Source: Eledone cirrhosa
Taxonomy: Eukaryota
Assembly (NCBI GenBank): GCA_964016885.1
Contig: OZ024742.1
Location: 62,248,001-62,312,000, forward strand
Length of the DNA stretch: 64,000 nt
Direction: 5' to 3'
The notes beneath the pieces were generated by a model that was given only the letters and a program-made list of their open reading frames with translations, was not told where the DNA came from and ran no database searches. The position numbers and the translations under genes were made by a program. Within the stretch, counting starts at the first letter, position 1; every line of letters starts with the position of its first letter. Shown piece by piece: positions 1 to 64,000 of this stretch.

Positions 1-320
1 TTAACCGCCAATAGATTCAAGCAGCGTCTTTACATGCACACCAATTCTTTTCTTAACTCTTTAAGACGTCACTTTCAGCTTATATCTAGAGTCTAAAAGA
101 CAACCGCACCCAATATAGGTTACACTGGGAGATCCTAGCTAAAGATAGATCGTATACCGGAAATAAAAGACCATGTGATCTTTGCGCCGCGGAAGCCCTG
201 GAAATACTCTACGCTAATGATCACTTCTTAAACAAAAAATCTGAGGCAATTTCGGCTTGTAAACACAAATTGCATAACACTTTCCTGTATTACAGCCCCA
301 CATTATACCCTAACAGATAG
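1..320 (+). mobile_element. Penelope-like element, C-terminal GIY-YIG endonuclease remnant (Naiad-like motifs)
   Basis: Manual translation: ...FKQRLYMHTNSF... and LHWEILAK...CDLCAAE...FLNKKSEAISACKH, matching the W..CxxCxxE..LNKxxE..CxH end of the PLE ORF at 13974-14711. Confidence 0.75.
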
Positions 321-997
321 TATGAACAATACGCGGATAATTTACGTCTTGATGTGGTAGCTAAGTATATTTTATGTTTATACTATTACTTATTTGTATA
401 GGTAAGTATAACTTACCCGTATGTTTTGTGGAGGTACGTATACTTTCACGTACGTATATATGCTTGTATTTGTTATAGGTGTATATATTATACACTGGTA
501 TGCGTGTATATGGTTATGAATATATGTGTATTTCGTGTTTGTGCGTGTATATTTGTATGCCTGTATGCGTGTTTGCACGTATGTAAGGTGTGTTTATGTG
601 TATATTAGGTTTTGGTATATGTATGTTGGTGAACATATGTGTATTTACCTGTAGGTATGTGTGTATGTGCGTTATATACATATTTATGTGTGTATACTTA
701 TATACGTTTATATAATTATATGTATACATACACACACACATAAACACACACACATACATATATTTTTATATGTGTATTCGGTGTATACGTCCATATGTGT
801 GCGGGTACATGTGTTGCGCGGGTTTACGTACGTGTGCGCATGTTTATGTGTACGTGTATGTATATGCATGCATGGCGTGTATTTTCGCGTATGCACGTGT
901 ATGTACGTATATAGATGTTTGTATGTATATATTTATTATTACTTTTATGATTTTAATAACCTCTGTCATTTTCGTTCTACTAATTCATTTAAATTAT

Positions 998-1174
998 TGG
1001 CAGTATCGGTAGAGGGTCGGACGCCATGCTTTCTAGCATAGTTACGTCTCTTTACGGTCTGAGTTCAAATCCCCTCGAGGTTAACTTTGCCTTTCATCCT
1101 TACGGGGTCGATAAAATAAAGTACCAGTAATGTACTGAGTAATTGCTGGCCTTGTGCCAAAAGTAGAAACAATT
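998..1174 (+). mobile_element. tRNA-derived SINE (abundant family in this window)
   Basis: A-box-like TGGCAGTATCGG and B-box GAGTTCAAATCC; near-identical copies at 11900, 19560(-), 39021(-), 47321(-) and 61676. Confidence 0.85.
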
Positions 1175-1489
1175 ATTCTTAACTCCGAAGCCGAGAATCA
1201 TTCGGTTTCCTAAATAGAATATTAGTCTAATGACTAATACCATAAACGTGGTTTTGTCTTTGCGTGTATTTGTTCTCACGCTCCACATAACAACATATTA
1301 TCTTTTTACCGTTCATTGCCAGGGAGCGTCTTTACGAACCAAAATATCGTCTTCCTGTTTTCCTTCGGTTGCAACGTTTTTCGAAATATTTACTTCTTCG
1401 TTCACAGATTGATTTTTTTAGTTTCAGAAGATCCCATTAAGTAGCGATTCTTTGCTTAAACTTTAATCTGTTATTTTAATATATATATA

Positions 1490-2392
1490 AACAGTTGACA
1501 GCTTCTGCTACCTAGATGACTGAATTAGCAGTGGAGGTGGGTGTTCTGAGAGTACAGTAGTCAAGGTAAGTACGGGATGGAAGTTCAGGGAGGTACTACC
1601 ACTACTAGCTGCGAAAGAATTTTCCCTCAAAATTAAAGGCAGACTGTATGCTGCGTGCATACGAACAACAATGTTACATGGTAGTGAGACCTGGGCGTTG
1701 TGTGAAGAAGACTTGTTTAAATTAGAAAGAAACAAAGCTTACATGCTCTGATGGATGTATAATAGTAATATACGCAAACGGCAAAGCATAATCGAATTGA
1801 GAGAGAGGAGGACTAAGCATAAGAGGAATCAAATGCTGTGTGCAGGAGAGGAGGTTGCGTTGGTATGGACATGTGGTGCGCATGAAGGATGACAGTTGCA
1901 TAAAATGGTGCAGAGCACTAAATGTCAATGGAAGCCTTGGAGTGGGAAGACCCAAGAAGACCTGGCATGAGGTGATAAAAGCTTACCTTGCCCAGTTGTA
2001 CCTCTCAAAGTCGATGACACAGGACCGAGACCTCTGGCGTTAGGCAGTAATACAGAAGACGCGACTTCCCATGGGTACAAGCCGAGGCTGAAGCATATAG
2101 ACAGTATGCCCCCTCTCCTTCCATTGTAAAGTGGTCGTGTAGGCGCCACAATAAAAAAAAAGCAAACAGTACTCACTGTAAATGAGGTTGGTGTTAGGAA
2201 GGGCATCCAGCTGTAGAAATCGAGCCCATATACTACACATACATTCATGTATACATTGCCATTTCATAGCACCCAAATTATTTCCGTATGAGCAAGACAC
2301 CTGACCTGGCATGGCCCACGACAGGACAACACGTCTAACCATGTTAGCATGGAAGAATGGACGTAAAACGGTGATGATGATGATGATGATGA
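1490..2392 (+). mobile_element. RTE-clade LINE 3' fragment with (GAT)n tail
   Basis: MLHGSETW, RRLRWYGHVVRM and GRPKKTW motifs; 3' end catggaa..ggacgtaaaac(gat)n. Confidence 0.8.
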
Positions 2393-2617
2393 TATATATA
2401 TATAATAAATGTAATCCGAGTTTTTCGAATATAAATAATAATGTTCGATTCGTTTGCAATTATGCAACCAGCCCCTTTTAAGCAATGTCAGTAGAATGAG
2501 CACCTCATTCATGCTCTTGTGTTGGCATGTAAACAGAACTGCAGAGCTCGGTGATTACCCTCCATCAGTGCAGTTTACTATTCACTTGCCAACTGTCAGA
2601 GCTAGTTAAAATATATA

Positions 2618-2865
2618 TTTTCCAAAATATACAGTAACTGATTGGCCTGATTTGCATATTAGCAGACTGGTCAATCAGTCTGATCTGCATATTAGCAGAT
2701 CCACAGATCAGCCAGATTTGCATATCAGCAGATAGATATACATGAAGCCGACTGGCCTATCTGCTTATATGCAAATCTGGCTGATCAGTGGATCTGCTAA
2801 TATGCAGATCTGACTGATCAACCAGTCTGCTAATATGCAAATCAGTCACTGTATATTTTAGAAAA
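2618..2865. repeat. Fold-back / MITE-like palindrome made of ~33-bp subrepeats
   Basis: Left arm (aaaatatacagt...gatttgcatattagcaga x3) is the reverse complement of the right arm; short central spacer. Confidence 0.8.
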
Positions 2866-2883
2866 AAAAAAAAAATATTTACA

Positions 2884-3435
2884 CAGTAATCCCCCACTAC
2901 ATCGCGGTTCACTCTTCACGGCCTCGCTACATTGCAGATTTTTCTTTGGAACGTATCTTATTTCCTATCACGGTAATCCTCGCTACATCGTGGATTTTTC
3001 GTTAGAAAATATCTATTTTCTTATCACGGTACGTATGTCTGAGTAAAAAGAGTTTAAAATTTAAACTTATTAAATAAGTTTCGATGTGATTGAAGTAACT
3101 GAAAAGGCTTTAACTATAAAAATGTTTCTATTCTTCATTCCATTACTATTTTACTGATTGTGTTTTTCTCTAATCTACTACAAACCCATCATAGATTGCC
3201 TGGAGATGTGCAGTATATTACCAAGAGTCTAACATGACTGGTAATGGTCGTCATTGGTAATTAGTGGTATGATGGTTGGTGATAGTTTCTATAAGATCGT
3301 TGCTGGCTGTTTATGGTGTTTAAATACAAAAGTGTGTTTATATGAACTTATAGCGTATAGGAGAGGTATTTTAAGACTTAAACTATGAAAACAATGGTTG
3401 TCTTTATGGTTTCTTTATATCGCGGATTCTATTTT
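2884..3435. mobile_element. Non-autonomous pogo/Tigger-like DNA transposon remnant
   Basis: Terminus CAGTAATCCCCCACTACATCGCGGTTCA with internal (a/t)tcgcgga subrepeats; second TIR not seen. Confidence 0.45.
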
Positions 3436-3636
3436 AATACGGTGTTGTATGATATGAGGGAAACGTGGGCTCTAATTTTAGCAGATCAAGTAACTACACA
3501 ATGGTCTATTTGTTGTCTTGAGAAGCTTTCTTGTTTGTTTGTTATTTATAAATGTTTATACATGTTGATATATCAGACTTGATATAACTGTTAATGTTAT
3601 TCTCACATCACTGATTGTTGTAATTGTTTATTTCAG

Positions 3637-3794
3637 GTAAAAGTGGTTCTTGAAAAAAACAAAACTGAGGTTGTGACAATTACCTTCAATGGAACAGGTT
3701 CAGACAATAATAACTGGTTTAAAAAAGATAGAGTTCTACATTTCCCATGGAACGACTTTAATGCTGGCTTTGATGAGTTCAAGATGAATTATGG
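3637..3794 (+). CDS. Internal coding exon, gene copy 1 (PAN-like + uncharacterised domain protein): VKVVLEKNKTEVVTITFNGTGSDNNNWFKKDRVLHFPWNDFNAGFDEFKMNYG
   Basis: tttcag acceptor, gtatgt donor, 158 nt, phase 0 to 2; paralogous to 54208-54365; joins in frame to exon 17350. Confidence 0.85.
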
Positions 3795-3859
3795 GTATGT
3801 CTGTTTTAAATGGCTCATTGATACATTTTACTAATGATCATGTGCATATGAAGTGGATG

Positions 3860-3929
<70 letters not shown>

Positions 3930-4189
3930 TCACAAACACACAAACAGATATTTATATAGGTGTATAGATATGTGTATGACATCATGAGCAAATGTTTTCC
4001 ACTAAAATCTTGGGTTGTCCAATGTCAAAACGTTTTGAGCAGAATTTCTCAGATCAACTAAATCAAGTTAGTATCGTAGAAATGGTCTAGTAAAAGAATA
4101 AAAGACAGTACCTTCTGCTTTCACACACCAATACGTATCCTCATACACCATCAATCTCAATTCGCTACTCTAAAAACCATCTAATGACT

Positions 4190-7150
4190 TCACGGGGCAG
4201 ACATGGACTCTGCATGCTGTAGTGAAGGCAACGCGCTAGAAGAGCAGTGACTCCGATTAATATCAACTGCACGAGGCAGACATGGATCCCGTAAGCCATA
4301 ATGAAGGCAAGTGGTCTAGGAGAGTAGACACTAAAAATAAAACTGAAACATAGTGGAGAGGACTCTAATCTGGTAAAATAGTCTCTCTAGTGCAAGTGGC
4401 ACGAACAATGCGGTCCAGTCCATGCTGTAAAGTGATTGGTGATAGGAAGAGCATCCAGGCAATAACGTCCAGCCCAAATCATGGAATGCAAGACAAATAA
4501 TATTTCCACTAGTTGCAAACAAAAGGCTAACACTAGTCATGTTAGTGCTGTGCATAGTAGTGGGATGGCTAGAGCAGCCATGTGTGAGACCCATTCAACA
4601 GTCATCAAGCAATCATACAACCACTTTCCCTTTCAGGTAAATAGAACCTCTAACCAAAGAAGTAACAGCAACTATCAATGCAAAAATCTCAGGACTGCCA
4701 CCCTCAATGTTGGTATCCTGATCAAGTGAAATTGTGGTACTATTAGAGAGAAGAAGAGTAGATGTATACTGTGTACAAGAAATGAGACTGCGGGGTGCCT
4801 CAGTGAGACTAATTACAGGCAAACAATTTAGATATAAACTCTACTGCATAGGAAATGGCAATGGGTTAGGAGGTGCAGACATCCTACTAGCAGAGAAATG
4901 GACAGATAAGGTGATAGAGGTAGTCAGAGTAAGTGACAGAATCATTAAGCTTAGATTAACTGTAGGAAATAGAATGGTACAATTACATCTACCAATGCTC
5001 CACAGGCAGTACTTGAGTAAAGAACAAAAGGTCAGGTTCTATGAGGAACTTTTGCAAACAACTTCAGGTATTGATGAAAGAGACCTCATCATCATAGCAG
5101 GCGACATTAATGGACTTGTGGGACAGTACCATGATGGATTCAGCAGAGTTCATGGCGACTATGGTTATGGTTCATGGAATGAAGAGGGCCTGAGATTCCT
5201 GGAATTCTGTGATGCAAATGAACTAACAATCTGCAACATAAATTTTAGGAAACCAGCCAAACACCTGATTTCATATCAATCTAGTGAAAACACAAACCAA
5301 ATTTATTACATTCTTGTTAGACAACAATAAATACTAAGGCCTTTCCTGGGGAAGAATGCACTGCCCAGCAAAAGTTATTTATTAGTGACATCAAAATAAA
5401 CAATAGACAGAACAAGTCATGCAGAAAATATGGAAACGGAGGGTGTGGAAGCCAAATGACCTCTCGGTTAAATATATGTTTAGAAAGGCCCTACAGGATG
5501 TACTTGATGAGAGGGATGATGAGCTAAATACATAAAACATTGAGGACAACTGGGAATTCTTATGCGAAAACATTTTGTGAACTACTGGCGAGAATTGTAG
5601 CTGGAGTAAAGCACCAGCCAGACTGAGCGTGACCTTGTGGTGGAACAGCACAGTTGAGGCAGCCATTAAAGCCAAGAGACAGGCATGGAAATACTGGAAA
5701 AATGGGGGTATAGGAAACTGGTACCAAGTAGCTAAGAATAAAGTTAGGCAACAAGTATACTCAGCTCAGAGAGAGGATGAAAAATTTAAATTTACCAATG
5801 TCTTGAGACATGAGGGTTAGAGGTGTGCAAGGCTGTGTGTTAGTGTGAATCGAGATGTTGGAGGAAAATGTGTTAGAAATGGTGCTGGTGCACTTAGCAC
5901 CACAGATACCTAAATGAAAGAGGCATGGAAATGTTACTATGAGAGATTAATGAAGGTTGAGAATGAATGGGAGGAAGAGAAACTACCTCCAACTTATCCA
6001 AAGGAAGGACCAGCTATTGAAGTTGGTAGTTTTAGGGTCAAAGCCACAATCAATGAGATGAAAAATGGTAAAGCTGCAGGATCATCAGAAATAGTTGCTG
6101 AGATGCTGAAAGCATCATGAGAAATAGGAGTCAAAATAGTAACCCCTATAGTAATCAAGTAACACATGATGCAGTTATACCCAATGACTGGTGCAACAGT
6201 ACAATTATAAATTGCTACAAGGGAAATGGTGATGCTCTAGAAAAGAGCAGCGATAGAGGAATAAAACTAACGGACCCATTTATGAAAGTGAAGGAAGAGT
6301 TATAACACAGCTAATTAGGGGATGAGTGAAAATACATGAGATGCAGTTTGGGAATACATGAGATGCATGCCTGGGAAAAGTACTACAGATGCACTCTTCT
6401 TAGTGAGGTAATTACGAGAGAAGTTCCTAGTCAAAACTAAATCTCTACATTAAGCTGTTGTTGATCTAGATAAGGCCTTTGACAGAGTTCCTAAATCTAT
6501 TATCTGGTGGTCCTTAAAGAAATTGCTTGTGAGAGTAGTGCAACCAATGTACAGAGGAGCTATCAGTAAGGTGAGAGTAGGAACTGAGTTTATCGAGGGA
6601 TTCAAAGTACAGGTAGGAATTCATCAGGGTTCAGTTCTTAGCCAACTGCTGCTCAACATGTTTCTTCAGGCCATAACTGAGGTGTTTAAAACGGACTGCC
6701 CATGTGAGATTCTCTATGCAGATGATTTGGTCCTTATAGCTGAAACCAAAGAAGAGCTAGAAAATAAATTCAGATTATAGAAACCGAATTTGGAATTTAA
6801 AAAAGGCTTGAGGGTAAAGTTAACCAAAACTAAATTGCTAGTGAAGACAGGGCTCAGATTCCCCCAGGGAAGTGGCCATGTTTACATAATGTAAATCTTG
6901 GGTACACAAAAGATGTAGTGCGATAAGGAATGGACTAAAAGGAAAGTAGGTTGTGAGAGCGAACCTCTCAACGCTAAGTCTGGCAGAGGATATGATGAAG
7001 AAATGTGACAACTGGAGAGAGACCGTGCTAAGTAGGACCCATCTAACCTATGCAAGCATGGAAAAGCGGACGTAAAAACTATGATGATGAGGAGGATGAT
7101 GATGATGACGGTGATGGTGATGATGATGATGAGGATTATGATGATGATGA
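4190..7150 (+). mobile_element. Near full-length decayed RTE-clade LINE (APE endonuclease + RT)
   Basis: TLNVG, CVQE and IIAGDING (endonuclease); GKAAG, HQGSVLS and LYADDLVL (RT); many stops and frameshifts; (GAT)n tail. Confidence 0.9.
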
Positions 7151-7507
7151 TTAATTTAGTAACTATTTAATTGAGTAAAACTTGTCACCGATGGACACTC
7201 TTATGTATGCCTATGTATAGGCATAAATGAACTGCATTATCTTGTAGACCTGTTACTCGTCACCAGTTTACCTTTTGCTACCCTTCTGCTGGCCTTCTAC
7301 CACGCGATATTTTTCCCATTCAAAATTATCACTGGTAACAATCACTCGAAGGATTTTTTTTATTGAATTGAGAAGTTCTCTGAGGAGCTGTGATGTCTCA
7401 CAGTGAAGGATATCCTAATCTATTGGAATATCCAAGTTACAGCTTGCCCAGTGAAACTGCAGTTGTCGAAGTAAATTTGCAATTTTTTATCTTGTTTGTT
7501 TTATCCA

Positions 7508-7679
<172 letters not shown>

Positions 7680-7686
7680 TATATTA

Positions 7687-9330
7687 TTAATTCATATTTA
7701 TACACGGAACAAATGCGCTACCCCATGTTTCAAGGTCCAAACTCGACCATACCTCCAGAATACAAGAGGCATCAAATCCACTTATACAAGTTGATAAGAT
7801 ACCATTAAATGTAGTTTGTAAAAACACGTGTTTACGAAAAAAGATTAATATAACAAGGAGGAATAACTCCAAGATACAAATTTGTAATTTGAGATCGACC
7901 CCGTGTTTGTATTTTTATACTATAGAAGAAGTATTGTATTATGTAGTGGAACGTAATTTAGAGATGCTAATATTTATCAAGGTATGGGGTAGAGTACAAA
8001 AGAAAGTGTATTGTATTGTGCAAGAGTGAAAAGAGAAAGAAACAGAAAGAAAAGTTATAACGGAAGCATATAAATCGAATTAAGGTTGTTGAAAATCAGT
8101 GGAGTTTGTTGAGTATTTTCACTTAGCAAGATTCCTGATGGAGTAAAGATGCGTGTAAAAACGTTGTTTAAAACAATCTTGACCATACTGACGTATTCTT
8201 CGCTAATTTCAGAATTTTCTGTGTTGTGTGTAATTTCTGCCTTATACACAACGGATTTGATATTACATTTCTGTTGGAGAGAACAGTTCTGTTTAATCAT
8301 ACAAGAGCAGGTTATCATCAGGTACATATTTTGCAGTAATTTATGATATCATAGACGGGCCACAGGAATAGGATATCTTGACGGTATTACGATTGAATAT
8401 TTTACTACATCTAACTTTTGGTGGGAAATCTCTATCTATTAAATCTAAAAAACTTACTTACATTAGTCTTTAATTTAAGGGAACAGTGGGGTCGGACCTG
8501 ATAATTTTTCTATTAGTATTTTTAGTATGGTTTGATGTGAAATGATTGCGTGTGTACTTAATTGTGTCCGTAAAATATATAATCTAGGAGGGCTTGATTG
8601 TAATAAGGTTCAGCCTTATTAAAAATCTCCCTCGTTGCTGATAGATTTAATATCCTACGACTTATGTCAGATACTGAATTTTCAAAAAAACAGCAAGGGA
8701 TGGAAAGAAGCTTTTGAATATATTTCAATTTTTCGTTTGGCTTATGGAATGGTTTATACGAAGTTGTTGTTAGGTCTAATTCCACATCTAGGAAATTTGC
8801 ATTGGTAAGATATATATTAACCATAATTTTAAGTCCTAGTGTATTAAACGTGTGAATTAAATGTTTATGGAATCTGTCCAGAGTGTGCCCGTAACAATCT
8901 TATGAAAACAAAAGACCATCTTCATGATACAGACCAAAGGAATGCCTGGGGAATTTAAACTTTAGCATTTGAAAAATGTATAAACCTATAAGATTACAAA
9001 CATCCGCACTGTCATAGGACCCCATGGAGACATCAAAAGTATTACCAGGGTCATTTTTTTACCCCAGTATTACCGTTACTAAATTGGTGGGTTCTATGGG
9101 CGTGGAATATACGGTCATATTCCATGTCGCTGATATACATGGAAGAATGAACGAAGTCTTAAGAGTTATTAAGAAGGGTTCTAGAAATGGAGGGATAAAA
9201 ATCGATGATATCAAACTGTGTGAATTTGAGTAGCGCCTTTGATCCGTGTATGAACATAAATAAATAATATATTTCTGCTCTCTCCCGATTCAGCAGTTTT
9301 CCTTTTTTCTTTTCACACCTACGGATATTG
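7687..9330 (-). mobile_element. Decayed Penelope-like element (RT + GIY-YIG) ending at a (TA)n tract
   Basis: QFDIIDFYPSI, MGSYDSA, NFLDVELDL..YKPFHKPN, CSC..CSL..C..VVYKA motifs in broken frames. Confidence 0.8.
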
Positions 9331-9348
9331 TTACACACACACACACGC

Positions 9349-9413
<65 letters not shown>

Positions 9414-10300
9414 AATATATATATATATATTCCTCCCTCTTTTCCACTAGCACTCCTCAGAAGCCAGTAGCTATCCTCACTATTCCACCCTAGAAGCTAC
9501 TCTCTTTACCCCTTCTGCATACACCCACACTACCAACACTTACCTATCTCTCTATCCCTAGCCTGACCACTCTGACGACCATACGACCCAAACTATTGCA
9601 CCCCCTCTCCACATTCATTAATTCCCTCCTTTCCCCTTACTCATTGCCCTGCCAACTAACCACACACACACGTATTACTTCATGCCTATTTCCCTCTCCT
9701 ATATCCTCACATCCTCACAACAAAGAGAGTCCTTCAGTTGAGTCTATGACCTCCAATATCTCGAGTGACGCTGTCACAACAATGCACTCGGTGCGCTACT
9801 TAAGGGTGGTTGGCTACATGGATGGTGGTACCTTGCTGTAGAAATCATGCCTTAAAGGGTTGAGAGGATCCTTCACTTGTGTCAAAGACACTACAATCTC
9901 TCTATTACTGGTGATCTACACGAGAAATGTACCAGGTCATGCTGTAATGTGGTTGGTGATGTGAAGGGCATCCAGTTATATATAGCTGGTGGCTGGTGAT
10001 CTACACAATAAAAGCATCCAATACATGCTGCTTAGTGGTTGGTGTAAGGAAGGGCAACCAGCCGTAGAAAGCTTGCTAAACAACAGGCTGAAAGGACTCT
10101 TCATCTTGTATCAAAAGACATGGCAACCACTCTTGTGCACTCGATAGAACCTATGACTATAAGTAAGTGAGTTTACAGTCCCCTCCCCCAGCTGTTTAAG
10201 AGATCAGTCGCCTCGCACCAGTATTAACTTGGTCTGTATAGACCTGTCCAACCATTGATAGCAGGGAAAGCTGATGTGAAACAATGATGATGATGTTGAT

Positions 10301-10541
<241 letters not shown>

Positions 10542-11899
10542 TTTATAAATAACAACCAAAGAGTGTTTAATAACATTTAATTACTAACGATCGTTTCATC
10601 CAAGGGCAATTCATGACCATCGGAGTATAAATTAAAAGTTATAACACAGATAACTTTGTCAAAGTGAATTCAGGGGATACCGAATATGGGAAGAAAGCAA
10701 TAATAATAGATATTACCATTGATATAAGAGAGGAAATCATGAAGCACATGAAAAGTATGATCATATCAATATGATTAAGAATCAGTAGTTAGAGGCATTA
10801 AAAAACTTAAAAACAAGCTGGTATAGGACAGGGTAACAGCATCGCGTGCTTCGACCAGCGTCATCACAAGTAACTAAAAGTTACCCACCTAATAACCTTA
10901 ACTCCGACCTATATTACCCATTATATAAGATTAATGAAAACCTAAATTATGTCAGCTTCTACTCAAACCACCCTAGAAACGTTAAAAAAGCTATAGTCAA
11001 TAGTGTCCAGCAAAGAATCTCTAGACTCTCAGCTAATAAAAATATATTTGATAACAAAGCGGAATATTATAATGACGGTCTACACAGAGCTGGATACACT
11101 AATAAAATTAATTACATAGATAGGAATAGTAAAAACCAACCCCCTAAAACATATAACAATAAACCACTTAACCAAAATAATAAATCAAATAGAAAAGCCA
11201 GAACGAGAAATATAATTTGGTATTCACCTCCAGTATCCTTAGGAACTAAGACACCTTTAGCACACCAATTCTTTAAAGCTCTAGATAAATATTTTCTGAA
11301 GTCCCACAATTACCACTCCATTTCTAACAGACTTACACTCAAGCTCTCTTACTCTACAACTATGAATGTAGCCCAGAATATTACTAGAATTAATAATAGG
11401 AATTTAAAATTAAACCAAACTGAAGTAAACCCAAATAATAATAACAATATAATTAATAGCATTAGGTATAATTATAATAGCGTGTACATAAATAATAATA
11501 CGGTATCTTCAAATAACAATATAAGAAAATATAATTGCAGTAATAACATCTTATGCCCACTACAGAATAATTGCCTAGATAGAAATTTAATATATAAATG
11601 CACTATTAAAACTAGGGATAGAGGCCGTATAACTATATAGGAGCAACTTCTTCAAAATTTAAGGAGCGTTGGTATAATCACAAACATACTTTTAAACGAT
11701 CGGAAACATTCTCAACCTCACTATCACAACTAATTTGCTTTTTAAAAGACAATAACACTGACTATTCAATCATTGGAAAAAGAAAAATTACGGACGCTCA
11801 TGTTTACCGAATTTCGGCATTGTCACGCATTTTTCATCTTTGTATTGAGGAAATCTTTCATATAATTACCAGTCCTGATAATATTATTAAAAAAAAAGA

Positions 11900-12062
11900 G
11901 AGTCGGACGCCATGCTTTCCAACATAGTTACGTCCCTTTACGATCTGAGTTCAAATCCCACCGAGGTTGACTTTGCCTTTCATCCTTACGGGGTCGATAA
12001 TATAAAGTACCAGTAATGTACTGGGTAATTGCTGGCCTTGTGCCAAATGTAGAAACAATTAT
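11900..12062 (+). mobile_element. SINE copy (5'-truncated) inserted into the PLE
   Basis: Similarity to 998-1174. Confidence 0.85.
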
Positions 12063-13339
12063 TAAAAAAAAAGGAAATATTTAATTCTTCTTTGCATCGT
12101 TTCTCCAAGACATTTCACAATGTTTATAATTTATAGAACCTACTATATTATGGTCGATATAAGTTGCCTATTTACAATATAAATACAAATACTTTTAAAT
12201 TTAATACCTTGAAACATTTCTCATACAATGTAAAAAACTATTATCAAAACCATATTTACTATATGGTGCTCTGAAATCTTATATAAATTGTTAACTTATA
12301 ATATAAATTATAATTAATAATTATGGTAAACGTTACATGAAACAATATATCATTAAATGTTTATCGTGAGCAAACATGTAACACATTCTTAAAATACTTA
12401 ATCTTAGAGTTATCTCCCCAATCTTTTTGCTTACTCAGTCAAAATTCATATATACGATATATTTGAACTTACATAACTGTTTAAATATTATATTACTAAC
12501 CGTATACAATAATAGATTACACCACAATACTGTACATTTTTACTTAAGAAATATAATTAGTTTCACATTCTTAAAAAATATATGTAAAAAATACATATCT
12601 TTAGATACTTGATCTCTCTTACGTTCATTTATATATCTATGTATATATATACTTAAATACGATGTATATTCACGCATAATCACTTATGTACTGAATAATT
12701 ATTTATTATTTTAATTAAGGATATACAGTAATGGCTTATAATATACTACACTACATTATATACTACAAAGCATTATATTTCTCATGTAAAAACAATTATA
12801 TTTCTCATGTAAACATTATAATTACATTCATAGTATTAAAATATATGCTAAAAAATAAATACACTCCTATATATATGTGTAAATACGATGTATATTCAAT
12901 CAAATAAATATTGAGTTGTTGTAATTGCTTTAACTAACCATATAGAATAATAGCTTATAATTTACTACAATACTTTACGTTTCTCATGTCAGCATTATAA
13001 ATACATGCATATACTTAAAATATATATATAAAAAAATAAATACGTATAATTATGCCATTCCTTCCAAACTTATGTATATATCTTTGTGAGTATATATCTA
13101 TAACTAACTCTACCCTAAGTCTACATTAGCCTTTTCACCCTATAATAACAACCCCACAAACAATATAAACAAGGATTTTTTCAAAATTTATCAAGCGTCC
13201 AAATTTAACGGCTTTTTTCTGTTTTTAACGTACCCTCATTAACATATATCCGTGGGTTTTGAATTTTTCAATCACTATCTTCATTCTGCTTATACCAATA
13301 AGTTCACATGAAGATATGTCACTATCTTGATACCAAATA

Positions 13340-13399
13340 TATTTTATCTGACGAAAGCGTACTTAAATATTAGTACCCTTGAAATACGTATATTAAATA
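13340..13399 (+). ncRNA. Minimal type I hammerhead ribozyme
   Basis: tattttat-CTGACGA-stem II (aag.gtac...gtac.ctt)-GAAA-tacgta (palindromic stem III)-TA-ttaaata; stem I imperfect. Confidence 0.7.
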
Positions 13400-13438
13400 A
13401 ATATAGTTTTGTAAAATATTTTCCATTTATTAATATTG

Positions 13439-13530
<92 letters not shown>

Positions 13531-13570
13531 TTCAAAATATTAACAAAATAGATATTCTTGTGATCAAGTA

Positions 13571-13637
13571 TATTTTATTATACATATTTCAGAGGTACTG
13601 AGTTAAGTTCAACAGTACGTCCTCATCAGATAAAATA
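13571..13637 (-). ncRNA. Minimal hammerhead ribozyme in the 3' pseudo-LTR
   Basis: Minus strand: tattttat-CTGATGA-stem II-GAAA-tatgta-TA-ataaaata (8-bp stem I). Confidence 0.8.
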
Positions 13638-13973
13638 AGATGATGCATGACATACCCTGACATAGTAGATGGTTAAGATTCAGTCATGGTAGTGATTAAC
13701 ATATGACAAAACTCAATATTTATACCCTAATATACCGAACATGAGAAAAACATATAATACAAACAATAGAGGTTATGTATATAAATATCTAAAAAAAATC
13801 ATAAGGTATGCATATTTATCAAGTAAACAAGTTAACAAAAGAGTATCCTTCATTCTAACATTAATTCTATCATAAATGATTAGAAGATAAAGCATTATTA
13901 AAGTTTTATAAACCGTTATGACTTTTTAGGCCCAACAGTTGATAAGAGACGTCAAAAATTAAGGCCTGATTGT

Positions 13974-16221
13974 TTAGTGTTTTTTCCTGACTTTTTGCGA
14001 GGCTTGGAATGTAGACAAAGATTTATGAAGGCAGTTTGAGAATAATTCACTTTTTTTGTTAATTAAGTTTTCATAATTAGTAATTATTAATAGGGTCTCC
14101 TTTGTACAGGGGATGCAGTTAGTTGATATAGATGAGTTCGTATATATTTTACTATTACAAAGCTTCGTCCAAAAGATCGAGTATTTTAAATTTTTGTCTT
14201 TTAATGACCATATAAGTTGTGATAAAGAAGTCGAAAACTTCCTATTAAAATTCAAAAATGAGCATTTATGATTCGCAAATTTCGATTTAAATGTCGAAGA
14301 AGTTGCTCCTATGTAGTTGTATGTGTTGTTATTTGTTTTTACGGTGCATTTATACACCAGATTTCTATCCAGACAATTATTTTGCAGAGGACAATCTGGT
14401 TTATTTCTACAATTACATTTCGATTTATTATTATTTATATTAACACTATTATTAATAGCATTATGTTGATTTTGGTTTAGAATTATACTATTTAGTTTAT
14501 GGTTTTGGGCCATATTTATAGTTGTAGAATAAGACAGTTTAATTGTGTGTCTATTAAATATGGAGTGGTATTTATGTTGACTAGGGAAGGAACTATCTAA
14601 AGCTTTAAAAAATAGATTAGCTATTGGTATTCTTACTGCTACAGAAGCAGGGGGGGGGGGGGCAAACCATATAACTGATTTAGTTCTGGTTCTTTTCCCC
14701 GATTTATTCACAGTACAGGTGTTTGAATTATAATTATTAGAATTTTTAGAATTTCGTTTATATATACCATTATTTTTATCAAGATTAAGACTCGGATTAT
14801 TATTGTCTATATATTCTATATTATTTTTATAACCTGCCTTTCTTAGCGCATCATTGTAATATCCTGCTTTTTCATCAAATATTGATTTATTGACAATATT
14901 CTAGTTATGCGTTTTTGTACACTATTTACAATTGCGTTTTTCACAGATTTAGGGTGATTAGAGTAATAACTAACGTAATTTAAGTTTTCATTGGGCTTAT
15001 GGAAAGGGTAGTAAAAATCAGAGTTTAAGGTAAGGGTAACATCAAGGAAATTAACTATTTAATACTTTCTACCTCTAATTTAAGGTCGTAATTTTTAAAG
15101 AATTCAATTATATTTTTCTTTACCCTATTTAGTTCTGTATTGTGTTTAACAACCGTAAATAAAATATCGTCCCTATATAAACCACCGGTAATCTCCGGCA
15201 GTTTTCTATTTATCATATTTAAGATGAAAATCCCCAGAAGATCCGTGACTTGCGCTGAGTCAGATGATCCCATGGTAATGTCGAAGTTTCTATTTCTATC
15301 TAAGCGGGTCCAATACTCATTGTTGAAGTTAATTAGAGTTCTTCTATCAGTTAATATGATATCAATTTCATCCGTAGTTAGATCTGTATGCTTGTAAGCG
15401 TATTTTAGTAGGTTAGGCGTAATGGAAGAGTAATAGCTTGTTATGTCCATCTGGATGAATTTATGGTTTTTCTTATCATCTATATTTTTATACCATTCAA
15501 TCACTTCGTTTGTATCCTTCCACAAGCTCAATTTAGACCTCAATTTCAAAATAGGTAGAATTCTATCAATAATATTTTTACTGATTACTCCAATATCCGA
15601 TTTGGATGGAGCAATCAGTCTATCTGGCAGGTCTTCCTCAAAGTTTCTTTTGTGATCTTTAAAATTGATCCTCGGCTGTCTAGGTATAAGAGGCTCGGTT
15701 CTTCCTTCAATTCCTAACTTTGCAATTAATTTATATGCATCATTATTGATGTCTATAAGATCTTCAGCCGGGGCTTTTTTAAAATAATTTTTCCTTAGTT
15801 CTTTTAAAATCAAATCATTATATTCTTTTTTATTTATCCCATATAAATTATTTGTTTTGTCTGATTTTACCAATATTTTATTAACTTTTTTTATTTCCGA
15901 GATTTTTTCCTTTAAAGTTCTAGGGTATTGGTGACCTATATATGGGTTTTTCCTGAATTTAATTTTCTTAAGTATATTGAGCATTTCAGTTTCAAAATCC
16001 CCCAGGAGTTTGTTGTATGGAAGATTCTTTCTGGATTTAAATATAGTTTCGAAATAATTGCTGTTGGTTTTTCTTTTAGCTTCTTTATTATCGAAATGAA
16101 ATGCTCGCCATCTCACTCTTCTTATAAAAGAGTTTGTTTGTTCAATAAGTTTCTTCATGAATTCCTCATTAGATGGTATAGGTATATCCTTGAGGGATGT
16201 CGGGAAGGTTAAGAATTCCAT
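13974..16221 (-). pseudogene. Frameshifted PLE polyprotein (reverse transcriptase + GIY-YIG endonuclease)
   Basis: ORF 15055-16221: DITSYYSSI, ITMGSSDSA, GLYRDD; ORF 13974-14711: CNC..CPL..CL..VYKC..YIGAT..CIPC..NKKSE..CLH; linker VNFLDVTL read in a shifted frame. Confidence 0.9.
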
Positions 16222-16427
16222 AATTTATTAAATATGCAATCTATTGTAGAGAAAAGCGGTCAACCTGCTGGGTGATATATATATTTAAAAGTTAAACAAG
16301 GTTCAATGAATACATCAAAGAATGAGTTTTACAATAGATTGGAAGCACTCAACTGATAAAAAGGGTTTCGAGAGTTATTAATATTAATTCAAAATATTAA
16401 CAAAATAGATATTCATGTGATCAAGTA

Positions 16428-16494
16428 TATTTTATTATACATATTTCAGAGGTACTGAGTTAAGTTCAACGGTACGTCCTCATCAGATAAAATA
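16428..16494 (-). ncRNA. Minimal hammerhead ribozyme in the 5' pseudo-LTR
   Basis: Second copy of the 13571-13637 motif. Confidence 0.8.
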
Positions 16495-17349
16495 AGATGA
16501 TACATGACATACCCTGACATAGTAGATGGTTAAGATTCAGTCATGGTAGTGATTAACATATGATAAAACTCAATATTTATACCCTAATATACCGAACATG
16601 AGAAAAACATATAATACAAACAATAGAGAGGGTGCGTGTAATACAGCTTCAAAAAAATACATGGCATCAATATAACAGTTAAAAAATTTTCTTTTTTAAA
16701 ACTACTGAAGAAAGATGAGGGAAAGGAAAGCATAGAGGAAGAAACAGCTGATTTGATACTATATTTAGTAGGTGGCTCAAAAAAAAATGAAAGATGATTA
16801 AAGAGAAAGAGAGACAAGGGGGGTAATTTATGTTCAAGTTTATAGACAATTTTCCATATATGCAACATATATCCAAATTAAATTAGTTGGCCGTTAATAT
16901 TCAAAATATTTAATTTAAGATATTTCAGAGTAATGAGTAATATTTTAGGTTTTAAAAGTTAATAGGTATTTGTATTAATATTATAATTATACTATCAAGT
17001 TTAATTTCTAAAATTCAAATTTTATGAAAACAAATTTAAAGGATTTACGAAACACGAGAAAGAAAATATATAATGCTTTTATACCCCCACGAAGGTAATC
17101 TTTACCAAAATTATTTGTAATATTGACAACAGTTTATATAATATAATTTATAAAATAATTATAGTTATAATTGTTAAAGAATTTATGGTTAAATAGTTTG
17201 AGTGCCTAACTCTGGAAAACCTTCTGTTGAGTGCTTCCAATCTATTGTAAAACTCATTCTTTGATGTATTCATTGAACCTTGTTTAACTTTTAAATATAT
17301 ATATATATATATATATTTATATGAATACATTTGTTTGTGTGTATTTCAG

Positions 17350-17507
17350 GAATGCAAAATTCTACATTTCCTACGAATTAAAGGAATGTAATGATTCTAT
17401 TGGTTGGATGGGGGTTTATGTTAAGAAGCATCCTTGCTTGAAAGACCCTCCTAAATATCCAGAAATTGTATATTCAAACAAAATGACAAGAACAGATTTG
17501 ACACAAG
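17350..17507 (+). CDS. Coding exon, gene copy 1: (G)NAKFYISYELKECNDSIGWMGVYVKKHPCLKDPPKYPEIVYSNKMTRTDLTQ
   Basis: tttcag acceptor, gtaagt donor, phase 2 to 1, in frame with both neighbours. Confidence 0.85.
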
Positions 17508-17599
17508 GTAAGTGTTTATCCCTGTAACTTATTTTAAGCCAGTACAAGACTATACTATACAACATGTCTTTTTCTCACCCAATGGTTGTAACCTACTAC

Positions 17600-18150
17600 A
17601 AGGATCAAGTAGATGTACTAATCAGCGGTAACTATATAGGTATTAAGTTGAAGGAATAGCTCATGAAAATTATCAAGAGTTAATTAGGAGCATATTGAAG
17701 CTAGATAAAATACAGTTTGGAATTATGTTAGGTAGGGGTACTACCCTCTTCCTTATGAGACTACTGCAGAAGAAGTATGTAGTTAAACGTAAGCCTCTGT
17801 ACCCAGAATTCATTGCACAAGAGAACCCCTTTGACAGTTTTCTCTGCTCTGTAATCTGCTAGGCTTCAATGAAGATAGGTGTTGATGAATGGCTTTTTAG
17901 GTCCATACAAGTCATGTTTTAAAGTGCAATCAACAAGGTGACAGTTGGAAATTGGTATAGTGAGGAATTTGAAATGTAGCTGGGTATCCATCAGAGTTTC
18001 GTCCTCAGTTTACTTCTGTTTATTATTCTTCAAGCCATAATAGAGGAGTTAAACACTGAATGTCTATGAAAGCTGAACTTAGGAAACTGAATATCACGAC
18101 AAAGATATTAAAGAACCACAAGGAGTGGCACCATGCAGTACTGGAGGACA
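17600..18150 (+). mobile_element. RTE RT fragment
   Basis: Degenerate QFG..GRGT, LQKKY and GIHQ..VLS motifs similar to 6300-6700. Confidence 0.6.
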
Positions 18151-19559
18151 CTTGTCTATTAATAGTAGAATGTAAACGTGATCTGACCTATTCATGCCAC
18201 ACTACTCCATTACTCTCTAGTAACTATTCTGACCATCACTGTACTTTATCTGAGATCAGTCCCACCCTTCTCCACTCTCATGTCACCCGGTCAAATGGTT
18301 GTGGTGCTAATAAGTATGTGGTGTTAGTGCTGGTCTGTTGGTGGAGGTAGTGATGTTAATAGGGGTGTGGTGTTTGTGGTTGTGTTGGTCAAATGGTAGT
18401 GGTGCTAACAAGGGTGAGGTGTTAGTGATGATGTTGGTGGTGGTAGTGGTGCGAATATGAGTGTGGTTTTAGTTGTGGTTTTGGTGATGGTGTTGGTAGT
18501 GGTGCTAGAGGTGATGTGTTGCTGGCAGCGGTGTAACGTGGCATTAGTGATGGTGCTGATGTTGGTAGTAGTGTGGTGTTAGTGGCAGTGTTTGTAGTAG
18601 TACTAATAGGAATGTGGTGTTAGTGGGGATGTTGGTGGTGGAAATGATGTAGTTTGGTTTCAGTATTGATTGTTGTCTGGGTTTCGTGGTGGTGTTGATA
18701 GTGGTATGGTTTATAGCATAGATGGTGGTATTAGTAGCGTTAGTTGTTGTTGTTGTTTATTATCATGAGACATATATTCCAAGACATCAAGCAGCAAATT
18801 GGCAAAGTCATTGCATTATTGGATAGAATTATGTGTGCTATTATTTCTGGTTTTCTGTATTCAGGGTACAAACCCTGCTCAGGTATATTTCGTGTTTCAT
18901 GCTTCCAAATCAACAAAAAAGTACCAATTTCGTACTGGTATCGATTCTTTCTCCATATATCTTTTTACTTCCAATCTATCATTTTCTCTCATTCTCTGGA
19001 AGAAATCGTCTTTGTTCAGACCTGGCAAAGATGAGGCTTTGCCAGTTTGACATGCCCGAGACATGTTGTATATTACTATTGTGACTTTACGACTCCACCA
19101 AAAATTACAGATCTAGAGAGGAGAGAAACAGAGTGAGAGAAATGGAGGGGAGAGAGAGAGAGAGATCCCAAGACATCCTTCTACATCCATGTACACCACA
19201 TCTTACAAAATACACGCAGCAGATGGTGTTATTGGAAGTGAAGAGAGATTGCGTGAATAATTCGTTCACTTAAAATATTTGTTTCTGTATCTAAAGTGTA
19301 GATATCACTCACAAACTTGTTCTCAGTTCAAATTCTTCCAATGTACATGATATATCGTATGTTTTAGAATTGGGTAAAATAATTACCAATCTCTAACTAC
19401 TCGGTATTAAGTGGATACTAAGAAAATTATGGGAACCAATCAATTTTAATCAATTAAGATTACACACGTGGTGAGGAGAATAAAAACAGATTAATTCTTC
19501 TCAAGAAATGAAATCAAGGGAGGCAACGCACAACTATTAATTGATTTAAATTAATAAAT

Positions 19560-19695
19560 AGTTGTTTCTACTTGTTGGCACAAGGCCAGCAATTATCCCA
19601 GTGCATGACTGGTACTTTATTTTATCGACCCCGTAATGATGAAAGGCAAAGCTAACCTCGGCGGGATTTGAACTCAGAATGTAAAGGGCTATAAC
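19560..19695 (-). mobile_element. SINE copy
   Basis: Reverse complement of the 3' part of 998-1174. Confidence 0.8.
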
Positions 19696-19945
19696 TCAAT
19701 AAATTAATAAATAACGAAATAGCATAGATCTCATATTTTTGAAGAGGCGTTGTTTCCCTTGGAGTTAGGTGTTCTGAAAGTGTTGTGGTGTTGATATTGG
19801 TAGTAATGTACACATGTGGTAATTCATTATTAATCAGATTCGAACCTGACATGTTTTTAAATATCACCTGATATTTTGCTTACCTTTCTAAACATTCTTC
19901 CAATCAATTGATTTATAATAAAACTGTTTTTCTTTAATTTTACAG

Positions 19946-19995
19946 AATCTTATTCAACAGCTGATTCTTTGTCCATTTATGTAAAGTTGACATAA
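19946..19995 (+). CDS. Terminal coding exon, gene copy 1: (E)SYSTADSLSIYVKLT*
   Basis: Polypyrimidine tract + tacag acceptor, phase 1 matches the previous donor, TAA at 19993-19995. Confidence 0.7.
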
Positions 19996-20595
19996 ATATT
20001 TCACAAGATATTAACAGTATTTAAAGTAGAGGACTTTAGAGAACGAGAAAAACGATTCCATAGTTTTACAGGACATTCATTTGTTTTTTGTGTTGATAAA
20101 TAACATTACAAATTATTCACAATTCTTTCAGAATGAAAATATAAACAAATATAATCACATAGTAAATACAATTAACTATGAACCTTACCAATACAATGCA
20201 TTCAAATATACGATCAAATCAAGAGAAAGAGAAAAAAGGAACAAAAACAAAAACGACCAACAATTACCCATCAAATGCGACAATCAGTCGCACATGACAT
20301 GGGCCAACGGAAAGAGCAAACTGGTACATCTCCAACACAGGTAACATATATTCACAGATTACAAGCTAATAAAAGTATCTTAGAAGTCACACCACATAAT
20401 TTAGAACATCTTATATCACTTGAAGAGTAACACCTATGATAGTACATTAAATGTAGAATTATATAACAGAAAACACAGGAAGAAATACCCATAATATTTT
20501 ACATGTATAAATATTAGTATGTTTATGTGTATGTATGTGAATGTATGTATGTATGTATGTATGTATGTATGTATGTATGTATGTATGTATGTATG

Positions 20596-20626
<31 letters not shown>

Positions 20627-20914
20627 CCCCATAGAACCTATTGCAGTGTTACTGGTAACATGTAACCCAGTACAACCTGTCGCATGGTCGGGTCTTTGGC
20701 AACTAAACCGGCAACCCCACCAAGTTTTCTTGGTGAGGAGGGTGATTTTGGACACCCTGCAGGACAAAAAACAAAACCTGACAAAGGGCGGAAGAACTCA
20801 TGAGAGAAAACGGCCATCCAAAAATGTGTAAATATGTATATACACGTGTACATATGTACATATGTATATATATGTGTGTGCATGTATGCATATGTATGTA
20901 TATATGCGCGGGGA

Positions 20915-21510
20915 CATAGAAATAATCGGGCTGGATACCCGATTGCGCGGTTAAACCAGTAGGATTGAAGGACCCCTAGCCTTTCTCAGGGTATTCTTCT
21001 AGAAGAAGGCAACTCAGGAATCTGGGATAACTCCAACATAAAACCTGCGGCTCAGTAGTTACCGATGATGTTGATATTTTTTTCTTTTCGGGTTATAGCT
21101 ACTGTCGCTCAGAGAGTGGGATTGGCTCAGTGCACAGACTTTCCTTACTTAAACAAACATCTTGACGCAAAGGCATTGCACGATAGAATTAATTAATAAT
21201 TATTAATAATATAATATCATGCAATGGCCTTACTCGATAACGAGGGGCAACCATCATGTATGTATGTAAGTATGCATGCAGGCATGCATGCGTGGGGGAT
21301 AGAAATACGTGGTTTGGTGCCTGAGTGCGCAGTTAGCCCATCGGGTGTGAGAGGTCCCTAGTTCTTGTTAGGGCATCACTCTTGGAGAAGGATGGCACTG
21401 ATGTAAAACCTGCGACTCGATGGCAGCCAATGACATTAACCTGTTCTTCATTTTGCATAACTATCACTGTTAGGATCGGTCCAATGCAAAGCCTTTCTTC
21501 GCTTAAAACA
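20915..21510 (+). repeat. Two diverged direct copies of a ~220-bp repeat (about 20915-21160 and 21295-21510)
   Basis: Shared atagaaata..tgcgc.gtta..ccctag..gaagg..taaaacctgcg.ctc..ctt.c.t..cttaaa blocks. Confidence 0.5.
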
Positions 21511-21867
21511 AGCTTCAAAAACAGGTTTTACTAGATCTAAACGACTCTCACGTGTGTTTTGTGAACATGGCCTTTTCTTTTCCTTTCGGAAAAGGCAGAA
21601 CAAAATCTAAAACATTAGAAGGACTAAAAGGTATTGTTGGTGCCACCCATGTTTGAGAAAATAGTATTAATGGAAAAATGAAAGACATAAACGACATATA
21701 TTTGATCTGCCTTTGTCACTAATATTTTCCTCTTTAAAACTTTAGATATTATATAGATGAACTGAGCTATCCCTTTAAAAAAAACAACTGGCAATTATAT
21801 GCTATCATTTTAATTCTATACTTTCCTTTGAGATTTGTTTATATAGTTCTATATTTTATATATATAT

Positions 21868-22340
21868 ATATAGAAAGGATAAAAAGGACGATTGATTATT
21901 CCTTCATTGCATTTATTGATAGGTGACGCGCGTTTCGCCCCGATCAGCTCAAGGTTCGATCTATATGGATCCTACCCGACTCAATAATCGGCAGCTCGAC
22001 GGACCCTCTTAAAATGCTATAAGAAAATGAAATACATGCTATGTGGTAAAGTCAAACTTTACCACATAGCATGTATTTCATTTTCTTATAGCATTTTAAG
22101 AGGGTCCGTCGAGCTACCGATTATTGAGTCGGGTAGGATCGATATAGATCGAACCTTGAGCTGATCAGTGGCGAAACGCGCGTCACCTATCAATAAATGC
22201 AATGAAAGAATAATCAATCGTCCTTTTTATCCTTTCTATATTTTACACTCTGTATAGCTCTACACATCATCACAGAAGTGAACCTAAACATCGAGTGCTC
22301 ACCCGGGTGAACCTGCAGTAACTCCTAGTTACACCCACTG
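21868..22340 (+). mobile_element. Fold-back element (184-bp arms, 5-nt loop) plus ~100-bp tail in (TA)n
   Basis: Arms 21868-22051 / 22057-22241; contains GAAACGCGCGTC..AATAAA; non-fold-back sibling at 60930-61073. Confidence 0.9.
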
Positions 22341-22880
22341 TATATATATATATATATATACATGTGTAATTGTGTTTTAATACCTCCACACCCACACATA
22401 TACATATGTTTTTTTTATTATAAAAATATAATATGCTTCGTGTGGCTGTATTTTATATTTATTGAATTACATATTTATGTATTTATTTATTACATCTTTT
22501 AGAGAAAATTGTTATTATGTAACACTTATCTCAGTGGTACCTACTATATCTTGGCTACAGTTTCAATAAATATCATTAAATACATTTCTCTATTATTGTT
22601 TTAAATTATTTGGTGTTGACAAAAGAATTTCGTATTAAAAACATTCTATAAAATATCAGCCATAATAATATTATTTTATTCTTTTGATAGTTTCAGTCTT
22701 TGTCTAAATAGAAACTGTGTTGAACATAATTTCGTAAACCATTAATATTTTCCTGTCGAGTTTAGCAAGAGTAATCTCCATATTTGGGAATGTTTCGACT
22801 GGGATGAAATATACACTGACACACACACACACACACACACGCACACACGCACACACGCACACACGCACGCACACACGCAC

Positions 22881-22967
<87 letters not shown>

Positions 22968-23348
22968 CCAAGTAAACAATACTTCCATTAATCATTCAAA
23001 GTTATGACAAGAAATTAACCGTTAAGTATTTGTTCAAAGCTCTCACAACTCTACTGTTAATAATGTCCTTTTTCTTTCTCTTTTTTCTTCATATCTTCCT
23101 CTTTTTCATTCCACTCATCTCAAGCTAAACTTTCTTTCTTTCTTAAATTGTATTTACATGATAAATACAACTTGCTATTAGTAGTTTCTGTTTTATATAA
23201 AATTACTTTTTTATTGTATATTTTATATTATGTTTAGTAATTTATTTATTTACTTGTTTGGGGTCAATAAGGTTCAAGGATTCCATGAAGAGGTCGATGA
23301 AGAAACAGGTTTAAGGCACCCTGATCTAGATAACAGTATCCCACTCCA

Positions 23349-23437
<89 letters not shown>

Positions 23438-25380
23438 ACGTCTGTGTTGGATATCCATCAGTTTCGATGAAGTGTATCAACTGTTTGATCAATGAAACAG
23501 AGTGCTCGTGAAATTAACGTGCAAATGATGATGATTAAACATCTTCAATAGATCTGACTGGATCTCCAAGCCAAACCAACCAAGCTCATGGATGTTATCC
23601 AACCTTCTTGCTCTTGGTCCACACCTGGGTATCTTGCCTGTTGGTTTCGCCCGTCAAATCTGTGAAGCGATTCTTTCTTGAGACATTTTAAGCACAGATC
23701 TGTAACATCGAAGCGGTGATCTAACAATTTCAAGAAGTAACAGCTGTATCTGGAGCGACTTTCTGATCTTCGAGCAACATACTCTATTGAGTAACGTTAC
23801 TCCAAAGACTCTTCGAAGAAACCACCATTTCGGCTGCTTGAATTCGCGTTTATATTTCTGTCATTACCCATCCGTTCTTTCTGACCTCAGCATCCGAGAT
23901 GTTCATCATTGGCCCAGATGAATCACGTGTACATCAGAAAATGATGTGATCGGGTTTAGTGATCAGTAAAGTATTCTGTATATTTCGCGATGACGCACCT
24001 CTATGAAGAGAGGAGACCCCAGATGCGAGTGAGCAGGTGTAGAAGGGGACTTCTTATTACGAAGCTGGCGTATGGTCTTCGGAACAGTCTATTTGCTGAT
24101 CTGAAGTCGGATTTCAGCTTAACCCCAATGTCCTCCCCTATCATAACTTTGGACACCTTTATTGCTTCCCTTGCGACCTTTCTCGCCTGCTTATACGACA
24201 AGTGCAAGTTTCTGTCAACATCTCTATTATCACCAAGATAATGCTTAATTATCATTGCTACAGCATAAAAGCCAGACGTTAATTTACCAAATTCTTTGGG
24301 CTTTAACTTGTAAAAAAAATATCTTCCCCGATTTCGTCTGTAGCATGCAGAATTTCTTTATTCAGTTTCTTGTTTAATATCGATGTTTTTTGTCTTTTTG
24401 CCTTGAATTGTGCATATGATTGGTTTGGATAGTTTCACTAAGGATATATTTTAACTGTCTTTATTCTTCCGTTTCATAAGTAATGGTAGATTTATTATCA
24501 CTGACGTTATTGTGTTGCCGATAGTTAACGTGACTGCGAGATATAGCAGTGGCGATAACGCCTGCTGTAACACGTGGAGTCATATATCTCGGCAGCATGG
24601 CTGTTGATTATTGTTGAGAGGACAATGCTCAGTTTGTGTTGTCATTTGTAGAGTTTATAGGCATCTATTATTGTTTTGAGTAATGTTTATGTTATATTTC
24701 TGTTCGACAAACGTTGCTTATTGACGCAATTGTTTGGCTGTGAAATAATTTAGCTCTAGGGGAAGTGCTTCCCAGTGTAGCTTCATTCTTTTCATATAAC
24801 CAACAGAGAGGTCATTTCTGCCGTTTTATAAGGAAAAAGCAATTTATAGTTTTAAGTAAATAAAAAACGAAAACTAAAAAGATGTTGTGTACCTTCGTTG
24901 CTTTTCTTCGATTTCACAAGTATAGATGTTGATTTTGTCGTATCGAGTCATGTTGTTTGTAGCAAATCCTTGTAAAGTGCATTCAATTTCTAGCCTGATA
25001 TCTCTACGACAACGAATAAAAGGTACTTTTCAATGAATATCATCAGAAGAATGTCTAGCTTTTAACAACCTTGCTAATTGGAACATTATTGTTGAAGAGA
25101 GTATTCATCTTATATTTTATGAATTGTCGCACGTATCATATGTTCGGTTGCTCACACGTCATATGTATCTATTTATATATCAGTCTCTCTGTTTGTTTGA
25201 ATATTTGTTTGTTTTTATGCATGCATGTTCTTCTGGTTTTATAATTTCACAAATTTTTGCCAATAGAGAGAGAGAGTCAGTTTCTCACATAAATACAAGA
25301 CTCATTACAATATACACAACATCATCTAGGTAGATATGTATGCATGTCTGCATGCATGTATGTGTGTACAGGCGTAGATG

Positions 25381-26006
25381 TTATTGTATGTGTGGATGTG
25401 TATGTTTTGAGTTATATGTGTGCATATGCATATGCTTTGTATAAGTGTATATGCAGTTATTAGATACAGAATTTTTGGATGTTTTACATATTCTTACTGT
25501 TCCATTAATGGATTGTACTTGTAATTTCCTAACTAGTTGTGTTCTTTCTGTTTCTGTGAAGCCCAGCCTCACAAGATTTGTACTGAGGCAGTTACTAACA
25601 TATTCCAATGCCCCAATAATTACAGGCATAAATCTGAAGGTATAGTGAGGGTGGAGTATCCTCCTGCGAGCCAATGATGTATTCTTCACATTTCTTGAGC
25701 AGAAAGGACAAGGGGGTTAATGATAGGATAATTAGTAGCACAGAGAGACTGTCTCCTTGAAATATAACCCTGTGATATTCTATTTTATCAGTGAAAATAG
25801 AGTCCTCTTTCTCTGTTTTTAACTTTAGGATAGTAGCCCAAGAAGACAGCTTCTCTATGGCTCTGATAATAATGCCTGGGACTTTGGCAAATCGGAGGGC
25901 CTCTATCATCCAAGAGTGGGGAACAGAATCAAATGCTTTCTTGTAATCCAGCCAGACTGTAGCCATATTTCTTCTAAGTTGTCGCACCTCTGACATCACA
26001 GTTTTG
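25381..26006 (-). mobile_element. R4/Dong-type (restriction-like endonuclease) non-LTR retrotransposon fragment, internally deleted
   Basis: WLDYKKAFDSVPHSW, IFQGDSLS and C-terminal PVIIGAL. Confidence 0.75.
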
Positions 26007-26462
26007 TTCGGCTGCTCATACGTCATATGTATCTATTTATATATCAGTCTTTCTGTCGAAGCATTTAAGTGATTTGATAGAATTGGAAATGCTTCACTGT
26101 CGTTGCTAGGGCGTATAAAACAGGCGTTGATTTGCCAAAATGAGGGGGTTTTAAATCGTCGTAAATATTCATCCCTTATTTCGTCACTAGCATGTAAGAT
26201 TGCATTATTTGGTTTTATTTTGTTTAATATCGTTGTTTTATTACGTTCAGGAAGAGAAATGTTTATACATGAATTAATTTCTCTCTGAAGGAAAATTTCA
26301 ATTGTTTATACTTTTGATTATTATTATCGATAGTGTTTTCGATAGTAGTCGTGACAGACTCAGATGGTGTACGTGGTGGCATATTTCTTACGGGTATAGT
26401 TGTTTCAAGGCACTGTTTGGCCTGGCTGTGATATTAATTTCATGTTTGTTTCGAAGGACTTA

Positions 26463-27046
26463 TCTATATTTATAAAACTGAGGATGTCTGTCTGTGTGTG
26501 TGTGTGTGAGTTTGAATCCTTAAAACTAGAGAAGCACCCAACCGACTGTTTTCAAACTTTATACATGTAATACTTATGTTTCAGGGAGTGTTCTGAGCAA
26601 AAACAATTTCAAATTTTCAATGCCCTAGAGACCGCATTAGGCGATTTAGCGATCTCTCTCTATAATTCTTAGTATTTCTCTTTTTAGATAGATACATACA
26701 TATAACGTCGCGCCCTTATAATACCTGACTGTCTGCATTACGTCACTTCCTACAATTCGCTCTGCGTCCAGAACGCACCCTTATAATATCTGTCTATATG
26801 TCTGGCTGTCTGCTGCCTCCGGTTATTTTGCAACCCTTGCTCAAGACAAATCTCACACTCATTCCCCAAACAGTTGGTAAGTGCACACAACTTCTTCCTC
26901 ACGTTTTAAGCCACAATGTTGCTTACTTACGTACCACCAGACCCTTACTTCTTTGCCAGCCGTGGTTGTGGCAATACTAAGCTTAGCTAAGGCGGTTATA
27001 TATATCACAATACCTTATCCCGTGCAACGCCAGGTACCACTGCTAG
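26463..27046 (+). mobile_element. Non-autonomous Helitron
   Basis: 5' A|TCTATATTTATAAAA, 3' GC-rich cccgtgcaacgccagg then CTAG|T; no target-site duplication. Confidence 0.7.
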
Positions 27047-28534
27047 TAATTAATAATATTTATGTTATTTTTACGTTCAACAAACATTGCTCGTTGGCGT
27101 AATTGTTTGGCTGTGAATTGATTTAGCTCTGGATATATTTCGTCCCAGTGTAGCTTCATTCTGTTCATATAGCCAGCAGAGGGATTTTTTGCCATTTTAT
27201 AACAATCAAATAAATCATTAAGTTCGCAACTTCAAGAGAAATTTGATTTATAATTTCGGTTTCTTCTGTAGCTACAACCAATAAATTTTCTTTACCTTTG
27301 TCATTGCTTATTTTGGTAAATTGTTCTTGTTACGTGTGGCGGTAAGTTGTTGTTGTGTCCAGCCATCCTGTTTGTAGTAAATCCTTGTACAATGAATTAT
27401 GTATTTAGTCGGACATCTCTACGAATTCGAATAAAAGGTGTCTTTAGTAGATATAGTTAAAAGAATACCTAGTTATTCAACATGACTGGTAGTTCTGGCA
27501 TTACTGTCAGAGATAGTATTTTTAGCAGAAATAGTTTATGTTATTAAATCCAATTTAGCAAATAAAATATGTTATTTGTGATAATAGCATAAGAGGAATA
27601 TGTTATTTAATTGTAGTAGCAAGATATATAACGTTTTGTTATGTGTGGCAATGTTAGCTGAAAGTGATGAATGTTGTTTGTAGTAAATGTGAATGTAACG
27701 TAGAAGTTGTTATTTGGTTGTCGCCACGAAAGAAGTGAATTTTCTGTTGTAGTGATAAGACCTTGGGAAAAGGATTTTCCCATATCATATCCAAGGTGGT
27801 GGTAGTGGTAAAAGTATTATAAAACTTTATAATATTTTACATGATTTATTTACAAACGGAAATAGAATTACAAAGTTGTGTTGGCATGCCAAATTAAGAG
27901 AACAAACAAATTAGAATTACAAAGTTGTTATATGCAAATGAAGCGGTCGCTAGCCGACATGTCGCCGACCAGGCCGAAGTTGTAATATACCGTTACATTT
28001 TGCTTGGTGTGGACACGGCAAGGAAAAATGGATTTTTACGTCTTGGCGTCAAAGCAGCAACTGGTTAATAGAAGCGCAAAAATCTTTTTCGGGGGCGGAA
28101 GTTGATAATATCCATGCGCGACTTACGATTGGTCTAAACTTTAGACTCTAAAATAACCAAATAACGCATGAATAGATTATTGTTACGCACCACGGAAACA
28201 GCTCCGCTACATGTTCATTTTAAATTTAACGAGCAGTCTCCCACACCAAAATGTACGACTGATCACGTTGACTGTGTGTATGTATGTACGTACGTATGTA
28301 TGTATAAATGAAAGCGAGTAAATTTGTTGTTAGGCAGTTCAATCATGATCTTAAGGTCATGAATTCGACCCGAGGAGGTACTCTGTGCCCTTGAATTGTA
28401 CATGTGATTGGTTTGCGATTCATATATTTCCTATAATATCAATTCACTTAAATGCTTCGACAGCTTGTAAAAAAGGTTTCTTTACATCCAAGCTGTTCGC
28501 TAGAGCTGTCATATTTAGACGGAATCTGTGAACA

Positions 28535-28600
28535 GGGGCTCATTAGCTTCATGGCAAAGCACTCAGCTGTATTTCAAGGGAAGCGGAGTTCGATTCTCCG
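28535..28600 (+). mobile_element. tRNA-like SINE head / tRNA pseudogene
   Basis: A-box-like TAGCTTCATGG and T-arm cggaG-TTCGATT-Ctccg; no convincing acceptor or anticodon stems. Confidence 0.5.
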
Positions 28601-28750
28601 TAACGGTATTTAGGCGATTGGCATTTTTGTATTTTCTGTGGTTCTGTGGTGCTGCCGAAAATTAAATTGAAGTGGTAGCTTTCGCCGTATTTTTGACAAC
28701 AATAAAAATAGTCTAATGACAGGAGTTAATTTCCCTGAACGGGAAAATGG

Positions 28751-28865
<115 letters not shown>

Positions 28866-30049
28866 ATATATATATATATATATATATACATGCGGGACAC
28901 GTTCCTCACCACTCTTACCGAAATCAGTATATTGATTTCCATGTGATCCGAAACAGCTGAGTTTCGGTGGATCAGGTACTTGGCGGTCATGGGTTCGGCA
29001 TAGTGCGAATGGAGGATTTACGTTCTATTACTAAAAGTTTCCACCCAGAGTTTTGTGGCTAGTACGGGTAATCTATGGTTGGGGTGTTTAGTTGGGTAGT
29101 CTATAATAACTTTAATACTCTAGTGGATGGAGTTAGGTATTTGCTGGATGTTTTCCATGGTGTTCTCTAATTGTTGACTGTTCTACTGTGAGGACATTTT
29201 GGACATAAGTCCTTCATCAGGAGGGTGGGGTCGAGACTCTGAGAGGGAGTGAGGAGGGAGTTAGCGGGAAGTACATGAAAGGCCGGGAAAAACAGAAATG
29301 AAAATAAATATAAAACATGAAGTCAAAATAAATAGAAACAGAATGAAACGGAAAATATAAAGAAAACACAGAATTAAAAACAGCAGAATATTAAAGAGTG
29401 AGAGCGGTGTGGAAAGGCAAGCGTGTGGTGGTGCATGAAGGGGTGCGTGAGGGGGTGCGTGGAGCTGGAGAGAGATGGGGGGGGGGTATTGGAGTCCGAG
29501 TGGGGATGGCGGAAGGTAAGGTGTGTGTGTGCGCGCGCGCGCGCGCGCGCGTGTGTGTGTGTATGCGTGGATGTAAGAGTGAGAGTCTGGGAGAAAGCGA
29601 GTGTATGTGATTGTACGTTTTTAAAAACCATTGTTTGTTTTGGAGTAGAGTGTATGTCTCGATAACCAATTGGTAAATTCATTGTTGTTGGGTCGAAAAA
29701 TGGCGAGGAGGAAGTGGAACGTTATAGGGCGCGTGCAACAGGAAGCGGTCAAAATGGTCAAGTCAAATGGGTGGGAGGAGTGGGTGGCGAGGATGATGAT
29801 GTTAGGGCAATGTGTGAGAAGGAGGGTAAAAGGGGGAGCGGACAGAACAGGACTATTGAGTGAGAGGCTAATAAGAGTAGCATGTGAGTATGTATGTGTG
29901 TATGGAGTTATGTGTATGTGTGTGCAGAAGGCGTGGTGGACAAGTGAGGGGTTAAGATCGGTGTGAGTGAGTGTATATATTAGTGTGTGTGTGTGTTTAG
30001 GGCGTAAGTGCATGTATGTTTTGTGTGAGTGTTTATATATGTATATACA

Positions 30050-30890
30050 CTCGAGTGTTGAAACAAAGTCACCATATACTTTTTTACTTTAACTTATAAT
30101 TTTATTGTTGGTTATTTATTTGTTTATAAAATTTCTTTCGTTACCCATAATGTGACTTCCTCAATGATTATCTGTTTTGTGTCTCCTCTTTTTCCTGGCC
30201 TTAAACTTCTACTCCATCTTGTCTTTGGTGCTGCGTTTTTTGTGTTACGTGTCTGTGCGTTTGCACTTGCATTTCTCAGTGTGAGTATGGGTTTTTTGTG
30301 TGTGCCATGTCTATGTGTGTGTGGGTTTCTATCGTTTGCTGTTTTGCTGTTTGTGTCTTATTTTTGTTTGTGTCTTTATTCTGTCTTCAGTCATTGAGTT
30401 GCAGGTTGTAACTATCCACTCTTATTTCTGTTCGGGCTAGGACTATCTTCTATTATGTGAGTGGCCTCTGTAATTTGTCTCCTATATATAATTTGTCTCT
30501 GCTATATATGTCGTTGTCTTGTTCCTGCATCATCCCTCTGTAAATCTTATCCTATAGACTTCATTTCTAGTTTTACATTTTGTATGTGGGCTTAAATTAC
30601 AGACAATACAATTTTTCTCAGTATAGGGATTTTTCCTACTGATCCGGCATTTTATGGTATCTCCTGTTTTTTCTACTCCTTTAATTTTAAGGTTCATTTT
30701 TTTTCTAAAGCTCTTCTAAAACGATACTCTAGATCGCCTCTAAGGGTAGCATCGACGATCATGACGCTCTGGTATTTTTGGCTGTCACCCCATGAGTTGG
30801 TCTTCCCTATCTTTTTCTTAGTCCATTTTACGCTATTCCATGATTTGCTCCTGTATAGTGGGCAAATCCTATTCACACCATTCACCATAA
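30050..30890 (-). mobile_element. PLE fragment of a second family (same as 62640-63540)
   Basis: PLYRSKSW..YQSVMIVDAT..LKIKGVEKTG..NPY..CIVC..CKTRNEVYRI..YIAET, matching the ORFs at 62684-63134. Confidence 0.7.
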
Positions 30891-32549
30891 TAGTTCTAGT
30901 TGTTGAAATGGCATTATGTTCCTGTAGAATATAATATCCTCTTTCATATTATTCTTTAGCCACATAAAAAATTTGCAAGTTTACGTTTTGACAATATTTA
31001 AAATATTTCATCAGCATAATCGTGATATACTCCTTTAAAACATATCTCTGTAAAATCAATTAAAAGAAGTCGAAAAGTGGTCTTTCCATTGCTGATACTA
31101 TGTACCAGTCGCAAGTATTGGCAGTAAGTGGAATGTGAAATAAAGTAACTTGCACGAGGACACCACACATCGCCTGGTCTAGGAATCGAACTCGCAACCT
31201 CGATTGCAAATCCAATATAAATATGTTGGGTTCACAATAAAAATTCAATAATATATGCATTACATGTAAGGTATGAGGAAATAAATACGGGGGTTGATGG
31301 CATAAATTGTAGTTACACTATATAGCTGGAGCATATGTAATCGAAAAATCAAAATAGATTTCTAAAGAAGAAACATTAAACAATAAATGTTGCCATATAA
31401 TATCAATAATAATATAACAATGGTTATATTATTAGTTATTGTGACAGTCGATATGTTGTTTTATATAAATTAATCAATATTTTAATTTTAGTCCAATGTC
31501 TATAGAAACGACAGGTTTCTACTGAAACATCACGCTAGTCTTTCGTGTTTTGCTGTTTTGAACAATGTAGCTAATTTGACAGTATTGCACAGCTATGCTT
31601 GAACAAACTAATTACTTTGTCAGTGTTGTACAGACGTGTTTAATTCTTTCCAGAAGATATAAACAGTTTATGGTATGTAGTTTTGCAACATCTTCTCTTA
31701 TCTAACTCTGTTTCTCTACATTTTGATGTTTCTCTGTTTCTCTACATTTTGTGACTTTCTGTCTCTGAATGTTTTATATGTGGTTTTCTGGCTAGCGTTG
31801 TAAAATGAAGAAACGATAGATTCCCCTGTAACATTAACTAGTTAATGTTTTATGTCTCCTTAATATGAATTTGGTATTATACTGTCAGAGGATTATTAGT
31901 TCAGACTTTTAATTAAATGAGATAGAATATATGATGTAATGCAATCATATTTCTTCGAGGCCATTATGAAATGTCTGGTTAAATGGCTTATATATATATT
32001 TCCTTCACCTCTTCTCAATAAATAGTGAGTGTAAGGTACTGTTTTTATTGAATCAGTGCAAGAATGAGATGATATATTTATGGAATCCAATTATAAACAA
32101 ATACGACATACGATTATGTAGTTGATTGTAGCTTTATTATTTGTAATATTACCACAGATAAAAACAGTTTAAAATATATTTTTACAATCAAAGTTTGATA
32201 CTGGAATTGTGTTTGATCATGAAAAACGTGTATTGTGTGTGGTGCCATTCTGATGTACACTAATACATTTTCTTTTGGTTCACATTATAAATCATTTATT
32301 CATTTAGAGGAAGTTCTAATAGCTGATCAAATGGAATTCAATGTTAATCATTACAGTCAATATAAATTCACCATTATTGAACTTTCACAATATATTTCAT
32401 TTTATTAAAACGATTGCTCTCATCTTGTCTCCTTGAAAATACTGAAATATCTATGTATATGCGTACATGCATATGGGCGTGTGTGTGTATATGTGTATGT
32501 ATATATGTCAGATCGCTCCTGAGTGCTATTGAATGCTACTGAGTGCTAC

Positions 32550-34585
32550 TGAGTGCTATTGGTAACATGTAACCCAGTACACCCTGTCACATGGTCGGAT
32601 CGTCGCTAACTAAACCGGCAACCCTACCAAGCTTTCTTGGTGATGAAGGTGATTTTGTATACCCTGCAGGATGAAAAACAAAACCTGACGAAGCGCAGAT
32701 GAACTCATGAGAGTCAACGGTGGCTTTCGGCTCCTCCAAGGGTGATTGAGCAGCACTTTTATGGATAGCATTGCTGACAGTCAATCTGAAGGGATCTAGC
32801 AAAGGGGACCTAAACATTGCCGGCTTCTTTAATCCTTCTGACCTGACCAGTTTAGTGCGGCTGGCTGATGTCCACTATGTGCTCGAAACAACAAAAGGCC
32901 TAAAAGATGCAATATAAAACTAAATATATTCTGTTAGAATATGAGGACCATCATTGACAATCCCGAGGAAATCTTCACCTACACAAAGAACTGCCTTGAT
33001 ATGTAAATAACTCAAAAAATATTCTGTCGATATACATGCCGTCTCAGAGACTCGGCTTGCTGGAGGTTATACCATTTTTTGGAAAGGTAGAAAACTTGAA
33101 GATCGAAGAGAAGCAGGTTTTGGATCGCTATCCGTAAGAACATAGTCTCAGAGCTGTGTGAGTTGCCCCGTGGTATCACTTATAGAATCATGGCACTCTG
33201 TCTCCATCTAAATGAAGCTAGATATGCTACCGTCATCAGCAGCTATGAAGCTACCCCCGTGAGCACTGTGGATGATAAGAACCAGTTTTACGAACATTTC
33301 TGAAATTTACCGCGATCTATTCCCAATTCAGACAAGATTATCATTCTTGGTGACTTCAATGGCAAGGAGTTGGCAAGGATTGGCAAACATGGAGTTACCT
33401 TGGACGATTTGGTGTGGGTATGGCAGGCAACAACGGCTTACTCCTGCTCGAACTGTGCACTGAATTTATCACAAAGGTGACCGTGATGCATCCAGGGTCT
33501 AAGCAGTGGCACCTGCTGGACTACGTGATCGTCTGTAAATGTGATATGTAAGATGTTTCCAATGTTCGTTCCTCACGTGGTGAAGAGTGCTGGACAGACC
33601 ATGTCCTTGTTGGATCGAAGATGCGGTTAGTCACTAAGTCTCCTGCTCGGTCATGTAAGACAGTTAAGCTTCCCAATCGTCTTTATGCTGCTAAACTCTA
33701 CTCTCCAGATACACAAGCCATCCTGCCTGACAGTTTCAGAACAGTAACATATCTAAACTCATGAAAGGATACCAGTGATCAAATTCTGGGTGCTATAGAT
33801 AAGCAGCACATCGTCTACTCAATGGATACACCACCCTCATTGGAAGAGGTGTGTAACTTCCTTGCTAAGCTAAATCTTGGAAAAGCAGCTGGTTAAGATG
33901 GTTTCTTTGCTGAGATCTTTCAGTTCGGAAGAGACCACTTCTCTGATACCATGCATGGTGTTATTTCGGTTGTATGAATGGCTGGTGAGGAACCATGGGC
34001 ATGGTATTTGCAGCGCACTAAATCCAAGAAAATTGCGTAGAGCAGAGCCAGTGCTTTTATGAAGTCTTTGTCAATTTCACAAAGTCCTGTGATACTGTCA
34101 AAAGGGAAGAGTATTTGGTTGTTTTGGGGAAAGCTTGGCTGTCTTCAACACTTCATCAACTTGGTCAAGTCCTTCCATGATGGCATATAGGGTTCTGTCA
34201 ATGTTGGAGGCAATAAAAGTAGAGAACGATGTTAAACAGAGAGACCTGGTTGCACTGACTGTGTTTTTCATATCCTCTCTATTTTTCTAAATGATGCCTT
34301 CAAGAGCTTTAACCAAGGTGTGTATGTGCAATATCACAGTACAGGCAAGCTTATTAACATACGCCGTTTTGCCGCTAAATCATAAGACCTTCTAACTCTT
34401 GTCTGCGATCTCCTCTGAGCTGATGACTACGACATGGTCTCGTGCACTTACATAGACAGGTTTCTCCAGTCGTGTAAGATCTTTGATCTAACAATCAGTC
34501 TGGATAAAACAGTTGTCATGTTTCAGCCAGCACCAGGCACAGTCTATGTGGAACCTACCATTTACGGCAATAGGAAAATTTTGGC
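32550..34585 (+). mobile_element. Decayed RTE (BovB-like) LINE; its 5' region recurs at about 20640-20820
   Basis: ETRL, FFWKG, IILGDFN, MHPGSKQWHLLDYVI, CWTDH, GKAG and LL*ADD remnants. Confidence 0.75.
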
Positions 34586-34589
34586 GTCT

Positions 34590-34890
34590 TGATGTCCCTC
34601 GCTTGGCCTCACCTCTCGCCATCCCTGAACGGCTCATGAAAGTGTTGACCATTTCATAGGTTTCTGCAGCGTTTTTACCTCGCTTGACATAAAACGTTAT
34701 TGCATATCGAGGATAAAATTTGTCCTCAAGTTCCAACTAAATCGTGGAACCAGTCAATTGTGAGAAGAGATATATGACGTTTAGTATTTAAAGTTCTGTA
34801 ACAGCCCAAATCTTCAACCTGGAAAACGAATTTTGCATGTTTGCTTATTATAACCATAGTAAGGTTATATTAGAAGTACAGTTTCGTAGG
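34590..34890 (-). mobile_element. mariner transposase 5' fragment
   Basis: RYAITFYVKRGKNAAETYEM helix-turn-helix-type N-terminus. Confidence 0.6.
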
Positions 34891-35645
34891 TGAATTAAAA
34901 GTGCCTGAAAAGAAAAGTCTCCAAACGTATCTATAAGTGTGGGAATATATTTATTTAGAAATGTATGTATATAAGTGGGCAGCAATGTTTACCGTAATGA
35001 TTTAGCTCCTAAATTTTGAGCGCTTTATAGTATAACCGATATATATGAAAAGTTTAGCTCCTACATGTTGAGGACTTTATGGTGTAAATGATGTAAGTGG
35101 AGACACCAGCTATCAACTACACCCGGAAATTCCCGTGTGACTGATTACACATATTGGATATCCCTACTACTGGACGGACTCAAATTATGAACAAACTTTC
35201 GACCGGATAAATAAGCGGAACAAAAAGCAACGTAAAACCCCTCATTTTTCTGCAGCAACTTGCATTACTCAAAGAGGCCTAGAACCTAAAGCCCCTATCA
35301 CTTCATCCGATAACGGACGAACAGGGAATTTTATATGCACATTACATGGACAAAATTGACCAATATTCCCACTGCATTGTGAATGTCATTGAAATCACTA
35401 TTTTCGTCACTGCTACACTCATTTTCATCCAGATATACATGTATCTATATATATATATGTAGATAAATCTACCAAAATATACGGTAGTGTCCAATCCGTA
35501 TGAAGAACTCAATGTAATCCAAATATCATGAAAATAGAAGATGCATTCAAAAATCTTCAATGAAAATCATAGGAAAACAAGGTCAAGATAAATTAATAAA
35601 AACAATGAAATAAAAACAAAGAACAAGTTCCTTATATTAAAAAAA

Positions 35646-35783
35646 TTCATCATTTTACGATCGTTTCTAGGATGTATGTGTGTGTTGGTATGTATATCAT
35701 ATAGATCTATGTAAAAATATTACAAACTCTCAGAGGAAATATACATACCTTCACATATATATGCTGTCTTCAGAAATGATGAA
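35646..35783 (-). ncRNA. Hammerhead ribozyme with ~99-nt stem II region
   Basis: ttcatcattt-CTGAAGA-(99 nt)-GAAA-cgatcg-TA-aaatgatgaa; 10-bp stem I. Confidence 0.65.
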
Positions 35784-36927
35784 ATTTGTTTATTGAAAAA
35801 AACCCAACAAAGATTTAATATAAAAGGTCTGTTTGGGAACAGGTTTTGAATTGACCAATAGAAAAGTAGTTAGAGGTCAAGTTGATAGATTAGTAGTAGT
35901 AGAAATTTAATTTAGGGGTAGAGGAGTGCAGACTTATGTTTTGAATGAAAAGAATACTTTGAATGAAAAGAATACTTTGGGGATGAAAAGAGGTCAAGCC
36001 AGTGAAAGGTACACGAAAATTTGATGTTATTAAAGAATAATGTTAAAAACGAAGGAAAATAAAATTTTAGGGTAAGGGTATTAGTGAGAAATACCAATCT
36101 TATTTAAACCACAAGGAATCTAGATCTATAACATGAAATTAAATTAATTGATAGGTATACTTATAGGGATAAATTTATATTAATTCATATGAATGTGATA
36201 AATAAGAATTAGATGTTATTAAAGAGTGTTGTTAAAAACGAAGGAAAATAAAATTTTGAGATAGGGGTAGTAGTGATAAATACCAATCTTATATAAACTA
36301 CATGGAATCTAGATTCATAACAGGAAATTAAATTAATTTATAGGTATACTTTTAGGTATTAATTTTAGGAAAAGAGAGCTGTAAGAGGGAAATAAAATTA
36401 TGAAGTTCTCTGTAGTAAAGTACTAATTATAGGTTAACTAAATTAAAAAAACTAATTATAATAATATGTAAAATATAAGTGTAAGGTGTATATTAATTAG
36501 GTTTATAATATTTGAAGGTTCTTCTAATTCTATGATTGCAAGATATAATTAATTCCTGTCGCTTATTTAATAGGATATCCTTAGATTTCATTATTTCAAA
36601 AAGTTCCTGGGAGCATAATCTACACTCGTATCTGTTATTTTGATAAGGCCCTTTTGAGCACACTCCAGGTCAGGTTGTAATCGATATTCTTCTTTCTATA
36701 ATTATTAATTGTTTCAGCCAAGGATGTTGTATTAGCTAATGCGGCATTTTTAAAACTATGTTTGTGGGTATTAAATCTTACTTTAAATATAATCTTACTA
36801 AAAATATAAATATTAAAACAATGAAATTAAACAAAAAACGGTTAATTCATAGTAAAACTCATTATTTTACGATCGTTTCTGGGGGTAGTTCCCCGTATGT
36901 CCATTCTATTATTGATCTATGTAATAA

Positions 36928-37065
36928 TCATTATTTCTGAAGACGGCGGGTAGTAAAGACTTATGTATATTTTCTTACTATGATATTTTGTAATATATTT
37001 TACATAGATCAATAACAGAATGGACATACGGGGAACTACCCCCAGAAACGATCGTAAAATAATGA
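36928..37065 (+). ncRNA. Hammerhead ribozyme with ~101-nt stem II region
   Basis: tcattattt-CTGAAGA-cggcgggtagt...actaccccca-GAAA-cgatcg-TA-aaataatga. Confidence 0.7.
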
Positions 37066-37133
37066 GTTATTATCAATATTAGAAAAACTCAGATTACATT
37101 TATATATATATATATATATATATATATGAATAA

Positions 37134-37931
37134 AAATAGACAAGGGATAAAATGTCCTCTTCAGTAGTCTGCTGATTATCGTTGGCATTTCGACGCATTA
37201 AAGACTAGGCCCCTAAAATCAGTGCGAGCGATAACATTATTGAGTTATCGGGACAGTGGGAAAACAGAGGGAAGGAAACAAACACATGGTGGTATGCAAC
37301 GTAAAGAGAGGAAAATAGAAACAAGTCAATGAATCCTGTGGGCTTAAGCCCGACAAATCAAATTGACGAGGAGAAATAGACGCGTCCGAGCGGCGGGAAG
37401 ATTGAGAGAGGAAAGAAATTCAGGCAGGTCAGGCGGGAAGAAGTGAGAGGGGGGGAGAGAAGCAGAGAGAGAGAGAGAGTGAGTGACTTTTTCTGTCACT
37501 TTACTGCTATCACCTTTTCTCTCTCCTTCACCTCTTGCCATCCTCAACTCTCGCTGCTGGTCACTCACTCTCGGCTGGCCCCTTCCGCCCACTTCCACTC
37601 ACTCCCTCTCTACTTCTCCCCCCTCTCACTTCCTCCCGTCTGACCTGCTTGAATTTCTATCCTCTCTCAATCTTCTCGCCGCTCGGACGTGTCTATTTCT
37701 CCTCGTCAATTTGATTTGTCGGGCTTAAGCCCACAGGATTCATTGACTTGTCTCTATTTTCCTCTCTTTACATTGCATACCACCATGTGTTTGTTTCCTT
37801 CCCTCTGTTTTCCAACTCTCCCGATAACTTAATTGAGTTATCGTTCGCACTGATTTTAGGTATCTAGTCTTTAATGCGTCGAAATACCAACGATAATCAG
37901 CAGACTACTGAAGAGGACATTTTACCCCTTG

Positions 37932-37938
<7 letters not shown>
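37134..37938. mobile_element. Fold-back element, ~345-bp arms, inserted in (TA)n
   Basis: Arms about 37134-37482 / 37597-37938; mirrored ORFs both end LFLLVNLICRA. Confidence 0.9.
37822..37920 (+). ncRNA. Candidate rearranged (non-circularly permuted) hammerhead ribozyme, copy 1
   Basis: ggta-TC-tagtct...gtc-GAAA-tacc...agacta-CTGAAGA-g; covaries with 42224-42320. Confidence 0.6.
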
Positions 37939-38001
<63 letters not shown>

Positions 38002-38342
38002 ATCTGACTTTTTCTATTATTGATAATAACATTCGATTCGTTTGCAATTGTGCAAAGGAATAGTTTCTTCTAAATTTTTATTAATTTTTTACTGTGACCT
38101 GTTATTCCTCTCCATTTCCCTTGTTATTATTAACTCCTTCCCTTTCTTTCTTTCTCTCCCTTTCTCTCTCTCTCCTGACTTTCACTTATACTCTCTTTCT
38201 TTCTGCTCCCTTACTACCTCCGTTTTCTCTCGTCCCTACCTCTTTTCGCCTACTTCCGCCGAGGTTAGACTTCATTTTCTTCGCTCTCCCTATCTCGCCG
38301 TCAATAACGCCTCGGACATATGTTCAGCCGCTGGTTTGACTC

Positions 38343-38451
<109 letters not shown>

Positions 38452-38452
38452 T

Positions 38453-38492
<40 letters not shown>

Positions 38493-38545
38493 AAATAATA
38501 AAATAACAGGAGTCTGGACTGGTGTAATTCCTTAAAAGATTTATT

Positions 38546-38603
38546 ATACTATGATCATTTCAATGACCGGGTTCAGTATGAATCCGGTGACATAATCAGG
38601 TAT
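38546..38603 (-). ncRNA. Degenerate hammerhead motif (core CTGATTA)
   Basis: atac-CTGATTA-stem II (accggattca/tgaacccggt)-GAAA-tgatca-TA-gtat; near (TA)n. Confidence 0.45.
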
Positions 38604-38744
38604 TCTAAATATAAGAAAGGAATATAATAGACACAATCCATGGTGTTGAAAGTCAGAGACATGAAGGCGGCCGACCATTTAGCAGCTACTAGCCCGGCCA
38701 ACCGCCCTCAATTCAGATTGCATTTATATATATATATATATATG

Positions 38745-38947
38745 TAGGAAAAAGTATGACCCCGACGGCAGAGCTCAAGCCGTTTCGACGGATATTTCTG
38801 GACTCGAAATAGTCCAGAAATAGCCGTCGAAACGGCTTGAGCTCTGCCGTCGGGGTCATACTTTTTCCTATTTCCCACTCTACTACCCTAAGTATTGAGT
38901 ATTCTGGTGCGCTATGGTCCAGCTGGTTCCTTACCACAATTCCTTTG

Positions 38948-38948
<1 letters not shown>
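38745..38948 (+). mobile_element. Fold-back (60-bp arms) + tail element in (TA)n
   Basis: Palindrome 38745-38870, tail to 38948; relatives at 10340 and about 41310-41440. Confidence 0.85.
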
Positions 38949-38987
<39 letters not shown>

Positions 38988-39020
38988 TATAAATGTAATC
39001 TGAGTTTTTCTAATATTAAT

Positions 39021-39197
39021 AATTGTTTCTACTTTTGGCACAAGGCCAGCAAATACCCAGTACATTACTGGTACTTTATTTTATCGACCTCGTAAGGATG
39101 AAAGGCAAAGTTAACCTCGTCGGGATTTGAACTCGGATCGTAAAGGGACGTAACTATGCTGGAAAGCATGTCCGACCCTATACCGATACTGCCAATT
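39021..39197 (-). mobile_element. SINE copy
   Basis: Reverse complement of 998-1174. Confidence 0.85.
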
Positions 39198-39646
39198 CAC
39201 AATAATATTCGATTCGTTTGCAATTGTACAAACACGTCTCATTATTAAGCCATGTCATTAGAATGAACCCTTCATTCTTGCCCATGTGTTGGCATGATTT
39301 AATATAGAAATGGCTTCTACAAGACTAGAACTGTTTAATTCGGAGGAAAGCTGACTGTCAATGTAATATGATGGCATTTATACATTTTGTGGTGGTAGGG
39401 GAGGGTGGTGATTGGGATAGGTGGAGGATCATTGGCTGATGGATTTAAAGAAAGGGGATTCTTTGAAAAAACTATATTTAGAGAAAAATACATACTGATA
39501 CAAAGACAAAGTTATATTCACGGTAAGTACCTATAGACAAACACTTACACACTGACAGACACTCGTTATTTTCAAGGTTCATTTATTCTAGGGAAACAAA
39601 GGGTTTTCATTAAGTGGCAATACTAACATGCTCTGCTAAAGGATGG

Positions 39647-40185
39647 TGAGGTCTGTAAAAATAGTCAGAAGTCTACAATCAGCCCCCCCCCCCGCCCTCA
39701 AACACACGTATATATATTTTTTTTTTCAAGGTTCAATTATGCTAAGCAGACTAAAGAATTTTTTGTAAGTGGCTGCATTAACATGCTGTGTTAAAGTTTA
39801 CAAAATGGTCAGTTCTTTACACTCACACACAACCACACACGCGCGCACGCTCACGCACATACACACACACACATGTATTTACATATGTGTGTGTATATAT
39901 ATGTATATACATATGTATATATGTGGGTATTTATAGATATATATGTATGTATATGTACACATGTGTGTGTGTGTATGTGCGTGAGCGTGCGCGCCTGTGT
40001 GGTTGTGTGTGAGTGTAAAGAACTGACCATTTTGTAAACTTTAACACAGCATGTTAATGCAGCCACTTACAAAATATTCTTTAGTCTGCTTAGCATAATT
40101 GAACCTTGAAAAAAAAATATATATACGTGTGTTTGAGGGGGGGGGGTGGCTGATTGTAGACATCTGACCATTTTTGCAGACCTCA
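39647..40185. repeat. Fold-back with ~235-bp arms and a microsatellite-like spacer
   Basis: tgaggtctgtaaaaat...cacatgta versus its reverse complement ending ...tttttgcagacctca. Confidence 0.85.
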
Positions 40186-40251
40186 ACAAATATATACACA
40201 CACACATATATATATATACACACACACACATATATACATCCATACATGCAT

Positions 40252-40290
<39 letters not shown>

Positions 40291-40474
40291 TACATATACA
40301 TACATATACATATATATACATATATACATATATATATACATGTATATATATATATATATACATATATATACATATATGTACATACACATACATACTCATA
40401 TACATGCATATATACATACGTACATACACATATACACATATATATATACACATTCTCCTATAGAATATGCATTT

Positions 40475-40540
<66 letters not shown>

Positions 40541-40541
<1 letters not shown>

Positions 40542-41174
40542 CAAAGAATGAAGCGAAATTACATTTCTCACTCTTAATACGGCACTTACTTAAATGTAAG
40601 TATGTATGTATACGTACATATATATATGTATACAGACGTACAGTAGTATGTATATATATACATACATGCACACATATATATATGTACGTATGGATTTACC
40701 GAACATTTATTATAATGCTCGGTTTGTTTGTTTGCAAACAAACAAAGAGCCCGAATTACGCCGTACCTTGTTCAGGCAACCATCGTCACCTTTTTTTCAA
40801 CACTGACACAGGAACGATGTACTAGTTTCAAGCTTATTAGCTATCGTCAGCATCGTATACCTTTCTGTCAGATGGTTGAACGTCTGAAAGTATATACTTT
40901 CCTTATGCATATTAACGGCTGAGCAGCCTAATTTGCATATCGAGTGAGTTAGTCGACCGGGCACACCGAAAACGATAAATGGAAAAGATTGAAACGAAAT
41001 TTCATTTCTCACTCTTAGTACGGCTGATACTTAAATATAAGTATGTATACGTACATACATATATGAATACAGATGTACAGTAGTATGTATATATATACAT
41101 ACATGTACACACATATATATATATATATGTACGTATGGGTTTACCGAACATTTATTATAATGCTCGGTTTGTTT
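40541..41174 (-). mobile_element. Non-coding HHR element with ~180-bp terminal direct repeats (retrozyme-like)
   Basis: Direct repeats 40554-40729 / 40995-41174 (period ~441), central HHR, (TA)n on both sides. Confidence 0.7.
40814..40856 (-). ncRNA. Minimal hammerhead ribozyme
   Basis: acgatg-CTGACGA-tagct aata agctt-GAAA-ctag-TA-catcgt. Confidence 0.8.
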
Positions 41175-42223
41175 ATATATATATATATACACAATAAACT
41201 AATATATGGCTCCTTCCCTCTCAATGTAAACACAAGTATACATTACGTACATATACAAACTATCTGCTACAGACATCCGTACATAAACCCGTACATAAAC
41301 CCATAAACAATGAGTCAGCACCCATCTAGCTGTCGAAACGGCCGGAGCTCAGCCGTTAGGGTCCTAACTCTTTTCCTATTACCTACTCTACTACCCTAAA
41401 TATCGAATACGTTGGTATCTTACCCGACCTTCTTTCTATATACATATAATTTCTGCACCCATCTCTAGCAGAATAAACTTTCACTTTTGTTGATATCTCT
41501 AACCTTGAGATGAATGACTATTCTGAGTCTCCTCTAGTTTAATTATAATAGATAGTTTGTGATCGATAACTGGTGACATAGATTGATTTTAAATCAAAGT
41601 CTACGGAATACGAAATAGCGCTATAGGGTCTCTAATGATTTCATCTAGAGTACATATTCCTCTCTGTAATATGTAGTATATATACAATACACTGTCTTTG
41701 GATATATGTGTCCTACCCTCTCTATATATGTATATATACATTTTACATTTGACTTATTGCTGTGAATAATGTCTGTAGCAAGGCGGTCAGCAGTGAAATA
41801 AAAAGGTCTATAAGAAATCAGAAGGCATTTTGATTGAAAACAAACATAGGAATTTATTAAGTCATGTGACAAGCATGACTAATGCAGAATAGGTGACAAA
41901 GATGTAGAAATCTAGCAGCAACTGAACTATTCAGTTTAAATTTTCGAGCCTGTCGGAAGTGACGCCACCGAGCCTTTGCGCATGTACTCACAATATGTCT
42001 ATTGAGCTTGTTTATTGAGAATCACAAAATTCTGACATACTTAATATATGACTGTCTTTTCGCTCGCCCATACGCTCTTGAACTTAAGGTCCGTTATCGC
42101 TATGGTCTTGGATTTTCTTACCTTCAGTTGCTCGCACATTGCTCGGTTTGTTTGTTTTTTTCGCTGTTTTTCTCTTTTCTTCCTTTTCCCTTCTATTTTC
42201 CTTCCCTCCCTTCTCCGTTTTCC

Positions 42224-42320
42224 CAATAACTTGCCCAGCTATTGAACGCTCTGGGCGGTAGATATCTTGTCTTTCAAGCGTGGAAATATCCGAGACTCCC
42301 AGTAGACAACTGATGAGTAA
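42224..42320 (+). ncRNA. Candidate rearranged hammerhead ribozyme, copy 2
   Basis: gata-TC-ttgtct...gtg-GAAA-tatc...agacaa-CTGATGA-g; about 45 nt before (TA)n. Confidence 0.6.
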
Positions 42321-42699
42321 CCTCCGTTCTTGCTTTCTTCTTATTCTCACTCCATTTTAAGCTATATATATATATATATATCAGAATGGGTGTGGTAAAA
42401 TATCTGGTGGACCATAACCCACCAGAGTACTGGATACTTGGAGTAGTAGAGTGGGTAATGTGAAAAGAATCAGGACCCCAACAGCTGAGAACGGGTCGCT
42501 GGGGGTAGATAGCGATACATCCTCCAGATATGATGGTTAGTTGAGGAATATGTGGGTAGTGCAAGACGAATAAGCAATGCCCAGACTAACAGAAGTAAGC
42601 TACTAACAGTAATGGAGCAAAGCTAGACATCAGATTGGTTACTCTGGTAAATAAGACCACCAAAACTGCAGTATAGTGAGAGGTAAGAAAAAGAATCAT

Positions 42700-43180
42700 A
42701 CTGCATCGTTCTTCATGAGGGAGGATTTCCCTCTTGAAGGCTGAAAGATAGGTGTCTTTGGGTTGTGAAATGTTATGTACCAAACAACGACTCTGAATAC
42801 TGGTCCTTCATTGATGAATTCACTGCAGCACTAGATGTAGTTAAGCCTGAGTCATATATCTTAATGGGACACTTCAATGCATATTTTGGCACTGACTACC
42901 TGACATGGAAAAGAGTAATTGGAAGGAACAGTGATCCTGATATAAATATGAAGGGAGAGGCCCTAATAGACTTCTGTTCTAGCAATAGACTCTTTATTAT
43001 GAATATCTTCTTCCAGTACATTGACATGCATAAATATACATGGTATAAAGGAGATCAGGGACAGAGATCAATAATTTATATTTTTATTGTCTCTGATCTC
43101 TTTGATTCTATGGTGGATGTTTGTGTTAAGAGAGGGGCTGAGCTGTCAACTCATCACCATCTAATGATCTGTAGTTAGTG
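42700..43180 (+). mobile_element. LINE APE endonuclease fragment
   Basis: YVPN..LMGHFNA..VIGRN..MNIFF..HKYTWY..STHHHL. Confidence 0.75.
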
Positions 43181-43320
43181 ACAACCTAAGCCAAAGAAGC
43201 ACACACAATTTGCTTTTCATCATTTTGGTGGTGGATACAATTTGGTTGACAATATCACACATCCATAAAATATTGTGGCTTTATGTCTAAACAAAGTGAA
43301 AAATCTTCTTTTCAGATACA

Positions 43321-43648
43321 ATGATGTCAAAGAAATGTTGGCAACCTTTAATAATAATTTTATTGATGTTCTACTGTATATCACATTCTTCTAATTCTAA
43401 TACCAACATTGGTTCTTATTTTCATCAAATGAAAGGAAAAGCTATTATACATACTGATGAACTGACAAAAACATACCCTGTCATATTTGTTAATGCCGTA
43501 TTTGAATGTATTCAGCATTGCATTAGTATGCCCTATTGCAGTTATTTTACTTACTATAATAAAATCTGTGAGATATTTCATGCCTGGCAAGATAGTATTG
43601 CTGTGATACCATCAACAATACACCAGAGTTATTATTCAGTACATGAAG
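43321..43648 (+). CDS. First coding exon, gene copy 2: signal peptide + PAN/apple-like domain
   Basis: ttttcag acceptor at 43315, ATG at 43321, hydrophobic LIIILLMFYCI, C-x3-C-x5-C-xxF-x-Y-x4-C motif, gtaagt donor in phase 1. Confidence 0.85.
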
Positions 43649-44109
43649 GTAAGTAAAATTATTTCACAAACTAATTTATTTCAAGATAAATTAATAGAAA
43701 TGTGTGATTATTGATTAGTCACCAAAGGTCATATACAGTAATTACTATCAATTCAGTATTTCTAGTTCAATTACCTGAGTACATATCTTCCTAATCAATA
43801 ACCTTTGAACAACACTTGAGTTCAATATTTTTATAGAAATTCATTAGTTGATTTTAAATTTAATTTCTTGTAGAATGTAGTTGTTCATGAATAATATCAA
43901 ATGTCAGTTTTGTCAGATTTTGAAAGCCTGCTAAGGTGATGGATATTTCTGCCTTCTCTAAACAAACTTTTCTTCATGATATAGTATTGGATTTATTTTA
44001 ATGTTATTTAAATTAAAAACAGATATTAGAATATGAGTTTATAATTTTAGTTCTGATTTTAATATTGACAACTATATTTTCACAATATATGTAATTAGAT
44101 TAAAATTCA

Positions 44110-45800
44110 TACACAGCTGTCATCTTTCATATGCATCACATGGCCATACTAACTCAATCTCCTCTCCTGCACACTGCATCTGATTCCTCTTATGCTTAGC
44201 TTCTTTCTCGGATCGTTTCTGCTTTGCAGGTTCATGTATTACACACCCATTGGTGCATGCAAGCTTCATTTCTTTCCAATCTTTGCAAATTTTCTGCACA
44301 CAGTCCGGGTCTCACTACCATGCAATATTGTTGTTTGTATGCACACATCATAGAGTCTGTCTTTCATTTTGAGAGAAAAGACTTTTATAGCTAGCAGTGG
44401 TAGTAGCTTTCTGAACTTCTTCCATCCCATTCTCACTCTGACTACTGTATTTTTGGAAAACTCACCTCCACTGCTAATTTGCTCTTCCAGATAGCAGAGG
44501 CTGTCTACTGCTTCTACCAAACATTCCCAGAATTTTATAGTACTTGTTTCCTGTGATCGTTTGCTGTTTACTGCTCCAGTGCAATGGCTACATGTAAAAC
44601 CTATATTCCAAGTTAAACTACCCGAGATCCCAATACATCTCCTGTGTACCCACCATAGTTTGCATTTGGGACTGAGGGTGGAATTTCTACCGCTACTTTT
44701 CCTACACACTGAGAAAGGCCATTTCCCCAAGCGGATCAGTACTCTGTTTTCCCTTTTATTTACTAGGACATTAGTTTTTGTCAGGTTGACTTTAAGACCC
44801 TTTATTTTTAGGCCCTGCTTCCAGGTTTGGAATTTCTTCTCCAATTCTGCCAGAGACTCAGCTATGAGTGTTTGATCATCTGTGTACAGGTGTTCAATGC
44901 TTAGCAGGTCTTAAACTCCTCTGTTATAGCCTGCAGTACTATAATAAACAGGAGATGGCTAAGAACATAGCCCTGGTGGACACCAAATTGCACGCTAAAT
45001 TCCTCGCTATAGTTGTTGTTAATTCTAACTTTGCAGACTGCACCTCTATACATGGCTAGTACAGACTTCATAAACTACTCATTTTCTCCTAGTTTTCTAA
45101 GAGCTCACAACATTATGGCACAGAGGGCTCTATCTAAGCAACAAATGCCAGGTAGAATGGCTTACTTTTAACTAGGTTCTTCTCCTGCAGCTGCTTCACC
45201 AGGAAGTGAGCATGTGTGGTGCTTTTAACTGGCACAAATCTGAACTGCATCTCTTCTAGATTAATTGGCTGGATTCTCATTCTTTGGTCCATCAACATGA
45301 TGCCTCTATAGTTTCCTCTATCAAGTGCATTTCCTTTAACCTTGCAGCAGTTGCTGCTGCACCAATCATTTGGTATGACACCACTTAGTGTTACTTGGTT
45401 TACAATACGTATGATTAAGGTGTGACCCACCGACCCAGATGCTTTCAGCATTTCAGCAACTATCCCTTATAGACCAGCTGTTTTCTTCATCTTCATATCC
45501 TTAATTGCCTTACTAACTACACTGCTGCTGACTTTTTTGTGGGGCCCTCATTTGGATCCTCTTGGAGTAAGCTTTCTTCTCCCATGCGTTCTCCTCATTC
45601 AGCAATCTTAGATCATGGCTGTTCAATGCTACTATTTTTTCTGCATCTGTCATGGATACACTTCTCTCCAATGACATCATAATTATCCCTAATACACTGC
45701 CTCGCAATCCTGAACACCTCATGTTTCTGGTCTTCATGCTGCAAATCATGCTTGAATTTTCTCCTCCCCCAATAAACATGGCCTTTACCATAACACATAT
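44110..45800 (-). mobile_element. Decayed RTE LINE (RT and C-terminus)
   Basis: NYRGI, EMQF, KGLKVNLTKT, GWKKFRKLLPLL, LHGSET. Confidence 0.85.
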
Positions 45801-46699
45801 CATAGTATCACTGAAATGGATATACGATTTGCCTGTTGTTAGCATTCAGGATAATAGTCAAAGTTGATATGCATTAAGTTATGCACTAAGGAGCAAAAAT
45901 ATAGAAAATTATTATATCTCAATATATATATAATGCTGTGCTGGTTAACTGAAACTGCATAAATGCATTTATAAATTCACACATTTTTAGACATGTAATT
46001 ATTCCAAAATTACACATTTCCCTGTAAGTTGTGAACTATGATAAATATATTTAATTGATTATCTTACAATTTTGTATATCAGTTAAAAAATAGCAATAAA
46101 ATATGAAACCGAGGGCCTTCTGTAGTCTATCCTATTTTGTAATATCACTGAAATACTAACTGGCTTATTATTAATATTCATGTTGGTAGTTAATTTCAAT
46201 ATCATGCCTTACTGTTTTTATATGTATGTATACTGTTTTTATATATATGTATGAACTAACTCATGACAACTTTACATTGTAGTAAGATGTTAGAAATGAC
46301 TACCTTTCTGTGTTATGTTACTTTTCTGTGTTATGTTACCTTTCTGTGTTATGTTACCTTTGCGTGTTATGTTACTTTGATAAAATACTAGGGTATTGCT
46401 AGGTTTCTCTGCTAACACTTGAAAATTGTTGTTGAAACATAACAAGTATTAAAATTTCTTCCATCAGAAACCATTAATTTTAACAGAAGAGGGTGCGAGT
46501 AAAGTGATGTAAAGAAATATTTGTTAAATACAGAGCACACCTTTATCCAGGAGTTAAAGAAACCTTATTTCAACATTAGATGTGCTACCTGTGTGAAAGT
46601 AGAATCAAATTATTTAACATAACATGGTTTCAATACTGGACATAGTGTTAACTAATACTTATTTATAAATACAATAAAGTGATTTTAAGAAACGTTCAG

Positions 46700-47800
46700 G
46701 CCGTAACAGAGAAGTTTAACACTGACTGTCCGTGGAAACTTCATTATGAGGATGATCTGCTTCTTATACCTGAATCTATAAAAGAACTAGAGAATTCGTT
46801 TCAAATGTGGCAACAGAATTTACAAGCAAAAGGGCTGAGAATAATCTAAAGTGTTAGTAAGTGGAAGGAAGACAGGACCCTGATCCCATCAGAGAAGTGT
46901 CCCTGCTCGATATACAGAAATAGTGTAAGTAGAAAATTAATATGATGTACACAATGCAAATCTTGAGAACACAAGTGATGTAGTAGGATAACAAGCAGAC
47001 TAAGAATAAAGGAAGATTTTGAATGCAAGTAATCGATAGTAAGAGCGTCAGTGTTATAAATCTTTTCCAATCAAATAAAGGGTCCATAATAGTGGTTGAT
47101 ATATTCTGCTACCTAGGTGATCTAATCAGCAGTGAAGGAGAGTGCTCTGAGAGTATAGTAGCTAGCATAAAGATAGGATGGAAGAAGTTTAGAGAGATAC
47201 TCCCACTGTTGTCAACAAAAATGTTCTCACTCCATACAAAAAGACAGCTGTATGTTTGTGTGTGATGTGCAATGCTACATGGTAGCATACTTCAATTTAT
47301 GTGGAAAGGTAATGTGAAATAATTGTTTATACTTTTGGCACAAGGCCAGCAATTACCCAGTACATTACTGGTACTTTATTTTATCGACGCCGTAAGGATG
47401 AAAGGCGAAGTTAACCTCAACGGGATTTGAACTCAGACCACAAAGGGATGTAACTATGCTAGAAAGCATGGCGTCCAAGTGAGATAATGGCAGTTTGGTT
47501 GAACTGAGAGAAAAACTAGATTTAAGATGAACCATAAGTGGTGTGAAAGATTGAAAACTGCATTGGTATAGACATGTGATGTGCTTGTATGATGATCTCT
47601 GGGTGATGAATTCCCAGGAACTCCCGTTAGAAGGAAGCCACAGTATAAAAAGACCAAGGAAGACAAGCAGAGGTGGTGAGAGCTGAATCTAAATCACTGA
47701 AACTCACAGAGGAGATGATCAAGGAAGTTGACAAGTGGAGAGATGCTGTGCTGAAAACGACATGTCCAAGCCCTGCTAGTATGGGAAATGATGATGATGA
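46700..47800 (+). mobile_element. RTE 3' fragment interrupted by a SINE (47321-47478, -)
   Basis: YEDDLLLI, FCYLGDLI, GWKKFREILPLL; (GAT)n tail. Confidence 0.8.
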
Positions 47801-49140
47801 TGTATCATTATGTAACTATAATTCAGAAGAAATGCAATCCATCTAATGGGACCCCATAAAGTTTCCATCTACCTAATTTCACTCACTATTCTTGAGTCAA
47901 TTTGAGAATATGATAAATATATTTGCAAATGTGTCACAGGATAGGATTGAGCCAGGGAACTCAGGATTGCAAAGCAAGTGTTATAATCACTTAGCCACAC
48001 CTGTGGTCTATGTTATCCTATATGACACACACATAAACTTGATCTAGGATTCTATGAATAACAAATATTAAAGAACCATTATTTTAATAGGAGGCATAGC
48101 ATTATCTAAGGTTCCCTTGAAAATAGCATAAAATGTTTCGAAGATTCTTTATTTTCAATAACGGATTTTATCCAAGATTTAAAGAACCATTATTTCAAAA
48201 CTTCACATAAGCTAATGTTATATCAATACTGGTCATAGTGATATCTAATGTTCTTTTGCAATAAAGTGAAGTAATTTGAAGAAATGTTATTGCAACAATA
48301 CCAGACATAATGTTATCCAGGTTTTGAAAGAACATTTTCTCAAAACTGAGGAGTTTAGGCCAGATGAATACATTGATGTCTGACAGTAACATTCTTAGGG
48401 ATTAATGAGTACACTGGTTCTCATATGACTCTCACTTTTGGTTAGGTAGAACTTTTGGTCACTTTCAGATAAATGCTTCTGCTGGCAGACTAAACTTAAT
48501 GAGGGACTCGATGCCTGGTGTGGGTTGGGCACTGCCAAGCATTTCTAAGACCTATTGAAATGACATGATGAACACAGAGTCAAATATCTAGAGTGGAACC
48601 CCAATGACTGGCTGCACCAGATATGGGATTTTATTGATTGAACCACAGAGCTGGTGATATATCAAGTATAAGTTATGGTTAAATACAACCACAGAGGCTC
48701 TTTGTGTTGTCTTTAAAGACACCTAGAAAAGTGATGGTATTGCTAATATCAACCACTCAGTAGAAACCACATATATTACATTGTCATAGGTTCTAATTTA
48801 ACTTCCGTATAGTGTCAAGGCTAACATTTCATACAACACAAAAGACAATGTGGTAGCTCCTCTTTTGTGAGTCACCATACTAGAAGTAATAGTCAAATAT
48901 ACATGAAATGATACCCTACTATCATAAATCTATTTGATAAGTGATGACCTAAACAACAATATTTGTCAATTGTGAAGTGAAATGACTTATAACTGAAAAT
49001 TGAAACATTGGTTGATAGGAACATTACCTATAATTACTTTGTCTCTAACATTCCTTCCACAATTATCTGTTTCCTATACTTATACATATATATTCTAAGA
49101 ATTATTCAATTTTAAACAACCCAGTTTTATTCTTCTCCAG

Positions 49141-49310
49141 GTACATGGCATAAGATCTATGTGTTACCGAAGGACAGCCGTCTACCAATAGTATATTTTT
49201 ATAATGGGCGTGACAGTATTTCTGATATAAATGAGTGTAAGAAGTCAATTTGTTCTGAGGCCTACCGAGATCATTTTATAAATACTTGGAAAGATATATC
49301 AGTTGAGAAT
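49141..49310 (+). CDS. Second coding exon, gene copy 2: (G)TWHKIYVLPKDSRLPIVYFYNGRDSISDINECKKSICSEAYRDHFINTWKDISVEN
   Basis: ttcttctccag acceptor, gtaaga donor, phase 1 to 0, in frame with both neighbours. Confidence 0.85.
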
Positions 49311-51100
49311 GTAAGAGATTTTATTTATTTATTTATTTTCCATATTGTATATGTATATATGTTCTTGTGGTTAGAAGATTCTGAGTTTCATTTCACATGA
49401 GAGAGAGCATGAGAAAGAAAGAGAGAGATTTGGCTTGTAACCCATCATATAGAAAATCTCTGCAGATAAAGATATCATTGCATGTGTTGATCTGTATATT
49501 TTAAATTAAACATGGAAAGAAGAACCTTTCCTAGTTTCAATATCTACACATGTATATACACAGTTATTACATGCTTACCTTCTGGAATATTTAAAATATT
49601 TTTGCAGTACCGTTAATGGATTTTACTTGTAATTTTTCAATTAGCCATGCTTTTGTTTATATTCCTGTGAAGTCCAACTTTCATATTATGTGTGAGTATA
49701 ATCTCCACATCACTATAATCTTTGATATTGGTATCTTCATGGTTATCTTTTCTACAGAGAGGATTATATATTGTTTTGATCACTACATCATGCTGCATAG
49801 ATAGATAGTACCATGATGATACTTTAAAACAACTGCTTATTTTGTTTGTAACATCCAAGAGATTTATTCCACAGACTCTGCATCTGTTGTCATAGCTAAG
49901 TGTTTATCTCAAGCTCTATTCATTTTGTGTAATAGGTATTTCATTGGTATTTCCTGTTCCTCGATTGCCAAAGTATATCCTTCATGATGTGAGCTAATAT
50001 ACCAGCTGATGGTCCTGATGACAACCTTAGTTATCTATATATTTCTCACTTAGAAATATTTTGACAATACTGCCAAAATGTTTTTTCTGCTGATGAGCAT
50101 ACACTATTTTATCCACTGATTCGTTGTGGTAGTGCTGTGAAATTTCCCTAAAGCTCCTTTCCAACTCTCATGATGTTATCTACCTCATGTTGACAGATTT
50201 GTTACATGGATGTTTGGTAGATAGTAAATATTATGGAAAGGATATGATGCGACATTCAGAAGCTGTTTCTATTGATGTTAAACTTCTGCCTTTATGTTTA
50301 CATTTTAGGTAGAGGAAATTTTGTGGAATCTTCCAGGGCCAGTTAGAATTTTCCAGGTTCTAATTTCAATTTAAGGTGTTCCTAGCCTCATGTGAGCCAA
50401 TTATGCACTCTTCATATTTCCTCAGCATAATCTCATCCAACCTTTTGCATCCTTATGTAGAATGTTTTCATTATTCAGAGGTTCAACAGCTTCATTTCAA
50501 GTAAAATTTAGAGTCACCACTACCAGCAAAAAAATCACAACAATCACCCTGCATTTCAGTTGAATTATTTATTTATACAGCACACCTCTAGTGTGTACTA
50601 ATCAGTTTTGACTATCCATTAAATTTCTTTATGTTACTCACAAAACCACAAATCCTAAATATTTCTCTCAGCTTTATATATCATTACATCTTTTTATTGA
50701 AACAAACAGTATTCTGTAAAATAGTTTTAACAGTAGAGCAATTTTAAATATACTGTCATTTTCATATAGAATTCATATAGAATTTTTTTAAAAATAGTAA
50801 GTGACCATTAAATATTTCTGAAGCAGATCCGTGAGTTGGAGTGGCTGTTTCACTGCATCATCCTCGCCATCCTCATGGGCAATGCATTCTCTATCCTGTT
50901 GGTCGGGACCCAGTGGTAGATGACAAGACATTAACAATAACAACTACAACAACATCAACACTGCCAACAAAATTATTGCCTTAATTTGAATGTAAATATA
51001 TTCAGAAAACACCAAAGCAATCCATGAATTCGAGCCATTGATTCCTACTCCCACATTTGACCTCATACAGTGCTAAGTAAGGGTTAAACCACATGCCTCC

Positions 51101-51132
<32 letters not shown>

Positions 51133-51133
<1 letters not shown>

Positions 51134-52307
51134 ACAATGTGTGGACGATATTTGTTCGCAATTTTCAACTGCTAATTTTATGCAAATATTTTTTACTTCC
51201 GTTGTCACTCCTTTCTTCATAAAAACAGTGACTATATTTCCATTATTTATTTTCAGAATAATTGATTATGAATAATTTTGAACCTCCAAATTTGTGGAAG
51301 AGACACAGAATTCTTCTTGAATCCGTGCCCGGAGGACAAATAAGGAAATTTCAAACTTTCTCAGCGTCAGCAGGAGAATGGTGAGAAAGGAATTGGAAGA
51401 TTCAGGATCCGTCTACGAAGCAACATCAGAGAGGAAAACACATGATCGACGATCTGACGCCTTCAGAACGCCCGAGTTCGTCGCTGAAGTTCAGGATATC
51501 ATCAACAATGAACCTAGCAAGTCGATGCGTGCCATTGCAAGGGAGAAAGGCGTGGATGAAACGCTCATTAGGCTGGTGGTACATAAAGACATTCGCTACG
51601 TTTCATACAAGATGAGGAAAGGACAATTTCTGTCAAAGGCGATGCAAGAAAAGCGACTGAATCATGCAAAGAAGCTGATCAACAAGTTGAAACACCCACT
51701 GGAGCCAGACATGCTATGGCTTTTCTCCGACGAGAAAAACTTCTGTCAAGACCAGAAGATCAACTCCCAGAACAACAGGTGGCTCGCTGTCTCATCCAAA
51801 GACGTGCCCAGAGTCATGTAGACAAAGTTTCCAGCGACAACATTGGTTTTAGGTGTCGTCAGCAGTCAAGGTGACGTCATGCCACCTCACTTCTTCCCTG
51901 AGGGCCTCAAGCTGAACACCGATGGCTACATCCGCGTTCTGAGCGAGGTAGTAAAGCCCTGGATCGACCAGGTAGCTGCAGGTAGGCCGTACGTGTGGCA
52001 GCAAGACTCAGTGCCCTGCCATATCAGCCGAAAGACCCTAGCCTGGCTCTCAGAGAACTTTGTCGACCACACTTCACCTGACATCTGGCCTCCCAGCTCG
52101 CCTGACTGCAACCCCCTCCACTTCTTTGTGTGGGACGCAGTGGAACGAGACACCAACATATCTAGCTGCAATATGAAAGACGATCTGGAGGCCAGGATCA
52201 CAAGTGCCTTTAGGGGCCTAAGTCAGGGGACAGTGACGAAGGCCTATAGCCGGTTCCGAGGCCGCCTTGAGGCCGTCATCAAAGCCAATGGCGGGTTTAT
52301 CGGGTGA
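51133..52307 (+). mobile_element. Tc1/mariner transposon of DD37D (maT) type, pseudogenised, 3' TIR lost
   Basis: FSDEKNF, WQQD, WPPSSPDCNPL(H); 37 residues between the 2nd and 3rd catalytic positions; in-frame TAG at 51819; D-to-H change. Confidence 0.9.
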
Positions 52308-52335
52308 GATAAACCCGCCATTGGGTTTGATGACG

Positions 52336-52785
52336 CAAAGAAGATCCATCTCTTCGTTGCTGTAGTGGAGTCTGTGCTGCTGTACGGGTCAGAGACTTGG
52401 ACACTGACCAAGAAACTCACTCAGATGGTGGATGGGTGCTACACGAGAATGATGAGGATGGCTCTGAACATTAATCAGTATACACCGAGGATGAAGAACT
52501 CAGAGCTGTACGGGAGCCTACCAAAAGTCAGCTCAAAAGTGACACAGAGGAGACTGAGGTTAGCTGGACATGCTCACCGACAGCCAGAGTTGACACTGCA
52601 CTCAGTGCTCTTGTGGGAGCCCCTGCATGGACACACTAGAAGAGGAAGACCAAGGATAACATGTGTTGATGCTCTAAGGACAGACACTAGTCTCTTGGAG
52701 ACGTAGGACATGGCAGCGATATTGAGGGACAGAGATCGCTAGAGAGAACTCGTCCATGGATCTCGGGAATTTTACCCGCCCTAGA
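52336..52785 (+). mobile_element. LINE 3' fragment (RTE-like)
   Basis: VESVLLYGSETWTL, RRLRLAGH, RGRPRIT. Confidence 0.8.
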
Positions 52786-52842
52786 GAGATATATATTTGA
52801 AAAGGGAGTAAGGTTCTATACAAAACTGAGGTTATAGAGAAC

Positions 52843-52980
52843 CACTTGTTAGTTGCTCATTAACTACTTTATTTAAATCGTGAAGACATTTAATTATGCT
52901 GCAACTTTGATTTCATTCCGGTTTACTTATATAAATGTCTTCATGTTTTAAATGAATTAGTTAATGAATAACTAATAAGT
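52843..52980. repeat. Imperfect ~49-bp inverted repeat
   Basis: acttgttagttgctcattaacta...gaagacattta / taaatgtcttc...tagttaatgaataactaataagt. Confidence 0.6.
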
Positions 52981-53329
52981 GGTATTGATACCTATACACC
53001 CTAAATGAGACACTATGATGCTGTAAAGATGTAACTAAACCAAATTGTATTTATCATAACTTTAATGATTAAATAATTATTAACCTGCTATCTGTAGTAC
53101 TTTACTTATGAAATTAATACAGGTAAACATATTTTAAAGTTTTTTTTTTTTTAATATTTTTATGATAAACATTTAAAAAAGTTATATTTTATTCTAAAAT
53201 TGTTCTATAATCACAATTATTTCTTAAAATTATATTTTTATAAATTATTCTACTTATAAAAAAATGTTCTGAAGAAAAGACGATCAATGAACAGTTGTGG
53301 CAATATATCATGTTATATTATTTAATATC

Positions 53330-53995
53330 TTTATTCAGGCACAATGTATCTAAGAGTACATTATCTAATGTGTTTTATTTCAGACATAATCTATCTAAGA
53401 CTACATTATCTAATGTGTGTTATTTCAGACATAATCTATCTAAGACTACATTATCTACTGTGTTTTATTTCAGACATAATGTATCTAAGACTACATTATC
53501 TAATGTGTCTTCATTCAAACATAATGTATCTAGAGCTACACCATTAAATATATATTTCAGACACAATATATCTCAAATTACAATAACCTTCATTACATTA
53601 TCTAATGTGCCTTCATTCAGACATGATGTATCTAAGAACTACATTATCTAATGTGTCTTCGTTCAGACATAATATATCGAAATATATCTAATGTGTCTTC
53701 ATTCAGGCATAATATATCTAGAATTAAATGATGTAGTGTTTCTACAATCAAACATTAAGTATCTAGAATTACATTATCTAATGTGTCTTCATTCAGACAT
53801 AATATATCTAAGACTACATTACCTAATGAGTCTGCATACTTAATGTGTCAAACATAATGTATCTAGGGCTACACTACCAAATATATATTTCTGACAAACC
53901 ACAATAACCTTCAATCAGACATATTATATCTAGAATTACATTATGTAGTGTTTCTACATTCAGACATAAAGTATCTAGAACTACATTATATATTG
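53330..53995. repeat. ~39-bp minisatellite
   Basis: Repeated ttcagacataat(g/c/a)tatctaagactacattatctaatgtg. Confidence 0.9.
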
Positions 53996-54207
53996 TGTTG
54001 ATTCTATTTTAATAAGGTAGGGTGTGATATGAGGGGAATTTGGGCTCTAATTTTAGCAGATCAAGTAACTACACAATGGTCTATTTGTTGTCTTGAGGAG
54101 CTTTCTTGATTGTTATTTATAAATGTTTATACATGTTGATATATCAGACTTGATATAACTGTTAATGTTATTCTCACATCACTGATTGTTGGGATTGTTT
54201 ATTTCAG

Positions 54208-54365
54208 GTAAAAGTGGTTCTTGAAAAAAACAAAACTGAGGTTGTGACAATTACCTTCAATGGAACAGGTTCAGACAATAGGAACTGGTTTAAAAAAGAT
54301 AGAGTTCTACATTTCCCATGGAACGACTTTAATGCTGGCTTTGATGACTTCCAGTTCATTTCTAT
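54208..54365 (+). CDS. Third coding exon, gene copy 2: VKVVLEK...WFKKDRVLHFPWNDFNAGFDDFQFIS
   Basis: tttcag acceptor, gtatgt donor, 158 nt, phase 0 to 2; later exons not found inside the window. Confidence 0.85.
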
Positions 54366-54984
54366 GTATGTCTGTTTAAATGGCTTATTGATACATTTTA
54401 CCAATACTCATGTGCATACGAAATGGATGTATTACACACAGGCACACACACACACACATATATACACATATTCACAAATACACGAACGGATAATTATATA
54501 GGTGTGTAGATATGTGCACAGCACCAAGAGCAAGTATTTTCTTCTGTAATCTTGGGTTGACTAATACCAAAATCTTTTGAGTGGAATTTATCAGACAGAA
54601 CCTCTCCCCCTCTCTCTCTCTCTTTTTATATATGTGACTGTGCTTATGTCCTGTTAATTAGGTGTTTGATAAAAGTAATGGATCAATATAATAAGTACCA
54701 GATCAGGAGAAAGAAGCAATGCAGTGAAAAAGATCAACTAAATTAAGTTAGTGGCCTAGTAATAGCCACAGTGGAGTAAACAAATAAAAGATATATATAT
54801 ATATAGATATATCATCATCATCGTTTAACATCTATCTACCATGGTAGCATGGGTTAGATGAGTTTGTCCTATTTGAGGCAAGTTGGGTCGGGTGATCATG
54901 TCTTGCTCATAAAGGACTGTTTCTGGCTGGTTTTCTATGTCTAGATGCCCTTTCTAATGCCAACCACATATTTATATATATATA

Positions 54985-55017
<33 letters not shown>

Positions 55018-55020
<3 letters not shown>

Positions 55021-56766
55021 AACTGTTCAAAACATTTTTATGCTTACAACTGTTTCCTCCAAACCGAGGTTTGGATTCTTCGGAGCAATTTATTATTGAA
55101 TGAACACTTATATGACCTCCTTTTCACCCAAGAGACATACAGATACATATGCAAATATTGTGGGTCAACATTCATTACAGCATTTAGAATGGCAGTACAC
55201 ACTTAGAGATTACATTCATATTAAAAGATACAATCAGAAATACAGGTTAAAATACAACATGAAGATAAGCGGTTATATAGTGCAAAGGTTATATGTGTGG
55301 CAAGCACTGTGCGGAGGTAGTGCCATCGTTGGACAAATGAAAAACGAATTAATCTAGTAACGCTGATGAGCAGTATGGCCGGTATGCTGAGTGCAGGGAA
55401 TGAATGTATTGCAGGTGGCGTATGGGTTGTACATATATGGATGATTTGATGGTCAGATTGGAGTCATGAGGACTGTGGATTGACCTCTAGTCGGCCCTGG
55501 TGATGATTATCTTTCGACATCCAATGTAGCAAGTGATGACCCAGAACTTACCAGAGATCATTGTGTGTTGAAGTGATTCTGCAATCACCGCGCCTGGTCC
55601 TCTGAGTAGACTGCAACCACAGAGATCATTAATTTAGAATCCTCGCTCGTCGTCTATAATATTCATTTGTGGCACTCTACGATGGGGGTTAATCACCATA
55701 ATAATACGAACACCTTCAGCACAACTTAATAGACTACTCTATAGTTAAAACACTTTAAATTTTAGAAATTTTTTAGAAATTGCGCATAACCATATAAGTT
55801 AGGGTCTATTTTGAGACACATTTTAATAGTTAGTAATAGAAACCTCGGAGTTACCTCCCCTCATGCATTAACTCCCCTTAGCCACACACACACTTCCGGG
55901 TAGTATTTCGATGTCGATTCTCGAAACATAACATCCTCCTGTATTGAACTAAAGAACATCAGACTACGATTCTCTAACTGGATTGTCAAACGCTCAATAT
56001 CGAATCGTCGTGGATTATGTGAGGGGCATATAATCTGAAAAATACGATCCCCAGACTATGAAAATGTCGAAGTGCATGAAGTCCATATCATCGCTTCTCT
56101 GCGCATTTCCAATATTTATAATATTTTTAATGCTTACACTATTTTTAATGCTTATATTATTTCTCCACACACAGACTATAACAACCATATAAAGAATTTG
56201 TCACCAGATCAACCAACCTGACACTCTTGTTTACCTGCTTAAGTGCTTCTACTACACGTAACTCTCTGCCACACTATATAAACAAGACGCACGTGCTTGC
56301 CACACATATAACCTTTGCACTATATAACCGCTTATTTTCATGTTGTATTTTAACCTGTATTTTTGATTGTATCTTTTAATATGAATGTAATCTCTAAGGG
56401 TGTACTGCCACTCTAAATGCTGTAATGAATGTTGACCCACAATATTTGCATATGTATCTGTATGTCTCTTGGGTGAAAAGGAGGTCATATAAGTGTTCAT
56501 TCAATAATAAATTGCTCCGAAGAATTCAAACCTCGGTTTGGAGGAAACAGTTGTAAGCATAAAAATGTTTTGAACAGTTCTTTGATTCTTATAATTCATA
56601 TAACTGCTCTGTAAATAATCTGATGTTTTTACATTGAGCTACTTAACTTACTGGTAATAAGGTAGTAATATATTACTGCCTACCACTATTTAGGGTTTGT
56701 ATAAAAATATATATAACTGCAAAAGGTTTTTGTATTTACATAACCATAAATAGTATAATTAATACT
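55018..56766 (+). mobile_element. PLE-type element with 290-bp inverted repeats (55018-55307 / 56293-56582), ~1-kb spacer and tail, in (TA)n
   Basis: Mirrored ORFs at 55100(+) and 56500(-); HHR motif in each arm; possible VYLLKC remnant in the spacer. Confidence 0.85.
56513..56559 (+). ncRNA. Hammerhead variant with CCGAAGA core (mirror copy 55041-55087, -)
   Basis: tgct-CCGAAGA-at(t/c)caaacc tc ggtttggag-GAAA-cagttg-TA-agca. Confidence 0.65.
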
Positions 56767-57382
56767 ATATATATATATATATAACGTTTTAGCTTGTTTG
56801 CTTTTCACACTTATGATTTTATAACGCTCTGATTAATTAATGTAAGCCCCCCCCCCCACACATATATATATATATATACATGGTAGACTGGCCAGGTTGC
56901 CAAGTTGCCCAATGGCAAGTGGGGCCCAGGAGGCCATTGTAATATTTTAGGGGCCAATGCTTTGCTTTCAAAAAATATTTTTCAAAAAATGTCTTAGAGA
57001 AAGAATAACAATTTTCTCCTTTACCATCCTCCGGGGAAATGTCCCTCTCCATTCTGTCGGCCGGAGCTGTGGGGAGGCCAGCACATCGGATCCCATTTAC
57101 TCACCATACAGAGCAATGGGGAGGGTGAGAGAGATGGAGGTGATGATAGTGGGAGTTCGGCTCTCCCACGTTCGGACCATATCCTTGTGGTTGTGTTTAT
57201 TAAGCAGTTAATGTGTCTCTTTATGTATAGACTAAATAGTGTACATTCTGTATATATCCAATGAAATTCCTGTATATAATATAACCATTTACATCTTTCT
57301 AAAACCTTAACCCTTTTCACACATTGAGCTATGTATTTGGTCAATCAATTCCCAAGAGAATTAATAGAAACCAATTATATGA

Positions 57383-57419
<37 letters not shown>

Positions 57420-57818
57420 CACACACAAGTGAATAAACCTAGTGAGAGCATGGATGTAAACATATACATACACACAGACACACTGGTATACATCCATGCA
57501 ACACAAAGTCTATACATATTCCCAAACGCTCCCCAACCAAACTGGCAGATTTGATTTGGAACCTCAACATGCCAGATCAAATAGTCAGTTAGAAGACGTG
57601 TGGCCTAATCCCCTACTGGGGGAGACCACTGCAGGTTATGCCTGGCCGAGTCGGCCAAGATCATCAAATTAAAATCGGCCGTAAATTCGAGATAGGACAT
57701 CATAATAAACTGTAGATATACCAGGTAAAACACTTTCGTCGCATTGGCATTCGGGTACGTGCCGTGCCATGGACAGACCCATAACTTAAACACGACATAG
57801 GGATAATTACCACTATTT

Positions 57819-57970
57819 TCTCACACCATTTCTCATTTCAGTACCACTGTTACCTTTATCAAATTCTAATTTGTAGCTCGTTTTAAGTTTTGATCTCACA
57901 CCATTTCTCATTTGATTACCACTGTCATCTTTGTCAAATTTTAATTTGTAACCTGTTTTAAGTTTTGATC
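57819..57970. repeat. Two-copy ~75-bp tandem repeat
   Basis: tctcacaccatttctcattt...gttttaagttttgatc twice. Confidence 0.8.
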
Positions 57971-58537
57971 CTGTAAATGTTATGTCGCATTCATTACCAC
58001 ACCCTCCACCACAAAACAGATCACCATACATCCTCAACCATCAACCGCACCAACACATACCACATTCCAATGAGGCACACATATACCACCAGCATCATGC
58101 ACTTCAACACAACTGTTCGCATCACCACAGTTTGTATCAGTAATTTCACCACCACTATTCAACATCGTTTCTCATATCCTTTCTACCACCTCTTAACCCC
58201 ACATGATATCATCTACATGCAACGCAGATACGCGTGCACCTACCCGCGCATGTGCATTTGTAGGTTTATGTACCGATGTGCCTATAGGCGTGTGTAGAGT
58301 GAGTGAGTGTATGTATGTATATATGTCCATACATCCCTGAGCGCACCCATGTACAGCCTTACGGGTCCCCGGACTGTGAACACCCCCATCCCGTCGGAGT
58401 GTACACATGTGGAGACCTAGACGTATGTACGATGCCCGCATGGGTCGATGTGTCCGAAAATACATACAACTCATACGAATGGTAAGGCACACACATCTGA
58501 CTCCGCATACCACCCCCATGCGTGCCCATGTGGGGTG

Positions 58538-58588
<51 letters not shown>

Positions 58589-58641
58589 CGTGTGTGCACA
58601 CATACATACATATACACACACGCACACACATATATATATAT

Positions 58642-58701
<60 letters not shown>

Positions 58702-59126
58702 GATCACGCCACCTAGCTTTGACTTTGGAGGCAGTCCTTTAACTGCCCTTAGTTCTGATGTCACGTTCTGACGTCAGTAGCTGAATAAACTCTCTCTTCG
58801 ACTTTTGTCTCTTGAAGCGAACAGACGCGTTTCACGGTAGCGAAACAGCAATAGCACACCATGCGGTCACGGGATAATTGAAGACCGCCAATTAATGATA
58901 ATTACGAATTACCAACCTAGGAACAACTGATATGATAACCTGTTTTGTTAATTGCTCTGATTAAAATGATTATGTACATATAATCTCGAGGTATGTTCTT
59001 GTTTGCTTAATTGTGTACCTACACCTAACAACAAACAGTAGAGATGTTCTACCAGCCAAGCTAGGGAAATGAACTCCCCTCTAAATCATAAAAACAACGC
59101 ATCCTTCTAAAATGGTGACCATCTCT

Positions 59127-59163
<37 letters not shown>

Positions 59164-59170
<7 letters not shown>

Positions 59171-60113
59171 ATGTTGAAAAGGTAACACACCAGAGAGAGA
59201 TATACAGTGCACTATCAATAAAACAGGGAAGAAAACCACCAGTGTATGGAATCTATAACCTATGAAAGGCAGACGATAATTAAAAATATAAATTAAAGCG
59301 TAAATAAATACCTTTATTACTATATAACACACGTACAAATCCAAAGATACTAATCCAAAGATATGTTTCACCAGTAATTTGTTGAAAGAAATGGGTTAGC
59401 CTCGGTTCATCAACGTGTGTAAGGCTATACATTTCAGACAACACTAAGAGAATTTTAAAAGTGACTGTCCAGCTACACGTGGGAGAGAGAAGTCACAGCG
59501 TGTTTAAGGGCAGTGAATCAGTGGCCTCTGAGGGACGAACTGCTAGAAAGGGCAGCCCAAAGCCACTCAGAGAAGTGTGCTCAACCAAACAGAGATAGTT
59601 TGGTTGAGCACACTTCTCGGGGTGGCTTTGGGCTGCCCTTTCTAGCAGTTCGTGCCTCAGACGCCACTGATTCACTACCCTTAAACACGCTGTGACTTCT
59701 CTCGCCCACGTGTAGCTGGAAGTCACTTTTAAAATTCTCTTAGTGTTGTCTGAAATGTATAGCATTACACACGCTGATGAACTGAGGCTAACTCATTTCT
59801 TTCAACAAATTACTGGTGAAACATATCTTTGGATTAGTATCTTTGGATTTGTACGTGTGTTATATAGTTATAAAGGTATTTACGCTTTAATTTATATTTT
59901 TAATTATCGTGTCTATAGTATGCCTTTCATAGGTTATAGATTCCATACACTGGTGGTTTTCTTCCCTGTTTTATTGATAGCGCACTGTATATCTCTCTCT
60001 GGTGTGTTACCTTTTCAACATATTGTATTTTAAACAGCTCAGGATTTCTTCTCCTTTGAGCACATTATTTACAGGGAATAGCGAGGGCCTATGCCTCCGT
60101 TAATTTATCGTGG
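59164..60113 (+). mobile_element. Fold-back element (~430-bp arms, 7-nt loop) + 85-bp tail in (TA)n
   Basis: Arms 59164-59590 / 59598-60028. Confidence 0.9.
59767..59860 (+). ncRNA. Hammerhead ribozyme in the fold-back arm
   Basis: acacacg-CTGATGA-act..ggt-GAAA-ca...tg-TA-cgtgtgt. Confidence 0.65.
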
Positions 60114-60163
60114 TATATATATATATATATATAAGTGGTTACACAGCAGTTAGTTCACCATAC

Positions 60164-60201
60164 CGAGAACAATTGTTTCACCTTAGCGGATCCTCAGCTC
60201 G
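60164..60201 (-). ncRNA. Minimal hammerhead ribozyme
   Basis: cgag-CTGAGGA-tccgctaaggt-GAAA-caattg-TT-ctcg; in a ~150-bp insert between (TA)n tracts. Confidence 0.75.
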
Positions 60202-60279
60202 TAATGGACATAGTTATACGGAAAAGGAAGGACAACCGTACGAACGCGCATGCACAGAAACGATCACTTCACACAGGTA

Positions 60280-60311
<32 letters not shown>

Positions 60312-61069
60312 GTGTAATTCCATATGTATAATCTTTGTCCGTGCATGGATGTATACAAGTGTGTCTGTGTGTGTATGTATATGTTTACATCCATGCTCAC
60401 ACTAGGTTTCCTCACTTGTGTGTGTACACACACACACATATGTATATCTTATATATATATGTGTGCGTATATATATATATATATATATGAATAATACCAT
60501 ATGTATATGCTTTGTATATATATTTTTAATAACTTTTTCCTTTGTGTATATATATATATCTCTTTCATATGCACTATCCCATCACCTCATTAACTCCTTA
60601 TAGCACAAGCCCTCTTAACAATCCCTTAGCACATCCAAAACCCTACCTAATAGTAAAACACCGTAATCTTTCATCCCGTAGCATAAAGCAAACCACACAC
60701 AGAACATCAGCCTCAACATCAACATGTCCAGAGACGGTCAAAACGCCACACCCGACCGCCACATCAACCACTGCCCCTCACCACCAATTCATGACTTGAT
60801 TCACCCCCCCCCCACCTACACTATAGGCGAAAACATTCCTCGTAATTAATCCACCAATCAAAACAACTTTTACTGTCCAACATATGAACGCTTGACTTTT
60901 TACTACGCCATGTATATTCATTCTGTCATTACTATCACAGAGGTTCGACGAGCCATTGATTACAGAGTCGGGCTAGATCGATACAGATCGAACCTAGAGC
61001 TGATCAATAGGGAAAAGTGCGTCACCAACAAATAAACGTAATGAAGGAGTAACGATTCGTCCTTATTTT

Positions 61070-61131
<62 letters not shown>

Positions 61132-61156
61132 TGTAATAAACAACATAAGGCAATTA

Positions 61157-61216
61157 TTCCATTTACCAGTGGTTTCTTAAAAGCAAAAAATGTTGCTTTC
61201 AATCATCAGAATGAAA
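61157..61216 (-). ncRNA. Hammerhead ribozyme
   Basis: ttcatt-CTGATGA-ttgaaagcaa..ttgcttttaa-GAAA-ccactgg-TA-aatgga. Confidence 0.8.
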
Positions 61217-61220
61217 AAAT

Positions 61221-61453
61221 CCTGGTCTGTTTATTGAATTTGGATTTTAAAAACAAAGATTTTTGTTTTTAAAATCCAAATTCAATAAACAGACCAGGCT
61301 GGACTGCCGACCGCTATATCTGATTTGCTAAGCTGTCTGCACGTAATGTTATTACTCTGGGGTCTTTCCTCATCTGACTGCTCAAGCTACAGACCGATTA
61401 TGCATATACGCTAGCTTGGCCATATTCTAAAGCTTCGTCAATGCTGTACTAAA

Positions 61454-61457
<4 letters not shown>
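61221..61457 (+). repeat. Perfect 37-bp-arm hairpin + tail ending in (TA)n
   Basis: Arms 61221-61257 / 61262-61298. Confidence 0.85.
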
Positions 61458-61507
<50 letters not shown>

Positions 61508-61675
61508 ATGTATGTATATGTATATATATATTAAATAACAGATTAAAATTTAAATAAAGAATCGCTGCTTTCACCCGTAACGAGATCTTATATATATTCC
61601 TATATATATATATTCCTTATCGAGCCCTCTTCGGATTTTAGTCTTCACATTTATTATTATTACTATTATTATTAC

Positions 61676-61860
61676 GGTGGATTGGCAGTATCGGTAGAGG
61701 GTCGGACGCCATGCTTTCCAGCATAGTTACGTCCCTTTACGATCTGAGTTCAAATCCCGCCGAGGTTGACTTTGCCTTTCATCCTTACGGGGTCGATAAA
61801 ATAAACAACAAGTAATGCACTAGGTAATTGCTGGCCTTGTACCTAAAGTAGAAACAATTA
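61676..61860 (+). mobile_element. SINE copy (full length)
   Basis: Similarity to 998-1174. Confidence 0.85.
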
Positions 61861-62030
61861 TTACTATATATATATATATAATAGAAATAGGATTTTGCTT
61901 CAGGCATAGCTGTATACAAATATGTATAGAAATTTCGTATTTCTAAAGAAACACGGTTTTAGGAAGCCATAACTATGCAAACACCGGGGCTAACGCCCTC
62001 CGGTGGTGTCCAGCAGAAGCAAGGGGGACA

Positions 62031-62074
62031 ACCGTCTATGCATTTCAGACATGATTGGTCTTCCTCAGGACGGT
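62031..62074 (-). ncRNA. Minimal hammerhead ribozyme
   Basis: accgtc-CTGAGGA-agac caatcat gtct-GAAA-tgca-TA-gacggt. Confidence 0.85.
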
Positions 62075-62134
62075 CCCTCCCACTGCTTGCACTATATATA
62101 TAGTAATAAATAATATATATATAAATGTAAGTAT

Positions 62135-62282
<148 letters not shown>

Positions 62283-62459
62283 GCACACACATGATATAAC
62301 ACATATACATATGGGGTATATCGAACGTTAATAATAACGTTCGATTCGTTTCTAAACAAACGGCCCGATTTGAAGGTGTGCCTTGTCGGTAACTGATCGT
62401 CACCTGTTTGTTCAACACTACTATATATTTTCAACCGTTCAACAGACTGGCAGAGTTAT

Positions 62460-62502
62460 ACAGTCCTGATGAAGGGTAATGACCCAGAAACATGTTGATT
62501 GT
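62460..62502 (+). ncRNA. Minimal hammerhead ribozyme between inverted repeats 62310-62419 / 62514-62620
   Basis: acagtc-CTGATGA-agggt aatg accca-GAAA-catg-TT-gattgt. Confidence 0.8.
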
Positions 62503-62639
62503 TGCTCAAAGCCAGTGTAGAAGAAACAGGTGACGATCGGTCACCGACACGGCACAGCTTCAAATCGGGCCGTTTTCTTACAAACGAATCGAACATTATT
62601 AATGTTCGATATAGCTCATAAGGACTAAACATAAGATAG

Positions 62640-63545
62640 GGAAAGCCACCTCATGGTACGACAACCAAAGATACCAGAGTATCATGTTCGTGGATGCTAC
62701 CCCTGGACGGAAATTTTCTAATCAATTTAGAAAGGCTCCAAGAAAGACCCACTTAAAGATTAAAGTGGTAGAAAAGTCAGGAACTACCATAAAATCCCCG
62801 ATCAGCAAAACATACCCCTTTAAGAAAACCCACTGTACTAATAAGAAATGTTTTATATGTAAAGTAAACCCCGCAGATAAACTGCAAAACTAGAAATGTA
62901 GTCTATAGTATAAGATGTACAGAGGGTACTTGCAGAAATATGAAAACGACATACATAGGCGGGACAGCTCGAAGCATAGGAGAAAGAATAGACCAACACT
63001 GGGGGGATTTAAAAGGAAAAAATAAAAACGGTTCAGTACTCTACGAACACGCTAGACAACAACATGACGGTAACATAGACAACATAGAAATTAAAATAAT
63101 ATCTAAATATAGAAATGACCTAACAGGTAGGTAAATCAGAGAAGCGTGCGAAATAGAGTTTAGAAAGCCAAAGCTAAACAGAAAAATGAATGGAATAAGA
63201 CCAACAACATTACCCAAACAAACAATACTGACTTAAGAGAAATATAAATAAATAAATAAATAAATATATACACAAGCACAATAACAACAAACACATATAA
63301 ACACACTAATAAACAAAGATAGAATACAAAAATCATAAAAACACACACCCAAACGCGAACACACACACCAAACACTATACACACACGCAAACGCATGCGC
63401 AGAGACGGAGACAAAAATAAATAAATAAATAAATAAAATAAAAATGGCGTAGTCATTACAATACAATACAATACAGTAGGGGGAAACATGATAATAGTAC
63501 CACTGATGAGGTTGCAGATGTGCAACGGAAGAACTTTGTTAGACT
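62640..63545 (+). mobile_element. PLE 3' fragment (GIY-YIG), second family
   Basis: MFVDATPG..KVVEKSG..C..CFIC..VVYSIRC..YIGGTARSIGERIDQH..LYEH..H..NEW; degenerate HHR at 63503-63530; ends in (TA)n. Confidence 0.8.
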
Positions 63546-63760
63546 ATATATATATATATATTTATATCTGTATTTTTGACCGTTGTTCAGTCAATGATAA
63601 ACATTGATAGCCAAATGAATTAACTATACAGACATAAAGGATGCAGAAGCCAAAACCAACCAAACAGTGAGTGTGTTCTGTTATTATTTCTGGCAATAGT
63701 ATTATAACGATATAACCCTCCCCAAGTATAACAATATCTATATATATATATATATATATA

Positions 63761-64000
63761 ATATAAGATCAAAAGATGGTTAAAGGAGTTCAATATATTT
63801 TATTATGCGCATTTCAAAAACAAACATCATCAAACAATAATATTTGTGTTTTCATCAGATAAAACAGGAAAACATGATATGAAGGCTAAAAAAACACTTG
63901 TTGATAGTGCAGTTTTAAATCAACATATGATATGTTGATTTAAAACTGCACTATCAACAAGTGTTTTTTTAGCCTTCATATCATGTTCTCCTGTTTTATC
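63761..64000. mobile_element. Fold-back element truncated by the window end
   Basis: Arms 63858-63928 / 63930-64000 with a 1-nt loop; left end abuts (TA)n. Confidence 0.85.
63797..63865 (-). ncRNA. Hammerhead ribozyme in the left arm of a fold-back
   Basis: gttttat-CTGATGA-aaacacaaatat..atgtttgttttt-GAAA-tgcgca-TA-ataaaat. Confidence 0.75.

Follow-up and report, generated by a model that had tools for sequence, protein, structure and literature searches.

A candidate hammerhead ribozyme in non-circular order, with a split catalytic strand, on non-coding Penelope-like repeats of an animal genome

Two sites in the window (the whole stretch of 64,000 nucleotides that was analyzed) carry what we read, with a probability of roughly 70%, as a permuted hammerhead ribozyme: its blocks follow the published SGC order, its CUGAnGA strand is split, and it resides on non-coding Penelope-like repeats likely derived from the ends of Naiad elements, with self-cleavage predicted 3' of AUC. 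Comparison of many copies establishes the parts on which this reading stands: stems I and III together with the helices X, Y, P0 and P1, a core that does not vary, and units that lie in tandem or inverted and end at (TA)n. The scrambled, non-circular arrangement that the sequence-only reading had claimed for both sites was confirmed, with the cleavage site, GAAA and CUGAnGA following one another in that order in each. Spacing within the core is the same in the two copies (18 nt from U16.1 to GAAA and 27 nt from G12 to CUGAnGA), and 44 of the 72 nt around the core are identical between them.

Helices and core of both copies were read from the sequence. Copy 1, a member of family 1, occupies 37817..37919 on the plus strand. 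Its 5' strands belong to P0 (37817-21), the P1 hairpin (37822-43), stem II, here called X (37845-49), and Y (37850-55). Stem III (37859-63/37884-88) and stem I (37865-70/37902-07) flank H17, which is C37864, and by analogy with the hammerhead core the scissile bond is predicted 3' of AUC, at 37864..37865. Beyond it lie a UUAA linker (37871-74), the 3' strand of X (37875-79), C11.1 (37880) and GAAA (37881-84), followed by the 3' strand of Y (37895-900), CUGAAGA (37908-14), G10.1 (37915) and the 3' strand of P0, which runs to 37919. Copy 2, of family 2 (42217..42323, plus strand), presents P0 (42217-23), P1 (42224-44), X (42246-50), Y (42251-55) and stem III (42261-65) before H17 (C42266), and then stem I (42267-72/42304-09), the X 3' strand (42277-81), a G at position 11.1 (42282), GAAA (42283-86), the Y 3' strand (42298-302) and CUGAUGA (42310-16); its P0 3' strand is mutated. 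The same analogy places its predicted scissile bond 3' of AUC (C17), at 42266..42267.

All five helices previously listed for these sites were found in their places, except that the 5' hairpin of copy 2 contains one A.C mismatch. The helix described as lying where stem II would sit is read here as the distal part of stem II itself, with a partner strand contributed by the 5' leader. Two further elements emerged: P0, in which the 3' tail pairs with the 5' leader, and a covarying single pair between positions 10.1 and 11.1. One change weakens P0 in copy 1, and copy 2 is damaged or unpaired at P0, the linker and 10.1-11.1; judged by their letters, both are slightly decayed members of their families, copy 2 more so. 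Copy 1, with its intact core and G10.1-C11.1, may still be able to cut, and the predicted cleavage of copy 2 is probably impaired. A search of copy 1 against Rfam returned no hammerhead match up to an E value of 10, and there was no hammerhead among the 150 of 168 Rfam matches listed for the window. A motif-profile match at 57734-57806 on the minus strand was too weak (E 0.12) to be accepted and is possibly a very old relative.

Copy 1 is carried by a 5'-truncated unit of a 530-nt family-1 repeat (37488..37937, plus strand; 94% to the tandem dimer at locus L012; TRF), which ends about 73 nt past the predicted cut, at a (TA)n tract (37934-37998). The same insertion includes an inverted, 5'-truncated second arm on the minus strand (37128..37485) that ends at another (TA)n tract (37101-37127), so that the two arms stand back to back between two such tracts, copy 1 belonging to the right one. 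Within the inverted arm we found a third, broken copy of the motif (37152-37255, minus strand), absent from the earlier list, whose cleavage triplet is destroyed. The carrier of copy 2 is likewise a 5'-truncated unit, of a family-2 repeat of about 550 nt (42049..42363, plus strand; 87-93% to locus L036), and terminates at a (TA)n tract starting at 42364. The copy 2 locus lies inside a local segmental duplication (L031-L033) with three copies about 52-66 kb apart and about 97% identity.

Copy counts were taken from this animal's genome (G000; 3.0 Gb), in which the carriers form a superfamily of non-coding, (TA)n-inserted, Penelope-like repeats of 460-640 nt with at least 4,135 copies. That number is the count of exact matches to the pattern for P1, the 5' hairpin, which had none in a reversed control; additional subfamilies gave 800 and 258 exact pattern matches, and the two window families 1,272 and 1,993 first-look candidates, 40 of which were scored per family. 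Units measure 459-637 nt, and their longest ATG frames encode 103 and 81 aa. Families 1, 2 and 5 can be aligned over the motif alone and not across the remaining unit. Family 1 is young, with a mean divergence of 1.8%, and an older family without P1 (that with 258 matches) is more decayed and retains P0, X, Y, stems I and III, and G10.1-C11.1. When families with another X were sought, nine matches turned up vs six in the control, mostly mutated known copies.

The 127 loci compared include 29 tandem neighbors and 21 inverted ones, 19 of the latter back-to-back; at (TA)n, the 3' ends of the repeats group at two places some 40 nt from each other, like the tails of Penelope-like elements (PLEs). 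This tandem and inverted arrangement at (TA)n matches the Penelope-like insertion signature in the available text of two studies (PMC8557442, PMC11167929). The (TA)n targets, the inverted 5'-truncated arm and the tail are all present, a combination common to other PLE clades and not diagnostic of Naiad alone.

The fold was evaluated in 177 distinct in-register copies, 143 of them in nine clusters of at least three and 34 in smaller clusters excluded from the cluster counts. An alignment of 18 representatives with 36 proposed pairs had 92.3% of its cells paired, and 18 of the 36 pairs had changed on both sides, which bears out the claim that helices are kept despite sequence change. None of 500 shuffles scored as high and slid controls reached at most 50%, counts that are not probabilities, as the subfamilies are related and their relatedness was ignored. 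Stems I and III are paired in 96% and 100% of cells, with three and two pairs changed on both sides. Helix Y, supplied by the 5' leader, joins stems I and II at their distal ends, and five of its six pairs changed on both sides. P0, formed by the tail after A9 and the leader just 5' of the P1 hairpin, is paired in 76.7% of cells here, with four rows of the alignment shifted out of register by one base; of 38 copies per family, 32 have a 5-bp P0 in family 1 and 18 a 7-bp P0 in family 2. Compensatory changes occur in all helices, and the inner pair of X and P0 both covary. Single-strand folding, a method to which knots are inaccessible, recovered the nested subset alone (P0, P1, Y and III), with weak z values (-1.2 and -0.3) for the window copies.

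Across the nine subfamily majorities, none of 11 core positions varies (C3, U4, G5, A6, G8, A9, G12, A13, A14, A15.1 and U16.1), a result that is partly circular, many copies having been fetched with patterns containing core letters. The low mutation rate of the core within families was set aside because copies had been selected on those letters; among 30 copies selected on P1 only, both core boxes were intact in 22, by eye. Between the same majorities N7 takes three states and H17 two (C or A), and variation extends to all six positions of the Y 3' strand, to all 12 of the tail, and to 10.1 and 11.1. No sequence pattern that had been named as contrary to the sequence-only reading was found: the core is conserved, and variation, with compensation, is seen at N7, at H17 and in the stems. 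The letters of a K-turn (a 3-nt bulge, then tandem G.A/A.G) are complete in 73 of 177 copies and in six of the nine cluster majorities, and are incomplete in both window families, where one G is replaced.

These conservation patterns bear on whether the motif is a ribozyme at all. It is unlikely that the fold, though real, is non-catalytic or barely catalytic in the repeats of this genome and is kept as a structural signal, for instance for binding of a Penelope protein or for RNA-end protection. In favor of such a role, P1 keeps its sequence in addition to its structure; pair 10.1-11.1 takes forms other than G-C and is missing from most of family 2; and insertion by Poseidon in vitro did not, in the published account available to us, need hammerhead cleavage (PMC11167929). 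The invariance of 11 core positions across nine subfamilies, with N7 and H17 varying exactly as catalysis allows, argues against it.

Similar motifs were also found outside this genome. A metagenome scan yielded three matches, one of which (L133) was rejected as a chance match; in the other two, L132 and L134, all six helices are fully paired with different letters. Rfam reported no hammerhead in either. The L132 motif lies 260 nt behind a reverse transcriptase (RT) ORF that ends without an endonuclease, the 5' part of the ORF lying outside the contig sequence examined. By eye, this RT resembles published Naiad RT motifs; Pfam assigned the ORF no family, and the Atlas places it with eukaryotic RT/HTH_animal clusters. 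Among viral contigs there were 19 pattern matches, none with both stems, and no RT relative.

Chance resemblance within a repeat, afterwards spread by transposition, has close to negligible probability. Copies within a family are near-identical, and copy number alone is thus no proof. A descriptor specific for the order site-GAAA-CUGAnGA, with a stem I of at least 6 pairs and a stem III of at least 4 plus the A-U, nevertheless found two sites in the window vs none in 100 shuffled windows, and local shuffles attained 10 of 10 pairs in only 18 and 8 of 200,000 draws. The compensatory changes in all helices, the recurrence of the fold in unrelated sequences and the lack of both stems in any of the viral matches point the same way, and the compensatory pairs of L132 and L134 already refute a coincidence.

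The single pair between 10.1 and 11.1 can form in 119 of 177 copies and in eight of nine clusters, as U-A, G-C, A-U or G-U (permutation p 0.024), and fails in the other 58 copies. Family 2 is mostly without it, 33 of 38 fetched copies having G.G; in independent family-2 sequences from runs X1-X3, which are contigs of one sample, position 11.1 is A, U or G. Its presence as G-C in cis in family 1 and in the older family without P1, together with the two to three in-cis pairs that copy 1 could make, is what an ordinary type SGC hammerhead would show if its stem II were formed in cis and were very short (1-3 bp), X, P0 and P1 then being peripheral or an off-switch. We regard that arrangement as distinctly unlikely: in L132 and L134, C11.1 finds no partner in the base that follows A9, and a G-C pair supplied by the 5' leader carries X up to G12; in addition, both P0 and the inner pair of X covary.

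We compared the split wiring with the permuted hammerheads already published. The sequence-only reading had been unsure whether the family was described. Its block order is in print, as type SGC (Eckert 2023, PMC10085705); the split wiring was not found there. According to the available parts of that paper, type SGC (HRIMA-1 and an SGC variant) was shown to cleave, at rates of 0.007-0.19 per min, and was known from metatranscriptomes only, with no example from a known organism's genome. In the literature searched, which lay outside subscription journals, permuted hammerheads appeared only in Eckert 2023, none was tied to Naiads, and this wiring was unreported. All 62 descriptor matches in our data (60 loci plus the window) have the order and spacing S-G-C, and none is CSG or GCS; at most one conserved stem II pair is made in cis, the leader making the remaining stem II and the tail forming P0.

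In the alignments of PMC10085705, as far as they were available, stem II is made entirely by the strand that follows CUGAnGA, which goes on to form the helix bridging stems I and II. Like type SGC, the motif described here has the S-G-C order and a complete core; in both, a short linker separates stem I from the 3' strand of stem II, and a bridging helix immediately precedes the 3' strand of stem I. The present motif differs in having the stem II and bridging strand at its 5' end, tied on by P0/P1. Type CSG has the same cyclic order, and its linker from stem I to stem II contains UUAA, as here; its block C, however, is whole, and it is known from two metagenome sequences in the same partly available source (PMC10085705). 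We infer that the motif would correspond to the CSG/SGC circle opened after A9 (or after 10.1), its CUGAnGA block having been split and rejoined through the P0/P1 junction, a wiring that we did not find in print. The Eckert 2023 authors assumed, in the text available, an uninterrupted block C, and their search pattern would miss a split form because it required CUGAUGA plus at least two further in-cis stem II pairs (PMC10085705). The two published CSG hammerheads, whose linker contains UUAA as that of the present motif does, were according to the same text drawn from DNA metagenomes; we would guess that they may be Naiad fragments.

Naiads themselves are described, in the passages of Craig et al. 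2021 available to us (PMC8557442), as lacking canonical hammerheads, some having an unexplained "half core". We inspected by eye passages of 23 of the 54 consensi in that source, some of them picked by motif search, so that the following counts are not frequencies. The split fold is complete in seven (three Acropora, Morbakka-2, two Octopus and one further entry) and partial in two (Euprymna and Beroe). Three carry a plain CSG arrangement (Naiad_Parc of Pristionchus arcanus, Naiad_Smim of Stegodyphus mimosarum, and one more), and 11 have no such motif in the passage inspected. As read by eye, then, the same fold is recognizable at the ends of several Naiads reported to be without a standard hammerhead. 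The octopus consensi share with the genomic motif their leader, P1 loop, internal-loop and post-A9 letters, and Naiads as there described also have (TA)n targets, tandem and inverted insertions and a 30-40-nt tail; in contrast, the repeats studied here encode no protein, and the Naiad RTs of this genome are decayed. No intact Naiad RT was found in it, the sequences being fragmentary or bearing stops (best non-self match 68%), and no motif was recognizable behind 29 Naiad RT remnants. Nor was a motif found behind 14 Naiad-like RT loci in genome_contigs, eight of which had more than 300 nt of 3' DNA.

Several observations concern other Naiad-like sequences. Fourteen bacterial genome records (L255-L268) have contigs encoding relatives of an animal Naiad-type RT, which are probably host DNA in bacterial assemblies. 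Four of these Naiad-like RT contigs share a conserved 3' motif that is twister-like by eye and has no match in Rfam (L255:1625-1705, L257:3400-3480, L264:890-1010 and L265:790-870), and the published Morbakka Naiad-1, in the sequence passage available, also ends in a twister-like motif (PMC8557442). Different Naiad lineages may use different ribozymes. Behind the Naiad-like RT of L255 there is also a SECIS-like match (1271-1334; 29 bits, below the gathering score); selenoprotein Naiads have been described in clams and spiders, according to the parts of PMC8557442 at hand.

We propose that the strand normally following A9, that is, stem II and then the helix bridging stems I and II, would have been relocated to the 5' end as the 5' strands of X and Y. 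P0 and the optional hairpin P1 would tie it to the A9 tail in a three- or four-way junction under G12.A9, and the Y/stem III loop, with K-turn letters in most subfamilies of this genome, would bend stem III towards stem I. In hammerhead chemistry, G12 and G8 catalyze attack by the 2'-OH of C17, leaving a 5'-OH and a 2',3'-cyclic phosphate. Transcripts reading through tandem units would then be cut once per unit into monomers of about 530 nt, which may circularize like other retrozymes, and a Penelope-type protein acting in trans would reverse-transcribe the monomer RNA and insert it at (TA)n.

That cleavage requires two tandem units paired as a dimer, or a host protein such as a K-turn binder, in the manner of minimal PLE hammerheads, seems very improbable to us. 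Minimal PLE hammerheads are described as weak dimers in the text available (PMC4209133), the units here are often tandem, and P0 could form between neighboring units. A stem III of 5 bp and helix Y within one unit mean that, on paper, no partner is needed, and many insertions have a single motif. In having tandem, non-coding units with one ribozyme motif each, the repeats resemble non-LTR retrozymes, which probably derive from the pLTRs of PLEs according to the available text of two sources (bioRxiv 10.64898/2026.07.22.740005; PMC4209133). They differ in their SGC order, as retrozymes are there defined by type I (circularly ordered) hammerheads, and type I descriptor searches would not see the present family.

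We lean towards the broader view, again from sequence, that non-circularly permuted hammerheads have their main natural home in Naiads and the non-coding repeats descended from them. Some lineages would use plain CSG; in others the permutation would go further, with its opening inside the catalytic core and with closure by a strand-exchange junction that can shift its crossover by one pair; the result would be an active ribozyme present in thousands of copies in animal genomes, and the seeming lack of hammerheads in Naiads would be explained. If this is true, non-circularly permuted ribozymes gain a host, moving from anonymous environmental RNA into animal genomes, and the notion of Naiads without hammerheads, a basis for suggesting that PLE hammerheads may be dispensable passengers, is overturned. 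The hammerhead core would also tolerate a backbone break at A9/10.1, and descriptor searches would miss a whole class. With many natural variants at hand, both the fold and its role in Penelope-like transposition are directly testable.

As to what moves the repeats, family 1 is young yet no intact Naiad RT was found in this genome, and another PLE may therefore mobilize it. A PLE with a C-terminal GIY-YIG domain (L061-L080) is very abundant and young, with 45,500 first-look candidates and open frames of up to about 1,240 aa; this intact family was rejected as the autonomous partner, the type I minimal hammerhead in its pLTR being an ordinary one. The GIY-YIG fragments lying next to some copies of the motif are separate insertions, and an RT fragment (L196) considered as part of a unit is instead a target.

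Ordinary hammerheads occur nearby as well. A tandem repeat of 313 nt whose type I hammerhead has a palindromic stem III (L056:1725-1760 and 2038-2072; L015:643-680) is an ordinary retrozyme adjoining scrambled ones. The minus strand of the window contains five ordinary type I minimal hammerheads with a stem I of 7-8 bp (C3 at 63858, 62068, 61209, 16486 and 13629). Long inverted repeats adjoin (TA)n at 36800-37060, 38748-38860, 39718-40117, 55007-56593 and 59164-60028 of the window, and are probably other inverted retroelement insertions.
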